Numbered from the stretch's first letter, positions 1 to 64,000 are shown. The stretch is 64,000 bases of DNA from Candidatus Altimarinota bacterium (GCA_965250085.1 OZ252287.1:96001-160000), one strand, 5' to 3'. Notes: generated from the letters alone by a model not told the origin. Made by a program: numbers and translations.

Positions 1-577
1 ATTCAAATTCTCCTCCAGGAGCTTTCACATCAACAGTATCTCCTTTTTTTTGACCCAGCAGTGCTTTTCCAACTGGTGATTCATTAGAAATACGAGCGGA
101 CATCGGATCCGCTTCTGTCGAACCAACAATCGTATAGGTTTCTTTTTCTTTTGTTTTTTGATCGGCAATAACGACAGTGGATCCAATGCGAACAACACTC
201 GCTTTTTTACCGGCGATAATTTTGGCGTGCTTTACCTTTTGTTCCAATTCTAAGACACGACCTTCCACAAAAGCTTGTTCGTTTTTTGCTTCTTCATATT
301 CGGAGTTTTCAGAAAGATCTCCGTACGAAATAGCTTCTTTGAGCCTTTCTGCTACTTCTCTTCGCTTCACTGTTTTGAGTTCATCAAGCTCGAGCTTGAG
401 TGCTTTGAGACCTTCGGAAGTTATCAAAACAACATCCTGATCCTCTTCTTTTACAAGTGGAGAAGAGGCAACTGCTTCTTTTGAAGGAACTTCCTTTTTC
501 TTAGAAATTGGTTTTTTTGAAGGAGCTTCCTTTTTTTTAGAAGCAGGTTTTTTTTGAGCAGGTTTTTTTGTAGGCAT
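1..577 (-). CDS. greA: Transcription elongation factor GreA, partial at the left window edge, with a Lys/Pro-rich N-terminal extension
   Basis: Manual translation from ATG at 577 gives [22 protein letters not shown]... then [47 protein letters not shown] and IVGSTEADP...[13 protein letters not shown]. Not in the ORF track. Confidence 0.95.
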
Positions 578-601
578 ACGAAGAGAAAAAATAAAAAAGT
601 T

Positions 602-2056
602 TTATGATTTTTTTTGAGTCTTTTTCAATTCCAATTTTCCGAATTTCGAAAAATCACTTTTTTTAAAAGAAAGAGAGCGACCTTTTTTCTTAGCGGCTTC
701 GCCATCTTTAATCTTTACACTGGTCGGATGGTCTCTGAGTTTTTGTAAAACTTTTGCTTCGATTTGACGAATTCGCTCACGGGTGACTCCAAATTCTTTC
801 CCAACCTCTTCAAGGGTGTGGGCGACTCCATCATTGAGACCAAATCTCATCTCAATAATTTTTCTTTCACGCGGAGAGAGATACATAAGCATAGAGCGAA
901 TATTTTCTTTCAGTATTTGACGAGCGGTGGATTCTACTGGAGACAAGCTGTCACTGTCTTCAATAAAATCAGCAAGCTTGGAGTCTTCTTCTGCGCCAAC
1001 AGGAGCTTCTAGAGAAACAATGTCTTGGGATATTTTGAGGATATGATGCACTTTTTTGACGTCGAGATCCATTTCCGCACCGAGTTCTTCAACAGTGGGA
1101 TCACGTCCTAATTCCTGCATGAGGCGCCTCTTTGTATGAGTGAGTTTATTGATCGTTTCCACCATGTGCACAGGGATGCGAATAGTTCTTGCTTGATCAG
1201 CAATAGCACGAGTAATAGCTTGTCTGATCCACCAAGTAGCGTAGGTGGAAAACTTGAAACCTCTGGTATAGTCAAATTTTTCAACAGCTCGAAAGAGTCC
1301 GATATTGCCTTCCTGAATGAGATCTAAAAAAGAGAGTCCTCGTCCAATGTATTTTTTAGCAATAGATACCACGAGCCTGAGGTTTGCTTCTGCCAAGTGC
1401 TGCTTCGCAGAAGCATCTCCTTTTTCTATTCGCTTTGCGAGTTCGACCTCCTCCTGAGCGGTCAACAAAGGGACTCGTCCAATTTCAGAAAGATACATGC
1501 GGACTGAATCATTAGAAATTTCGGTAAGTTGAATTTTTTTTCGGATTTCAAAATCATCAAGAGATTCGGTTTCTTCTTCATTTTCATCCTTGTTTTTTTC
1601 TTTTTCTCCGGATTCTTCTTCATCTTTTTCATCTTCCTCCAGAGCTCCTGCAAAAAAGTCGTATTCACCATCTTTCTTTTTTTCTTCTTTCTTCTTTTCT
1701 TCTTTTGTTTCAAAACGATTGCCCATCATGAGAGCTTCTATAGGATCTGCTTTCTTCTTTCTTTTTTTCTTTTTCTTTCCTTTTTCTTGTTTTTCCTCCT
1801 TTTCAGATTCGTTTTCTGATTCCCAAATAAGGGTGTCCCGGACATCAATAACATCGATTCCTAAGTCCATAAACAGCGTATAGACTCTATCCAAAAGGTC
1901 CAAGTCGTCTTCTGCATTGGGAAGAGCTTTCATAAGCTCTTGTTGCGTTACAAATCCATGAGCACGTCCTTTTTTAACAAGCTCTCGTATTGCAACAGGG
2001 AATTTTTCAAGTTCTTCTTTGGTAGGCTGGCGGATAAAGGTTGTGTTTTTTGCCAC
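602..2056 (-). CDS. rpoD: Primary RNA polymerase sigma-70 factor
   Basis: [57 protein letters not shown] and region 4 [20 protein letters not shown]; lies downstream of dnaG. Confidence 0.98.
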
Positions 2057-2099
2057 AGAGGGTCAATTAAAATGTAAAATTCTGGATTTGAAAAAGGAG

Positions 2100-3872
2100 T
2101 TATATTTGTTGTAAAAGACGGATAAAATCAATTGATTGCTTTTTGAGTTCTTGCTCTTCAGTACTTTTGTTCTGTGCCGTTTTGAGGTTTTCAGAAATTT
2201 CCTGAAGTTTTCTTTTTATAAGCCATTTGTTGAGTTTTTGTACAAGATGCTTTACTTCTTCTCTTTTTCCTTGGTCAGAAAACCGATCCATCTTTTCTTC
2301 TGTATACAGCGTGAAGAGTTCCCATTTCTTTTTTTCTTCAGCAGAGAAGGCAGAAAGAACCTTTTGTGGGTCTATTTGACCCGAGGTATTGTACGCTTGG
2401 CAGAAACCGTTGTAAATTCTTTTTTCAAGCCCATCAGGGGCGATATCAAGGAGAAAATTTTTATGTGCGATTTCAAAAAGCTCTGGGAATGCGGAGAGAA
2501 CTCCAATGAAGTATGAAAGCGAAGATATTTTGGAAAAAGAATCCTCATCTGCAGACTTTATTTCACGAGAAAAAGCATTCTTTTGTTGTTTAAAGCTCTT
2601 TTTTTCAAAATCTTGAAATTCTTTTTGTATAATACGTTCGTCAGCGCGAAGTTTTTCCGAAAGGAATTTTATGTAGTGATTCTTTTCGAGTTCACCGGGG
2701 AATAAGTGTATAAAAGGGAAAACATTTTTCAGAATATTTCGCTGATCAGAAACGTCTTCTGTATTACGATTTTCGAGAGATTCTTCAATCAAAAAATCCA
2801 TCACTTGCTTCCGATCTGAGAGTGCTTTTGCAAAGTCAGATGGACTGTTTCTAATGACTTCATCAGGATCCTGCCCTTCTGGAAGGAGAATGACTGACAC
2901 CGTCATTCCTTCAGCAATAGCGATTTCGATAGCTCTTTTGGTGGCATCTTTTCCAGCACCATCAGCGTCAAATGCAAAGACAATGTTGGAAGAAAACCTC
3001 TTGAGCAGTGATACATGTTCTATAGAAAGAGCTGTTCCACTTACTGCTACCGTATTTTTATATCCGGCATTACAGCATTGGAGTACATCAAAGTATCCTT
3101 CAACAACGAGACAAAAGTCTTCTTTTTGAATTGCTTGTTTGGCAATGCTCAATCCGTACAAAATCTGGCTCTTGTGGTACATGACTGTCTCGGGGGAATT
3201 TAAATATTTAGGATCGCCTTTTTCAGCGATTCTTCCACCAAACCCTCTCAAAGTTTTGTGCACATCATAAATAGGGAACATGATACGTCCTCGAAATCGA
3301 TCGTATACTTTTTCTCCTTTTTTATCTTTGCTTCCTACCATACCGGCTTCCAGCATTTCTTTTCGCGAAAATCCTTTTGAGGAAAGATGTTTTTCTAATG
3401 CGTGAAAGTCATCAAAAGCATACCCGATACCAAAAGTTTCGAGGGTTTCTCGAGAAAGACACCTCTGTTTAACGATATCTTGTATTTTTTTTGTTTTTTT
3501 CAGGGTTTCCTCAAAATATTTTTTAGATTCTTCAAGGAGTTCAGAGAATCTGATCTTTTTTTCTTTTTTAAGATTAGTGTCTTTAAAATTGTGAGATTTG
3601 AGTTCTACACCTGCCATTTCTGCGAGAATTTTAAGAGCTTCTGGAAAATCTACATTTTCCACTTTTTGGAGGAATCCAAATACATCACCTCCACTTTGAC
3701 ATGAAAAACACCATGCCAATCCCTTCTCATTGCTCACCAAGAGAGATGGATTGTGATCATCATGAAAAGGACAGAGCCCCTTCATGTTCCGTCCTACTGG
3801 TTTCAGGGTGACATACTTGCTTACGACATCGCTGATAGAAAGCCGATTTTTAATCTCTTGTACTGTGTCCAC
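2100..3872 (-). CDS. dnaG: DNA primase
   Basis: Zinc finger CPFHDDHNPS...CFSC, FRGRIMFPI, KYLNSPET and Toprim motifs VEGYFDV and FDADGAG. Confidence 0.98.
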   Translation of the reverse strand: MDTVQEIKNRLSISDVVSKYVTLKPVGRNMKGLCPFHDDHNPSLLVSNEKGLAWCFSCQSGGDVFGFLQKVENVDFPEALKILAEMAGVELKSHNFKDTNLKKEKKIRFSELLEESKKYFEETLKKTKKIQDIVKQRCLSRETLETFGIGYAFDDFHALEKHLSSKGFSRKEMLEAGMVGSKDKKGEKVYDRFRGRIMFPIYDVHKTLRGFGGRIAEKGDPKYLNSPETVMYHKSQILYGLSIAKQAIQKEDFCLVVEGYFDVLQCCNAGYKNTVAVSGTALSIEHVSLLKRFSSNIVFAFDADGAGKDATKRAIEIAIAEGMTVSVILLPEGQDPDEVIRNSPSDFAKALSDRKQVMDFLIEESLENRNTEDVSDQRNILKNVFPFIHLFPGELEKNHYIKFLSEKLRADERIIQKEFQDFEKKSFKQQKNAFSREIKSADEDSFSKISSLSYFIGVLSAFPELFEIAHKNFLLDIAPDGLEKRIYNGFCQAYNTSGQIDPQKVLSAFSAEEKKKWELFTLYTEEKMDRFSDQGKREEVKHLVQKLNKWLIKRKLQEISENLKTAQNKSTEEQELKKQSIDFIRLLQQI

Positions 3873-3878
3873 AGAATC

Positions 3879-3902
3879 AATTACAAATTACGAATTACGA
3901 AT
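3879..3902. repeat. Short tandem heptamer repeat (AATTAC-A/G-like)
   Basis: aattacaaattacgaattacgaat; related heptamer runs occur near 4915, 5733, 5975, 10960, 38805, 47794, 48127 and 60773. Confidence 0.6.
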
Positions 3903-4003
3903 GAAGAAAATGGGGGAGATATAGTAGCGCAAGAGGGGAAAAAGTGGAATTGAAACATATATTTTTATCAATTTTAGAAATTCATAAGTTTTTTTGTTTT
4001 GCA

Positions 4004-4402
4004 ATGGCAAGTATTTGTGAGAAAAAGAAAACAGGTGATACAATTCTTACAAGCTTTTCAGTTTCTATGGGTCATAATTGTTCTGACAAGAGTCCGATTG
4101 AGTTACAAAAACATGAAACACATTCAGTGACTGTGGAAGAAGCTTTGGAAAACATGAGTTTACTTCAAAGAGAATGTAAGGCACTTGTATCTCGAGTAAA
4201 TCAATGGTCACGAAACCAAATAGGAGGATGTCTCAAACACAACAATGTTATTACATGGCGAAAAGGTGATTTGAAGGAAAGAGAATGTGTTGATTGTGGT
4301 CAGCAGCAATCATTTGTGATGACTTATGATTTTGTTGGACATGGTCCAGATCGTTCATTTTGGATGAAGGGGCAATTTCACAGTACTGGATCTTCATCGT
4401 AA
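4004..4402 (+). CDS. Hypothetical protein with a CxxC motif
   Basis: ORF fills the dnaG-rplL gap; in-frame ATG at 4004; contains CVDC; followed by a terminator. Confidence 0.55.
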   Translation: MASICEKKKTGDTILTSFSVSMGHNCSDKSPIELQKHETHSVTVEEALENMSLLQRECKALVSRVNQWSRNQIGGCLKHNNVITWRKGDLKERECVDCGQQQSFVMTYDFVGHGPDRSFWMKGQFHSTGSSS

Positions 4403-4419
4403 TTGTATTGATTATCAAT

Positions 4420-4452
4420 AAAAACATCCCTCTTCCAGAGAGAGATGTTTTT
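4420..4452. terminator. Probable bidirectional intrinsic terminator
   Basis: AAAAACATCCCTCT-TCC-AGAGAGAGATGTTTTT hairpin between convergent genes. Confidence 0.6.
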
Positions 4453-4474
4453 CATAAGAGACAAGGGGAAAAAC

Positions 4475-4888
4475 TTATTTGAGCTCAACTTCTGCTCCAG
4501 TTTCTTCAAGCTTTTTCTTGAGTTCTTCGGCTTCTTCCTTTTTGACACCTTCTTTGATGGGTTTAGGAGCACCATCTACAAGGTCTTTTGCTTCTTTGAG
4601 GCCAAGACCAGTGACTTCACGGACTGCCTTGATCACACTGATCTTGGCTTGTCCGGCAGAGGTTAAGACAACGTCAAAGCTGTCTTTTTTTTCTCCACCA
4701 CCAGCGTCACCTCCACCTCCACCAGGAGCGGCAACAGCCATAGGAGCGGCAGCAGAAACACCAAATGTATCTTCCATATGAGCTACCACAGCAGCGAGTT
4801 CGAGAACGGTAAGCTTTTCAACGAGTTCAAGAACCTTCTCTCCGTTTTTTGAAAGCTTTGGAAGATCTTTTTTTGCGTCTTCAGACAT
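4475..4888 (-). CDS. rplL: 50S ribosomal protein L7/L12
   Basis: LTVLELA...[35 protein letters not shown] and GAEVELK. Confidence 0.98.
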
Positions 4889-4953
4889 GAGAATAAAAAA
4901 TTAAAGAATAAAAAAGTGAATAAGTAGTAAGTGAGTCAGTTGTCAGTAGTAAG

Positions 4954-5727
4954 TTACGCTTCTTCTTTGGACTCATTGGAGTCTTCAGTACCTTCTGTCG
5001 CATCTTCTGGTGGTCCTGAACTTTCTGGGTTTTCCGCAGCCTCAGAGGATTCTGAATCATCGGATGGGTCTGGGCTTCCTGAAGCATCAGTTGAAGTATT
5101 TGTTTCAACTTCTGGCTTTTTTTCTTTTGGCTGAAGATTTTCGGCCTCTACATTTGGTTCTTGTGTTTTTTCTCCTCCTGGCTCCTGACTCCCATCTCCT
5201 GACTCTTCAAGTTTTTCCTTCAGTCCATTGAGCGCCATAACCAGTCCACCGAGTAAACTATTGCTGATGCCAACAAATCCACTGAGTGGTGATTGGAGTG
5301 ATCCCATAAATTTTGCCAAAAGCTCTTCTTTGGATGGGAGTTTGGCCAAAGCAATTACTTCATCCTGACCAATTACTTTGCCATCCATGATGGCGGCAAT
5401 GAGGACAAGATTCTCATGATCTTTTGCAAATTTTGCCAAAAGCTTGGCATTTATAATTTCATCTTCATACGAAAAAGCAGCTCCTACTGCCCCATCAAGA
5501 AGGCCCTTCTCCATGCCTTCCACACTGCTGTCAGCACATGCCTTGAGAAGAAGAGTTTTTTTTGCCACCTGAAAGTCGACTCCAGATTCGTGAAGATTGC
5601 GTCTGAGTTCGGTAACTTCTGAAACACTAAGTCCTCTGTTGGCGGCAAAAACTACTGATTTTGAGCGACCAAATCGATCCACGAGGGTGGAGAGGATATC
5701 CTGTTTTTGTTTTTTAGAAACGGCCAT
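4954..5727 (-). CDS. rplJ: 50S ribosomal protein L10 with an acidic C-terminal extension of about 80 aa
   Basis: GLSVSEVTELRRNL, VAKKTLL and LAKLPSKEELLAKF; lies upstream of rplL. Confidence 0.97.
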   Translation of the reverse strand: MAVSKKQKQDILSTLVDRFGRSKSVVFAANRGLSVSEVTELRRNLHESGVDFQVAKKTLLLKACADSSVEGMEKGLLDGAVGAAFSYEDEIINAKLLAKFAKDHENLVLIAAIMDGKVIGQDEVIALAKLPSKEELLAKFMGSLQSPLSGFVGISNSLLGGLVMALNGLKEKLEESGDGSQEPGGEKTQEPNVEAENLQPKEKKPEVETNTSTDASGSPDPSDDSESSEAAENPESSGPPEDATEGTEDSNESKEEA

Positions 5728-5789
5728 ATTACAAAAGTTGAAAGTTCAAAAGTTTATAAAGTGTAAAGTCAAAAAATATCCTTGACGCT

Positions 5790-5925
5790 CGATCAAAGAT
5801 TTATGGAGGAGTCACCTTTCTGTCTCAGGATTTGGGAAATTAAATTCCTGCGAAATATTGTATGACTTCTCTGGGCTGGTCTTACTTCCACTCAAGGTGG
5901 ATGCCAACTGTCTCTGAGGAGCGAG
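5790..5925 (-). promoter_or_regulatory. Probable L10 leader (autoregulatory mRNA structure)
   Basis: GC-richer 5' UTR of rplJ containing AGACAGUUGG...UAAGA...CCAGC and GCAGG...UUUAAU...CCUG segments reminiscent of L10 leaders. Confidence 0.5.
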
Positions 5926-6052
5926 AGGTATTGTATGGATTTTGAAAAAAGATGCAAGGGAAAATGTGGGGGGAATTATAAATTTTGAATTATGAATTTT
6001 GAATTTGTTTGATACTATTTTTCTCGGATTTTTCTTTTCTTTTCAAAAAATC

Positions 6053-7216
6053 ATGTCTTCAATTATAGGTGTCCTCACAGAAGTAAAGGACAACGAAAAT
6101 CGTATTGCACTCACCCCTGAAGGGGTCGCTCAACTTGTACAAGCAGGCCATAAGGTATTGGTACAACGCCATGCCGGAAAAGGAAGCGGATATCATGACC
6201 ATCAATATATTGATGCAGGAGCTGAAATACAGGCGACGCCAGAAGAGATTGCGAGTGAGGTTGATATTCTGATGAAGGTCAAAGAACCAATAGAAAGCGA
6301 ATATCATCTTTTGGGCCTCCTCAAAGGAAAAACTCTTTTTACGTATCTTCATCTTTCAGGAGTACCCAAATCACTTACCAAAACCTTATTACAGTACAAT
6401 ATCACCGCCATTGCTTATGAAACCGTGGAAGATGCAGATGGAGGATTACCGCTTTTGGTCCCTATGAGTGAAGTGGCAGGGGTACTTGCGGTGCAATATG
6501 GAGCAGAGTATCTCCAGAAAAAATATGGAGGGCGAGCCAAGACACTTGGAGAAATACAAAATGTAAAACAATCAGAAGTAGTTATTTTTGGTGCAGGAAT
6601 AGTCGGAAAAGCTTCGGCCAAAACTGCTGCAGGGATGGGGAGTCATGTTACGCTTTTTGATATCAATGAAGAATCTCTCAAAAGAGCTCGCCAGGAACTC
6701 AAAGCATATCTCGGCTCAAACCTTATACAAAATGTTGTGTTTGCAAAGCCAGATAAAGAGTCTGCAAGTGACGCTATTGCGAGAGCAGATGTTCTGATTA
6801 GTGGGGTACTTGTTCATGGAGCCCATGCCCCTCGGATTGTGAGTAAAGAGCAGGTACATTTGATGAAAGATGGAGCGGTCATCGTAGATGTCTCTATTGA
6901 CCAGGGAGGATCTATTTGGGGAGCCAAGCCAACTACTCATAGCAATCCTATTTATGAACTGGATAGCAAGATTTATTGCTGTGTGACCAATATGCCGGGA
7001 CAAGTAGCCTATCAATCTACGCAGGCTCTCACAGGAGCAACGTTGCCATATATCCTCAAATTGGGAGAAAAAGGCACAGAAAAGGCTTTACAATCTGACA
7101 CAGGATTTCTCAAAGGGCTCAATACCTATAAAGGCTACATCACTTATCAATCAGTAGCAAAAGATCTTAAGATGGTAGGAAAATACATGGATCCCAATAA
7201 AGCACTTACAAAATAA
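6053..7216 (+). CDS. ald: Alanine dehydrogenase
   Basis: IGVLTEVKDNENRIALTP, KVKEP, LFTYLHL, PMSEVAG, DVSIDQGG and NMPG; ATG at 6053 chosen as start. Confidence 0.96.
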   Translation: MSSIIGVLTEVKDNENRIALTPEGVAQLVQAGHKVLVQRHAGKGSGYHDHQYIDAGAEIQATPEEIASEVDILMKVKEPIESEYHLLGLLKGKTLFTYLHLSGVPKSLTKTLLQYNITAIAYETVEDADGGLPLLVPMSEVAGVLAVQYGAEYLQKKYGGRAKTLGEIQNVKQSEVVIFGAGIVGKASAKTAAGMGSHVTLFDINEESLKRARQELKAYLGSNLIQNVVFAKPDKESASDAIARADVLISGVLVHGAHAPRIVSKEQVHLMKDGAVIVDVSIDQGGSIWGAKPTTHSNPIYELDSKIYCCVTNMPGQVAYQSTQALTGATLPYILKLGEKGTEKALQSDTGFLKGLNTYKGYITYQSVAKDLKMVGKYMDPNKALTK

Positions 7217-7220
7217 AACT

Positions 7221-7745
7221 GTGATAAAACTCTATACAAAAGGAGGCGACAATGGAAATTCGGGATTCATTGGCGAACAGAACATTTCAAAAGATGACCC
7301 TATATTTGAGGTTCTCGGAACAATAGATGAACTCAATTCTCACATTGGACTGAGCCTTGTAGGAATTGAAGGTGACATACGAAAAGAACTCTTGAATTTG
7401 CAAGATATGCTCCTGAGCATAGGGTCTGAAATTGCAGGAGGAGATGGATTTCGAGTGTCCGAAGAGAATATTTTATTCCTTGAAAGCAGAATTGACGTGT
7501 ACCAAAAGGGGACTCGAGCAGACTGGTATACCAAATTTTTATTTCCCGGAGGAACAAAACTTGCTGCACATCTCGATGTATCCAGAGCTGTGAGCAGAAG
7601 ACTAGAACGCAGGATGGTAGCTTTTGTGCGTGAAAACAAAGGATTTGCATTGGTTCTTAAATATTTTAATCGTCTTTCAGACTATTTCTTTGCCCTCAGG
7701 TGTTTTGTCAACTCTGAAGCGGGATATGAGGAAAAAGAGTTTTGA
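7221..7745 (+). CDS. ATP:cob(I)alamin adenosyltransferase, PduO type
   Basis: LYTKGGDNGNS, GTIDELNSHIG, RAVSRRLERR and YFNRLSDYFFALR. Confidence 0.9.
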   Translation: MIKLYTKGGDNGNSGFIGEQNISKDDPIFEVLGTIDELNSHIGLSLVGIEGDIRKELLNLQDMLLSIGSEIAGGDGFRVSEENILFLESRIDVYQKGTRADWYTKFLFPGGTKLAAHLDVSRAVSRRLERRMVAFVRENKGFALVLKYFNRLSDYFFALRCFVNSEAGYEEKEF

Positions 7746-7785
7746 TTTGGAGCATCTAAAAAGGGAGATAAAATTAGAGAAAATA

Positions 7786-7814
7786 TTGACATATTTCCTT
7801 TTTTACTTTATAAT
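7786..7814 (+). promoter_or_regulatory. Consensus sigma70 promoter
   Basis: TTGACA-17 nt-TATAAT, ending 35 nt upstream of the ATG at 7850. Confidence 0.8.
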
Positions 7815-7849
7815 TAAGATCAGTATTTTGGGTTTTTATCTTATGTATT

Positions 7850-8254
7850 ATGAAAGAGAAGGCAATCCTTATAGCTGAAGATACGGATTCTTACAGAGAA
7901 AGTTTTCAAAGACTTGTGAGCATGATGGGTGGTGACACTATTAATGTAATTGCTGTTACTACAGGGCAAGAAGCTATTGATGTAATTGAATCAGATCAAA
8001 AAATAGATGCTGCAGTTATTGATTACGAATATGATGAAGTATCGGGGTACGAGGGAGCAAATGGAGAAAAAGTAGTGGAAATAGCGAATGAAAAGGGGAT
8101 TAATATTATAATCCTCAATACAGGGGTCAGAAGACATAGAGAGGAGCTTGTAAGAAGAATAAGAGACATAGGTGTAGAAATTTCCGATGAACCTCAAAAA
8201 ATGGGTCCTGATGGGATGGAAGAGCTTCTTAGAAGATTAGATATTGAAATATAA
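7850..8254 (+). CDS. Stand-alone response-regulator receiver (CheY-like) protein
   Basis: ILIAED, TGQEAIDVI, AAVID phospho-acceptor strand, NGEKVV and IILNTG. Confidence 0.75.
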   Translation: MKEKAILIAEDTDSYRESFQRLVSMMGGDTINVIAVTTGQEAIDVIESDQKIDAAVIDYEYDEVSGYEGANGEKVVEIANEKGINIIILNTGVRRHREELVRRIRDIGVEISDEPQKMGPDGMEELLRRLDIEI

Positions 8255-8265
8255 AAAATACCGTT

Positions 8266-8295
8266 CGTCCAAAGTCTTTTTGACTTGGACGTTTT
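8266..8295 (+). terminator. Intrinsic terminator
   Basis: CGTCCAAAGTC-TTTTT-GACTTGGACG-TTTT. Confidence 0.55.
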
Positions 8296-8375
8296 GAAAT
8301 TATAAGGGTTTCAGTCCAGAATACAAAAACCAATTGAGAACTAACAAGAATTAAACCCACCTAGCTTGGGAGGAA

Positions 8376-9821
8376 CTATTTTTCACAATGTTCACACCTC
8401 TCACCCTCAAAGGTGATTTCTTCGGGGTCGAGCATGTCTCCGCGCTCAGGAATTTCAATGGTCCAATTGTTCCTCATATTTCTCAGTCTCTTGGCAAAGG
8501 CACAGCTTTGTGAAATTTCTCCATGAACAATAAATACATGTGAAATGCGATCAATTGGTTTTATAAAATTCATAAGGTCATTGTAGTCTCCGTGGCCGGA
8601 ATATCCGTTCAGGATTTCTACTTTTGCTCTGAGTTTGTGCATTTCACCAAATATTTTTACAAATGGTCTGCGCTCTACAATGCGTCTTCCCAGAGTGTGT
8701 TCTGCCTGGTATCCCACAATCATGACCGTGTTATTTGGATTTTCTACATTATTTCTTAAATGATGACGAATACGTCCAAATTCACACATACCAGAAGCAG
8801 AAATAACAATTGCTGGACCTTTCAGAGTATTGATGGCTTTAGACTCTTCAACTGATTCGGTATATTTCAAATTTCCAAAACAGCAGAACGGATCAAGTCC
8901 TTTTTCAGTAAACGTCTTTTTGGTGTCTTCATCATAGCATTCTGGATGCTTTTGAAAGACCTTTGTTGCCCTCGTAGCAAGAGGGGAGTCGACGAAAATG
9001 GGAATACGGGGGACCTTGCCTTCTTCATACAGAACATGAAGGTCGTAGACGAGTTCTTGTGTTCGTTCGAGAGAGAATGCCGGAATAATGACTTTTCCGC
9101 CTCGTGCGGCTGTTTCGGTGACAATACGCCCCATCTCTCCACGCATTTCTGAAAAAGGTTCATGCAGTCGATTCCCATAAGTGCTTTCCGTAATGAGATA
9201 ATTACACCAGTCAGGAGATTCTGGATCACGAAGAATTATTTTGTCCACCCTCCCCACATCTCCAGTAAAAACGAGTCGTTTTTGTTCTCCATTTTCTTCA
9301 AATTCCAAGATCGTCACCGCGGATCCCAAAATATGCCCTGCATCGAGAAAGGTACAATAGATCCCAGGAAGCACCTCAAAACGATCATGATAATTCCTTC
9401 CCTGTAAGAGTGGAAAAGAAGATTCTGCGTCTTTTTGAGTGTAGAGGGGCTCTAGAGGGATTGCAGGTTTGTTTTTTGATTTTCTTTGACGAAAAAATTC
9501 AGAATCACGTTCTTGAATATGTGCAGAATCCATAAGCATGACTTGGGTCACATCTTTGGTGGCATGCGTGCAAAAAATATCTCCCCGAAAGCCAAATTTG
9601 ACCAATCGAGGGATATTGCCACAATGATCAATATGGGCATGAGAAAGGATCATGGCATCTACTTTGCTCGGATCAAATCCAAAACGAATATTCTTTTCAT
9701 AACTTTCCTTTCGTCTTCCCTGAAAAAGCCCACAATCCAGGAGAACAAACTTCCCATTGATCTCGAGAAGATGCTTGGAGCCAGTGACTTCATGAGCGGC
9801 TCCGTGAAAATGAATGCGCAT
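8376..9821 (-). CDS. Beta-CASP metallo-beta-lactamase fold ribonuclease
   Basis: GAAHEVTGS, DCGLFQG, SHAHIDHCG, AGHILGS, ESTYGNR, SASGMCEFGRIRHH and SGHGD. Confidence 0.93.
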   Translation of the reverse strand: MRIHFHGAAHEVTGSKHLLEINGKFVLLDCGLFQGRRKESYEKNIRFGFDPSKVDAMILSHAHIDHCGNIPRLVKFGFRGDIFCTHATKDVTQVMLMDSAHIQERDSEFFRQRKSKNKPAIPLEPLYTQKDAESSFPLLQGRNYHDRFEVLPGIYCTFLDAGHILGSAVTILEFEENGEQKRLVFTGDVGRVDKIILRDPESPDWCNYLITESTYGNRLHEPFSEMRGEMGRIVTETAARGGKVIIPAFSLERTQELVYDLHVLYEEGKVPRIPIFVDSPLATRATKVFQKHPECYDEDTKKTFTEKGLDPFCCFGNLKYTESVEESKAINTLKGPAIVISASGMCEFGRIRHHLRNNVENPNNTVMIVGYQAEHTLGRRIVERRPFVKIFGEMHKLRAKVEILNGYSGHGDYNDLMNFIKPIDRISHVFIVHGEISQSCAFAKRLRNMRNNWTIEIPERGDMLDPEEITFEGERCEHCEK

Positions 9822-9957
9822 ATGTATTTGTTTAAATCCCCTCCATTATCTCATAAAACAGACCTTTTCTCAATTTGTATTTTTTGAAAAAATGCATGGA
9901 AGATTACAAATATCTGCTATACTTCCCGCGAATTTTTTTCTTTTCCCAAAAACACAT

Positions 9958-10956
9958 ATGAAGAAGGTTGCGATTAATGGATTTGGTCGTATTGGTCGTA
10001 TAGTTGCTCAGGTTATTTTGGACAAATATTCAGAGACACTGGACTTGGTAGCAGTCAATGATTTGGCGGATAATCAGACGCTGGCACTGCTTTTTCAGTT
10101 TGATTCTACATATGGTCAGTATCACGAAGAAGTAACAGCGACGGATGATTGTATTCAAGTAGGGGATAAGGAGATAAAAGCTTTTGCAGAACGCGAGCCG
10201 GAAAAACTTCCCTGGAAAGAACTCGGGGTCGATATTGTGTTGGAATGCACCGGATTTTTTAGAACTCGTGAGGGGATGCAAAAGCATATAACTGCTGGCG
10301 CCAAAAAAGTGGTTGTTTCTGCTCCTGCAAAAGACGCAATTGATGGAACATTTGTCATAGGGGTGAATGAAGAGATATATGATCCCGAAAATCATCATCT
10401 GATTTCTAATGCATCATGTACGACCAATTGCCTTGCTCCAGTAGCAAAAGCGCTGGATGAGGCATTTGGCATTGAAAAAGGCCTTATGACCACTATTCAT
10501 GCATACACTGGAGGACAAAAACTTCTCGATGCTCCTCATAAGGATATACGCAGAGGGAGGGCGGCTGCGCTCTCCATGGTGCCCACTACTACTGGTGCGG
10601 CAAAAGCGGTGGGAATGGTTCTCCCGCATCTGGAGGGAAAGCTCAATGGAATTTCTATACGAGTACCACTTCCCACTGTTTCTGTAGTGGATTTGACAGT
10701 GAGTGTTTCTAAAAAAACAACGAAAGAAGAAGTAAATGCTCTTTTTCAAAAAGCATCAGAAGGGAAGCTCAAAGGGATCCTTGCACTGGAAACAAGACCA
10801 CTCGTATCTGTTGATTTCAAAAAAGACTGCAGATCATCCATTGTAGATGCCGCCATGACGGATGTTATGGGAGGGGATCTTGTCAAAGTACTCTCTTGGT
10901 ATGATAATGAATGGGGGTATTCCTGTCGCCTCGCAGATTTGGCAGCAATGGCGTAA
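9958..10956 (+). CDS. gap: Type I glyceraldehyde-3-phosphate dehydrogenase
   Basis: AINGFGRIGR, SNASCTTNCLAP and WYDNEWGYS; start at ATG 9958. Confidence 0.98.
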   Translation: MKKVAINGFGRIGRIVAQVILDKYSETLDLVAVNDLADNQTLALLFQFDSTYGQYHEEVTATDDCIQVGDKEIKAFAEREPEKLPWKELGVDIVLECTGFFRTREGMQKHITAGAKKVVVSAPAKDAIDGTFVIGVNEEIYDPENHHLISNASCTTNCLAPVAKALDEAFGIEKGLMTTIHAYTGGQKLLDAPHKDIRRGRAAALSMVPTTTGAAKAVGMVLPHLEGKLNGISIRVPLPTVSVVDLTVSVSKKTTKEEVNALFQKASEGKLKGILALETRPLVSVDFKKDCRSSIVDAAMTDVMGGDLVKVLSWYDNEWGYSCRLADLAAMA

Positions 10957-10999
10957 TCAATTACGCATTCGACAAACTCGGGGCAAGCGAATTCAGAAA

Positions 11000-12145
11000 C
11001 TACGGATTACGAATGCGAATTGTCGCAAGCGCTTGGCAGCGCATGCCTTCTCCTTTTCCAAAAGAAGAAAGTTTTTCACCAGTATGGACAGTGAGTCCGA
11101 TATTTTCTTCAGCAATATTTAACAGTTTCGCCAGACGCTTTCGTATTTTGGGAAGATGTGATTCCAGTTTTGGCTGAGATCCTTCAAAGGAGAGAGAAAT
11201 GTTTTGAATGCTTCCATTTTTCTCTTTCAATACGTTCAAAACTTCTTTGAGATACTCCGTTGAGTCAGTAATTCCTTGTGCGCACAAAAGGTCAGCGATG
11301 CGAGAAAAAGAAGTTCCTCCAACAGCAGAAAGCAATGCGTTGCACAGTGCATGCAACGCAACATCTCCATCAGAATTTGCTTCAAATCCAGGGCAATTTG
11401 GAATAACAACCCCACCAATCATGCATGTTTTTTGTTCTGAACTGAATTGATGACTGTCTTCTCCGAGTCCCATTCTGAGTTCAGAATCTCTGATGCACTC
11501 TAAAAATTTAAGATCTTCAAGGGTCGTGATTTTTCTATTTTTCCAACTTACTGGAACAATCTTTGGAAGAATACCTTGGACTTCTGCTAATGCTACATCA
11601 TCAGTTGGTATTTTATTCTTCTCCTTCCAAATCTCAAATCCTTTTGTGCAAATATTTGCCTTGAGAGCTTGAGGGGTTTCCATTTTGTACAAAGAATTTC
11701 TCTCGATCACTTCTGATTTTTTTTCACTCATTCTTCGAACAGTAGAAGTTATTTTCTTTCCCACTCCCGCTACACCATTTTGTTGGGCCTTTTTGATCAC
11801 TTCTAGAATTTCCGACGCTGTAATTCCTGGATTGGCAGCGTTATGAAAAAGAATAATGTCATTCTTACTGGATCCAATAGCTGTAAATCCATGGAGTGCA
11901 CTCTCAAATCGTGTTTTCCCTCCCAGAATTATTTTGTGAATTTTTGAAAAGTTCTTTGCGATGACTTCACACTCATCTTTGTTTTCTTTTGAAGCAACGA
12001 GCACTATCTGATCAATTGTATCGTGGTCTTCAAAAGCTCTGAGGCTCCAAAAAAGAACAGGTTTTCCCCAAAGATTGAGAAAAATTTTCTCTTCTCCAAA
12101 CCTCTCGGATCTGCCAGCAGCGAGTACAATAGCAATATTCATCAA
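11000..12145 (-). CDS. ispDF: Bifunctional IspD/IspF (MEP pathway)
   Basis: N-terminal LAAGRSERFG, GGKTRFES, ETPQ and TDD; C-terminal GEDSH, SDGDVALHALCNALL and TGEKLSSFGKGEG. Confidence 0.88.
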   Translation of the reverse strand: MMNIAIVLAAGRSERFGEEKIFLNLWGKPVLFWSLRAFEDHDTIDQIVLVASKENKDECEVIAKNFSKIHKIILGGKTRFESALHGFTAIGSSKNDIILFHNAANPGITASEILEVIKKAQQNGVAGVGKKITSTVRRMSEKKSEVIERNSLYKMETPQALKANICTKGFEIWKEKNKIPTDDVALAEVQGILPKIVPVSWKNRKITTLEDLKFLECIRDSELRMGLGEDSHQFSSEQKTCMIGGVVIPNCPGFEANSDGDVALHALCNALLSAVGGTSFSRIADLLCAQGITDSTEYLKEVLNVLKEKNGSIQNISLSFEGSQPKLESHLPKIRKRLAKLLNIAEENIGLTVHTGEKLSSFGKGEGMRCQALATIRIRNP

Positions 12146-12180
12146 ATACTATTTTTTATGATTTTATGTGATTTCTCAAT

Positions 12181-12556
12181 TTAATTTACATTTCTTATTG
12201 CTTCCAATTCTTGTCTCAAAAAATTTGTAATGAGTTTTTTCGCAAGAGGCCCTTCAGGATTGGTTCTTAATTCTTCAAGTGCTTTTGCTACAGAAAGATT
12301 AGGCATTCCGAGACAAGAGGAAATATATTCCGGCTGCACACCTCTGTACGGAAATAAGTTTGCCCTCTTCGGAGCTGCAATCCTGATCATTCATAGCAGG
12401 AGTAGCAACTGAATGTGGAGGTGATTTTTTTCCTAAAATATCTCCGATAGAAATGGATACAGAACTCAAAACATCTCCAATTTTCTGTAAAAAAGGATGA
12501 GGGGTGGCAAGTATATTTTCTTGCCCATATTGAACTTCAGGACCTTCTCTTACCAC
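12181..12556 (-). pseudogene. Probable frameshifted hypothetical gene
   Basis: Overlapping ORFs 12299-12556 and 12181-12390 fuse in frame if the TCAT duplication at 12387-12394 is collapsed. Confidence 0.35.
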
Positions 12557-12591
12557 TTTATTTTTGAGAAATGATAATAAAATTATACAAA

Positions 12592-14102
12592 TTAAGCATC
12601 TAATTTTTCAAACGCCTTCTCAAATCGCTGAATAATGTCATCCGGATCCTCAAGCCCTACAGAAAGCCGCAGCATATACGGCGAAATACCTTGTGTCTCT
12701 TCTATCTCTTCAGACGAGAATGCAGAAAATTGATAGTAAGGAGTGAGCATGCTCCAGTTCGTCCCAAAATTTGGACCCTTTGCAATCTCTATAGTATCGT
12801 AAAACGCAGGGGTATTCCCCCGAGGATGACAGAGGAGGAATGAGAGTACTCTTTTTTGTACCGTATCTTTTCTAGATTTTGTATGGAATGTGGGGATATG
12901 CACTCGGTATACCAGGGGATGATTTTCTAAAAATGCATATATTTTTTCTGCGCTTGCATCGATCTGTTGTATTCGTTTGAGAAAAGTCCTTGAGTTTTCT
13001 TCGAGAACTGTCGCATCTTCATACCAGAGCAGATCTTCAAAATTGTGATGAAAGACACGTGCCAACACGTTTAAGAACCGACTTTTGGAACGCATCATTA
13101 ATGCCCCTCCAGTAACATTCCCTTCTCCAGAGAAAAACTTTGAAAGCCCAGAAATGATAACATCTGCAAAAGAAAATGCATTTCGATTTTGAAAAGTTCC
13201 CAGAGTGTCATCGACAATAATGGGAACATTATGTTTTCGAGAGAGCACTTCAAGTCTTTGAAGATTTACTTTTTGTAAAAGCGGATTTCCAGGAACTTCA
13301 AAAAAGATGCCTAACATTTTTTCTTTGGCAAGGAGTTCTTCAATTTTTTCCAAGTCACTTTCATCTCCTTGTTCAAAAAAATAAACACCATTTCCAAATT
13401 CCCTTTGCATTTGCAGGGTGTAATTGGTCGCAAATCCAATGTGAATACTTTTTCGTTCTGGAAATGATATTTGCAGAAACCGATGAATGGTAAAAGTGCT
13501 GACATTCCAGTAGGGAAGAGAACGATGTTTTGAGCCGGTTCTCCAGAAATTTCTGATATACGTGCTTGGAGTAGCTTCTTTGCTTTTCGACCCTCTTCAC
13601 GAGCTTGATCACTGAGAGGTTCTTTATTGAGTGTGCTCTGGGCAAGTCGTGATGAGATTATCTCTCGGGTATACCACCAATATTTTTCTGCTTCTTGTAA
13701 GTACTCTTTTGGAAAACAAACGGCAAAGACATTGTTTTTTCTCATATCGTGAAGAGAAGACTTCTGTTCCAGTTTTTCCTTGAGAAACTCTTGAAATCTT
13801 ATTGCGACCTTTTCAGAAGGGAACACCATGCATTCTTCTTTTTTCTTGGCAAATCGCTTTTTTGCTTCAGCAAATAGCTTTTGTACCGCCGGTTGAAAAC
13901 CATATCCAGGAAAATTATTTTTCAGTTTTTTGATGAGTTTTGGGTCTTTTTGCTTATAGGCAATTACATCTTTCCATGTCGGCAAACACACCGATACCGC
14001 ATGCGGGTCATCAGGAAGAGGGACTCCCAAATCTGACGCTTTGCAGGGTGGAGTGCTGAAAAAAGAATGAGAATAAGGATCCATACCAAAAATCATATGC
14101 AC
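12592..14102 (-). pseudogene. Cystathionine gamma-synthase-like PLP enzyme (Str2-like type), frameshifted
   Basis: DLGVPLPDDPHAVSVCLPTW, FPTGMSA, EVPGNPLL, VDDTLG, SKFFSG and LRLSVGLE. One extra base in the A4 run at 13492-13495 joins the two ORFs. Confidence 0.8.
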
Positions 14103-14145
14103 CTGAGCATATCATGTTTTTTGCGAAAGAGCGAATAATTTCTTC

Positions 14146-15033
14146 TTACTCCAAACCACAAAACCTCTCCTTCATATATTCTTTTACTTTTTCTCCCAAA
14201 TTTTCGTGTTTCATTGCAAAATCAAGTGTCGCTTTTATAAATCCAAATTTATCTCCCGTATCATATCGAGTCCCCTCAATTTGCTTGGCATAAATCCGAT
14301 CAGATTTCAAATGATGCCGAAATCCATCAATAAGTCGCTGTTCTCCATCATGACTTGTATTTCCAGATTCAATAGCGTCAAAAATTTCTGGAGTACAGAT
14401 GTATTTTCCCACAATCGCTAAATCAGAAGGAGCATCTGCGGGATTTGGTTTTTCTACCATACCGGCCAGTTCAAAGGCATCTTCTAAATTTTCACCATTT
14501 TTTGGATCTACGACCCCATAACTAGAAACGCTTTCTTGTGGGACTTGCTGGACACCAATTATCATTTTTTCTGTCTGGATATACGCATCAATGAGCTGTT
14601 TCGTGGCCGGCACCTCAGAGTCAATCAGATCATCTCCAAAAAGGACCGCGAATGGTTCATCAGGCCCAATGAGTTCTTTGGCACATAAAATGGCATGCCC
14701 ATCACCAAGGGGCATATTTTGACGAACATATACAAACTTCGCGAGGTTTTCTATTTTCTTCACTTCTTTCAAAATTTCAGTTTTTCCTTTGTTTTCCAGA
14801 GTATACTCGAGTTCAAATGAAGTATCAAAATGATCCTCGATGGCGCGCTTCCCTCGTCCGGTCACGATAATAATTTCTTCAATACCCGCGGCGACTGCTT
14901 CTTCTACCAAATATTGAATTACCGGTTTGTCCACTATAGGGAGCATTTCTTTGGGCATTGCTTTGGTCACCGGCAAAAACCTGGTCCCAAATCCAGCGGC
15001 AGGAAAAATAGCTTTTCGAACAGTTTTTAACAT
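14146..15033 (-). CDS. galU: UTP--glucose-1-phosphate uridylyltransferase
   Basis: KAIFPAAGFGTRFLPVTKAMPKEMLPIVDKP, VRQ..PLGDGHA and MVEKP. Confidence 0.97.
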   Translation of the reverse strand: MLKTVRKAIFPAAGFGTRFLPVTKAMPKEMLPIVDKPVIQYLVEEAVAAGIEEIIIVTGRGKRAIEDHFDTSFELEYTLENKGKTEILKEVKKIENLAKFVYVRQNMPLGDGHAILCAKELIGPDEPFAVLFGDDLIDSEVPATKQLIDAYIQTEKMIIGVQQVPQESVSSYGVVDPKNGENLEDAFELAGMVEKPNPADAPSDLAIVGKYICTPEIFDAIESGNTSHDGEQRLIDGFRHHLKSDRIYAKQIEGTRYDTGDKFGFIKATLDFAMKHENLGEKVKEYMKERFCGLE

Positions 15034-15118
15034 ATGTTTTTATAATAATTTGTCAAATAATATTAGGAGACATTGGGAGTATATCCCAAAATAAGAAAAA
15101 AAACTTAATTAAATTTTT

Positions 15119-16261
15119 TTAATTTTTATAATATCGACGCAAAAAATCAGCAGTGATCACCATTCCAAGTATGCTTGCAAGCATCACAAACCTCAGTTCA
15201 CCACTGATATATACAAACAAAGCCGCCAGAAGTGATCCAAGTGCACTACCGACGTCCCAGCCGGCTTCCGAAAAATACTGAAACCAGAGCGGACAGTGAG
15301 ATTTTTTTGCAGTGTTGTAATATGCAGAAGTCATAATAGGATAATACAGTGCTGCCCCTGCCATCATAACCATATCAAAGAATATGATAAGTGGGATTGT
15401 GTATGCAAAAAATACACGCCCAATGGTACCGAGCACTATGAAAAAAATTCCAAGGGGATACACTCTCTTACCACTTCCGGTGTCAAATAAGTGTCCAGTG
15501 AGAAACGATCCCATAATCTGAAATAGCACAGCGAGACTCAGGAGTCCTCCAAAGGAGACGTAATCGTCCAAAAAAAGAAAGAGCACAAGTGTCCAAGTAA
15601 AGATGTGAGTGTAGTAAGAAAATCCATCACCCATATAGAGATAAAAACCTTGCTTACTCACGTTCTTCAGAGCATCTGCGACCCCCCTATTCCTCTCTAT
15701 CGTGACTTCGGGTGTACTGAGAAGCGGAAGGGCAGAGAGGAGCATGAATACAGAGGCTATGAAAAATGCTGTCCAAAATCCATACGTATTTATAATAATT
15801 CCTCCAGTGACAGGAGTGAGAAGACCCGCAAGTAAAAGTGCTCCCTCTCGCATTCCAATCTGCTTTCCCCGATGCTCTGTGTCTCCCAAAACTGAGAAAT
15901 AAGTGTGATAGGGAAGCCAATAGAGGATATCAATAATAGCCGAAGCCGCCATAAAGATGTAGAGCCACATGCCCACTCCCTCTATCTTTCCAAGAAAAAG
16001 AAAATACGTACTATACGTCAGAGTTCCCAAAATCACGCTTTTCCTCAGTCCTCTTTGAAAACAAAGACTGAGTGCAAATGGTCTCAGAAGGAGTCTTAAT
16101 ACAAAAATTCCAGCCCACACTACAAATATCATCCAGATCGGGATACCAATCTTGTACATGTAGATACCGCCAAAAATATCTCCGATATTACTCGCAAATA
16201 CCTGCAACCCAAAGTGAAAATTGAGAAGATTGATTGATCGGTTAGAAAAAGCAGTGCGCAT
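15119..16261 (-). CDS. MFS-type transporter
   Basis: About 12 hydrophobic segments arranged in two halves; HRGKQIG loop motif. Confidence 0.75.
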   Translation of the reverse strand: MRTAFSNRSINLLNFHFGLQVFASNIGDIFGGIYMYKIGIPIWMIFVVWAGIFVLRLLLRPFALSLCFQRGLRKSVILGTLTYSTYFLFLGKIEGVGMWLYIFMAASAIIDILYWLPYHTYFSVLGDTEHRGKQIGMREGALLLAGLLTPVTGGIIINTYGFWTAFFIASVFMLLSALPLLSTPEVTIERNRGVADALKNVSKQGFYLYMGDGFSYYTHIFTWTLVLFLFLDDYVSFGGLLSLAVLFQIMGSFLTGHLFDTGSGKRVYPLGIFFIVLGTIGRVFFAYTIPLIIFFDMVMMAGAALYYPIMTSAYYNTAKKSHCPLWFQYFSEAGWDVGSALGSLLAALFVYISGELRFVMLASILGMVITADFLRRYYKN

Positions 16262-16392
16262 AAAGAGAAAAAATGAGGAAGTTTTTTTCTATTCGATCTC
16301 TTGTACAAGATGCTCCGCATTCTGCAATCCAGCGGATATTCGTGCAGAATCCAGCCAATTCATCTTGTAGCCGAGGGTGCGAAAGTGAAATT

Positions 16393-16746
16393 TCATTTCT
16401 TTCCTTGTGAATTTATTGCAATGGGTTCAAACATGAGCACATAGGATGGTTCCAGGGCCTTGGGACAATGCTGCATCCCTTTGGTTACCACGGTCACTTC
16501 TCCCGCACTCAGGGTAATATCTGCCTGATCTTTGAGCTGGATCAGTATTTTTCCCGAATACACGTAAAAAAGTTCATCCTCATTGTCATGCTGATGCCAA
16601 TGGTACTCTCCTTCAAAGAGCGCTAATCGTACCGCCTGATCATTTACTCGAGCAACTTCCACCGGAAACCACGACCTTCCAGCAATCTCCTTTATCTTCT
16701 CTTCTATAACTATTAGAGAAATCATGCACATTGAAAAAATCCACAA
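16393..16746 (-). CDS. Cupin-domain protein (start uncertain)
   Basis: GEYHWHQHDNEDELFYV and VTKGMQHCP. Confidence 0.88.
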   Translation of the reverse strand: MWIFSMCMISLIVIEEKIKEIAGRSWFPVEVARVNDQAVRLALFEGEYHWHQHDNEDELFYVYSGKILIQLKDQADITLSAGEVTVVTKGMQHCPKALEPSYVLMFEPIAINSQGKK

Positions 16747-17525
16747 TATTGTGCCATAGAAGAGGATTCCTTAAAAAGAAAAACAGGGTTTAGTAGGGTT
16801 TTAATCGCAGGTGATGCCCCCTTTTTTTTGTGTGAATATCGTGTCCAATGCCTTCAAAACCTCTCTTTTGAGTTCTCGTCTGTAGAGCAAAAGCCGGATC
16901 TTCTAATTCCTTTTCCTCGAACCCTGTCATGCCATTTTCAGTAAGTATTTTTCTGAGACCATCAGACAGCCCAGGTTTATAGAGTGTTGAAACAAGCTCT
17001 TCAACTTGATCTCTATATGCTTTTCCATTCTGATGTATAAAGAGAGCTCTGATCAATTGCACCAAACGATAATCTCTTTTGGGAACAATCTTTTCACTCC
17101 TGATCACTCCCTGCATCATTTCAAAAAGAGCATCGGGGTCATTTCCCAACCCATCTCTTATTACTGATAAAACTTCCTCATTAATATGATAAACCTTATT
17201 TCTTCCCTGCTGATAACCACGAATAAGATCTTCATCTTTTAACGCTCTGAGATGTGAAAAAACACTCGTTTGATGAGTAAGAGCCATTTTTTTTGCAATT
17301 TCTTCTATTGTTCGTGGAGATTCAAGAATAAGGAGTAATACTTTTTTTCTTTTAAGGCTCATTCCAAGAATTGCTCTTTTTGTACGGTTATAATCTGACG
17401 AAACACTTTTACTGGAAATATTCGGCATAAAATCCGTTTCCAGCACATCTGTTATTATTGGCCGAATTTCTTCATTAATATCATAAACTGCATACTTTCC
17501 CTGTTTATAACGAAGAATAAGACTT

Positions 17526-18235
17526 GGCTCTAGAGTAGGAGATTTTAAAAATCTCTGATAATTTTGGACATTATAACAAAAATATCTTGATCTTTATAGT
17601 TCCATCGCCACTCACATTCTTTGAGGTGAAAGTTAAACTTGTGAGAAGCAATTCCGTTAAACTTAGAGAGTCTTCTTTTCGCAAAAGACCAAAAGGATTC
17701 AATACCATTTACATGACATTTTCCTCGTGCAAATTCATTTTCTGAGTGATGAATACGATAGTGATCATATCCATTGAGAATGAGTCCATCATAAGCTCTC
17801 CATCCATCAGTATGAATAGTTGATCCTTCTAGTATTTTTCCTTGAATAATAGGTAGGAGCTCTTTTCTGGAGCAATCTTTTACAATAGAAACAAATACCC
17901 TTCCTTCTCTTTGAAGGATTCCAAAGACAGGAGTCTTTCCTGCGGCTCCTCTTCCTCTCTTTCCTCTCATTCTCTTTGCTCCAAAGTAACTTTCATCAAG
18001 TTCAAATTCTCCAAAACTCTTTGACTGTGCTAAAGAGAACTTTGCAATCTTTTCTCTAAAAATATTAAAATATCGATCAACCGTTCTCCGATTGAGATCT
18101 AGAATATTTGCTGTTTTTGATGCATTGAGATCTTCACAAAAACACTTCAATATTTTTTTGATCTTATAATTCGATATTTTACTGTGTTTAAGCATGTTAA
18201 GAGAATAATTGAAGTAATTATTCTACTCAAGAGCC
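17526..18235 (-). mobile_element. IS1595-family element, copy 1 (710 bp)
   Basis: Terminal IR GGCTCT(A/T)GAGTAG; 8-bp TSD TAAGACTT at 17518-17525 and 18236-18243. Confidence 0.95.
17545..18195 (-). CDS. IS1595-family (ISXO2-like DDE) transposase
   Basis: FELDESYFG, RGRGAAGKTPVFG, IHTDGWRAY and HVNGIESFWS. Confidence 0.95.
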   Translation of the reverse strand: MLKHSKISNYKIKKILKCFCEDLNASKTANILDLNRRTVDRYFNIFREKIAKFSLAQSKSFGEFELDESYFGAKRMRGKRGRGAAGKTPVFGILQREGRVFVSIVKDCSRKELLPIIQGKILEGSTIHTDGWRAYDGLILNGYDHYRIHHSENEFARGKCHVNGIESFWSFAKRRLSKFNGIASHKFNFHLKECEWRWNYKDQDIFVIMSKIIRDF

Positions 18236-19087
18236 TAAGACTTTTATCTTGTAACGTTCTGAGATGTGGATAAACACTCGTTTGATGAGGAATAGAAAGT
18301 GCTTCTGCAATTTCTTCCACTGTGCAGGGAGATTCAAAAATGAGAAAAAGAATTTTTTTGCTTCTAGTGTTCACACTCAAAACCGCTTGCTCTACGCTAT
18401 CGCGATCTGGCTGTATGCTTTCGTTGGAAACATCTGACAGAACTGGGAGATCGGGATCTTCTTCCAGGAGCTCTTTTAAGGTCGATCGAAAATGCTCATT
18501 GAGATAGTTCACAAAGCTTCTGCCTTCTCGGCGTCTGAAAATGAGGTTTTTGTTTTCTAGTCCAAGGATGTGCTGATAGACACCTGGTGGAGAGACAGAT
18601 ACCTGCTCTACAAGCTCCTTCATCGTCCGCGGAGCATTAAAAATCAAACGGAGTATTTCTTTTTTGGTATCCCTCATTTTCATCACCAATTGAGTTACGT
18701 GTTCACATCCGGCTTCGTCGCTACTCCTTCTTTCGATTTCTTCATGTTCCGGTGGAGCAGAGAAGGCAGAAGACAAAATCACTGATATTTCGGGCATTGG
18801 GGATGTTTAAATTTTTATTAACATGGTAATTAAAATCATTTTTAGCTCACTTGTCAAGACATTGCTCTTTATTTCAAAACATTTTCCTGTATCAATTACA
18901 ACAACAGCAGCGTTTATGAGAATGAAAAACCAAAAAACAAAACCATTGATGTATTTGGAGCGTGGAGATCAAAAGACAGAAAACCTGGAATTCGTTTTCT
19001 TCATGTCTTTTTGAGAAAATATTCCCGAAATCACCAAAATCCCGTATTCTTTCCTCATAAGCTATAATTCTAAACAATATAAATAAC

Positions 19088-19432
19088 ATGGCCTACGACG
19101 AACATTTGGCGGACAGAATATACAGAGTTCTCACTCACAACCATGTGTCTTTTGAAGAAAAGAAAATGATGGGAGGTCTGTGCTTTATGGTAGATGGCAA
19201 AATGTGCATTGGTATTGCAAAAGACCAGCTCATGGCGAGAATAGATCCTGATATATATGAGCAATGTCTTGCCAAAGATGGCTGCAATGAAATGAAATTT
19301 ACCGGGAGACCCATGAGAGGATTTGTGTTTCTGGATCCAGAGGCTATTGACGCAGATGAAGATCTGAACTCCTGGATACAGCTGTGCTTAGAATTTAATC
19401 CCAAAGCAAAGAGGAGTAAAAAGAAAAAATGA
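19088..19432 (+). CDS. TfoX/Sxy N-terminal domain family protein
   Basis: MAYDEHLADRI, EKKMMGGLCFMVDGKMCIG and FTGRPMRGFVFL. Confidence 0.85.
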   Translation: MAYDEHLADRIYRVLTHNHVSFEEKKMMGGLCFMVDGKMCIGIAKDQLMARIDPDIYEQCLAKDGCNEMKFTGRPMRGFVFLDPEAIDADEDLNSWIQLCLEFNPKAKRSKKKK

Positions 19433-19526
19433 CCCCTCGCTGTTTCAAGTTTTTCACACCCAAAGAAACCATTTTCAAACCCGTTAAAATCCCGTACTCT
19501 ACGCCGGCTTTATTTTGAGAAAGACA

Positions 19527-21329
19527 ATGGATATCCGCAATGTTGCGATCATCGCTCACGTTGACCACGGCAAGACCACACTCGTGGATGCTCTGCTCAA
19601 AGCAGGGGGCGCTTTTGCGGCGCATGAAGAGGTAGAAGATCGGGTAATGGACAGCAATGAACAAGAGAAAGAACGTGGCATTACCATCTATGCCAAAAAC
19701 GCAGCGATTGAGTATCAGGGAAGCAAGATTAATATCGTAGATACTCCCGGCCATGCGGACTTTGGAAGTGAGGTAGAGCGTGTGCTGAGTACTGTGGATG
19801 CCACGATCCTTGTGGTAGATGCATATGAAGGACCCATGCCACAGACCAAGTTTGTCCTCCACAAATCCCTCGAACTCGGCAAAAAAGTGCTGGTGGTAGT
19901 GAATAAAATTGATAAGTCCACTGCACGACCCGACTGGGTGATAGACCATGTGTTTGATTTGTTTGGACAACTGGGGGCAAATGATGCGCAGCTGGATTTC
20001 CCCTATCTCTATACAGTGGCTCGTGATGGCGTGGCGGTGAAAAACTTGGACGATGAGCGTACAGACATCACCCCGCTTCTAGATTTCATCATCGAGCATG
20101 TGCCCGCTGCGGAACAAAATGTAGAGGAGGTTTTTCGTATGCAGCCCGCCACTCTGGCGTATGACAATTTCCTCGGGAGACTTGCGATCGGCCGTGTGCA
20201 CGAAGGCGTGCTCACAACCAATCAAAGCGTTACCGTCCTCACACCCAGTGGAGCCAAACGGACTGCCCGCGTGAGCAAACTCTTTACCTTTGCAGGCCTC
20301 AAAAAAGTAGAAGTGCCAGAGGTCTTTGCCGGAGACATTGTGGCTATTGCGGGGATTGCCGATATCTTTGTGGGGGAAACCATCACAGACAATGAAAGTG
20401 CGGAGCCACTTCCGGCGATCAATGTGGATCCGCCATCACTCGCCATGTACTTTATGGTCAATGATTCACCCTTTGCGGGGACGGAAGGCAAATTTGTCAC
20501 CAGTCGGCAGATCCGTGATCGACTGGAAAAAGAACTCGAGACCAATGTGGGACTCCGTATCGAATTTTCTGAAAATGCGGATCACTACAAAGTCCTTGGA
20601 CGTGGGGAGATGCATCTGGCAGTCCTCATCGAGACCATGCGTCGTGAAGGATTTGAACTCCAGGTGTCACAGCCGGAGGTTGTGTTTCAACAAAAAGACG
20701 GACAGGTGCACGAACCCATGGAAGACACCGTGATCAATGTGCCAGAATCACTGGGAGGAAAGATCATAGAAATGATGGCACAGCGCAAAGGGGAGATGAG
20801 TACTATCAAAACCGAAAATGGACTCACCACTCTCGAGTTCCAAATTCCGGCACGGGGATTGCTCGGCATCCGTTCCAACTTTATTATCCTCACCAAAGGG
20901 GAGGGGACTATGTACAGCTCATTTTCACACTTTGCGCCGTATGTGGGTAAGATAGACAAGCGCCAAGTGGGATCTATGATATCTGGAGAAACTGGTGAGA
21001 CCACCGCGTATTCTCTCTGGAAACTTCAAGAACGCGGTCCACTCTTTATCCATCCCGTGACAAAGGTGTATGAAGGCATGATTATCGGCGAACACAATCA
21101 AGGCAGTGATATCACTGTCAATGCCCTCAAGGGCAAAAAACTCACCAATATTCGTGCATCTGGCTCAGACGATGCCGTGACCCTTACTCCACCGCTGGAT
21201 ATGACGCTCGAAAAAGCGTTGGAATATATCAAAGAAGATGAATACGTGGAGGTGACTCCTCAAAACATTCGCCTGAGGAAGAAGTGGCTGAGTGAGGTGG
21301 AGAGGAAGAGGAATCGGGAGAAGAAATAA
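19527..21329 (+). CDS. typA: Translational GTPase TypA/BipA
   Basis: [40 protein letters not shown] and [11 protein letters not shown]. Confidence 0.98.
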
Positions 21330-21350
21330 CGTGATTTTGTCAGAATAAGC

Positions 21351-21845
21351 ATGAAAAAAATTATTATTATTAATGGCTCGCGAAATGCAGGAAAAACTAC
21401 TGTTGGAACGATTGTCTCTGAGTCACTTGAAAAAACTGCATTCATCGATATAGATGTTATGAGAGACTTTGTTCCATTTCTTTTGTTGAAAGAAAGTATC
21501 CCTCTTAATTTGGAAAATGCTGTTTCGGTCGCCAGAAATATTCTTCAGAAAAACATGAATATTGTTATGGTATACCCTTTGTATCAGCATGAAAGAGATT
21601 TTTTAGAAGAGAATCTTCAGCAATCCAGTGTGAAAATATTCTTTTTTACCTTAAGGCCAAGCTTGGCAACAGCTCTTTCAAATAGAGGGAGAGCAATAAC
21701 TAAAGATGATAAAAAACGTATTCGTGAGATGTATGCTGAAGGTGGAGAATGCAATGGTAACCATTTGGGAATTGTAATTGATAATACAAAACTCTCTCCA
21801 AGAGAAACAGCAAGGGAAATCCTCCATCATATAGAACGGGAATAA
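21351..21845 (+). CDS. P-loop nucleotide-kinase-like protein
   Basis: IIINGSRNAGKTT Walker A motif and IDNTKLSP. Confidence 0.75.
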   Translation: MKKIIIINGSRNAGKTTVGTIVSESLEKTAFIDIDVMRDFVPFLLLKESIPLNLENAVSVARNILQKNMNIVMVYPLYQHERDFLEENLQQSSVKIFFFTLRPSLATALSNRGRAITKDDKKRIREMYAEGGECNGNHLGIVIDNTKLSPRETAREILHHIERE

Positions 21846-21924
21846 ATACTTAAGTTGTCTTTAATCTTTGCTCTTCTCTCATTTTCAGAGTAGATTTTTT
21901 ACTATGCTCATATGAAATCTTCTT

Positions 21925-22467
21925 ATGAAAAAATCATCTCATCTCCATCGAAAAAGAAATCGTTTACAGGGATACGATTATTCACAAAATGGATATTATT
22001 TTGTCACTACATGCACGAAAGGTCGCGTGCAATGGTTTGGTGAAATAAAAGATGATGAAATGCAATTGAGTCGATTTGGACAAATCGCCAAGAAACAATG
22101 GATGTGGCTACAAGATCAATATGATTCTGTGACATTGGATTCATTTGTAATTATGCCAAATCATGTACATGGAATTATCGTCATTGAAAATCAAGGTCAT
22201 GGTAGGGACAACTCTAGAGTTGTCCCTACGCGAGCTGTTCGTGATATGCCTACAGGTCGTCATAATCTCTTATCCAAAACCATAAACGCTTTCAAAACCA
22301 CATCATCAAAATTGATTCGTCAAAATGGTTGCCCTGAATTTATCTGGCAACGGTCGTTTCACGATCATATCATCCGAGATGAAACCGGACTCAATACTAT
22401 TCGTGAATACATCGAGTTTAATCCTTTGAAATGGACTCTAGACAAAGAAAATCCAGAGAATTTTTAA
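21925..22467 (+). CDS. REP-associated tyrosine transposase (RAYT, HUH/Y1 family)
   Basis: RLQGYDYSQNGYYFVT, VIMPNHVHGII (HUH), WQRSFHDHIIRDE and YIEFNPLKW. Confidence 0.9.
   Translation: MKKSSHLHRKRNRLQGYDYSQNGYYFVTTCTKGRVQWFGEIKDDEMQLSRFGQIAKKQWMWLQDQYDSVTLDSFVIMPNHVHGIIVIENQGHGRDNSRVVPTRAVRDMPTGRHNLLSKTINAFKTTSSKLIRQNGCPEFIWQRSFHDHIIRDETGLNTIREYIEFNPLKWTLDKENPENF
22202..22229. repeat. GTAG-headed perfect 28-bp palindrome (REP-like) inside the RAYT gene
   Basis: GTAGGGACAACTCTAGAGTTGTCCCTAC equals its own reverse complement. Confidence 0.85.
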
Positions 22468-22608
22468 CGCCGGGGTTTCTCCATCCCTTCGTTGGTTTTA
22501 GTCTTTTTGACTGCAACCTTAACTCGACCAAGTCAAAAAAACTAGGTCGAATGGACAGTCCTACGAGGACACATCACCGCATTCCCCCCCCCACAATTTT
22601 TGACACCC

Positions 22609-22641
22609 AAAACAAAACGGAGCAACCGAGACGATTGCTCC
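22609..22641 (-). terminator. Terminator of the cold-shock gene
   Basis: GGAGCAA...TTGCTCC stem followed on the minus strand by a U-rich tract. Confidence 0.55.
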
Positions 22642-22674
22642 AATAATGTAGTTAGAAGATGCTTAGAGAGTAGC

Positions 22675-22995
22675 TTATTCTTCGTCTCCAGCTTCTGAAG
22701 CTTCTTCAGAAGATTCAGCCTCTTCGGCTTTTTCCTCAGGCTCAGCTTCTTCTGCAGCTTCCTCATCGTCAGATGGAGCAGCGGCAGCAGGTGCGGCACC
22801 ACCACCTGCGGTGACGTTACCGGCTTTCATACCTCCTCGATCTGATGGAACTTCCTCAAAGGTGACCGTGTCACCCTCTCTGAGGTCGTTAAATTCACCA
22901 TTCATATCAGAAGCATGAAAGAACAGATCTTTGTCTGAACCTTCAACAGTAATGAAACCGAACCCATTTTTCAGGGTTTTAATAATTCCTTGCAT
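22675..22995 (-). CDS. Cold-shock domain protein with an acidic tail
   Basis: GFGFI (RNP1), DLFFHAS (RNP2) and LREGDTVTFE, followed by an Ala/Glu-rich tail. Confidence 0.93.
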   Translation of the reverse strand: MQGIIKTLKNGFGFITVEGSDKDLFFHASDMNGEFNDLREGDTVTFEEVPSDRGGMKAGNVTAGGGAAPAAAAPSDDEEAAEEAEPEEKAEEAESSEEASEAGDEE

Positions 22996-23113
22996 AAAAA
23001 AAGAAATAAAAGAATAAAATCTGCAAAATCAGGCTTTGCAGTAATATTTTTTTATTCCTACCACGCATGCTTTCGCGGAGCGCAGTGTATAGAAAAAACA
23101 AAAATAGCGCAAT

Positions 23114-24817
23114 CTATTTTTTTCCAAACTTTCTTCCTCCGCCACCAGTTGCTTTTTTCATCTCCACCGGTGTCCCCCAGAATTTTTGACGCTTGAAGCA
23201 ACTCAGGAGTGCTGATGCGTATCGTTCATCTGCATCAAATGCAGTAGAACTCTTTCCTACGCTGATCTTGCCGATCTCCACACCGCGAAGTTTGGATTGT
23301 TTGTTGATGAGCATAAAAAGATTCTTGGCATTAAAGCCTTTTTCAGAGCCAAAATTAATTTCAAAATGAGCAAAGTTTACATCCTGATTTCTGCGTCCTC
23401 CACCATCTCTTCTTTTGCCACCCCGATCTCGATGGCGATCTTGACTCTTCCCGCGCCCGTGTGATTTATATCCACCACCGCCACCGCGTAACTCCACATT
23501 GAGATCCGGTGCATTTTTGTACATTTCCAAAAAGCGATGAAACTCGATAGAAACCATGTGTTCTATGAGTTCTTCGCGACTGAGGGATTCGAGTTTTTTG
23601 TAGACCATTGGGAGAAAAGGAGCGATGCGCGCTTCATCCACTTTGCTCTTGCCCACTTTATCAATCAGGTGCAAAAGTTGCATTTCACAAATCTCTTTTC
23701 CGGTGGGAACCTTGACTTGCTGGAAGGGCCGGCCGATCTTTCGTTCCAATTGATGAATCTTGCCCACTTCTTTCATATGGATGATGGTGAGGGCAATTCC
23801 TTTTTTATTGGCCCGACCGGTACGTCCACTGCGGTGCAGATAGGATTCCAGCTGATCAGGGAGATTGTAGTTGATGACATGGGTGAGATCATTCACATCG
23901 ATTCCACGAGCGGCTACGTCGGTGGCGACAAGGATCTGAATCTGCTTTCTACGAAAGCGATTCATGACGTGTTCTCTTTGTTTTTGTTCAATGTCACCAT
24001 GGAGGGCATCGGCAGAGTAGTGATCACCCATGAGCTTGGTGGCGACCTCTTGGGTCTCACGACGTGTCCGGCAAAAGACGATGCCGTAAATATCAGGTGT
24101 CATATCGGCGATTCTTCGAAGGGCTTCATAGCGATCTTTTGCGTGCACCATGTAGTATTTGTGCTCCACATTTTCAGTACCAGTATTCCGTTTGCTCGCA
24201 CTTATTTGCTGGGTATCTCGCATATATTTTTTGGCAATCTGCTCCACGCTTGGGAGCATGGTGGCAGAAAAGAGCAGAGTTTGTTTCTTCTTTGGAGTCG
24301 TTCCCAAAATGGCATCCAGATCTTCTTTGAATCCCATATTGAGCATCTCATCGGCTTCATCAAGTACTAAGTATTGGATAGATTCGATGTTGAGTTTTTT
24401 CTTTCGGATGAAGTCATGCACGCGTCCAGGAGTTCCTACCACGATTTGACATCCTTTTTTGAGCGCCCTGAGCTGAATATCCATTCGCTCACCACCATAG
24501 ACCGGTACTATTGAGATATCAGGAAGATGCTTGGAAAACGCTTTGATGTCCTTAGTAATTTGTAAGCACAACTCACGAGTAGGACAGAGAATGATGGACT
24601 GTACATGTCTTGCCTGAGGATCAATTTGCTCCAAGATCGGCAGACTAAACGCTGCGGTCTTTCCGGTCCCTGTTTGTGCAAGAGCTATCAAGTCCTTTTG
24701 TGAAGAAAGGAGATAGGGGATTGTTTTTTCTTGAATTGTGGTAGGCGTTTCAAATTCAAGCTCTTCAAGAGCCAAGAGTATTTCCGAACGAAGCCCAATT
24801 GTTTTGAATGCGGTCAT
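23114..24817 (-). CDS. DEAD-box RNA helicase (DeaD/CshA-like) with a C-terminal RNA-binding domain
   Basis: AQTGTGKT, PTREL, DEAD, SAT, ARGID and HRSGRTGR. Confidence 0.96.
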   Translation of the reverse strand: MTAFKTIGLRSEILLALEELEFETPTTIQEKTIPYLLSSQKDLIALAQTGTGKTAAFSLPILEQIDPQARHVQSIILCPTRELCLQITKDIKAFSKHLPDISIVPVYGGERMDIQLRALKKGCQIVVGTPGRVHDFIRKKKLNIESIQYLVLDEADEMLNMGFKEDLDAILGTTPKKKQTLLFSATMLPSVEQIAKKYMRDTQQISASKRNTGTENVEHKYYMVHAKDRYEALRRIADMTPDIYGIVFCRTRRETQEVATKLMGDHYSADALHGDIEQKQREHVMNRFRRKQIQILVATDVAARGIDVNDLTHVINYNLPDQLESYLHRSGRTGRANKKGIALTIIHMKEVGKIHQLERKIGRPFQQVKVPTGKEICEMQLLHLIDKVGKSKVDEARIAPFLPMVYKKLESLSREELIEHMVSIEFHRFLEMYKNAPDLNVELRGGGGGYKSHGRGKSQDRHRDRGGKRRDGGGRRNQDVNFAHFEINFGSEKGFNAKNLFMLINKQSKLRGVEIGKISVGKSSTAFDADERYASALLSCFKRQKFWGTPVEMKKATGGGGRKFGKK

Positions 24818-24851
24818 GAAGAAAGAATGATCTAAAAGAATGGCGATTCAG
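24751..24851. repeat. Direct repeat copy 1 (101 bp; DEAD-box gene 5' end plus upstream DNA)
   Basis: Matches 26858-26958 with two mismatches. Confidence 0.92.
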
Positions 24852-25110
24852 GGTAGCGCGATATAAGATGCAGTGCAATGGGTTAGAGGCGATTGAAAGC
24901 ATGCAGTAATAGAGTGCTCACTCTATTTGGTCTGTTTTCAGAGTTAAAAAAATAAAAATTTCCTTAAAAAATACAAAAATACAAAGAAAAAAGACTTTTT
25001 TCTTATGAGAAAATAATTCTTCCCTGTATTATGCCTTCTCCTAAGCCTACACTGAAAACGACAGCAAAAGTGCATTATTCTCTCCTCCTTGCTCCTTATA
25101 TCTTCTTATT

Positions 25111-26847
25111 ATGAATCAAGAGAGTGCTTTGCAAATACTTAAATCGGGGAAAAATGTGTTTTTGACGGGTTCAGCTGGAGCAGGGAAGACGTATTTACTC
25201 AATCAATATATTGAATATCTGCGTGATCGTGGAGTTCCTCTCGCGATCACGGCTTCTACGGGTATTGCGGCTACGCATTTGGATGGGCAGACCATTCACT
25301 CATGGTCAGGGCTGGGGATCAAAGACGTACTTACGGATGCAGATCTCCAAAAAATTGCAAAGAAAAAACCACTGCGCAACAGACTTGAGAAAGTACAAGT
25401 CCTTGTTATTGACGAAATCTCGATGCTCTCAGGCCAAACACTCAGCTGTATTGACCAGATTTTGAGGTATTTCAAGACAAGTTTTAAACCGTTTGGGGGT
25501 ATTCAGGTGGTTTTCTCTGGAGACTTTTTTCAACTCCCCCCCGTTTCAAAAGAGCGCCTCAGCTCCCATGAAAAATTTGCTTTTATGGCTCCCATTTGGG
25601 TCAAAGCAGAATTACAAATCTGCTATCTGACGGATTCTTATCGTCACCAAAAAAATGCTTTGCTCGAACTCCTGAATGAAATCCGCAGTGGAGAAATAAG
25701 TGAAGCAAGCGCAGATATGCTCCAAGAAAAGCTCGTGTCTGCGCATGAAAACACAACAGAATCAGCTCTCAAACTCTTTACCCACAATGCGGATGTCGAC
25801 AAAATCAATAAAGTGCATCTGGCAAAACTGGACTCTGATGTTCAGCGTTTTACTGCAAAAACTATGGGAAATCGAAATTTGGTAGAAGCGCTTAAAAAAT
25901 CAACTCTTGCTCCCACAGATCTAGATCTCAAACAATATGCGCAGGTTATTTTTGTAAAAAACAATTATGAAATGGGATATCTCAATGGAACAATGGGAAC
26001 CGTCACTGATTTTGATGATGAGGGGTGGCCAATTGTGGAAACATTCTCAGGTGCTACTCTTGTGGCAAAACCCGTAGAATGGAGTATTGTCGATGAATCT
26101 AATATCGCTGTAGCGTCTTTTTCTCAAGTTCCTTTACGTCTAGCGTGGGCGATCACGGTACACAAGAGCCAGGGAATGACGCTTGATAGTGCCGAGATAG
26201 ACCTTTCTAAGACGTTCGAACAGGGGCAAGGATACGTGGCACTCTCGAGAGTAAAGACATGGGCAGATCTTACTTTGCTGGGATGTAACCAAAAAGCTTT
26301 GCAAATGGATCCTCTGGTGATGGTTGCGGACAAGCGATTTCAAGAACTCTCTTCTCATATTGATTCTGAGTTTCAGCAGAGCGATGCAAAAAAACTCCAA
26401 AAGAGTTTTGATGATTTTATTGAGCGCTCAGGAGGAACTTTGGATACGAAACTCATTGCTCAGAACCATAAGCGCAATGCACTCCCTCGAACAGTCGCCC
26501 CCAAGGCGCCCAAAGTTTCTACATATGAACAAACAAGGGTTTTGATTGTAGAAGGAAAAAATCTAGAGCAAATTGCTACGGCGCGGAATGTGACAACAAA
26601 CACTATTGTCTCCCATTTGGAAAAACTCAAATCTGAAAATTCTGACCTGGATATCACGCGATTTAAACCGGATACAAAGCTTTTGGATATCGTTATCGCA
26701 GCGATACAAAAATGCAAAAAAAACTCAATCGCAAAAGACTTTGATCAAGATGGACATCTCAAACTGGGATTGATCCACCGAGAGCTCAAAGGGAAGGTTG
26801 GGTATGATACAATCAGACTCTGTAGAGTGTTTGCGAAAAAGAGTTGA
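25111..26847 (+). CDS. Pif1-family SF1B helicase with a C-terminal HTH
   Basis: LTGSAGAGKT, ASTGIAA, IDEISML, GDFFQLPPV, LAWAITVHKSQGMTL and GQGYVALSRV; C-terminal LEQIATARNVTTNTIVSHL. Confidence 0.93.
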   Translation: MNQESALQILKSGKNVFLTGSAGAGKTYLLNQYIEYLRDRGVPLAITASTGIAATHLDGQTIHSWSGLGIKDVLTDADLQKIAKKKPLRNRLEKVQVLVIDEISMLSGQTLSCIDQILRYFKTSFKPFGGIQVVFSGDFFQLPPVSKERLSSHEKFAFMAPIWVKAELQICYLTDSYRHQKNALLELLNEIRSGEISEASADMLQEKLVSAHENTTESALKLFTHNADVDKINKVHLAKLDSDVQRFTAKTMGNRNLVEALKKSTLAPTDLDLKQYAQVIFVKNNYEMGYLNGTMGTVTDFDDEGWPIVETFSGATLVAKPVEWSIVDESNIAVASFSQVPLRLAWAITVHKSQGMTLDSAEIDLSKTFEQGQGYVALSRVKTWADLTLLGCNQKALQMDPLVMVADKRFQELSSHIDSEFQQSDAKKLQKSFDDFIERSGGTLDTKLIAQNHKRNALPRTVAPKAPKVSTYEQTRVLIVEGKNLEQIATARNVTTNTIVSHLEKLKSENSDLDITRFKPDTKLLDIVIAAIQKCKKNSIAKDFDQDGHLKLGLIHRELKGKVGYDTIRLCRVFAKKS

Positions 26848-26857
26848 AGTAGATTTA

Positions 26858-26958
26858 CAAATCCAAGCTCTTCAAGAGCCAAGAGTATTTCCGAACGAAG
26901 TCCAATTGTTTTGAATGCGGTCATGAAGAAAGAATGATCTAAAAGAATGGCGATTCAG
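26858..26958. repeat. Direct repeat copy 2 (truncated duplicate of the DEAD-box gene start)
   Basis: Encodes MTAFKTIGLRSEILLALEELGF on the minus strand and then diverges. Confidence 0.92.
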
Positions 26959-27093
26959 AGGAGTGCGGTATGGAGAGCAATACAACGCAGGAATATATTC
27001 CAAAACAATTTTTTCGAGAAATATTGACGTAATAAAAAGAATATACTACGCTACAATCTAATTTTATGCGTTCTCATTTCATGCATTCTTTGT

Positions 27094-28560
27094 ATGTCCG
27101 AAAAAAGTCCATTAGTTCACACATCCAGCCGTACTCAACATCCAGAAATAGTTATCGCGGCTCATCCTGGAGCGATGACCTCTTTGGGAAATACTCAGGA
27201 CACGGAAAAAGGACTCCTGGAGGGGAGAAGTGGTATACGTGAGTTTGACCCAACCGAAATTGCCAACATGCAACTTCAAGCTCAGGTTGCGGGTATGGAG
27301 GAGCAGACACTACTAGAAATAGCATGGAAATCAGGAGTAGGAGCTCTTGTTTCTCCTGAAGATGAAAATCTTTTTGAATATCCAAAATCCCTTCAACCTC
27401 CCAGAGGATCAAAACCAGCTCGGGCAGGGCGTTCTATTCGCTATGCTTATGCCGCTGCCAGGCAAGCATTGGCGATACTTCCGCCAGAATTATTTGATCC
27501 CGAAGGATATATTCATCCAGAGTATCAAGACAACACTATGATAGATGTGGGGATGGGAGCAGGAGTAGATATTGAAAACCTAGAGGGTGCGTATCTAGAG
27601 CTTCTAACCGGTGCTGATAAAGGAAAAGTACAAGGAAGATATGCAATTCCCACTTTTATGACAGGCACACTTGCAAACCTCGCCGCGGGACATATTGCAA
27701 ATGAATTTGGAATACGAGGAGGGACACAATCAACAAATGCAGCATGCGCTTCTTCGGGGCATGCTATGAAAAATTTGCACAATTCTCTTCTCACAGGTGA
27801 GGCTCAGATAGGAGTGGTCGTTGGCTCTGATGCAGCAGCAAGAACTGTGACAGGTGTCGTTTCCTTCGATTCTCTTATGGGCCCCCGAAGACAGGGGGCG
27901 CTTTCTCGGAATTGGAGAGACCATGGTGGCGCCACAAAAGCTCTTCGAGCCTTTGATGAGAGCAGAGATGGTTTTGTCCCAGGAGATGGAGCAGCAGCAT
28001 TTGTCATGATGAAACGTGAGCTTGCAGATACAGTACCGGTAGAATACCAAGCAATTGTACGTTCGATCGTACGAAACACTTGTAACCCACAGAGAGATGG
28101 AGGATCTCTCACGGGAGGGACTATTCAGGGACAAACAAATTGCCTTCGTCAGGCAGTAGAACAAGCTCGGCTTTCCGCTACGAACTTTACAGGGAGGCTC
28201 AATTTTATAGTTCATGGCACAGGGACACAGTTGGGGGCTGAAAATGAAATAGCGGGAATACGAGAAAATTTTGCAGACTTTCTAAATGATGAAAAGATAA
28301 TAATCACAGGAAACAAAGAGCAACTTGGGCACACACTCGGAGGAGCATTTGCCCTCAACGTGTTTCAAGCACTCATGGCAATGAAGAAGGAGCAGTGCTC
28401 AGGGCTTCCGGCTACAAGAAATATTGATCCAAAGTTTGTAGATGTTGCACAGGCAATTGCTCAGCAGAGTTTTTGTGTCTCAGGCGAAGATATGTATGGA
28501 GTAGCCGCTTATGGTTTTGGAGGTGTAAACGCTGTAGCAATCCTCGAACCAGCTCACTAG
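27094..28560 (+). CDS. Divergent FabF/FabB-like beta-ketoacyl synthase
   Basis: GRSGI, NAACASSG (catalytic Cys), RAFDESRDGFVPGDGAA, VHGTGT, KEQLGHTLGGA and FGFGG-like YGFGGVNA. Confidence 0.88.
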   Translation: MSEKSPLVHTSSRTQHPEIVIAAHPGAMTSLGNTQDTEKGLLEGRSGIREFDPTEIANMQLQAQVAGMEEQTLLEIAWKSGVGALVSPEDENLFEYPKSLQPPRGSKPARAGRSIRYAYAAARQALAILPPELFDPEGYIHPEYQDNTMIDVGMGAGVDIENLEGAYLELLTGADKGKVQGRYAIPTFMTGTLANLAAGHIANEFGIRGGTQSTNAACASSGHAMKNLHNSLLTGEAQIGVVVGSDAAARTVTGVVSFDSLMGPRRQGALSRNWRDHGGATKALRAFDESRDGFVPGDGAAAFVMMKRELADTVPVEYQAIVRSIVRNTCNPQRDGGSLTGGTIQGQTNCLRQAVEQARLSATNFTGRLNFIVHGTGTQLGAENEIAGIRENFADFLNDEKIIITGNKEQLGHTLGGAFALNVFQALMAMKKEQCSGLPATRNIDPKFVDVAQAIAQQSFCVSGEDMYGVAAYGFGGVNAVAILEPAH

Positions 28561-28590
28561 AGATATTTCTTTTTTAAAAATCATCGCATA

Positions 28591-30141
28591 GTGCAGTCGA
28601 CAGAAAAATCAGCAGCAGAAACAGTACCTTCAGAGCTCGAACAGGCTCGAAATCTCCCAACGGATAAATTTTTGCAAAGATATAGGAATGTTTTGAGTGA
28701 TGTGTTTCAGGCTGGCGAACCTGATATTCATAACACATTCCTTTCAGCAGAAAATTGGAAAAAACTTGTGCAAGCCGGTGCACTTTTGCCAGCTATTGCT
28801 CAAGAAAGAGGAGGAAGAGCCGATAGCACATTAGAATTTCTGAGTATTCATACAGAAGCTTCCAGATACTCTTTGCCACTGAGCCTTTATCTCGGAATTG
28901 TAAATGCCTTGTTTTTAAGGAATCTGAGGAAATATGGAAGTGGAGAGACTCAAGATGAAATTTTTCCAAAGTTTCACCAAGGGGCTACTGGTGGCCTTGC
29001 AGTGAGTGAGCCGGGATATGGTACTGAAGCTTTTAATATGCAAACTTCGTATAGAGAGATTCCAAAAGGAGGATATCGTATTTCAGGGGAAAAACACTGG
29101 CAGGGATTGAGTGGTTCAGCAGATTATTGGCTTGTGGCGGCAAGAGAAAAAGATAAAAACGGAGACTTGTCACGACACCCCGACCTCTTTTTTTGTAGAG
29201 AAGGGCTTAGATTAGAAAGGAACTATGAAACAAGTGGCCTCAAAATGATCCCCTATGGGAGAAGTGCGATAGATGTGGTCACACGAGAAACACGGAGAGC
29301 TCTTCCAGATTCTACAAAAATTGCAATGTGGCAAGACATCTTCCTATCGAGTAGAGTCGGATTTCCGGCAATGACGCTTGGTTTTTTGGAGCAAAACTTT
29401 GATAAAGCACAAGAGCATTGCTCCCGAAGACCTATGGGGAACGATCATTTGATTAATTTTGATCAGGTTCAAAGTCGTTTGGCGAAAATGCAAGCATACG
29501 AAACAATTTGTAGAGCAATGGTCTCTCATACCGCAAAAAATATAAAATTAGATGATGTTTTAGACCAAGGAAACAGATTTGAAGTCGCAAAACAATCGAT
29601 CAGAGCAAATGCTCATAAAGCACTCATTACTGAATATATGGCTGAATCCGCAAGGCACGGAAGAATTTTGCAGGGCGGAATGGGATTTGAAACAAGTAAT
29701 TATTTTTCCAGAGCCATGGAAGACAGTTGGCCATTTCAGATATTTGAAGGCCCAAATGATACTCTGTACTCCCAAATTTCTACCTCACTTGCAACCCTGA
29801 TAAAAACAAGAAAACACGAAAGTGTTGCTGATCTTTTGAAAAATTTTGATCTCACAAAAGAAGTCGCTGGTAAATTTACCAAACTTTTTGACTTCACATT
29901 TGACAGAAAAAGAACTCCTCAACGAAAGCTGGTGCTCCTCGGTCAAGCTATGGCAAGGATAATTGCTTTTCAATACTTAGAAGAAATGGGGTCACTAGAT
30001 CCCAAACAACAACCATATGTTCACAATGCACAAATGCTTTTGTACATGGAAATAGAGGAAATTCTCGGAAATTATAAAAGCGAAAAATTTCTGGAGACCG
30101 TCGAAGGAGTTCGTGAGCAATGGCAAAATATTTTTCTCTAA
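28591..30141 (+). CDS. Acyl-CoA dehydrogenase family protein
   Basis: GGLAVSEPGYGTEA, ISGEKHWQG, QVQSRLAKM, GGMGF and IFEGPND. Confidence 0.85.
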   Translation: MQSTEKSAAETVPSELEQARNLPTDKFLQRYRNVLSDVFQAGEPDIHNTFLSAENWKKLVQAGALLPAIAQERGGRADSTLEFLSIHTEASRYSLPLSLYLGIVNALFLRNLRKYGSGETQDEIFPKFHQGATGGLAVSEPGYGTEAFNMQTSYREIPKGGYRISGEKHWQGLSGSADYWLVAAREKDKNGDLSRHPDLFFCREGLRLERNYETSGLKMIPYGRSAIDVVTRETRRALPDSTKIAMWQDIFLSSRVGFPAMTLGFLEQNFDKAQEHCSRRPMGNDHLINFDQVQSRLAKMQAYETICRAMVSHTAKNIKLDDVLDQGNRFEVAKQSIRANAHKALITEYMAESARHGRILQGGMGFETSNYFSRAMEDSWPFQIFEGPNDTLYSQISTSLATLIKTRKHESVADLLKNFDLTKEVAGKFTKLFDFTFDRKRTPQRKLVLLGQAMARIIAFQYLEEMGSLDPKQQPYVHNAQMLLYMEIEEILGNYKSEKFLETVEGVREQWQNIFL

Positions 30142-30172
30142 AAAAAAGCAGAGAACTCTGTGCAGAGCTATT

Positions 30173-30577
30173 TTATTCTGTCACCACAAACGAGCCAACC
30201 ATCCCCAGTTCGCGATGTGAACCGATACTGCAATAAAACTCATATGTTTTTCCGGCACTGTCTGTAGGTACTTCAAATTCGAGAATTTCTTCTTCTCCTG
30301 CCCGGAGTCGAGAACTTTCCACTCCCAGTTCATCGAGATCAAAATCATGAGTTCCTTCTACATTGACCAACTTGATGCGAATGGTCGATCCTGCTTTGGC
30401 TTCGATAATATTGGGTTCGTAATAAAAGTTTCCCAGCTCCAGAGTGTAGTCAACTCCTCCTTCTTCTTGCTGAGCATCTGTGGAGAGGTCTTTCACTCCT
30501 TGTTCTTGAGGAGTCTGTGACACATGCGAACATCCGGCTAAAAAAAGGGACAAGAGAAAAATTTTGAGTGATTTCAT
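30173..30577 (-). CDS. Cupredoxin-domain lipoprotein
   Basis: Lipobox LFLAGC; type-1 copper ligands GTHDF and YCSIGSHRELGM. Confidence 0.88.
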   Translation of the reverse strand: MKSLKIFLLSLFLAGCSHVSQTPQEQGVKDLSTDAQQEEGGVDYTLELGNFYYEPNIIEAKAGSTIRIKLVNVEGTHDFDLDELGVESSRLRAGEEEILEFEVPTDSAGKTYEFYCSIGSHRELGMVGSFVVTE

Positions 30578-30735
30578 ATTGAGAGTAAAAAAATAAGTAC
30601 AAAAATTGTATTGTTTTTCTATAGAAAAAAGCAAATAAAGAAAAAAATACTAAAAACTGAAAGCGAGGAATTGAATCTTTTTTACGAAAATAGTTTTTTC
30701 TTTGCTACAATACACATGATTTTTTCTCAAAGAGT

Positions 30736-31431
30736 ATGTACACCCTTGTTGTCGTTCGTCATGGAGAGAGCACATGGAATAAGCTCAATCAATTTACCGG
30801 ATGGACAGATGTGCCGTTAAGTGAAAAAGGAGTGAAGGAAGCGAAAACTGGCGGAAGACTTCTTCAAGAAAAAGGATTTGAGTTTGATTTTTGCTACACT
30901 TCATATCTCAAGAGAGCCGTTCATACATTAGATTTGATTTTGGATGAGATGGATCTCAGTTGGCTCCCTGTAGAAAAAACATGGAGGCTCAATGAAAGAT
31001 GCTATGGAGCGCTACAAGGACTCAATAAGGCAGAGATGGCAGAGAAGCACGGGAAAGAGCAGGTGCACATTTGGCGAAGGAGCTATGCCACTCCTCCTCC
31101 TGCGCTGACCGAAGATGACGAGAGATATCCAGGGAATGATAGGCGCTACGCGGATCTTTCCAAAGATCAAGTTCCATTTACAGAAAGTCTTGCAGACACC
31201 GTTGAGAGAATGCTCCCATTTATTGAAAACACTCTTTTTCCAATAATTCGATCTGGAAAGAGAGTTCTTGTTTCTGCTCATGGAAACAGCCTTCGGGCAC
31301 TTGTGAAGTACTTGGAGAATATTTCTGACACAGATATTCCGGGGGTAGAAATTCCTACAGGTATTCCCCTTGTCTATGAATTGCACAAGAATCTTGAGCC
31401 AATCAATAAATACTATTTGAAAGAAGAATAA
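30736..31431 (+). CDS. gpmA: 2,3-bisphosphoglycerate-dependent phosphoglycerate mutase
   Basis: [28 protein letters not shown] and AHGNSLRAL. Confidence 0.97.
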
Positions 31432-31501
31432 CAAGCGGGAGAAAAAATTTCACAAAAGGACTCTTTGTCTCTACAATGGGACGACAAAATAATTCTTTTT
31501 T

Positions 31502-33796
31502 ATGGAGCAAGCGTTTTCGGACATTCTTAGGAACATGAAATCATATAATGCTTTGCAGGATACAAAGCGTGTGAAAATGGCGTATACAACAGCCCTCAAA
31601 CATCATGGCTCACAAAAAAGAATTTCAGGAGAGCCCTATATGTTTCATCCACTTGCAGTCGCTTCACTTTTGACAGAGTTAAAAGCAGACGAAGACGCTA
31701 TTATCGCCGCACTTCTCCATGATTTACTTGAAGACACCTCTCTTTCTCTTTCCGAAATAGAGCATGAGTTTGGAAAAGATGTAGCACTTCTTGTAGACGG
31801 GGTGACCAAAATATCACGAGAAGAATATTCGACAGACGATCCTCAAAAATGGCGCCTCGCATCACTGAGAAAAATGTTTGAGATCATGGGACAGGATATC
31901 CGAGCGATTCTCATAAAAATTTGTGATCGTTTGCATAATATGAAAACTCTTTCTGCTCTTCCCAAAGAAAAACAACAAAGAATTGCCGAAGAAACCCTCC
32001 AAATATATGTTCCTCTTGCCAAAAAACTCAATCTAGAAAAACTCAGACAACAATTGATCACCGAATGCTATAAAACTCTTTTTCCCGATATTCATTCACA
32101 ACTGATCACTACACAAAAACAAAATGCTCGAAAAGCCAAGAATGCAAAAGGAAGAATAGAAAAGCTCCTTCAAAAACCAGAAGGAGATTTTGGCGATATA
32201 GAAGTTCGTATTTTCCCCAAGATATATTTTTTTTCATCTGAAGAAACAGAAGAACATGTAGCTGCTTTGGAAATAGCCAAGACACATATTATCCAAATTG
32301 TTCCCTCTCAAATAGATCAGTGTTACCAAACTCTATTTCTCCTTCATAAAAAATATACAGTTCAACCACATGCATTCAAGGATTACATTAGCAACCCAAA
32401 AGAAAATGGATATCAAGCCCTTCATACCAGACTCGTTGACACCAAAGGGAATGTACTGAGTATTCAAATTTTGACGAAAGAAATGGCCTCTCTTGCCTGG
32501 AAAGGGATTGCTGTCTACTGGAATGGAAAAAAAGATGCTCTCAGATACAAAAACATAAGAAAATTTCCTCTGCGCATTCGCTGGCTGGAAGAACTCACTA
32601 AGTTTTCTGAAGAACAAAAAGAGCATGATCTGGACGAAATGGAAGAATATCTTCATGCAGACTTTCTTAAAAAACCAATTTTTGTAATTGATACATATGG
32701 CAAAGCAATTGACCTCCCAGAAGGATCTACTGTACTTGATTTTCTCTATCGCCATTCTCCCGATCAAGCCGGGCGAACAAAAGAGGTATTTCTTAATAAA
32801 TTGCCAGTTGATCTGAGTCACACTCTCAAGGACGGAGACCGAATAGAATTTAAATATGATGATTTACTCAGGGCTGATGTCTCTTGGCTTAACTTTGTAC
32901 AGACCTATTCTGCACGAAAAAGTATTCAAGCAGATCTCGCCAAAACACCAAAACAAAAGAAGATCTCTATAGGAAAGACTCTCCTGCAAAATGAATTTGA
33001 TGCTGAGCATAAGGGAATGATCAGCACCTATCCACATAAAATGTGGAAGAGAGTATATGCATTTTTTCAAGTTGCTGATGGAGATGAACTTCTGGCACAT
33101 ATTGGATCTGGAAAAATACAAGCAAACAGGGTGTATGCGGAATTTTTTGAAAACAATGAAAAATCTACACACAGACATCAGAGATGTCGATATGTGATCG
33201 CCTTTGAATCATCAAAAAAGCTCACATCGTTTCTTTTCGAGAAAATACAAAAATATAAACTTACTTTGCACGAAATGCTTTTTCGCCATAGTAAAAATGG
33301 ATCACAGGCAATACTAGAAATAGAAGAGCCTTCTTCTGGAAAGATACAAAAATTTCTGCGAGAAATAAGGACACATGAAGCAGTAAAAAATATTCAAATG
33401 GTGACACCAGCATATAAAAAAATGTTTTTGAGTGTACTGTGGGCATCAGTAGCACTGCTTCTCGGAGTGTTTTTTCTCTTCATCAAAGAATTCGAAATTA
33501 TTCAATCGTCCACTACAGGATTTATGAAAAATATCATCACCTATGCTCCTTTTGTCATCTTGCTCATTGCCAATATGCTTAGTATTCGCACAATGCGTAA
33601 TTACTTAAGCTGGATGCGAAAAGACAGGACGTATGTGATCTTGGGGGTAGCTATAGATGTCGTGAGTATGACGGCTTTGATTCTTTTATTTCGATATCAC
33701 AACATCGAGTTCAGCATTCTTACGTTTTTGGGTTTGTTTTTGATTGGAATTTTTATAAATACCTATCAGTTCACAAGAGAAGAAAAATTTTCATAG
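31502..33796 (+). CDS. RelA/SpoT-family protein with an intact HD domain, degenerate synthetase, TGS domain and about 4 C-terminal TM helices
   Basis: HGSQKRISGEPYMFHP, AALLHDLLEDT, KICDRLHNMKTL, DYISNPKENGYQALHT and LPEGSTVLDF; hydrophobic C-terminus. Confidence 0.88.
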   Translation: MEQAFSDILRNMKSYNALQDTKRVKMAYTTALKHHGSQKRISGEPYMFHPLAVASLLTELKADEDAIIAALLHDLLEDTSLSLSEIEHEFGKDVALLVDGVTKISREEYSTDDPQKWRLASLRKMFEIMGQDIRAILIKICDRLHNMKTLSALPKEKQQRIAEETLQIYVPLAKKLNLEKLRQQLITECYKTLFPDIHSQLITTQKQNARKAKNAKGRIEKLLQKPEGDFGDIEVRIFPKIYFFSSEETEEHVAALEIAKTHIIQIVPSQIDQCYQTLFLLHKKYTVQPHAFKDYISNPKENGYQALHTRLVDTKGNVLSIQILTKEMASLAWKGIAVYWNGKKDALRYKNIRKFPLRIRWLEELTKFSEEQKEHDLDEMEEYLHADFLKKPIFVIDTYGKAIDLPEGSTVLDFLYRHSPDQAGRTKEVFLNKLPVDLSHTLKDGDRIEFKYDDLLRADVSWLNFVQTYSARKSIQADLAKTPKQKKISIGKTLLQNEFDAEHKGMISTYPHKMWKRVYAFFQVADGDELLAHIGSGKIQANRVYAEFFENNEKSTHRHQRCRYVIAFESSKKLTSFLFEKIQKYKLTLHEMLFRHSKNGSQAILEIEEPSSGKIQKFLREIRTHEAVKNIQMVTPAYKKMFLSVLWASVALLLGVFFLFIKEFEIIQSSTTGFMKNIITYAPFVILLIANMLSIRTMRNYLSWMRKDRTYVILGVAIDVVSMTALILLFRYHNIEFSILTFLGLFLIGIFINTYQFTREEKFS

Positions 33797-33856
33797 AGAA
33801 AATATATTTGTCCTCTCCCTCTTTTTTGCTAGCATACTCTGCGAAAAGACACATGG

Positions 33857-33931
33857 TGCCCGGTCGCCAAGTGGTAAGGCAGAGGGCTTTGAACCCTCTA
33901 TTCGCAGGTTCGATCCCTGCCCGGGCAGCCA
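33857..33931 (+). tRNA. tRNA-Gln(TTG)
   Basis: Acceptor TGCCCGG/CCGGGCA, anticodon arm GAGGG-CTTTGAA-CCCTC, T-loop GGTTCGATCC and encoded CCA. Confidence 0.96.
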
Positions 33932-33994
33932 AATATATAATTTATATTTGTCAAATAAACAACCTAAAAAGAACTACAAGATATAAAAAGTAAC

Positions 33995-34023
33995 TTGACA
34001 AGGAATATACGAAAAGATACCAT
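33995..34023 (+). promoter_or_regulatory. sigma70-type promoter pointing antisense into the NYN gene
   Basis: TTGACA-17 nt-TACCAT. Confidence 0.6.
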
Positions 34024-34029
34024 TGGGAA

Positions 34030-34084
34030 TAGATTCACCACAAAGAGCGTCCTTTAAGGTCCCGTCCTTACTGGGCTCTTTTTA
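34030..34084 (+). ncRNA. Candidate small antisense RNA of about 55 nt overlapping the NYN stop codon
   Basis: Promoter immediately upstream; hairpin AAAGAGC..TAAGG-loop-CCTTA..GCTCTTT ending in a T-run. Confidence 0.4.
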
Positions 34085-34568
34085 TGTAATCTAATTTTTT
34101 CCTCGAACCTTCAATGGCTGTGATCTTCCCCTCCGCGGCCTTTGGAATCAAGGACGAATACTTTTTCAATCCTGGAACAAGAACCATTTCTAATTTATCT
34201 TTTTTATTCAAATATCTTATAAGGCATGCGAAATCACCATCTCCACTCACGATTACTGCTTTGTCGTATTCATTAAAATCTATCATAGCCTGCAAAACCA
34301 TTTCTGCATCCGTGTTGCCCTTTCTTTTCCCGTTTTCATACTTCAGTGTTTCCTTATGTACTAGAACGAATTCAGCCTTTTGTAAAGATTGATACAAGGA
34401 TTGATATCCTTCCACAAAGCCCATGAAAATATAAGCTACCTGAACTCCATATTTCTCTCTCAAATATACTCGGAATTTTTTATAATCCAATTTCCATCCT
34501 TGGTTTTTAATCGAGTAATATAAATTACTCTGATCTATAAATGCATAATTTGTAAGTGGCTTTTGCAT
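34068..34568 (-). CDS. NYN domain (LabA/DUF88, PIN-like) putative ribonuclease
   Basis: NYAFIDQSNL, KGNTDAEMV and IVSGDGDFACL. Confidence 0.9.
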   Translation of the reverse strand: MQKPLTNYAFIDQSNLYYSIKNQGWKLDYKKFRVYLREKYGVQVAYIFMGFVEGYQSLYQSLQKAEFVLVHKETLKYENGKRKGNTDAEMVLQAMIDFNEYDKAVIVSGDGDFACLIRYLNKKDKLEMVLVPGLKKYSSLIPKAAEGKITAIEGSRKKLDYIKRAQ

Positions 34569-34577
34569 TGTTTATTT

Positions 34578-34721
34578 TTACACATGCTCATTCTGATCTT
34601 TATCTTGAGAGAATAAAAGATTAAAAAGAGGTGCATAGTTTTCTTCTGGCATTTCTTCATCCGTCATATAAATGACGCAGTGGTCTGTTTCCACTAAGAT
34701 GTCCTTTTTTGAGGTTTCCAT
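34578..34721 (-). CDS. Possible 47-aa small protein upstream of the NYN gene
   Basis: ATG-started ORF METSKKDILVETDHCVIYM... ending 9 nt before the NYN start. Confidence 0.3.
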   Translation of the reverse strand: METSKKDILVETDHCVIYMTDEEMPEENYAPLFNLLFSQDKDQNEHV

Positions 34722-34867
34722 AAAATGGCAAGGTTACCACTATTTTATTTTTTCTACGAAATCGATTCATAAACATTCAGCATCTGAATCCACTCGATTT
34801 GAAACAAATACAGTTGGGGAAACCAACGAAAAACTAATAACATCTCTCTTTGGTTTCTAGTTTATTC

Positions 34868-34899
34868 AATAGGCTGGAGTAATATTACTCCAGCCTATT
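34868..34899. repeat. Perfect loop-less 32-bp palindrome
   Basis: AATAGGCTGGAGTAATATTACTCCAGCCTATT is self-complementary. Confidence 0.85.
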
Positions 34900-35142
34900 C
34901 CTGTTACTTTTTATTAGCAGCTGCATCTTCTACTTCTCCATCGTCTGCCTTTCGGATCACAAATACTGTCCCCTTCATGAAAACCATAAGTCAACAATTC
35001 TCTTGGATCTTCATGAAAAATTTCTGGCAAAAATGAACGCATCCAATCGTCGAACATTTGTAACAATCGATCAGCGACATTTCCTATGTCGTAACGAGAA
35101 TGTTTATCCACAATGCTGTTATAATCGCTCTTAGAAAAGAGC

Positions 35143-36184
35143 CCCGCATTCTGTGGTGAAGTGCACCACTTGGGATAAAAAGATATTAGAGATTGTTATA
35201 GAAGTCAAAGACATGGGTGGGAGTTCTAAAGCCGAGAACTTTCATGGGAGTGTTGTTAAGAGTATCAACAAAGGATTGTAACTGGTTTTGAGAGAAATTC
35301 TTGAGGTCAGCTTTCTTAGGGACAAATTTTCTAAGTTTTCCAATGGCGTTTTCTACAGAGCCTTTTTGCCAAGAAGAGTAGGGGTCACAAAAATAAATAG
35401 GGATTCTTAAGTCTTTATATCTTGTGTTTTCTACACCGTTGTCCAAGGTAAGTGAGTATGCAGGGAGTTGGTGCAGAATGTCTCCAAATCCCTGCATGGA
35501 TTCTCTGAGCCGAGACACCTTCTTCACGAATATTTTACGAGAGAGTCGTTCTCTAACGATGACAAGAGTTTGTGGGGAAGCTTTCTTGGGTCTGCCCATG
35601 GTATCTCCTTCGTAGTGTCCAAATCTTTTCTTCTGGTTGATATGCTGAGGTCTTTGGGCAATAAACACTCTATCTTTGATGATTTCATGCTTTGATTTCT
35701 TCTTTCTCCGTTTACGCTTCCTATATCTCTTGCGATAAAGAAGAGGACATAGGTCTTGTCCGTGTGCACTGTAGAGATATGTATAGATGGCATCTTTCCC
35801 AATACGAACTCTCTTCTCCAAGTACAGTACTCCTGCAATCTTCTCTGGTGACCATTTTAACAACATCTTTTCTCGCATATACTTCTCTATCTCATCATCC
35901 TCACGTACCTTCATTCCTTGGTATTTACTAAATCTTCTTTTGTTCTGTGCTTTTTGATGAGCCTTACACGCATCGTATCCTCCTCTCTTCATCTTCCGCT
36001 TGAGCTCTCTGATGATTGTAGAGTGACTCCTGTTCATCGCTTTGGCTATCGATCTCATCGAATACCCTTTGGAGTGGAGTATTAAGAGTTCTTGTCTCTC
36101 GCTCTTACTGAAGTGTTCATAGTTGTTCATGCACCTAGAGTATTAAATTCTTCCGAGGTGGTGCACTTCAAACTCGAATTGAGG
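35143..36184 (-). mobile_element. IS30-family element (about 1042 bp)
   Basis: Imperfect IRs with core ATTC-N5-TGAAGTGCACCAC; 3-bp TSD AGC at 35140-35142 and 36185-36187. Confidence 0.85.
35186..36130 (-). CDS. IS30-family transposase
   Basis: N-terminal HTH SMRSIAKAMNRSHSTIIRELKR, WSPEKIAG, GHYEGDT, LTLDNGVE and PYSSWQKGSVEN. Confidence 0.95.
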   Translation of the reverse strand: MNNYEHFSKSERQELLILHSKGYSMRSIAKAMNRSHSTIIRELKRKMKRGGYDACKAHQKAQNKRRFSKYQGMKVREDDEIEKYMREKMLLKWSPEKIAGVLYLEKRVRIGKDAIYTYLYSAHGQDLCPLLYRKRYRKRKRRKKKSKHEIIKDRVFIAQRPQHINQKKRFGHYEGDTMGRPKKASPQTLVIVRERLSRKIFVKKVSRLRESMQGFGDILHQLPAYSLTLDNGVENTRYKDLRIPIYFCDPYSSWQKGSVENAIGKLRKFVPKKADLKNFSQNQLQSFVDTLNNTPMKVLGFRTPTHVFDFYNNL

Positions 36185-36690
36185 AGCGAAGCTTTTTCTA
36201 TCACCTCTTCTAATGCTGCTTCAGGAATTATAAACCGTTGACTTGCTAATGCGTGCATTGCTTTCACCTCTGTTAGACTATTTAGAAATCCGTCTTTTAT
36301 AAGATATATAAACTTTTTCTCCAGCAGTGCCTTTAGGGCAATCAAATCATTTGAAGATGGTGTCACCACTTCCTCAATAAATAGATTTGCCTGCCTTCTA
36401 AAATCTACATATATCATCTCAAGGGCTTCTGCGGTGATCCAAGGGAATTCTTTTTCCCAATTTTTTATTTCCCCTTGTATCTCATCGGGAAATGAAGAAG
36501 TCGCGACGCTGTGCTGAATTTGATTTACATCATTCATGATTATAAAAATAAAAGAATAAAAATATAAAACTTACTTTTTGGCCATTATCGTAATGACCTC
36601 TTGAGTAAAATATTTTTATCAACACAGATACATACTGGTGACCTGCTGGAGGAGAATAAAAAAAGGCAACATAAGTAAAAAATGATATAC

Positions 36691-36869
36691 AAAAAAACCC
36701 CACGGGCGATGAGAGGTTTTACAAAGATACGATTTATAAAGATTATAGCGTAGTGACTTCCCCTCGTCGCACGGTAGGCGAAGAACAACGATCTGTCATC
36801 ACGTCAGATGTTTTTACGTAGTCGGCAGAGGGAAGGTCTAAGAGCATCTAAGTAAATTTAAACTTTACG
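36691..36869 (-). ncRNA. Candidate structured ncRNA or leader of about 180 nt
   Basis: Minus-strand promoter TTGACT-17-TCTAAT at 36904-36876; long irregular hairpin with arms 36755-36765 and 36828-36838; terminator with T7 at 36691-36720. Confidence 0.5.
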
Positions 36870-36966
36870 AGAGTCATTAGATATTATTTTTATAATAAAG
36901 TCAAGGAAATACTGCATCCAACTCTTCCTTTTTTTTCTCATGAGTTTTTGAGAAAATACACTACGA

Positions 36967-38718
36967 ATGAAGAATAACTCATATATGTATCACTCCGGCA
37001 GCGCTTCACATGTCTCTCCCCTGTGGAAGAGAATGCTCCATTTGGTTTTTCGATTTGTATTTTCTAGGAAGGGAATCATTACCATTGTCGCTCTCTTGAT
37101 CTTCCTACCACTTATTTGGATGTACCTTATTTTGGGAGCATTTCGAACGCTATACTGGGATATGGCAAAATTGGGAGGGGTATTTCAGGAAAAGATATAT
37201 CTTCTCCTCTTGCAAAACGAAAATGAACTTCGTCCCACAGGAGGATTTCTCACAAGCTTTGCAGTCATAAAAGTCAAAAGAGGCATTCCTGATATTGCAT
37301 TTTACAACACAGAGCAAGTTGCTATTCCACAACCAGAGATCCAAGCTCCAAGTGCAATAGAAACTGCATTCTCCAAAGATCCCAAATATGCAGGATGGGT
37401 CTTTCGTGATTCTAACTTTTCACTTGATTTTGAAGAAAATGCGAAGAAGGCAGTAGAATTTCTGCAAATCGACCCCCTCTTTAAAGAAGAGCAATTTCAC
37501 GGTGTGATAGCAGTAGATATAAATTTTCTGGAGGATATTGTGAACCTTTTGGGGCCTTTTGAGTTTGAAGGGGAGAATCTGGCGGGGAGAGATCTCTTTG
37601 AAAATATTGAGTTTGTAGCAAAAAACTTTGATCACCATGATTTTAACCAGTGGCAGTCACGAAAGGAGAGCATTCTCCCTTTAGCGAAAGAAATAATACA
37701 ATCCCTCAAGTCTTCTCCAAAAAAATGGGAATCGTTTTTTTCAATTTCAAAAGAAAATGCAAATCAAAAACATCTTCTCTTTTTCTTTCCCGACACTGGG
37801 CTCCAGAAAAAAATGCAAGAAAAGGGATGGACTGGCAATATTCCTTCATCATTTTGGAGCGTTAATTTTGCAAATCTGGGGGGGAGAAAAGGAGACAGAT
37901 TTCTTCGAAAAAGGTTTGAAAGCTCCGTGCATATAGAAGCAGATGGAGACACAGAAGAACGTTTTTCAATATATCTTTCTCATGAAGGAACATATCATTT
38001 ACAGTCAGATTTGTATCAAGCATTTGTGCGTATCGTACGGCCTCAAGGATATGAACTTAAAAATGTAGAAGGAGATTTTGATATTCTGCCAGATCATAAT
38101 GAACAGAAATACGGGGAAGAATACTCTTTTTTTCTAAAGATCCTCCCAGGAGAGAAAAAGGTATTTACGTTTTTCTTCACACCTTCTGAAGAAAACCAAT
38201 TTTCATCTTCAGAGACTGTTTCTATCATGCTAGTCAAACAACCGGGCACACTTTCTCCTCATTGGGATTTTACATTGCGAGGAGAAAATGACCCTCGATT
38301 CTCAGCAGAAGGATGTACTACAGCATCTTCACGAGAAAATATATTCTTTTGTGATGTGACACTTAATACGGATACAAGGCTTCTTTTTAAGAAGCACCCA
38401 GATACAACACCTCCCCTCCTACAATTTGCAGAATTTGTTTCTGCGGATCGAATAGAAGCAAGATTTTCAGAAGATATTTTTTCAGACATTCCTTTTGAAA
38501 ACTTTGTACTGATTCGTGCTGATGGATCAGAGGAAAAGATTCCTATTACAGAGGTGCATATTGAAGGAGAAAGTGTTCTTCTCGATCTTGCGGACAATCC
38601 GCCCAGAAGTGAAGGAGAACGCTTTTTTCTGGAAATAAAGAATATCAGGGATATTTCAGAAAATATGTTTCAGGGGAAAGAGCCGGGAACTTTTTTCACG
38701 ACTCTTGTTCAACAATAG
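36967..38718 (+). CDS. DUF4012-like membrane-anchored protein with a C-terminal Ig-like domain
   Basis: N-terminal TM segment, LLLQNENELRPTGGF, FRDSNFSLDF, KQPG and DTTPP...ARFSE. Confidence 0.78.
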   Translation: MKNNSYMYHSGSASHVSPLWKRMLHLVFRFVFSRKGIITIVALLIFLPLIWMYLILGAFRTLYWDMAKLGGVFQEKIYLLLLQNENELRPTGGFLTSFAVIKVKRGIPDIAFYNTEQVAIPQPEIQAPSAIETAFSKDPKYAGWVFRDSNFSLDFEENAKKAVEFLQIDPLFKEEQFHGVIAVDINFLEDIVNLLGPFEFEGENLAGRDLFENIEFVAKNFDHHDFNQWQSRKESILPLAKEIIQSLKSSPKKWESFFSISKENANQKHLLFFFPDTGLQKKMQEKGWTGNIPSSFWSVNFANLGGRKGDRFLRKRFESSVHIEADGDTEERFSIYLSHEGTYHLQSDLYQAFVRIVRPQGYELKNVEGDFDILPDHNEQKYGEEYSFFLKILPGEKKVFTFFFTPSEENQFSSSETVSIMLVKQPGTLSPHWDFTLRGENDPRFSAEGCTTASSRENIFFCDVTLNTDTRLLFKKHPDTTPPLLQFAEFVSADRIEARFSEDIFSDIPFENFVLIRADGSEEKIPITEVHIEGESVLLDLADNPPRSEGERFFLEIKNIRDISENMFQGKEPGTFFTTLVQQ

Positions 38719-38844
38719 AAGTTTGTATCACAAATGAAAAAATTAGTTAGGATTTGCAAAAATTTGCACATTATATGAATTATGGAAGAAATATTGGCTC
38801 CCACATCTCATGATTCTTGATTCTTGATTCATTATTCACCCCAG

Positions 38845-40056
38845 ATGTCGCACAAAAACATCTTCCACATGAAAGTACCATCCTCTCATCGCAAACTTCT
38901 TATCACTCGATTCCCCCTTGAATCTGCTTGGGGAGGTGAAGAGGGGATTCACTTGAGAATGGCAGAAGTATTTCGAAAACACGATATTGAAACGGAACTT
39001 TTGAGCTCTTGCAAATATCTGACAGAAGCTTTTAATGAACAAAAATTTTATACAAAAAAAGAATTTCAAAAAGACATTACTTCAAAAGTGCAGCTTCTTT
39101 TGAGCATCATCATCGTCCCTTTCTTTTTTTTAAGAGGAATGATATGGCTTGGATATTTTCGATTATTTCGAAAAACCAAAACTGTTTTATTTCTTACCTT
39201 TATAGAAAAAATCACATGGACGCCGATTGCACAGTTTTTGGGAATGAAAGTTTTTTGGGGACATCATGCTCCCTTAGGATCCTGGTTCTTTTGTAACCCG
39301 TATTTGTTTTTTTGGAAGCTGTATAGTCGATTTGCGACCATTATTGTCACATCTGAAAGCATGAAAAGCAGCCTCACTCCCTATGTACAAAGAAAAAATA
39401 GTATTCAAGTAATTCCTAATATTTCTTTATTGAATAAAAAATTTGATCAAAAAAAGGAATCAAGAGATGATTTTTATACTCTTTTGTCTCAAAAAACAAA
39501 GAGAGATTTTTCAAAGAAAAACACCTTTTTTGTCGCCACTACCAGTAGACTTTCTCCAGAGAAGGGGATAGAAGACCTCGTTTTTGCAGCAGAGACGCTT
39601 CTTCAGAAAAATTCAGGCCTTGTTTTTCTTTCTGCAGGGACAGGATCTGAAGAAAAATCACTTCATCATCTGGTGCATCAAAAAAATCTCCAGAATTATT
39701 TTTTCTTTCTTGGCTTCTTGCAGCCAAAAGAACTTCCACTTTTTTTGCAGCACATAGGTCTTCTTGTGTGTCCATCTCACCAAGAACCATTCGGAATCAG
39801 TATTCTAGAGGCAATGAGTGCAAAAAAAGCAATTGTAGCATCTGAAGAAGGAGGAATCCCCGAGCTTCTGGGAGAAAAGAATATTGGTCTTTTTGAAACA
39901 AAAAATAGAGAAAGTCTAGTGCAAAAAATAAAATATTTTATTCAAAATTCTGAACAGCGAAAAACATGGGGTCGCAAAAATTATAAAAGATGGGAAAAGC
40001 ACTTTTCTTCTGAGAAATTCGAAGGTCTTCTATTGAGCACATTTTTTGATCAATAG
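38845..40056 (+). CDS. GT4-family glycosyltransferase (start uncertain)
   Basis: WGGEE, SRLSPEKG, EPFGISILEAM and GGIPE. Confidence 0.88.
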   Translation: MSHKNIFHMKVPSSHRKLLITRFPLESAWGGEEGIHLRMAEVFRKHDIETELLSSCKYLTEAFNEQKFYTKKEFQKDITSKVQLLLSIIIVPFFFLRGMIWLGYFRLFRKTKTVLFLTFIEKITWTPIAQFLGMKVFWGHHAPLGSWFFCNPYLFFWKLYSRFATIIVTSESMKSSLTPYVQRKNSIQVIPNISLLNKKFDQKKESRDDFYTLLSQKTKRDFSKKNTFFVATTSRLSPEKGIEDLVFAAETLLQKNSGLVFLSAGTGSEEKSLHHLVHQKNLQNYFFFLGFLQPKELPLFLQHIGLLVCPSHQEPFGISILEAMSAKKAIVASEEGGIPELLGEKNIGLFETKNRESLVQKIKYFIQNSEQRKTWGRKNYKRWEKHFSSEKFEGLLLSTFFDQ

Positions 40057-40070
40057 TTGTATACAAAAGT

Positions 40071-40370
40071 AATACAAAAAAAGGACTTTTGTTTTCTTGC
40101 AAGGCTATCTCTTTGACGAAACGAGAGAGAAAGAGGATATTTTGTCACAGTTCTTTTTACAAATTTCTGCGAGGTTTGATACCTCCTCCCTTCACCACTC
40201 TCTTCATTATTCAAGGGGGAAGCGCGTATTTTGGTTTTTCTGGAATCTTCCGGACCATGGACGCTCCCCACGTAGTTTCTCAGGGGGTATTGGTGATGAG
40301 GGAATGCTCGGCTTTCTTGCGGAATTTTTTCAAAAAATACAGGAGTTCTTCCTTACAGATTCTTGTATTT
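40071..40370 (-). ncRNA. RNase P RNA-like structured RNA (atypical; P4 not evident)
   Basis: GC-richer intergenic stretch of about 300 nt with P1-like and P2-like end pairing and the ordered motifs GAAAG-CCGAGC, CCAGAAA, GGUGAAGG, AGAGAUAG and ACAAAA. Confidence 0.45.
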
Positions 40371-40422
40371 TTTGATTGCCTATGAGAAACTTCCTCCTGC
40401 TCTTTTTTGTATATGCGCAGAC

Positions 40423-41085
40423 ATGGCACATCGATCAAAGTATTGGTATCTCCAGCAATTTAACCTTTTTGAAGGCATTACAGATGAGGATCTTATGCAG
40501 ATTCATGATGTTTCGATGGAACACTTTTATCGAAAAAAAGATCTTTTATTTGAGCCGGGGACCAAACTGGATACCGTGTATATTTTGAAAGAAGGGGAAG
40601 TCACTCTGTATCAAATGCACAAAGACAAAAGAGTTATTTTGGACATATTGAAACCAGGATCATTTTTTGGAAATATTTCTCTGAATCCAAATGAAGAAAC
40701 GACATACTACGCTGAAGCGACAGATAAAGTCCTTATTTGCGCATTTTCTACAGATTCTTTTTTGGCTATTATTCGTAGTTATCCAGAGATAGTGCTTCGG
40801 CTCTTACAGATGTTTACTGAAAAAATACGTGAATATGAAGATCGCATCACATCAGGAGCACTGTACAATGCAAAACTCAAGGTACTAGAAGCCATAAAAA
40901 CAATTCACAAAAAAGATAAGGGTAATTTTCTCCCACGTATTTTGCAGAAAAAAACAAAAATAACTCACGAGAAACTGGCTGCTATTACAGGACTGGCACG
41001 AGAAACAGTGACAAAAGCAATTGCGGAGCTTTCGGAAGAGGAAAAAATACTTGTTGAAGGGCGTAAAATCTCTATCACCTCTTAG
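40423..41085 (+). CDS. Crp/Fnr-family transcriptional regulator
   Basis: cNMP-binding fold (VYILKEGEV, LKPGSFFG) and HTH ITHEKLAAITGLARETVTKAI. Confidence 0.9.
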   Translation: MAHRSKYWYLQQFNLFEGITDEDLMQIHDVSMEHFYRKKDLLFEPGTKLDTVYILKEGEVTLYQMHKDKRVILDILKPGSFFGNISLNPNEETTYYAEATDKVLICAFSTDSFLAIIRSYPEIVLRLLQMFTEKIREYEDRITSGALYNAKLKVLEAIKTIHKKDKGNFLPRILQKKTKITHEKLAAITGLARETVTKAIAELSEEEKILVEGRKISITS

Positions 41086-41088
41086 GTT

Positions 41089-41715
41089 ATGATACTTTGT
41101 ATCAATACTGTATTGGGAGCGGGAAGTGTCACTGTTTTTGAGGAAAAATATGGCAAAGCACGCCAAAAAAAAATGATTCAAAAAAGAGATTTGGTTTCAG
41201 AAATTCATGAAATCCTTGTAAAAAATTCCCTCTCTCCACGCGAAATCACAAAGATTTATGCCCTGCAAGGACCAGGTCCATTTACTGCTGTTCGAAATCT
41301 TGCCACCATTATGAACGCTTGGAAACTCAGCTTTCCACAGATAGAACTCTTTCCTCTTCCTACCGGAGTATTTTTGCAGTGTCAGTTTCCTGACGCTGAG
41401 CATATATTTCTTTCTGCTGGGAAATCAGCATTTTTTCTTTTTAATGCTCAAAATCCAACACAATTTCAAAAGCTTCCCATTGCACAACTTTCCGGGTTTT
41501 CAGGAATATATGGGGGATATCTCCGTCCAGATGCGAAAATACCAGATCATTTGCAAAAAGCTTCACCCCTTTCAGACGAAGAAGTATTTGGACACATTTT
41601 AAAATCAGGAAAGCATGACGCAGAAGACTTTCTTTTCCCCATATATGGCGCAGAAGCACATATCAGCGCTCCTGTTTCAACTTCAGCTGTGGAAGCTTCT
41701 TTTCCACTGAAATAG
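41089..41715 (+). CDS. tsaB: TsaB-like tRNA t6A biosynthesis protein
   Basis: MILCINT N-terminus and QGPGPFTAVR, a variant of GPGSFTGLR. Confidence 0.68.
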   Translation: MILCINTVLGAGSVTVFEEKYGKARQKKMIQKRDLVSEIHEILVKNSLSPREITKIYALQGPGPFTAVRNLATIMNAWKLSFPQIELFPLPTGVFLQCQFPDAEHIFLSAGKSAFFLFNAQNPTQFQKLPIAQLSGFSGIYGGYLRPDAKIPDHLQKASPLSDEEVFGHILKSGKHDAEDFLFPIYGAEAHISAPVSTSAVEASFPLK

Positions 41716-41960
41716 AGAATACTGGCAATTGGTCCACATATTCACTGCTTTCTATTTTGTGAACCTCTTGACGTTTTTTAAAAATATGAAAATTACGTTT
41801 TGACTTTCTCAGTGATGAATCCTTCTTTTTTTCCAAAAACAGCTTTAATGAAACATTAAGATTTTATTAAAAAATCAAAGAAAATAATTGACGATTTTCT
41901 TCTTTTCAAAGAAGTATTATGCCTCAATAAGAATTATTTTGAGTAAATAGAATAAAATAA

Positions 41961-42670
41961 GGCTCTTGAGTAGAATAATTACTTCAATTATTCTCTTAAC
42001 ATGCTTAAACACAGTAAAATATCGAATTATAAGATCAAAAAAATATTGAAGTGTTTTTGTGAAGATCTCAATGCATCAAAAACAGCAAATATTCTAGATC
42101 TCAATCGGAGAACGGTTGATCGATATTTTAATATTTTTAGAGAAAAGATTGCAAAGTTCTCTTTAGCACAGTCAAAGAGTTTTGGAGAATTTGAACTTGA
42201 TGAAAGTTACTTTGGAGCAAAGAGAATGAGAGGAAAGAGAGGAAGAGGAGCCGCAGGAAAGACTCCTGTCTTTGGAATCCTTCAAAGAGAAGGAAGGGTA
42301 TTTGTTTCTATTGTAAAAGATTGCTCCAGAAAAGAGCTCCTACCTATTATTCAAGGAAAAATACTAGAAGGATCAACTATTCATACTGATGGATGGAGAG
42401 CTTATGATGGACTCATTCTCAATGGATATGATCACTATCGTATTCATCACTCAGAAAATGAATTTGCACGAGGAAAATGTCATGTAAATGGTATTGAATC
42501 CTTTTGGTCTTTTGCGAAAAGAAGACTCTCTAAGTTTAACGGAATTGCTTCTCACAAGTTTAACTTTCACCTCAAAGAATGTGAGTGGCGATGGAACTAT
42601 AAAGATCAAGATATTTTTGTTATAATGTCCAAAATTATCAGAGATTTTTAAAATCTCCTACTCTAGAGCC
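41961..42670 (+). mobile_element. IS1595-family element, copy 2 (710 bp)
   Basis: Same IRs as copy 1; 8-bp TSD TAAAATAA at 41953-41960 and 42671-42678. Confidence 0.95.
42001..42651 (+). CDS. IS1595-family transposase
   Basis: Protein identical to that of 17545-18195. Confidence 0.95.
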   Translation: MLKHSKISNYKIKKILKCFCEDLNASKTANILDLNRRTVDRYFNIFREKIAKFSLAQSKSFGEFELDESYFGAKRMRGKRGRGAAGKTPVFGILQREGRVFVSIVKDCSRKELLPIIQGKILEGSTIHTDGWRAYDGLILNGYDHYRIHHSENEFARGKCHVNGIESFWSFAKRRLSKFNGIASHKFNFHLKECEWRWNYKDQDIFVIMSKIIRDF

Positions 42671-42724
42671 TAAAATAATATGTGAAATATACTTTTTTAT
42701 TTCTTTTTTCACTTTTTTATAAAT

Positions 42725-44446
42725 ATGACATCGTCTATAAAGATATTCTTTGGAACAGGAATTTTTCTTTTGGGTTTTTCTCTTGTATTTGCTGCTGTAC
42801 AGATCTCGGGGCAATCGCAAATAGAAATTTTTTCAGGGGAATACCTCTCTGAAACATATAGCATCGATCCTGGAGCAGGAAATGCCGTGGATACCATTAG
42901 TTGGACGGGGTTGGAGCCAGGGCTTTTTGCGATAGAAAGTCAGGATAAAACAGAGATGTCTCTGCTGGGCTCACCAAAGATTGTTGGAAATCCATCTGTG
43001 TTGACTCTGGCGGCTACAAATAGCTTAGGAGAAAATCAGACTTTGGAAATTGCAATGCAAGAAAGAGCACTGCCTCCTATGTCTTGTGCCGATGTTTTAG
43101 CAGGTGATCCCGGGGCAACTGATGGACTCTATACCATACATGCCGATGATGAGGTGACTTCTTTTGAGGTCTATTGTGACATGACCTCTCCGGGAGGACC
43201 GTATACCCATATGGTAGAACACGTTGCTGCCGGATTTGGGCACACCTGTGCTCTCTTGGCAGACACCACGGTCAAATGCTGGGGATACAATAGATATGGG
43301 CAACTGGGTGATGGAACGACAACTGACCGCAGTACGCCTGTTGCGGTTTCTGGTCTTAATGATGTGGTCTCTCTTTCTGCTGGATGGATGCACACATGTG
43401 CACTCCTGAGTGATGGCAGTGTGCAGTGCTGGGGATATAATTATTACTATAATCTTGGAGATGGAACCCTCACGAACCGTACGACCCCTGTAGCAGTACA
43501 GAATGTTTCTAATGCTGTGCAAATTTCTAGTGATGGGCATCACTCCTGTACTCTTTTGACAGGTGGAACTATGAAATGCTGGGGAAGGAATAGTTATGGA
43601 CAAATAGGAAACAATACTATTGGCACCAGAAGACATGTTACTGTTGTTCTGGGTATAAGTACTGCCACTTCTATTGGTGTTGGTGTCTACCACAGCTGTG
43701 CTGTCCTCAGTGATGGCACCGCTCTGTGCTGGGGGAGGAATAATATCGGACAGATCGGAATAGGAAGCACCAATAATTATATAAAAACTCCAAGAGCTGT
43801 TCTGAATCTTACAAATATCGTCGCGATTGATGGAGGAGAATATCATACCTGCGCTCTGCTCGATGACGGTACGGCTCAGTGTTGGGGAAATGGTTATAAT
43901 GGTCAGTTAGGCGATGGAGCAACTACTTATAGAACTTCTCCGGTAGCGGTTCAAAATTTAAATACTATCGATACATTCAGTTTGGGAGCACGCCATTCTT
44001 GTGTTGTGCTCGATGATGATACAGCTCAGTGCTGGGGACAGAATATATATGGACAGCTCGGTGATGGTACGACGACAAACAGCAGTGTGCCTGTCTCTGT
44101 ACAAGGTATTTCCAATGCACAAAGTATTGTTGGTGGTTCGTATCATACCTGCTCCGCACTCTCAAACAAAACTGCCAAATGCTGGGGAAGGGATACCTAT
44201 GGTCAACTGGGAGGAGGGATTATTACCGGTTTTGAATCCCTGAGTTCTCCCAGCACACTTTCTCAGGAAACTACTTCTGTTTCCGTTCCGGATGACTTTT
44301 CTTTTGACCCCATTGAATACTGCGCCGATATATTGGACAAAGAAAAGAAGCTGGAGAAATGTATGGAAAAATGGGAGCAGGAGGTGGACAAATATTCTGG
44401 AATCGGTCCTAAAAGCCTGACTCCGCAGAGAGTGGAAGGGTTATAG
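42725..44446 (+). CDS. Secreted RCC1-repeat beta-propeller protein with a fibrinogen-like module
   Basis: Signal-peptide-like N-terminus; SCADVL...DGLYTI...[10 protein letters not shown]; seven HTC...CWG.N.YGQLG repeats. Confidence 0.9.
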
Positions 44447-44472
44447 TTCTTTGATTTTTTCTTTTTTATATT

Positions 44473-47400
44473 ATGCGAAAATTATTTTCTGTTCTCTGTT
44501 GTTTAATATTTCTTTCCGGACAAATCACTTTCCTTCCTCAAGTATCTGCTGAGGAAGTACTCGAATCATCGACTTCAATTTTTGCGGAAACAACAGACGA
44601 TCCCAATACAAAAGGAAAACCTGCTGGAAGTTCTGAAGAGCGTGATGTGATCCTTGATCCGGCACTATTAGGATCTCTGGAAAGCAAGGGGCAGGTCACA
44701 AAAGAAAAGGGTGAATCAGTGCTGATAGCTCCTTTGGAAGACGCTTTTCAAGAGAATACCGACACCTCTTCGCTTTCATCCGAATCCTTGTCGGCAAGTT
44801 CTTCCTCTTCTTCATCAGATCCGATGGATGCTGTTTCCAATGCTCCTTTGCCCGATGTAAATACTGATCCGCTCAAAAACATTGCAGGTGTGCAGGGAGA
44901 ATATAGCGTCAGTGAATTTACGGGAGATGTGCAATATTCGTACCCCCTCTTTATGCCTCCTGGCAGGAATGGTAGCTCTCCTTCTGTTACGCTCAGTTAC
45001 TCTGCTAGTAATAAAGAGGGCAATTCTGAACTGGGAACGGGATGGAATTTAGATCTTCCCAAAATCGAACGGTATTCTCGCACAGGAGTGGAAAATCTGT
45101 ATGCCAATAATAATTTTCTTTCTCCCTTTGCCGGTGGTAATGGTGAGCTTTCCATTGACTCTATTGATGCCAATGGACACGGGACGTATATCCCCAAAAT
45201 ACAAACAGGAGCGGTCTATCATGAATTCAAAGCAGACAACACTTGGGAGATTACTGATGCCGCAGGGGTGGTGTATCGATTTGGAACGGTATCAGATGCA
45301 CGAGAACAAAGTGATGATGGCGGTAGAATGTACACCTGGTATCTGACCGAAATAGAAGACACTAATGGCAACAAGATGATATATGAATATACCAAGAGCC
45401 AGGGGTCTGTATATCTGAAGCGTATACTCTATGGAAATGAAGCCCAGCCCTATGAAGTACGATTTGAACCCTATTTTTCCGGCACTCTTGAGCAGTTTGA
45501 TGTACTTCCGTCTTATTCTCGTCTTTTCCCAGTGGTGGAGCAAAAAGACTTATTGGACTCTGTAGAGGTTTTTGATCCGTTTTCAGGAGACAAGATCGTG
45601 TATGAACTTACTTATGATACTCAAGGAACCTTTGGCTCTTCCGAAAGCCTTTCGGGCACTACTGACTATCTTATCAGCATCCAGCAAAAAGGAGTGGCGG
45701 CTTCTGGTGTGGAAACCAGTTTGCCGCCGACCGAATTTGAATACGAGAGCTATGATGGGTCCCGATCATTTGACATTGTCTATCCGGATTTGAGTGATGA
45801 AAATGGCTATGACAACACGTATTTCGATGGAACGGAGGACAGCCCCGTTCCCATGTGGATTTTTGCTGATGAAACCGGAGATGGATGGGAAGACCTGGTC
45901 AGCAATGTAGTGCGATATAAGAAAATTAATGGCAGTTATCATCATTTGCCGTATGAACGCTTATTTGTTTCACAGGGAAATGGCGAATGGGTGGAAGATC
46001 CTGATTTTATGGCTTCGGAATCATACTGGGCATGGGAGTATAGGCCCCATGATATCCGGGATTATTTTCCACCCGGATACAGAGACAATAACGGAGATGT
46101 GACCGATCATCTCTGTATTCGGAAATATCATGGAAATCTGGGTCAAAAAGATGGTTTGAGTTGCTATAACGGCGAGCATGGGAATGAGATGAAAGTGTAC
46201 CCAAGAGATGAAGACTTCCAGTTTTTGGAACTCAACGCAGATGGGCATCCGGATGGATTTAAGTATGACCATAAACAAAATTATCACAACAACACCGATA
46301 ATTCCCTGTATAGAAATACCGGAACGGCGTTTGAACCGGAAACAAGTGCTCAGTGGAATATTCCGGATGATATCTTTTATGATGAAGGCAGTACACTGTT
46401 TGGAGATATCAATGGAGACGGACTGGATGATATGGTGCACTGGTTTCAGAAAGTGGATGAATCTTCCGTTCTGGTGGAAGAAACCAAGAGAGCCTACCTC
46501 AACACCGGAGAAGGTTGGCAAGATATCACTGCAGATATTTCACTGCCTGTTCCTATTCGCCATCGCAAATGTCAGAACGGAGTCAGTACCTGTGAAGTGA
46601 TTTCTGTGAAAAAAACCTTTACCTTTCTCGATGCCAACAGAGATGGACTGGTGGATCTCTTTCATCAAGGGAAAGTGCACCTGAATAATGGATACGGCTG
46701 GGAAAGCACTGTTTCGGAGCTGTACAACAGTTCATATGACTTTGATCCCAGTTTTCCCACGCTGAGCAGCTTTACAGATCTCAACAAAGACGGTGCTTTT
46801 GAACGCAAAAAGCCGGTTGGAAAAACATTTGCCAACAATAATGAGATCGTAGATCTTCCCGTGCTCACAAATGTTACAAGCCCTCAAGGAGGATTTGCCG
46901 AATTTGAATACACTCCTGCCTCGAGTTACACCAATGCCGATGGCAGTGCGGCGAATATTGAGCTCCCTATACCTCGTCTGACGTTATCTAAGCTTACAAC
47001 CGATGACGGAATGGGAAATACAAGTGAAACCAATTATGAATATGCCGGTGGAAAGATGTATCGCAATCATGTTTCTGAGCAAGAGCTTTTGGGATTTCAT
47101 ATGGTCACCAAAGCATTGCCGGATAATTCAAAAATTATTACAGAATATGAGCAAGGGAGTGCCTCACAAAACTTTGCTGGGAAAGGGTCTCTTACAAATC
47201 AGAAAATATACACTTCTTCTGGAGATCTTTTGCAGGAAACACAGAATTTTTATGACATTGAACCCCGCGGAACCAATAGTTACGAATCCCTCCTGGAAAC
47301 AAGTATCAATCTGACATATTCAGAACACAATCCTTCAAATTATAAAGCCACAGCCTCAGAATACACCTATGACCAGTATGGAAATATCATTCAGGCCATT

Positions 47401-50400
47401 GACTATGGAGAGGTGAATGTAGTGGACACAGCAGGCAACTTCACCGATATTGGCTCCGATACTCTCACCAGCAATATTGAATATGCAGAGAATGCGGCAG
47501 ATCATATTCTCTCTCTTCCTCAGAGACAGGAACTCCTGGATAATTCCGGAACGGTTATTGGTGAAAGCAAAATCTATTATGACAATCTGCCACTGGGTCA
47601 AGTGAGCATCGGCAATCGCACCAAGACGGAAACACTCGCTTGTACTGGTCAGGCATGCCTGACCCCTACGGTGACAACTCTTACAGAGTACAACTCCTAC
47701 GGTCTGCCGACAAAGGTGACCAATCCTCGAGGGTATGACACCAATATCACGTATGATTCTCAGAATCTCTTCCCAGAGACAATTACGAATGCCAAATTAC
47801 AAATTACAAATTACGAATACGATTATCTGTTTGGAATACCCGTGGAAGTGACCGATCCAAATGGAGCGAAGTCAATTACCGTGCTGGATTCTCTCGGACG
47901 AGTCACAGAAATCAAAGTCACTGATCCGAATAATACTGATACAGAAATCATCGCGAGCACCATTAACTACGACACTACATCAGTACCGAATAGTGTCACG
48001 ACGACGACATACACCCACACTCCTCCCCTCTTTCGCAAAGAGGGGCTGGGGGAGATTTCTGTAGAGGGAGTTATGTATCTCGATGGATTTGGAAGACTTA
48101 TTCAATCGCGGACTGAAGCAGAAGGGAGTGCACAGTATACAGTGCACAGTATACAGTATGATGATCGGGGGAATATGGACAAACAAACTCTTCCTGTCTT
48201 CCAGAGTGGAATCTCATATACAGCTTCATCAGGATCTGAAGTAGGGAGTACGTATACGTATGATGCTCTGAGCAGAGTGCTGAGTGAAATAACTCCAGTG
48301 GGAACGACTTCTACTGCGTATGATCAGTGGTCACAAACGGTGACTGATGCCAATGGACATCCAAAGGACTTTACTTCTGACGCTCGAGGAAATCTGACTG
48401 AGGTGACCGAACACTTGGACGGAACTCCATATGACACGAACTATGCCTATGATCAGCTGAACAATCTCATCACAATCACAGATGCCAAGGGAAACATCAG
48501 AAACTTCACATATGACCTCCTGGGAAGACGTATCAGCATGGAAGATTTGCATACAGCAAACGATGCAACTTTCGGACTGTGGACTTTTGACTATGATGAC
48601 AACAGCAATCTCATCACTCAAACCGATCCAAAGGATCAGGAAATTTCTTACACCTATGATGAACTCGATAGAGTCCTCACCGAATCAGCAAAAATTCCTC
48701 CGTCTTCCGTCTTCGAACTGCACACTTCATACGCCTATGACACCGGAACGTATGGCATTGGACGCCTTTCATCAATAGTGAGTCCCGCTGTGACCAAGAA
48801 CTACACGTATGACATCCTCGGTAGAGTTATAAATGAACAAAAAAAGATTCTCGTACGGATTGATGGCAATCAATCCCTACAAACTTTCGACTCGTACTTC
48901 ACGTACGATCTCGCCGGCAATCAGCTCAGTATCACCTATCCTGGTTCGACAGGCTCACCACAAGCGAACATGCTCGTGGAATACACCTACAACAACGCTG
49001 GCCTTCTGGAAGCTGTACAAAAGGATGGAGCAGACATCGTCACTAATCTCGACTACATCCCTGTGGGGCTGGTCGAGAAAATTGATTACGCCAATGGCGT
49101 CAGCACCACCAATACGTATGACATTGGCCAAATCTATCGATTGACCAATAAATCCACCCTCCTTCACCAAGGTTCCGGCGGGCAGGCCGTACATCAGGAT
49201 ATCAGCTACACTTTTGATCCTGTGGGAAACATCACCCAGATCACAGACACCTCAGAGACCAACGCTGCCAAGACTTCTACATTTACCTATGATGATCTGG
49301 ACAGGCTTCTTTCTGCAACCGTGAGCAATGCGGCCAATGGCGATAATTATGCGCGCAACTATACCTATGATATCATTGGCAACATGCTGAGCCATTCAGA
49401 AGCCGGCAGTTATGAATACGCTGGAGGCGACTCTGGGACCAGCTCAGGAGCAAACTCCAATCCTCATGCCGTGACCGATGTGGCAGGAGTGGCGTATAGC
49501 TATGATGATAATGGTAATCTCATATCAAATAACACTTGGACCCATGGTTGGGATTATAAAGATCGCTTGCTGAGCTCTACAGATGGAACAGCTACGGTGA
49601 ACTATACCTATGATGAAGGGGGAGCGAGGGTGAAGAAGGTGAATGCGACCAGTGGCAAAGAGACGGTGTATGTGAATGAATTTGTGGATATCGAGGATTC
49701 TGCTGTGAAGAATCATATCTACGCCGGAGGGATGAAAGTGGCCACCTATTCTGCTGGAATTGCCAGTGGCAGTGGGAGTACGTGTACGGTAGATCTGAGT
49801 ACATGTACAGGGGAAGGAGCAAGATCGCCGTTATGGGAGAATGAGACTTCTCTCAATGGAGCTATAACTGAAGCGCATTATTTAGAAACATATGGACAGA
49901 TGTGTGTGGTGATCTTGTCTGGTGGAGAACAGGTGGCATGGCCTGTAGCTCAGGAAGCAAGCTGGTGGTGTGGTGAAGTGAGTATCCCTGTCTATGAGAG
50001 TGATATAGTCTATCACCATGAAGATCACTTAACGGGATCAAATGTAGACACCGATGACACAGGAAACCTCATTCAGCTATTAGACTACTACCCCTATGGA
50101 GATACTAGACTCGATGAACAGTCATCATCGTACGCAAATGACTATAAGTTTACAGGGAAGGAGAAGGATGAGGATACAGGACTCTATTATTATGAGGCGA
50201 GGTATTATGATAGTGGGATTGGGAGGTTTATATCACTCGATCCCTGGTTTGGAGATATTTATGACCCGCAGAGTTTGAATAAGTATGCGTATGTGAGGAA
50301 TAATCCATTGAAGTATGTGGATGAGACGGGGGAGGTCTATCAAAAAATAGTAGACTGGGCTCTAAAGTGGGCTGCAAAAAAAACACTTCGAAAGGAAATT

Positions 50401-50826
50401 GAAGAAATGATCTTTCCTGAGCAAACGGCAGGAGAACCTGATCCTCGTATTCCTGAATCATCTTATTCTCAGGTTCAAACTATATTTAACTCAAATGGAT
50501 TACAGGCAAACTCCGTTCGAAGATTTTATGATGATGTTATTATCTCAGGGATCAGTGAAAACAATCAAAATTTCACAGTAAATGTTGGTCCAGAATCTAT
50601 AAGCTTATATATATCCTTCGAAGACTCTACAATTAGCTCTGCGGTAACCATTGACCTTACGAGCTCATTCCCTACAAGTGTAATGGAGAAAATTGATGAT
50701 GAGGGATCAGTTGCTAGACTGGAATTAGTTGTTCGTAGTAAACTTGAGAATCATTATAAAAGTATTAAGCCAAAAGAAGATGGAAAAGATGAAGAAAGTG
50801 AAACTGACAATGATTCAGGGGATTAA
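44473..50826 (+). CDS. Large Rhs/YD-repeat polymorphic toxin with signal peptide, SpvB-like and FG-GAP-like regions and an unknown C-terminal tip
   Basis: YSYPLFMPPGRNG...LSYS...GWNLDLPKIER, DINGDGLDD, many YD repeats, YKFTGKEKDEDTGLYYYEARYYD and NNPLKYVDETG. Confidence 0.93.
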   Translation: MRKLFSVLCCLIFLSGQITFLPQVSAEEVLESSTSIFAETTDDPNTKGKPAGSSEERDVILDPALLGSLESKGQVTKEKGESVLIAPLEDAFQENTDTSSLSSESLSASSSSSSSDPMDAVSNAPLPDVNTDPLKNIAGVQGEYSVSEFTGDVQYSYPLFMPPGRNGSSPSVTLSYSASNKEGNSELGTGWNLDLPKIERYSRTGVENLYANNNFLSPFAGGNGELSIDSIDANGHGTYIPKIQTGAVYHEFKADNTWEITDAAGVVYRFGTVSDAREQSDDGGRMYTWYLTEIEDTNGNKMIYEYTKSQGSVYLKRILYGNEAQPYEVRFEPYFSGTLEQFDVLPSYSRLFPVVEQKDLLDSVEVFDPFSGDKIVYELTYDTQGTFGSSESLSGTTDYLISIQQKGVAASGVETSLPPTEFEYESYDGSRSFDIVYPDLSDENGYDNTYFDGTEDSPVPMWIFADETGDGWEDLVSNVVRYKKINGSYHHLPYERLFVSQGNGEWVEDPDFMASESYWAWEYRPHDIRDYFPPGYRDNNGDVTDHLCIRKYHGNLGQKDGLSCYNGEHGNEMKVYPRDEDFQFLELNADGHPDGFKYDHKQNYHNNTDNSLYRNTGTAFEPETSAQWNIPDDIFYDEGSTLFGDINGDGLDDMVHWFQKVDESSVLVEETKRAYLNTGEGWQDITADISLPVPIRHRKCQNGVSTCEVISVKKTFTFLDANRDGLVDLFHQGKVHLNNGYGWESTVSELYNSSYDFDPSFPTLSSFTDLNKDGAFERKKPVGKTFANNNEIVDLPVLTNVTSPQGGFAEFEYTPASSYTNADGSAANIELPIPRLTLSKLTTDDGMGNTSETNYEYAGGKMYRNHVSEQELLGFHMVTKALPDNSKIITEYEQGSASQNFAGKGSLTNQKIYTSSGDLLQETQNFYDIEPRGTNSYESLLETSINLTYSEHNPSNYKATASEYTYDQYGNIIQAIDYGEVNVVDTAGNFTDIGSDTLTSNIEYAENAADHILSLPQRQELLDNSGTVIGESKIYYDNLPLGQVSIGNRTKTETLACTGQACLTPTVTTLTEYNSYGLPTKVTNPRGYDTNITYDSQNLFPETITNAKLQITNYEYDYLFGIPVEVTDPNGAKSITVLDSLGRVTEIKVTDPNNTDTEIIASTINYDTTSVPNSVTTTTYTHTPPLFRKEGLGEISVEGVMYLDGFGRLIQSRTEAEGSAQYTVHSIQYDDRGNMDKQTLPVFQSGISYTASSGSEVGSTYTYDALSRVLSEITPVGTTSTAYDQWSQTVTDANGHPKDFTSDARGNLTEVTEHLDGTPYDTNYAYDQLNNLITITDAKGNIRNFTYDLLGRRISMEDLHTANDATFGLWTFDYDDNSNLITQTDPKDQEISYTYDELDRVLTESAKIPPSSVFELHTSYAYDTGTYGIGRLSSIVSPAVTKNYTYDILGRVINEQKKILVRIDGNQSLQTFDSYFTYDLAGNQLSITYPGSTGSPQANMLVEYTYNNAGLLEAVQKDGADIVTNLDYIPVGLVEKIDYANGVSTTNTYDIGQIYRLTNKSTLLHQGSGGQAVHQDISYTFDPVGNITQITDTSETNAAKTSTFTYDDLDRLLSATVSNAANGDNYARNYTYDIIGNMLSHSEAGSYEYAGGDSGTSSGANSNPHAVTDVAGVAYSYDDNGNLISNNTWTHGWDYKDRLLSSTDGTATVNYTYDEGGARVKKVNATSGKETVYVNEFVDIEDSAVKNHIYAGGMKVATYSAGIASGSGSTCTVDLSTCTGEGARSPLWENETSLNGAITEAHYLETYGQMCVVILSGGEQVAWPVAQEASWWCGEVSIPVYESDIVYHHEDHLTGSNVDTDDTGNLIQLLDYYPYGDTRLDEQSSSYANDYKFTGKEKDEDTGLYYYEARYYDSGIGRFISLDPWFGDIYDPQSLNKYAYVRNNPLKYVDETGEVYQKIVDWALKWAAKKTLRKEIEEMIFPEQTAGEPDPRIPESSYSQVQTIFNSNGLQANSVRRFYDDVIISGISENNQNFTVNVGPESISLYISFEDSTISSAVTIDLTSSFPTSVMEKIDDEGSVARLELVVRSKLENHYKSIKPKEDGKDEESETDNDSGD

Positions 50827-50844
50827 TTTACTACCCTTTTTTTT

Positions 50845-51492
50845 ATGGTGAAAAAAATATTTTCAAAACTTCCAATTCCAATAATATGGACCATTAATAT
50901 TTTGCTGTTCCCTTTTTATTATTTGGTTGTCGCTTTCATTTTTGGAATTATTGACGGATATTTTTTTAATGGCAGTATTTTTACGGAAGAAAGAGAATCA
51001 GTTTGGGATTTATTAACATATATACTTTTTGGAATAGTTGGACTATTAAGTTATTTGTTTCATAGGTCTCTTTATTTTAAAATAAATTCTGAACAACGAA
51101 AAATATTTCAAGGGTTTCTAGTAGTGATAGGATACGTGCTTCTAATAGATTTTATATCCGTTTTTGGCTATACGATTTATGAACTTATTTTTATAGACTC
51201 TTTTTTAGTAGTATTAATTGACTTAACGCTTTCTGTTTTTTTATTCTCTGTCCTTTATCTCTTTTTTAAGAGGAAAAAAAATTACCGAATTATTCTTGTT
51301 ATCTACTTGTGCATAGGTATTTTTGCGCCTTTCTTGCATGATTCCCTTTATGATTATTTAGAAATTGAAAAACCTTTCAGGTTTTTTGAAATAAGTGTTG
51401 AGTCTTTTTTATGGATTATTTACAGAATTGTGGCAATTATTTATCTCAAAAAAACTCCCTCCCCGATAGAGCCTGTTTGTCGTAGACCATGA
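50845..51492 (+). CDS. Multi-TM protein, putative immunity protein
   Basis: Starts 18 nt after the Rhs stop; very AT-rich; about 6 hydrophobic segments. Confidence 0.65.
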   Translation: MVKKIFSKLPIPIIWTINILLFPFYYLVVAFIFGIIDGYFFNGSIFTEERESVWDLLTYILFGIVGLLSYLFHRSLYFKINSEQRKIFQGFLVVIGYVLLIDFISVFGYTIYELIFIDSFLVVLIDLTLSVFLFSVLYLFFKRKKNYRIILVIYLCIGIFAPFLHDSLYDYLEIEKPFRFFEISVESFLWIIYRIVAIIYLKKTPSPIEPVCRRP

Positions 51493-51858
51493 GTATCAAA
51501 TAGTAGTGATGCGTGCAATAATGTTTCCCCTGCCCCCCCCGCTTCCGCGGGAGCAAGTGTCTCGCAGAGCACCTGGTCCAAAGCAATTCATAAGCTACCA
51601 ATTGGACTGACATACTTCAAAAACATCTCTTTCTCATCTTTCTGGTGCCGTCATCGTTGGCTGAAGTCTTCCACCACGGCGGACAGGTTTGGACTCGAAC
51701 GCTAACAAATAATTTAACAATGCTGCCAAAGCAAAAGCAATAAAAAGAGTGAGTAAGTACAAAGTATGGCAAGATGGAAATAGACCAAAGGGATAAAAGG
51801 GGTCGGCCACCTTTAATCGGAGGAAAGATATATCACCATCATAAATCAGGTTTATATA

Positions 51859-52929
51859 GTGCCCATGCCAAAAAACAATATATCCAAAACCTCATCAACT
51901 TTTATTGCTCATTCTCAACGTGGTAACACATTGATACACGATGTACTGGAGTATCACCATGAGGATCACCTCACAGATTCGGCAAGCTCACTGCGGGCGG
52001 ATTTTAATGTAGATACGGATGATATGGGCAATGTTCTTGTGGTACTGGACTACTATCCCTATGGGGACGTGAGGTTGGATGAACAGAGTAGTTCATATGA
52101 GAATGACTATAAGTTTACGGGGAAAGAGAAGGATGAGGATACGGGTTTGTATTATTATGAAGCGAGGTATTATGATTCTGGGATTGGGAGGTTTACTGCT
52201 ATTGACCCGATGGCAAAACTTTCTCCAGAAACTTTCCTGAAGGATCCTCAGCAATTAAATTCGTACACTTATGTCCGTAATAATCCCTTGGGTGCAATTG
52301 ATCCTGATGGGCTTCTCACTATCTTTATTCATGGAACTGTTTTGCCAGGAAAAAATACAAATCCATTTTCTGAGGGTTATATGAAACAAGTTGCTACGGA
52401 TCTTGGAGATAATAGCTATACAAATTTCTCTTGGTCAGGAACGAGTAGTGAAAAGGCAAGAACAGAGGCCGCAAGAAACCTGGAGTCTTTGGTTAGAAAC
52501 TACGAATTTTCTGAGGGGGAACAGTTAAATATCGTGGGGCATAGCCACGGTGGGAATGTTTCCATTGAAGCCATAAACACGAATAGAATGCTTCGCAATG
52601 TAGACAACCTTGTTCTTCTGGGTGCCCCAAATAGAGATGATTATACTTTAGATAATGATAATGTTGGGGCTGTGTACAATGTCTATTCATTGGAAGACAA
52701 TATACAAAATAACTGGGGCGGAGAATTTACTACTAATCCCGCAGAGTCTACCTATGCTAATCATCCGTGGAGAGCTGGCGAAAACGTGAAGAATCTTCGC
52801 TTTAGAGACATGAATAAGGGTCCAATTGAAACTCACTCATGGCTAAGAACACAGGAAGCTTGGAGTTATATTCGTAAATTTATAGAAGACAAAGATGAGG
52901 AAAGTTCGGATGACAAAGATGCAAGTTAA
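51859..52929 (+). CDS. Orphan Rhs C-terminal cassette with an alpha/beta-hydrolase (lipase-like) tip; true start uncertain
   Basis: Rhs core from about 51943; NNPLGAIDPDG, IFIHG, FSWSG, VGHSHGG (GxSxG), LLGAP and late D and H residues. Confidence 0.85.
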   Translation: MPMPKNNISKTSSTFIAHSQRGNTLIHDVLEYHHEDHLTDSASSLRADFNVDTDDMGNVLVVLDYYPYGDVRLDEQSSSYENDYKFTGKEKDEDTGLYYYEARYYDSGIGRFTAIDPMAKLSPETFLKDPQQLNSYTYVRNNPLGAIDPDGLLTIFIHGTVLPGKNTNPFSEGYMKQVATDLGDNSYTNFSWSGTSSEKARTEAARNLESLVRNYEFSEGEQLNIVGHSHGGNVSIEAINTNRMLRNVDNLVLLGAPNRDDYTLDNDNVGAVYNVYSLEDNIQNNWGGEFTTNPAESTYANHPWRAGENVKNLRFRDMNKGPIETHSWLRTQEAWSYIRKFIEDKDEESSDDKDAS

Positions 52930-52943
52930 TCTAATTTTTTACT

Positions 52944-53279
52944 ATGTCATTATTTTTTACACTGCCTTACTGTTTCGCGATTGTATCGCTCCATATAATT
53001 TCATTTTTTTTTGATTTATATGATACGGCCTGGGCATTTATTCCATTTTTTGTAATTTTCTTTTCCACATTATTTTTTATCTTGAGCTCATTTCTTGTTG
53101 TTAAACTGGTTTGTAATAAAAAAACAGAAAATAATTGGTACATCAAGTATTTAAAAGATCATAAACTACAATTCACCATTATTACGATTGTTCTCACAAT
53201 TCCTGTTTATTGTATCTTCAATGTAATAGCTTATTATTTGCTTTCTTTTTGGGGGGTCGATAGCAATTTTTGGTTTTGA
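52944..53279 (+). CDS. Small TM protein, putative immunity protein
   Basis: Starts 14 nt after the toxin stop; three hydrophobic segments. Confidence 0.6.
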   Translation: MSLFFTLPYCFAIVSLHIISFFFDLYDTAWAFIPFFVIFFSTLFFILSSFLVVKLVCNKKTENNWYIKYLKDHKLQFTIITIVLTIPVYCIFNVIAYYLLSFWGVDSNFWF

Positions 53280-53379
53280 TTTAAGTCCTATGATATTATA
53301 AGTCCACGCGGGAGCAGGTGTTCTGAGAGAAGCGAATGACACCTGCTCCTATAAATCCCTTCTTTTAGCTCATAAAAAC

Positions 53380-53478
53380 ATGAAAGTAGTCACCTCTTCA
53401 GCCGGCATCGCTAGTGGCAGTGGCAGTACGTGCACAGTTGATTTGAGTGGATGTAGCAGTCAGGACATGTCCCCGCTA
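53380..53478 (+). pseudogene. Short Rhs core remnant
   Basis: Encodes MKVVTSSAGIASGSGSTCTVDLSGC..., paralogous to the segments near 49732 and 53846. Confidence 0.7.
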
Positions 53479-53524
53479 GCGCGCGTTTGTAACGCGTGCA
53501 ATAAATAAACACTTTCAAGAATCC

Positions 53525-54490
53525 ATGTCAAAAAACTATACCTCTAACCCCCATGCAGTAACAGAAATAGCTGGTGTACCCTACTCCTACGATCCCAACG
53601 GCAATCTCACCTCCAATGATACCTGGAATCACTCTTGGGATTATAAAGACCGACTGCTGAGCAGTGCAGATGGAAGTACAACGGTGAACTATGAATATGA
53701 TGAGGGAGGCAATAGAGTGAAGAAGGTGAATACCTCAAGTGGGAAAGAAACCGTGTATGTGAATGAATACGTAGATATTGAGGATTCTGACCCTTCGACC
53801 GGCTCAGGACCTGCGGCAGTGAAAAATCATATCTATGCTGGAGGAATGAAGATAGCAACGTATTCTGAGGGTATTGCCAGTGGCACAGGGAGCACCTGTA
53901 CAGTTGACCTCAGTGGATGTGCTGGAGAAGGAGACACATCTCCACTCTGGGAGAATGAAACTTCACTCTCTGGAGTTTTGCAGGAAGAAGCTCATTATCT
54001 AGAAATCTCTGGAGATATGTGTGTGGTGTCTCTGGAGGGAGGAGAACAGGTTGCATGGCCAACAGAATCTGAACCCTCTTGGTGGTGTGGAGAAGTGAGT
54101 ATTCCTGTCTTTGATAGTGATATTGTGTATCACCATGAAGATCACTTAACGGGATCAAATGTAGACACCGATGACACAGGAAACCTCATTCAGCTCTTAG
54201 ACTATTATCCCTATGGAGATGTGAGGCTGGATGAACAGTCTTCTTCTTATGAAAATGACTATAAGTTTACGGGCAAGGAAAAGGATGAGGATACGGGGCT
54301 GTACTACTATGAAGCACGGTATTATGATAGTAGTATTGGGAGGTTTGTGAGTTTGGATCCTTTGGTAAAAGTGTCTCCAGAGGTTTTCTTAGTTGATCCA
54401 CAGCAACTTAACGGTTACTCATATGTTTCAAACAATCCCTTAAATGCTATCGATCCTGATGGACTTCTTACTATTTTTATTCATGGGTGA
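53525..54490 (+). pseudogene. Orphan Rhs core cassette whose tip is truncated after DPDGLLTIFIHG
   Basis: Closely paralogous to the last part of the main Rhs core; TGA follows 8 codons after DPDG. Confidence 0.8.
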
Positions 54491-54770
54491 TGACACTGAA
54501 ATACCTGACGGAGCACAAATCCTCTCAGAGCGAGGACTTCTTGATCTGGACACTGAGTATAAATATGTCAACAAAGGTCAATTTGAAAGATCTGAAAAAG
54601 ATACATGGGTTGAAAGTGGAAAAAATCCTGATTTTGCTGGTTCAGCTCAATGGTTTAGAGATTGCGTTATATCTGATACGTTCTTCTTGAATGATAGATT
54701 TCCTAACACTCAGTATCCAAATCGGGGTTCGCGTCGCGTGCTCAGGGTCAACTTGAACTTTGAATCTTAA
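54483..54770 (+). CDS. Hypothetical protein or fragment of another toxin tip
   Basis: ORF overlaps the truncation point in a shifted frame and is followed by a terminator. Confidence 0.4.
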   Translation: MGDDTEIPDGAQILSERGLLDLDTEYKYVNKGQFERSEKDTWVESGKNPDFAGSAQWFRDCVISDTFFLNDRFPNTQYPNRGSRRVLRVNLNFES

Positions 54771-54800
54771 ATTTTTCTTACACTTTAGCTTTATCCTTCT

Positions 54801-54824
54801 AGACCGCCTCATGGCGGTCTTTTT
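54801..54824 (+). terminator. Intrinsic terminator closing the Rhs locus
   Basis: AGACCGCC-TCAT-GGCGGTCT-TTTT. Confidence 0.8.
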
Positions 54825-54933
54825 GTATGGCAAGCAAAATTTCTTCAGTACAAAAGCGAATGCCCCTGCATTACCTGCTTTATTTCAAGAGTGTTTTTTG
54901 GTATAATGATCGGAACACTGAACACAAAAAGAC

Positions 54934-57387
54934 ATGACGCTCAAAGCAGAGTTTTTCTTAAATCGGATTCTCAATGTTTCTCATAACGAATGGGGGAGAA
55001 TAACAGCGTCCTGGATTCTTCGATTTCTTTTGCAGACTTCTACGGTATTAGGATTTATCCTCATGACCGCTTTTTTTGTAGAACAGCAGGGGATAGAGCG
55101 CCTTCCTCTTCTCTTTGTGCTTGAATCTCTTTTTGCAATCGGAGGCTCTTTTGCTCTTGGAAATTTTTTAAAAACAGTGTCTCTCAAAAAACTTTTTGTT
55201 TTTGGGACATGTTTTAGTGCTTTTTTTATTTTTCTAGCAGCTCTTTCTCCTCACACTTCTCCTCTTTTTTGGGGACTGCTTCTCTTTACCTATTCGGTCT
55301 GTATTGTCCAGCTCAACATCATCATGGTTCTCTTTATTGAAGAACTTTTTACCCCCCTGGAAAGCGATCATACCTTTCCTGTCGTTGAGTCGGCAGAACC
55401 ATTTGGCACACTTCTTGCTGGGGCTGCAGCAGCTGGAGGAGTACTGCTTTTTAATATGCACGCCTATAGTTTTCTCTGGATGTGGATGGGAGTTATGCTT
55501 CTGATGCTGCCGGCAATGGGACTGCTCAAGGTGCAATTAGAACCAGTTCCAATGCCAAAATCCCGTGAAAGTGTTGCACAAAGAACTTCTCCTTGGGAGC
55601 AGATGCGCAATATGATAGAGCATATGACAACGATTCCTTTCTTAAAGGGACTTTTTTTGATCGTATTGTTTCATTATATCGCATTTCACCTTGTTGAATT
55701 TGAATTTACCAAGGCAATAGATATCGATTTTGCTTCGCGTAAGACGCACATGAGTGAAGCAGACGCGCTTACTCACGGGCTTGGGAAGTTTCATATTTTT
55801 ATTTCTCTGATATTTCTCTTCTTCCAACTTATATTTGCAAGCCGAATTATAAAAACTATTGGAATCGTACGCACTATGGTTGTACACCCAATTCTTTCTT
55901 TTCTCGGATCTTTTTTCCTTTTTCTCAAATTTTCACTGGTGAGCTCCGTGGGGACAAAAACCATATTCGAGGTTTTTGGAGGAATTCAGAGAGATGCATA
56001 TCATGCGTCCTTCTACGCACTTCGGCCAAAGATTCGCAATCAAGCAAAAGAATTTTTAGAGGGGATTGCTCGACCACTCGGAATGCTTCTGGGAACGATC
56101 TTACTTATTTTCCTCCAAAATGTATTTTCAGAAAGCTTTCAAAATGCTGCATTTTCCGCAGCACTTATGCTGATTTTTTCGTATATGGCATTTGAAAGCA
56201 TACGGCTGATTCAAAAATACACATTTCTTGCTAAGAAAAACCTAGAAACAAAGGGGAATGCTCCTGAAAAAATAGATGCTATTGAGATTCTCGCTCAAAT
56301 GGGTCACAAAAATGCTGCTCAGCATTTGATCAAGTCACTAGAATTTCGAAAGGATCAACCGGAGGTTCGAGCAAAAATCCTTCAGACGTTGGGAGCTCTT
56401 GCAGATCCATTGGCGCTTCCAGAGATTTTAAAATTTCTTCAAGATAAACACAGAGAAGTGCAATTTGCTGCAGTACAAGCCCTGTCTGGATACAAAAACC
56501 TTGGAAAATCTCATCTGACAAAATCTTTTTCACAGCATCGAGTAGTAGAGGTTTTGAAAGAACTTTTTGTACAGACAAAATCAAAGGAAACAAAAAGAAC
56601 AATTATTGAGGTTTTTCGGAATCTTAATCAGAGAGACACTGTTCCTTTTCTCTTGGAAGCACTTGAAACCCAAGACATAGAACTCAAGGCAGATGTCATC
56701 TCGATTTGTGGACTTTTTCATGATGTTTCTACTGTGTATTATCTCGGAAAATTCTTAGACGACGAGCATCCTCGAGTGCGCTCTAATGCAATTATTGCAC
56801 TCTGGAAATTCATGCCATACAGGCTCAAGCTTCTCATGAAGCTCAATACTATGTTTGAATCAACAGATATGGACAGTATTCTTTCGGCCATTTATGCAGC
56901 TGGAGAATTGAGGCTGATCCAAGAAGTCCCACGTCTTCAAAGATTCCTTTCTCATGAGCACCTGGATGCTCAGAAGCATGCGTCTATTGCTCTTCTTAAA
57001 ATGGGACATCATATCGTAATAGAAAAAGTAGTATTCTTCCTTTTGCATCAAGATCAAGAACTTGCCGAAAGCACCAAAAAACTCCTTACGAAAGTACCGC
57101 AAAAGATGCAAGAAGCATTGCAAAGATCTCTGCGCCAAAAGATGTCAAAAAGAATATCTGCTATTCTTAAAAAATCTGATACGGAGATTCTGGAAGAGAT
57201 GGAAAAGTCGGTATTGCGAGACCTGTTGGAAGCATATCAAATCCTTCAGGCTGAAAGGGAAATCCTTCAAATAGAGCAAATCTTAGAAGAAAAAGAAACA
57301 AAAACTTCAAAGGAAAAAACAACTTCGAAAGACGTACTTCATCACCAAGGAAGCGTTACGCTGGAAGATCTTTTGACTCCGATGTAA
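54934..57387 (+). CDS. MFS/NTT-like membrane transporter fused to HEAT repeats
   Basis: About 12 TM segments ending near RNQAKEFLEGIARPLG, then helical repeats such as LQDKHREVQFAAVQAL and LDDEHPRVRSNAIIAL. Confidence 0.75.
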   Translation: MTLKAEFFLNRILNVSHNEWGRITASWILRFLLQTSTVLGFILMTAFFVEQQGIERLPLLFVLESLFAIGGSFALGNFLKTVSLKKLFVFGTCFSAFFIFLAALSPHTSPLFWGLLLFTYSVCIVQLNIIMVLFIEELFTPLESDHTFPVVESAEPFGTLLAGAAAAGGVLLFNMHAYSFLWMWMGVMLLMLPAMGLLKVQLEPVPMPKSRESVAQRTSPWEQMRNMIEHMTTIPFLKGLFLIVLFHYIAFHLVEFEFTKAIDIDFASRKTHMSEADALTHGLGKFHIFISLIFLFFQLIFASRIIKTIGIVRTMVVHPILSFLGSFFLFLKFSLVSSVGTKTIFEVFGGIQRDAYHASFYALRPKIRNQAKEFLEGIARPLGMLLGTILLIFLQNVFSESFQNAAFSAALMLIFSYMAFESIRLIQKYTFLAKKNLETKGNAPEKIDAIEILAQMGHKNAAQHLIKSLEFRKDQPEVRAKILQTLGALADPLALPEILKFLQDKHREVQFAAVQALSGYKNLGKSHLTKSFSQHRVVEVLKELFVQTKSKETKRTIIEVFRNLNQRDTVPFLLEALETQDIELKADVISICGLFHDVSTVYYLGKFLDDEHPRVRSNAIIALWKFMPYRLKLLMKLNTMFESTDMDSILSAIYAAGELRLIQEVPRLQRFLSHEHLDAQKHASIALLKMGHHIVIEKVVFFLLHQDQELAESTKKLLTKVPQKMQEALQRSLRQKMSKRISAILKKSDTEILEEMEKSVLRDLLEAYQILQAEREILQIEQILEEKETKTSKEKTTSKDVLHHQGSVTLEDLLTPM

Positions 57388-57451
57388 AAGATTTTTCTTT
57401 ACAGAGAGAAAAAAAATCTGATATCGTAACTCCCCATTTTCTCTAATTGTA

Positions 57452-58897
57452 ATGTCATCTACATTGAAAGCAAGCTGGGAGTCTATATTACAACAGCTTT
57501 CAAAAGATATTTCTCGGGCAAATCTGATTACCTGGTTTCAAAAAACCGCTCTTTTGGAGTTTGAAAATGGTATTCTTACAGTGGGAATTCCTCGTCAGTT
57601 TTTTTTAGCGTGGCATACTGCAAATTCGAAAGACAAAATTCAGGAAGTGGCAAAAGAGGTACTTGGAAATGTGCGATCTGTAGAATTTTCTGTTGATGGA
57701 AATTTAGATAATCCGGAGAACGAGAGTGCTATTGATGTTCTCAAGCTTTTTCCAAAAGGAGAAGTAAAAATGAGAAAACTTCCCAAGCGTGCAGAAGTGA
57801 AGATAGATGGGGAGATCATCAGCAAGATGATTTCACCCAAATATTCACTGCAAAATTTTGTGGTTGGATCAGAAAACAGACTTGCATATGCTTCGTGTAA
57901 AGCAGTAGGAGAACATCCTGGAGGCATGCAGGAAGATGGAGTATTTCCATATAATCCACTCTTTATTTACGGCGGAGTGGGGCTCGGAAAGACGCATCTT
58001 TTGCAGGCAACCGGAAATGAAATTCTGAGAAAAAATAATACGCTCGTAGTGCTCTACCTTACAGCAGAAAGTTTCGTATCTGAGATTGTCGAAGGTATAC
58101 AGAAAAGAAAAATGGAAAAAGTGCGTGAAAAATATCGTAAGGTAGATGTCCTTATTCTTGATGATATTCAGTTTTTTGCTGGAAAAGATCGAAGTCAGGA
58201 AGTTTTTTTCCATATCTTTAATGATCTGTATGACGCTGGGAAACAAATCATTTTATCATCAGACAAACCTCCAGCAGAGCTAGAACTCACAGCAGATCGA
58301 CTGAGGAGTAGATTTTCTATGGGGCTTGCTATTGATGTGCAGTTTCCTGATTACGAAACGAGACTTGCTATTGTGCGTATGAAAGCACAAGAAATCGGAC
58401 TGGTGTTAGAAAATGAAATTTTAAATTTTATTGCCTTTAATGTTCACCATTCAATTCGAGAAATAGAGGGTGTTCTTCGTGAAATCCGTGCTCAGGAAGA
58501 ATTTGAAGGTGTAAATCCTACTATAAAAGGCGCAGCACTTATTCTGAGAAAGCTCTATAAAGATCAAGATATTGTCGGATATGATGAAGAACGAAATGTC
58601 CCTGGTCCAGTGAGAAGTATGGATGACATTGTGGAACAGGTCGCTGACTTTTATTCAGTCACCAAGACTGACGTGCTGGGAAAGGCGCGTAATCGGGAGT
58701 TTGTTATTCCTCGGCAAGTCGCTATGTTTTTCTGTAAAAAATATCTCCGATTCTCACTGCAACGCATTGGCACTTTTTTTAGTGGACGTGATCATACTTC
58801 GGTGATTCATTCTCTCGATATGGTAAAAAAGAGAAAAAAAACGGATCCTCAGTTTTGGAGAGATACAAATACCCTTCGAAAAGAACTCGGATTTTAA
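57452..58897 (+). CDS. dnaA: Chromosomal replication initiator DnaA
   Basis: FVVGSENRLA, YNPLFIYGGVGLGKTHLLQA, LILDDIQF, RLRSRF, PRQVAMF and GRDHTSVIH. Confidence 0.98.
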   Translation: MSSTLKASWESILQQLSKDISRANLITWFQKTALLEFENGILTVGIPRQFFLAWHTANSKDKIQEVAKEVLGNVRSVEFSVDGNLDNPENESAIDVLKLFPKGEVKMRKLPKRAEVKIDGEIISKMISPKYSLQNFVVGSENRLAYASCKAVGEHPGGMQEDGVFPYNPLFIYGGVGLGKTHLLQATGNEILRKNNTLVVLYLTAESFVSEIVEGIQKRKMEKVREKYRKVDVLILDDIQFFAGKDRSQEVFFHIFNDLYDAGKQIILSSDKPPAELELTADRLRSRFSMGLAIDVQFPDYETRLAIVRMKAQEIGLVLENEILNFIAFNVHHSIREIEGVLREIRAQEEFEGVNPTIKGAALILRKLYKDQDIVGYDEERNVPGPVRSMDDIVEQVADFYSVTKTDVLGKARNREFVIPRQVAMFFCKKYLRFSLQRIGTFFSGRDHTSVIHSLDMVKKRKKTDPQFWRDTNTLRKELGF

Positions 58898-58946
58898 GAA
58901 ACTTCCTTTTATCAAGAGAGGTGAGACGAATCTAAGAACAAAGTCA

Positions 58947-58981
58947 TCCCCCTCCAACTCCCCCTAAAAGGGGGAGGGGAA
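58947..58981. repeat. GC-rich palindromic element between convergent genes
   Basis: CTCCCCCT-AAA-AGGGGGAG stem; resembles the element at 48019-48058. Confidence 0.55.
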
Positions 58982-58984
58982 TCA

Positions 58985-59452
58985 TTAAGAATTTTTCCCT
59001 AATTCTTCATTCATATTCATCATCTGTGTCAGGCTACTGGAAAAGTCATAGCCTTTTTCCAGACGCTCAATTGCTTGTTCGGGATTATTTACGGCGAGAA
59101 TACCATTGATAATGGGAATGGTTCCTTCTAAATTTAATTCCATGACGCCTCTGGCAGATTCATTTGTCACAATTTCAAAATGACGAGTTTCTCCTTGGAT
59201 AACGACTCCGAGAGCAATAATTCCATCAAAATCTCCAGTGTCCATTATTCTTTTGACCGAAAACGGAATTTCCAGAGCTCCTGGAACGGTGAATACCTCC
59301 ATTGCTTCTGCAGAGACAGAGCACTTCTTGAGTCCTTTGATGGTCACGTCAGCAAGTTTGTCGACCAATTCTTCATTAAATTCGGTGCGCACAATTGCTA
59401 CGGAAAATGGCTGTAGGGCCTTTGGGAAATTAGAAAAAGAGAAGAGAGACAT
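58985..59452 (-). CDS. ribH: 6,7-dimethyl-8-ribityllumazine synthase
   Basis: AIVRTEFN, VPGALEIP, IALGVVIQGETRHFE and PIINGIL. Confidence 0.95.
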   Translation of the reverse strand: MSLFSFSNFPKALQPFSVAIVRTEFNEELVDKLADVTIKGLKKCSVSAEAMEVFTVPGALEIPFSVKRIMDTGDFDGIIALGVVIQGETRHFEIVTNESARGVMELNLEGTIPIINGILAVNNPEQAIERLEKGYDFSSSLTQMMNMNEELGKNS

Positions 59453-59497
59453 ATGTTCAAATCAAAAGCTGCAGGCTATAAATTCAAAAGAATCCGA

Positions 59498-60760
59498 CTA
59501 AAAGGTCAAGATTTCAGGAGCAAACATAAGGAGTAGTCCGAGCGCGAGCATCAACAACCCTCCGATGACATTAGAAGCCTTTGCATATTTATAAGTGAGA
59601 CCTATCTTTTCAATGGAATATAAAGCAATACCAAAAACAATCAGGTCATCAATCATGTAGGCAAAAATATAAAGAACTATGTACCAGATTTTTTCCAAGA
59701 GGCTAAAGTTAGAGAGGTGCAAGATTTGTGTAAAAGTTTGAGGGATTCCAAAGCTACAGGCAAATTCAATAATATTGACCGAAAATGCGAGAAGAAGGAT
59801 CGCAAAGAGTGTTGCGAGAGTAAGAGGAGAGTGTGATATGTCATGAATTTTTTGTGTTATACGTTTTTTTTGTTCCACATTGGTGACCTTGCAGGTGCCG
59901 TCTGAAAAAAGACCTTCGTGCAGAAAAAAGAATCCTGACCCCATTGCAACAAGCCCTACTATAGGCGTCACCCATTGCTCAAGCCCCACAAAGTTCCAGG
60001 TGGTGAACCAGAGCGTCAAAATAAGCCCATACATGATCGCTTCTGCGAATAAAAAGATCCCCACTGTGACAAACATGCGAAACCGATCACCTATTTGAAT
60101 AAGGGCCAGAATAAAGACAATGAGTACCCACATGGCGCAGGGATTGAATCCATCAATAAATCCAAGAAGAAAAGAAAGCAGAGTGGGACTTTGGAAAGCA
60201 GAAATATCTACTTCTCCCCAAAATGGCACCGTTACCATGACAGGAGCAATAGCGCAGTCTGTTTCACCCTCATCGCAAGTAGAAGCTTCAAAAGAAAATG
60301 GTTCTAAGTCTTCTCGTTGTTCCCAGATTTTTGAAAAAGAAGGATGCGGGACATTCTCTTCATAATATTTTTGAAATCTGCTGCCCATGTTTTCTGGAGA
60401 ATCAAACCCCACAAAGACTTCTTTTCCAATGATTGTTATGGGTGTGCTTTTGGCAAGAGAGAGTTCATCGGACAGAGTTTTGAACATCTCGGCAGCGGTG
60501 TTATCTTTTTCAATATCAAGGATTTGATATTCAAGACTTTGATCTTGTTCTTTCCACGCAGAGAGAAAAGATTTTTCATCTTGGCAGTGAGAGCATTTTT
60601 CTCTGGCAAATACAGTCAAAACAGCAGCGTCATTATATTCAGACTCAGAAACAGAAGATTCTTTTTGCACAAAAAAACTCAGAGCAGAAAACACAATGGT
60701 GGCAACTGCTACAAAAAAGAACAGACGAGATTTTTTATTTTGGAAAGAAAGAAAGGACAT
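59498..60760 (-). CDS. Glutaredoxin-like CxxC domain fused to a DsbD/CcdA-like membrane domain
   Basis: CSHC, DGFNPCAMWVL and IEFACSFG; multiple TM segments. Confidence 0.8.
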   Translation of the reverse strand: MSFLSFQNKKSRLFFFVAVATIVFSALSFFVQKESSVSESEYNDAAVLTVFAREKCSHCQDEKSFLSAWKEQDQSLEYQILDIEKDNTAAEMFKTLSDELSLAKSTPITIIGKEVFVGFDSPENMGSRFQKYYEENVPHPSFSKIWEQREDLEPFSFEASTCDEGETDCAIAPVMVTVPFWGEVDISAFQSPTLLSFLLGFIDGFNPCAMWVLIVFILALIQIGDRFRMFVTVGIFLFAEAIMYGLILTLWFTTWNFVGLEQWVTPIVGLVAMGSGFFFLHEGLFSDGTCKVTNVEQKKRITQKIHDISHSPLTLATLFAILLLAFSVNIIEFACSFGIPQTFTQILHLSNFSLLEKIWYIVLYIFAYMIDDLIVFGIALYSIEKIGLTYKYAKASNVIGGLLMLALGLLLMFAPEILTF

Positions 60761-60833
60761 TGAATAGACGATAAGTTATAGATTTCAAGTTATAAATTTT
60801 CTATACTCCCAGAGAACATATATCGTACTAAAA

Positions 60834-61478
60834 ATGCCAGATTTTGATCTTACTGTCACGCGAAAAAAAGTAAAAAATATGCGATTAAAGATCTCTGCCA
60901 GAAATACTGTAGAACTCATACTTCCATATTTTCTCCCTAGGAAATTTGGACTTCGCTTTGTGGAACAAAAAAAAAACTGGATTCAGAAGCATTTACAGAA
61001 AAAAAAGATTCATATTCGAGAGAAATTTCAATATGGAGGAATATCTTATATTCCTGAGCTTTTTCGTAGCACTGCGCCAGGAGATATTATCTTCAGGGAA
61101 AAAAAAGTATGGATTGGTGCCAAGAACAAAAATGAAGCACAGAAGTGCTTTCAAAATTTTATAAAAAATAAGGCAAAAGAAATTTTGCCTCTAGAACTTA
61201 AATACTTGAGTAAGACAACTCGTGTTCAGTTTGCAAAAGTAACAGTGCGATCTCAAAAATCCCGATGGGGGAGTTGCAATCCTAAAGGGAATATTTCACT
61301 CAATAGCACTCTTCTTCAACTCGATCCAGAGGTGAGAGAATACGTGATGATTCATGAACTCTGTCATATCAAGGAAATGAATCATTCTGCTGCATTTTGG
61401 GAATTGGTGGAAAAATACTGTCCAGATTTCAGAATCCATCGAAAGAAACTCAGGACATATGCACTCACAGTTTTTTGA
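60834..61478 (+). CDS. YgjP/DUF45-like zinc metallohydrolase
   Basis: QKSRWGSC, YVMIHELCH and NHSAAFW. Confidence 0.88.
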   Translation: MPDFDLTVTRKKVKNMRLKISARNTVELILPYFLPRKFGLRFVEQKKNWIQKHLQKKKIHIREKFQYGGISYIPELFRSTAPGDIIFREKKVWIGAKNKNEAQKCFQNFIKNKAKEILPLELKYLSKTTRVQFAKVTVRSQKSRWGSCNPKGNISLNSTLLQLDPEVREYVMIHELCHIKEMNHSAAFWELVEKYCPDFRIHRKKLRTYALTVF

Positions 61479-61517
61479 TTCCACTTCTCATGCGTTTGTA
61501 TCTACTTCATATGAAGT

Positions 61518-61997
61518 TTATCCATCAAGAGTAGCTACCGGCACCACATCCCCTCCAGAGTGAAGAACGTAGTGAGTGCGTACCGATATCGAATGTCGTA
61601 TAACTTTTTGAGCAAAATCCAGAAGGTCCTCTCCATTTTTTGGAAGTGAGAATTTGATTTTAATACCTGTGTCATCTCCAGAAACAAAAATGCCATCTTT
61701 TTCAGGAATCATATCTTTGTTTTTTGGGAAGTAGAGTTTTGACCGATCTGATTCTGGAATGCTAAAAGTAAAACTGGAAATGTCTCTCTCATCCCAAATG
61801 GTAGCAGCATCAATAGGAAGAAGTTCACGTAACTCACCTCTTGTTGCCCCTGCAACAATGAGTATTTGAGGAAAATTACACACAACAATTTCATCTTGAT
61901 CCAAATGAAAATCTGAGTTGTAACAGCCTTGAATAAAACATATTTTTTCGAAACTCATTGGATCCCAGAAAAAGCTCATAGAGCCTATTTTTACCAA
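61518..61997 (-). CDS. Hypothetical protein
   Basis: 159-aa ORF filling the intergenic gap; no motif recognised. Confidence 0.5.
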   Translation of the reverse strand: MVKIGSMSFFWDPMSFEKICFIQGCYNSDFHLDQDEIVVCNFPQILIVAGATRGELRELLPIDAATIWDERDISSFTFSIPESDRSKLYFPKNKDMIPEKDGIFVSGDDTGIKIKFSLPKNGEDLLDFAQKVIRHSISVRTHYVLHSGGDVVPVATLDG

Positions 61998-62120
61998 TAA
62001 TTAGTATATTTGTCAAATATCTGCTGATAAAAGTACTCCTTAGTATGTTTTTTAAATTGATTTTTTCGCTTATTTATGAGAGAATAATGGGAAATGTTTG
62101 TTTTTCAAAACACATATCAA

Positions 62121-64000
62121 ATGCCAGACCAAGTACCTGTCCAACCAATGCCTGAAAATATGCCGCAAAATCCTGCTTCTCAGGGTGCTACAGAGCCTGT
62201 AATAGCATCAGAGGTTCCTCCAGCCCAAGCACCCTCAAACCAAACTCCGACAGCAATACCTCAGGGAGAGCCACTGATTTTGGAAGAAATACCAGAAAAA
62301 CGAGGATTTTTTGCACGACTTTTAGGAAAGAAGACTCGTGCAGAAAAAGTGGCACAACAAGAAGCCAAAACTATTGAATCTGCTGGAAAAAAGCACTCCA
62401 AAGGACTTACAAAAGAAGAAGAGCGTCGTATTAAAGAAGCAGAAAAAATGTATCGAGAAGGCATGACGACGATCAAAGATCTCATTGCTCCAAGTGCAAT
62501 GGAGGTAAATTTTGATCATGTCAAAATTGGAAATGTATATGCACGGAGTTTTTTTGTATATTCGTATCCACGATATATAGATGCGAACTGGCTTTCTCCC
62601 GTTATTAATTTGGACACAACACTTGATGTTTCTCTGTTTGTCTATCCAAGTAATTCGGCAGAAATCATGAAAACGCTTCGGAATAAAGTGGCACAAATGC
62701 AGTCGACCATGCATTTGAATCAGGAAAGGGGCATGGTGCGTGATCCGGCACTTGAAGCTTCACTGCAGGATGCAGAAGAACTCCGTGACAAACTCCAGCG
62801 CGGTCAGGAAAAATTCTTTCACTTTGCGTTGTATTTTACGATCTATTCTTCTGATTTAGAAAAACTCAAAAAAACACAAACACAGCTGGAATCCATTTTG
62901 GGAGGAAAACTTATTCTCACAAAAAGTGCAAACCTTCAGCAAGAACACGGATTCAACTCATGCCTTCCGACCTGTACTGATGAAGTGGAAGTGCTGCGTA
63001 ATATGAATACCTCACCTCTTTCCACGAGTTTTCCATTTACCAGTTCAGAACTCACTTCGAACGAAGGGATTCTCTATGGACTCAATCGCCATAATGATTC
63101 TCTGGTTATTTTTGATCGTTTCTCACTCGAAAATGCCAACTCAGTTATTTTTGCCAAATCTGGTGCGGGTAAATCATATGCAGTAAAACTTGAAATCCTT
63201 CGTTCACTTATGATGGGAACAGACGTGATTGTAATTGATCCGGAAAATGAATATGAAACACTCTGTGAAACAGTGGGAGGAAAAATTCTTAAGGTATCGC
63301 TCAATTCTGAACGACGTATCAACCCATTTGATCTTCCTATTCCTATTGAAGACCACGTCACCAAGCCGGGTGATCTGCTCCGTGCCAATATCATTACTCT
63401 TCATGGGTTGTTTAATCTCATGCTCGGGAAGCTGACGCCGACAGAGGAGGGGATTATGGACAAAGCGATGATCGACACCTACGCTCTCAAGGGAATTACT
63501 CTGGAAACTGAAGATCCGGGAGATATGGAGCCGCCCACCATGCAGGATTTGGCAGAAGTACTCGGCACTATGAAGGGAGCAGAAAGCCTGAAAGAACGTC
63601 TCCAGAAATTTACCACAGGAACATTTTCGGGTATTTTTAATCAGTCCACTAACATTGATCTTTCCGGAGGACTTGTTGTCTTTCAAATTCGTGACTTAGA
63701 AGAAGCACTGAGACCTATTGCAACATACATTATTCTCAATTTTATTTGGAATAGAGTACGCTCATCTCTCAAAAAGAGACTTTTGGTCGTAGATGAGGCA
63801 TGGATCCTGATGCAATATGAAGATTCTGCGAGATTTCTCTACGGACTGGTGAAACGAGCACGAAAGTACTATCTCGGTGTTACGACCATCACGCAGGATG
63901 TGGAGGATTTCCTCAATAGTGATTTTGGGAAACCAATTATTACGAACTCCTCAATGCAACTCCTCCTTAAGCAGTCACCAACCGCTGCTGAAGCACTCAC
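62121..64000 (+). CDS. VirB4-like ATPase, partial at the right window edge
   Basis: Manual translation from ATG at 62121 gives a Pro/Gln-rich N-terminus, DLIAPS, YGLNRHNDSLVIFDRF, FAKSGAGKS (Walker A), IDPENEY and VVDEAW (Walker B). Not in the ORF track. Confidence 0.9.
   Translation, partial: MPDQVPVQPMPENMPQNPASQGATEPVIASEVPPAQAPSNQTPTAIPQGEPLILEEIPEKRGFFARLLGKKTRAEKVAQQEAKTIESAGKKHSKGLTKEEERRIKEAEKMYREGMTTIKDLIAPSAMEVNFDHVKIGNVYARSFFVYSYPRYIDANWLSPVINLDTTLDVSLFVYPSNSAEIMKTLRNKVAQMQSTMHLNQERGMVRDPALEASLQDAEELRDKLQRGQEKFFHFALYFTIYSSDLEKLKKTQTQLESILGGKLILTKSANLQQEHGFNSCLPTCTDEVEVLRNMNTSPLSTSFPFTSSELTSNEGILYGLNRHNDSLVIFDRFSLENANSVIFAKSGAGKSYAVKLEILRSLMMGTDVIVIDPENEYETLCETVGGKILKVSLNSERRINPFDLPIPIEDHVTKPGDLLRANIITLHGLFNLMLGKLTPTEEGIMDKAMIDTYALKGITLETEDPGDMEPPTMQDLAEVLGTMKGAESLKERLQKFTTGTFSGIFNQSTNIDLSGGLVVFQIRDLEEALRPIATYIILNFIWNRVRSSLKKRLLVVDEAWILMQYEDSARFLYGLVKRARKYYLGVTTITQDVEDFLNSDFGKPIITNSSMQLLLKQSPTAAEAL

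Follow-up and report, generated by a model that had tools for sequence, protein, structure and literature searches.

A putative Sec-exported TcB-TcC-type Rhs toxin and its cassette arrays in a Gracilibacteria-class genome

The closed 1.37 Mb genome of the bacterium examined here very probably encodes a polymorphic TcB-TcC-fusion toxin that is exported by Sec, as judged from sequence comparisons. The bacterium is a member of the Gracilibacteria class of Patescibacteria. The initial annotation had suspected a CPR organism and this is correct at the class level, where the same-class relative is Candidatus Gracilibacteria within the Patescibacteria group. Rhs toxins of the polymorphic kind are familiar from Proteobacteria and Firmicutes.

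The toxin locus and its main Rhs protein

We analysed a stretch of 64,000 nucleotides, here called the window, in which the toxin locus runs on the + strand from 42725 to 54820. We recovered the order of elements that had been described from the sequence: an RCC1 gene, an SpvB/YD gene, a membrane protein gene, an orphan lipase cassette, a second membrane protein gene, an Rhs remnant, an orphan core and a terminator, all on the + strand. Directly upstream, in the flank and outside the toxin system, is a gene for an IS1595-family transposase (42001..42651, + strand; Pfam DDE_Tnp_IS1595, E 5.3e-33) that has 14 copies in the genome at at least 99.5% protein identity. The locus is closed by an intrinsic-terminator-like hairpin and T run (54801..54820, + strand) with 8 pairs, 6 of them G-C, and a loop of 4. 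The locus shows no enrichment of terminator-like sites as a class (8 found versus 9.2 expected). Four public runs contain the stretch, all of them contigs of one sample, and there is no RNA run among the listed holders.

The main Rhs gene (44473..50826, + strand) is predicted from Pfam, NCBIfam and hydropathy to encode a protein 2117 aa long that begins with a signal peptide (aa 1-26). A hydropathy script and inspection by eye showed a basic start, hydrophobic residues across aa 4-15 and a ...VSA/EE site, and the script predicted no further transmembrane segment in the whole protein. The signal peptides proposed initially for this protein and for the RCC1 protein were both recovered in this way; in each, a basic N-terminus leads into a hydrophobic stretch and then an A-x-A-like site. 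Pfam likewise returned WD40_RLD and RCC1_2 in the RCC1 gene, and SpvB and RHS_repeat in the main Rhs gene. An acidic, Ser-rich linker extends to about aa 130 of the main protein and is followed by an SpvB domain at aa 149-310 (44917-45402; PF03534, 57 bits versus a cut-off of 22). The FG-GAP-like repeat region at aa ~430-800 (45763-46872) is weak by Pfam, with FG-GAP_3 scoring 17.9 bits, below its cut-off of 26.9; a profile of small FG-GAP-like proteins, described below, matches aa 627-683 with an E of 2.3e-8. An AF2 model of residues 1-1000 had a mean pLDDT of 49, too poor for a propeller or shell to be recognized. The YD-repeat region (RHS_repeat, E 1.2e-28) ends at aa 1871 and leads into an Rhs-associated core at aa 1872-1953 (50086-50331; Rhs_assc_core TIGR03696, 78 bits) and a 164-aa tip at aa 1954-2117 (50332-50823).

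Compared with PDB sequences, the core gave TcC-type matches to RHS2 (5kis_B, E 1e-24), TccC2 and YenC2, and also matched T6SS Rhs proteins. The predicted cleavage motif is PLKYVDETGE in the main protein versus PLGAIDPDGL in the orphans, so that ...VDETGE in the main gene departs from the canonical DPxGL of the lipase cassettes. The main tip retrieved only itself or one marginal match among 1.84 billion representatives, and a single-sequence model (pLDDT 62 in one of five models) gave no fold match. That this tip is a toxin is assumed from its position only.

The initial annotation had found no PAAR gene in the window. This holds for the whole closed genome, in which neither PAAR_motif nor the T6SS sheath protein VipB had a match while controls were positive. 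The TcA-type families PF18276 and PF03538 also went unmatched, in the closed genome and in the control genomes alike. Pfam TcdB_toxin_midN was matched in several class relatives and not in this genome (G000). Of the earlier proposal of a stand-alone exported toxin, the Sec-type SpvB/YD protein without T6SS parts stands, and the RCC1 targeting partner that came with it is weakly supported.

Tips, candidate immunity genes and cassette exchange

Each tip-bearing gene is followed by a small AT-rich gene for a multi-pass membrane protein. The first of these in the window, TM1 (50845..51492, + strand), starts 18 nt past the main Rhs stop, is predicted to encode 215 aa with about 6-7 hydrophobic segments, and is a candidate immunity gene for the main tip. 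The second, TM2 (52944..53279, + strand; 111 aa, 3 hydrophobic segments), is a candidate immunity gene for the lipase tip. Neither protein has a Pfam or NCBIfam family above cut-off, and the GC content of both genes is 28% versus 45% in the shell. The pairing of tip and immunity is positional, since no clear homology connects the membrane proteins behind the three lipase tips of the genome.

The lipase tip of the window belongs to orphan cassette 1 (51859..52929, + strand; Rhs_assc_core, 81 bits), in which core homology begins at about 51940, the core domain occupies 52051-52314 and an alpha/beta-hydrolase (lipase-like) tip occupies 52333-52926. Family scores for this tip are marginal (Abhydrolase_8, 22.5 bits versus 20.5; PGAP1 under its Pfam cut-off), and the best PDB matches of the lipase-like tips are weak ones to small lipases (E 0.024). 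A GHSHGG elbow, an Asp and the His of an HSW motif are kept in each of the genome's three lipase tips, and the same tip is joined to Rhs cores in two to three metagenome proteins.

Further downstream are an Rhs remnant of 76 nt, or about 25 codons (53380..53455, + strand; 80% nucleotide identity to main Rhs 49732-49807), and orphan cassette 2 (53525..54490, + strand; Rhs_assc_core, 84 bits). Orphan 2 is comprised of the last YD repeats and a core and is 76.5% identical in amino acids to aa 1662-1953 of the main protein and 75.6% identical in nucleotides to 49455-50229. After the core come 8 residues of a lipase-type tip and then a stop; orphan 2 is a truncated, dead cassette. Joined to the truncated tip is orfX (54444..54770, + strand), a 3' fragment from an unrelated gene family that lies out of frame. 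Two further ORFs of the genome, of 394 aa and 278 aa, match it at their C-terminal ends with 45-51% identity, and neither has a Pfam family. T-rich leaders precede the other genes and are missing from the orphans. The initial annotation had seen a reserve array of tips here. Orphan core-tip cassettes are indeed present, but the reserve is partly dead, given the missing T-rich leaders and the truncation of orphan 2.

The same genome contains a larger paralogous Rhs array of about 14.5 kb (locus B), about 780 kb from the one in the window (locus A). Its Rhs protein is intact and 2456 aa long, and one of its tips, rich in glycine and hydrophobic, carries a LysM domain. A tract of 232 nt in orphan 1 (52123-52354) is exactly identical to the orphan lipase cassette of locus B, with surroundings that are 53-78% identical. 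This perfect identity between arrays shows gene conversion between their cassettes. Within locus A, the main gene and orphan 2 share an exact match of 68 nt (50011-50078 and 54128-54195). The recombination among cassettes that had been suspected is therefore borne out by mosaic identity tracts.

The array may instead have been built and reshuffled mainly by an IS200-like Y1 transposase acting on hairpin ends, which would also give the orphans their start codons. A hairpin repeat with arms of 11-13 bp lies at 53305..53349 (+ strand; fold energy -22.6 kcal/mol, z -2.27), and its six genomic copies at E <= 0.01 are confined to the two Rhs arrays, one in locus A and five in locus B. Locus B contains a Y1_Tnp gene (28.1 bits versus a cut-off of 23) whose start overlaps a hairpin copy, and Y1_Tnp gene fragments there adjoin Rhs core fragments; one orphan ORF starts with N-terminal residues of the Y1_Tnp gene product, one Rhs core is shortened by a hairpin copy, and a class relative (G029) has a Y1_Tnp gene directly after its Rhs gene. 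However, the tracts of perfect identity are located inside the junction of core and tip, where homologous gene conversion would be expected to leave them. The hairpin arms have decayed without compensating changes, all copies point the same way, locus A contains a single clear copy and lacks a transposase, and the two Y1 proteins resemble each other only distantly. E. coli Rhs elements are also known to contain insertion sequences. We consider a mainly transposase-driven origin unlikely and favor gene conversion.

A different question is whether the protein is mainly a surface adhesin or contact organelle for host attachment in the manner of teneurins, with a tip that is secondary or inactive. 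The YD region resembles the bacterial teneurin-like proteins 9pt5 and 9ifo in PDB sequence comparison, the main tip has no recognizable toxin fold, and the group to which the organism belongs is thought to live attached to other cells. By contrast, class relatives of the same architecture bear bona fide toxin tips along with immunity genes: a barnase-type tip followed by a Barstar gene in G034, an Ntox44 tip in G032 and an orphan with a CHAP tip in G015. The lipase-like tips have retained their catalytic motif, an immunity-like gene follows every tip, and gene conversion diversifies the cassettes. We therefore find an adhesin very improbable and prefer an exported toxin.

The RCC1 gene and the upstream slot

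The gene upstream of the main Rhs gene (42725..44446, + strand) is predicted from Pfam, NCBIfam and hydropathy to encode a secreted RCC1 protein of 573 aa. A signal peptide is followed by an N-terminal region of about 90 aa without a family, a GGGWT motif, a propeller and a Cys-containing tail. The 7-blade propeller spans aa ~164-510 (WD40_RLD, E 5.9e-75; seven RCC1_2 stretches in Pfam), and the gene has six copies of a DNA repeat at 150-nt spacing. The fibrinogen-like motif GGGWT_bact of NCBIfam at aa 120-161 scored 45.6 bits versus a cut-off of 30, and Pfam Fibrinogen_C scored 19 bits, under its cut-off. The RCC1 gene is probably co-transcribed with the main Rhs gene, and its product is probably a secreted surface-binding protein.

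The initial annotation had gone further and proposed the RCC1 propeller as a possible targeting partner of the toxin. In its fullest form, the RCC1/fibrinogen-like propeller would be a dedicated targeting or docking subunit that replaces TcA and contacts both a target-cell receptor and the Rhs protein. The two genes are on the same strand with 26 nt between the RCC1 stop and the Rhs start, and this gap contains no terminator-like site. DNA homology between loci A and B (44310-44507, 72%) spans the 3' end of the RCC1 gene, the spacer and the start of the Rhs gene, which means that this junction is older than the duplication. Yet locus B retains just about 50 codons of the RCC1 tail before the Rhs gene, with an in-frame TAG, and the Rhs gene itself is intact.

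We surveyed 401 genomes of the class for RCC1 and for SpvB in long ORFs. SpvB was found in 66 genomes and RCC1 in 31; both were present in four, versus about five expected by chance, and were linked in two of these four, namely this genome and G015. Across the class, RCC1 and SpvB do not co-occur in genomes more often than chance predicts. Sixty-two genomes with SpvB have no RCC1 match, and 27 have RCC1 repeats, often in giant surface proteins, but no SpvB. The other 11 genomes in the family of G000 have no RCC1, yet two of them carry Rhs. The tail of the RCC1 protein (aa ~511-573) has no relative but itself among 5.8 billion proteins, a further point against the partnership.

Two relatives speak more directly to what occupies this slot. 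G015 has an operon-like run of RCC1, FG-GAP and Rhs genes, which favors a partnership; here, however, the gene between RCC1 and Rhs belongs to the small FG-GAP-like family that is the usual upstream neighbor elsewhere. This predicted secreted family, seen in relatives and not in this window, was found in 25 genomes and has one blade and a C-terminal Y-G-D-C-A motif. G032, which has the closest Rhs relative, holds a phage tail-collar protein in place of RCC1, and this protein and the RCC1 protein of G015 have a 29-aa fiber-like motif in common (pairwise E 7e-4). Taken together, these observations make a dedicated RCC1 docking subunit doubtful, and the neighboring RCC1 gene is probably not a general partner of the toxin.

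A broader and still less likely reading is that the upstream slot of Sec-exported TcB-TcC fusions without TcA in Gracilibacteria encodes an extracellular docking or targeting subunit. This would usually be the small FG-GAP-like protein, joined or replaced in the G000, G015 and G032 lineages by swappable binders (RCC1 with a fibrinogen-like motif, or a phage tail-collar protein).

Relation to known systems, proposed mechanism and implications

Zhang, de Souza, Anantharaman, Iyer and Aravind (2012, PMC3482391; Table 1) defined a 'TcdB/TcaC' class of polymorphic toxins, into which the main Rhs locus falls. Members have a signal peptide, SpvB, integrin-like (FG-GAP) repeats, RHS repeats and a variable C-terminal toxin; an immunity gene lies downstream, and free-standing cassettes serve to replace the tip. 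Our locus has the predicted signal peptide, SpvB, RHS repeats and core, variable tip, adjoining immunity candidate and spare cassettes of this class. It differs in an FG-GAP region that is weak by Pfam, in the orphan sequence of its main tip, in immunity candidates that are all multi-pass membrane proteins and in its upstream RCC1 gene; the phyla in the table of that paper do not include the candidate phyla radiation.

As in the TcB-TcC cocoon of the Tc (ABC) toxins of Photorhabdus and Yersinia (Song et al. 2021, PMC7861908), SpvB comes first, a putative YD shell follows and tips would be exchanged by core recombination, and the core matches those of TccC2, YenC2 and RHS2. We did not file the locus as an ABC toxin: a single ORF encodes B and C as one chain with a Sec signal, and no TcA family was matched, with controls silent as well. 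TcdB_toxin_midN is unmatched, and the likely target is a bacterial envelope instead of insect cells.

Bacterial teneurin-like proteins have Sec-type signal peptides, a YD shell around a small polymorphic C-terminal toxin and an immunity gene directly downstream, and a membrane-active tip of this kind is toxic only if exported (Raoelijaona et al. 2026, PMC13018210). Our protein has a similar signal peptide, predicted shell, small polymorphic tip, adjoining immunity candidate and, putatively, membrane-active tip, but SpvB and FG-GAP-like repeats stand in place of their FN-plug and NHL propeller, and orphan arrays are present here whereas the account in PMC13018210 mentions none. The Pfam scan found no NHL or fibronectin family at E <= 0.01, and only the YD region is alike, so we rejected this identity.

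T6SS Rhs effectors and WapA-type Sec-dependent YD toxins likewise combine a YD shell and a core that cleaves itself with a polymorphic tip, its immunity gene and orphan cassettes. The locus has a putative shell, a core, a tip with immunity candidates and orphan cassettes. A T6SS effector was rejected on the genome-wide absence of PAAR, VgrG and T6SS sheath (families searched: PAAR_motif and VipB). The SpvB N-terminus sets the protein apart from WapA, which is not known to have one. A search of open-access literature and bioRxiv found no paper on SpvB-Rhs toxins in Patescibacteria, Peregrinibacteria or Gracilibacteria; an 'Rhs family' gene is mentioned once in passing for CPR genomes (PMC10031880). 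New here are the second, larger array, the 232-nt tract that links the arrays, a main tip almost without relatives and the dead orphan 2.

We propose that the YD repeats form a closed shell enclosing the tip, which the aspartyl protease of the core would cut free within the shell. Sec would export the loaded shell to the cell surface or the medium, and the tip would be released onto a neighboring cell, either a competitor or a host bacterium. The tips look envelope-directed and would attack from outside, by the lipase-like tip here and the glycine-rich hydrophobic and LysM tip of locus B, and the immunity candidates, which look membrane-embedded, would guard the producer's own membrane. Homologous recombination in conserved core DNA would bring new tips to the main gene.

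This locus bears on how candidate-phyla bacteria attack or attach to other cells. Of its 1.37 Mb, the organism gives two loci, about 12 kb in the window and, at locus B, about 14.5 kb, to predicted shell toxins exported by Sec. Toxins of this type are familiar as bacterial weapons, and the lineage carrying them here has been little studied. About one-sixth of the sampled class genomes have such a gene, which makes the class tractable for the study of TcB-TcC shell delivery without TcA or a contractile machine, and the small upstream FG-GAP-like family of the relatives is a concrete candidate accessory factor. Should the upstream slot encode a docking subunit, it would be a TcA-independent delivery route of small-genome episymbionts onto the cells they inhabit.

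Gene order and proteins of the Rhs locus

The initial annotation had listed an RCC1 gene, a large SpvB/YD gene, two membrane genes, Rhs cassettes and a terminator in one run, and all of these elements were confirmed on the plus strand between 42.7 and 54.8 kb of the window. The closed genome that contains them is 1,368,807 bp long with 40% GC, and the window covers its bases 96001-160000. In this locus (locus A), an ORF encoding a 573-aa RCC1 protein (42725-44446) is separated by 26 nt from the ORF of the main Rhs protein (2117 aa, 44473-50826). It is followed by ORFs for a 215-aa membrane protein (TM1, 50845-51492), a spare Rhs cassette of 356 aa (orphan 1, 51859-52929) and a 111-aa membrane protein (TM2, 52944-53279). 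Next come a short remnant that resembles Rhs (53380-53455), a second spare cassette ORF of 321 aa (orphan 2, 53525-54490) and an overlapping ORF of 108 aa (orfX, 54444-54770), and the series is closed by a strong hairpin at 54801-54820 that is followed by a run of T. No Shine-Dalgarno-like sequence was seen 5' of any gene of the locus (including 42685-42724, 44433-44472, 50805-50844 and 52904-52943). T-rich leaders precede the RCC1, Rhs, TM1 and TM2 genes and neither orphan.

An IS1595-family transposase gene (42001-42651, +) ends 73 nt 5' of the RCC1 gene. With a second copy in the window (17545-18195, -), it belongs to a set of at least 14 near-identical copies in the genome, an insertion-sequence load that is unusually high for 1.37 Mb. 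On the 3' side of locus A are a gene for a HEAT-repeat membrane protein and dnaA, and the remainder of the window carries housekeeping genes (rpoD, dnaG, GAPDH, ispDF, relA/spoT). There is also an unrelated Y1_Tnp-like gene (21925-22467, +; 30.3 bits) and an unrelated gene for a TraG/VirD4-like P-loop protein (62094-63998, +) that continues past the window end.

In the RCC1 protein, seven repeats of the RCC1 type (WD40_RLD, E 5.9e-75) are accompanied by a bacterial GGGWT fibrinogen-like motif at aa 120-161. The main Rhs protein has an SpvB domain (aa 149-310, 57 bits), a repeat region in which FG-GAP_3 matches below its threshold, RHS repeats, and an Rhs-associated core at aa 1872-1953. Hydropathy gave each of the two proteins a signal-peptide-like N-terminus and no further hydrophobic segments. 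The Rhs core resembles TcC proteins from Tc toxins whose structures are solved (RHS2 E 1e-24, TccC2, YenC2) as well as T6SS Rhs proteins, and matches to PDB sequences showed that the YD region resembles bacterial teneurin-like proteins. An AF2 model of aa 1-1000 built from 8 sequences had a mean pLDDT of 49.

The C-terminal tip of the main Rhs protein (50332-50823) found nothing besides the query itself in a word-index search, and a single match (E 2.1e-4) when 1.84 billion representatives were searched exhaustively with HMMER. No usable match to it came from the ESM Atlas, and comparison of the tip model with the PDB by Foldseek returned no fold match at E <= 0.001. By comparison of the two orphans, orphan 1 (Rhs core at 81 bits) carries a tip of about 200 aa that is alpha/beta-hydrolase-like with a GHSHGG elbow, and orphan 2 (core at 84 bits) ends 8 residues into a lipase-like tip, where the 3' end of a gene from an unrelated family is joined to it in a different reading frame. 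Judged from its sequence, orphan 2 is a dead cassette. The possibility that orfX is a hidden tip was ruled out, as it derives, out of frame, from the 3' part of a non-Rhs ORF family. Members of that family elsewhere in the genome (L049:141-1325, -, 394 aa; L050:294-1130, 278 aa) have a conserved C-terminal end in common and no Pfam match. All five tips of the genome (50332-50823, 52333-52926 and those of the second array, L009) are unrelated in sequence and end in a short acidic tail rich in Lys, Asp, Glu and Ser.

A second Rhs array and exchange between cassettes

The genome contains another Rhs array (locus B) about 780 kb from the window, on the minus strand at about 922.8-937.4 kb of G000:C1 (within L009), between dprA and a TatD gene. 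It encodes a 2456-aa SpvB/Rhs paralogue that is 57.5% identical to the main Rhs protein over aa 1-1767 and itself bears a lipase-like tip. After the paralogue come a membrane protein of 189 aa, a transposase gene of the Y1 (IS200-like) type, an orphan cassette with a lipase tip and a pair of membrane proteins. These are followed by an orphan with a glycine-rich hydrophobic tip that has a LysM domain at its end, one more membrane protein and a core remnant. In all, locus B contains four membrane genes and two orphan cassettes. Immediately 5' of the paralogue there remain about 50 last codons of an RCC1-tail-like gene with an in-frame TAG, and DNA homology between the two loci extends from the 3' end of RCC1 through the spacer into the start of Rhs.

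Within locus A, the last 775 nt of the main Rhs gene that align with orphan 2 (49455-50229) match it at 75.6% and include a perfect tract of 68 nt; identity to orphan 1 is 77% over positions 50041-50230, and the remnant is 80% identical to 49732-49807. Between the loci there is a perfect tract of 232 nt, from 52123 to 52354 in orphan 1 and about 6712-6943 of L009 in the orphan lipase cassette. This tract covers the core-tip junction, and its flanks are 65-78% and 53-62% identical. By sequence comparison such identity mosaics far exceed the chance expectation from background divergence. They show that gene conversion has occurred between cassettes, and the 232-nt tract indicates that a recent conversion took place between loci A and B. 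Gene conversion between cassettes is the process required by the earlier proposal that the orphans form a reserve array of tips.

Public runs with the stretch numbered four, all as contigs, from one sample in one study, and no RNA run is among those listed. The contigs end at the repeated core segments. Each side of the listed joints measures 25-30 nt, and a number of the loose ends resemble the locus B paralogues.

A 45-nt hairpin repeat occurs in six copies genome-wide, only within the two arrays: one in the window (53305-53349) and five in locus B (L009 2867-2911, 3324-3364, 7352-7392, 8917-8950 and 9184-9222). In locus B this repeat is associated with the Y1 transposase gene (L009:8328-8921, -), and pieces of the Y1 gene alternate with pieces of Rhs cores and are fused to them. 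A Y1_Tnp gene also lies directly 3' of Rhs in one relative (G029).

Genes upstream of Rhs in the class

It had been suggested that the RCC1 propeller may be the targeting partner of the main Rhs toxin, and we examined the distribution of both in 401 genomes of the class, including the genome under study (G000). SpvB matches were present in 66 genomes, nearly all within ORFs of 1,200-2,650 aa, and RCC1 matches in 31. The two are linked in G000 and one relative, G015, and nowhere else in the survey. Joint presence in four genomes (G000, G015, G105, G152) compares with about five expected if the two were independent. Searching with the RCC1 protein matched none of the 11 other genomes of the G000 family, though two of these have Rhs. 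A dedicated partnership between the RCC1 protein and the main Rhs toxin is consistent with linkage in two genomes, and we regard it as unlikely given the distribution.

Among relatives, we inspected the upstream sides of Rhs genes at 27 loci (a first 6, then 19 of 20 fetched, one being without upstream DNA, and a further 2). RCC1 was upstream at one locus (G015) and a phage tail-collar protein at another (G032). At 11 of the 27 the next gene upstream, in the same orientation, encodes a small secreted protein of FG-GAP-like type; at a few, the position is taken by a large repeat protein that is secreted or by a pilin-like gene, and the remainder had no co-oriented gene. The small proteins (for example L033:3065-4243, L034:1350-2839, L015:116-1390, L019:230-1265 and L022:12808-13941) are secreted, about 150-250 aa long and without a Pfam family. 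They combine a single FG-GAP-like blade motif with conserved Cys residues and have a Y-G-D-C-A motif at the C-terminus. Their genes often stand as two or three tandem copies.

A profile built from 13 of these proteins from 7 genomes found free-standing copies (ORFs < 450 aa) in 27 genomes of the class. In 25 of them (29 loci) an SpvB match follows a copy on the same strand at a distance of less than 3 kb, and the association held in 18 of 20 when the genomes that built the profile were excluded. Together with the rarity of RCC1 linkage, this points to the small FG-GAP-like family, and not RCC1, as the recurrent accessory of SpvB/Rhs toxins in the class. The family is absent as a gene from G000 and from its closest Rhs relative, G032, where the slot is taken by RCC1 and the tail-collar gene, respectively.

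A free-standing small FG-GAP-like gene was sought in G000 and rejected, since every profile match in this genome fell within one of its two Rhs ORFs (aa 627-683 in the main Rhs protein). A tail common to the upstream proteins was likewise discarded; the RCC1 tail is absent from those of G015, G032 and G034 and was found nowhere else. The C-terminal end of the G015 RCC1 protein (L022:13986-15497, -) and the G032 tail-collar protein (L023:6093-6977, +), both encoded upstream of SpvB/Rhs genes, have a 29-aa fibre-like motif in common (pairwise E 7e-4).

Organism and relation to known toxins

The guess that the organism belongs to the CPR holds at class level, a same-class relative being Candidatus Gracilibacteria, Patescibacteria group, according to NCBI. 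Genomes of the relatives are small (0.6-1.9 Mb). Some class members have in-frame TGA in the corresponding genes, as expected for recoded Gracilibacteria; G000 reads cleanly under table 11. Searches for related loci found none in genome contigs with a single protein as query and none in metagenome contigs; a 3-sequence alignment found one locus, the G032 contig.

Solved Tc and Rhs systems operate by a shell-and-cleavage mechanism, which the main Rhs protein would follow if carried over from them. The reading of locus A as an Rhs toxin with orphan cassettes, as first annotated, is well supported, and we consider it very probable. The membrane location of the candidate immunity proteins suits a cell without an outer membrane, as an exported toxin would meet the membrane of its producer from outside.

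The main Rhs architecture corresponds to the 'TcdB/TcaC' class of polymorphic toxins as outlined by Zhang et al. (2012, PMC3482391), whose table of phyla for that class does not list this group. It differs from ABC Tc toxins in that B and C are fused and a Sec signal is predicted; no TcA was detected in the closed genome with PF18276 and PF03538, which were silent in control genomes too. Unlike producers of T6SS Rhs effectors, G000 has neither PAAR nor T6SS in the closed genome searched. Bacterial teneurin-like proteins, as described by Raoelijaona et al. (2026, PMC13018210), have an FN-plug and NHL propeller, whereas here there are SpvB and FG-GAP-like repeats.

This kind of toxin is already known, and the lineage is poorly studied. 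What is added here is another array, gene conversion that has left direct traces, a tip of orphan sequence, candidate immunity proteins of the membrane and, in the relatives, a small accessory gene family that is conserved.
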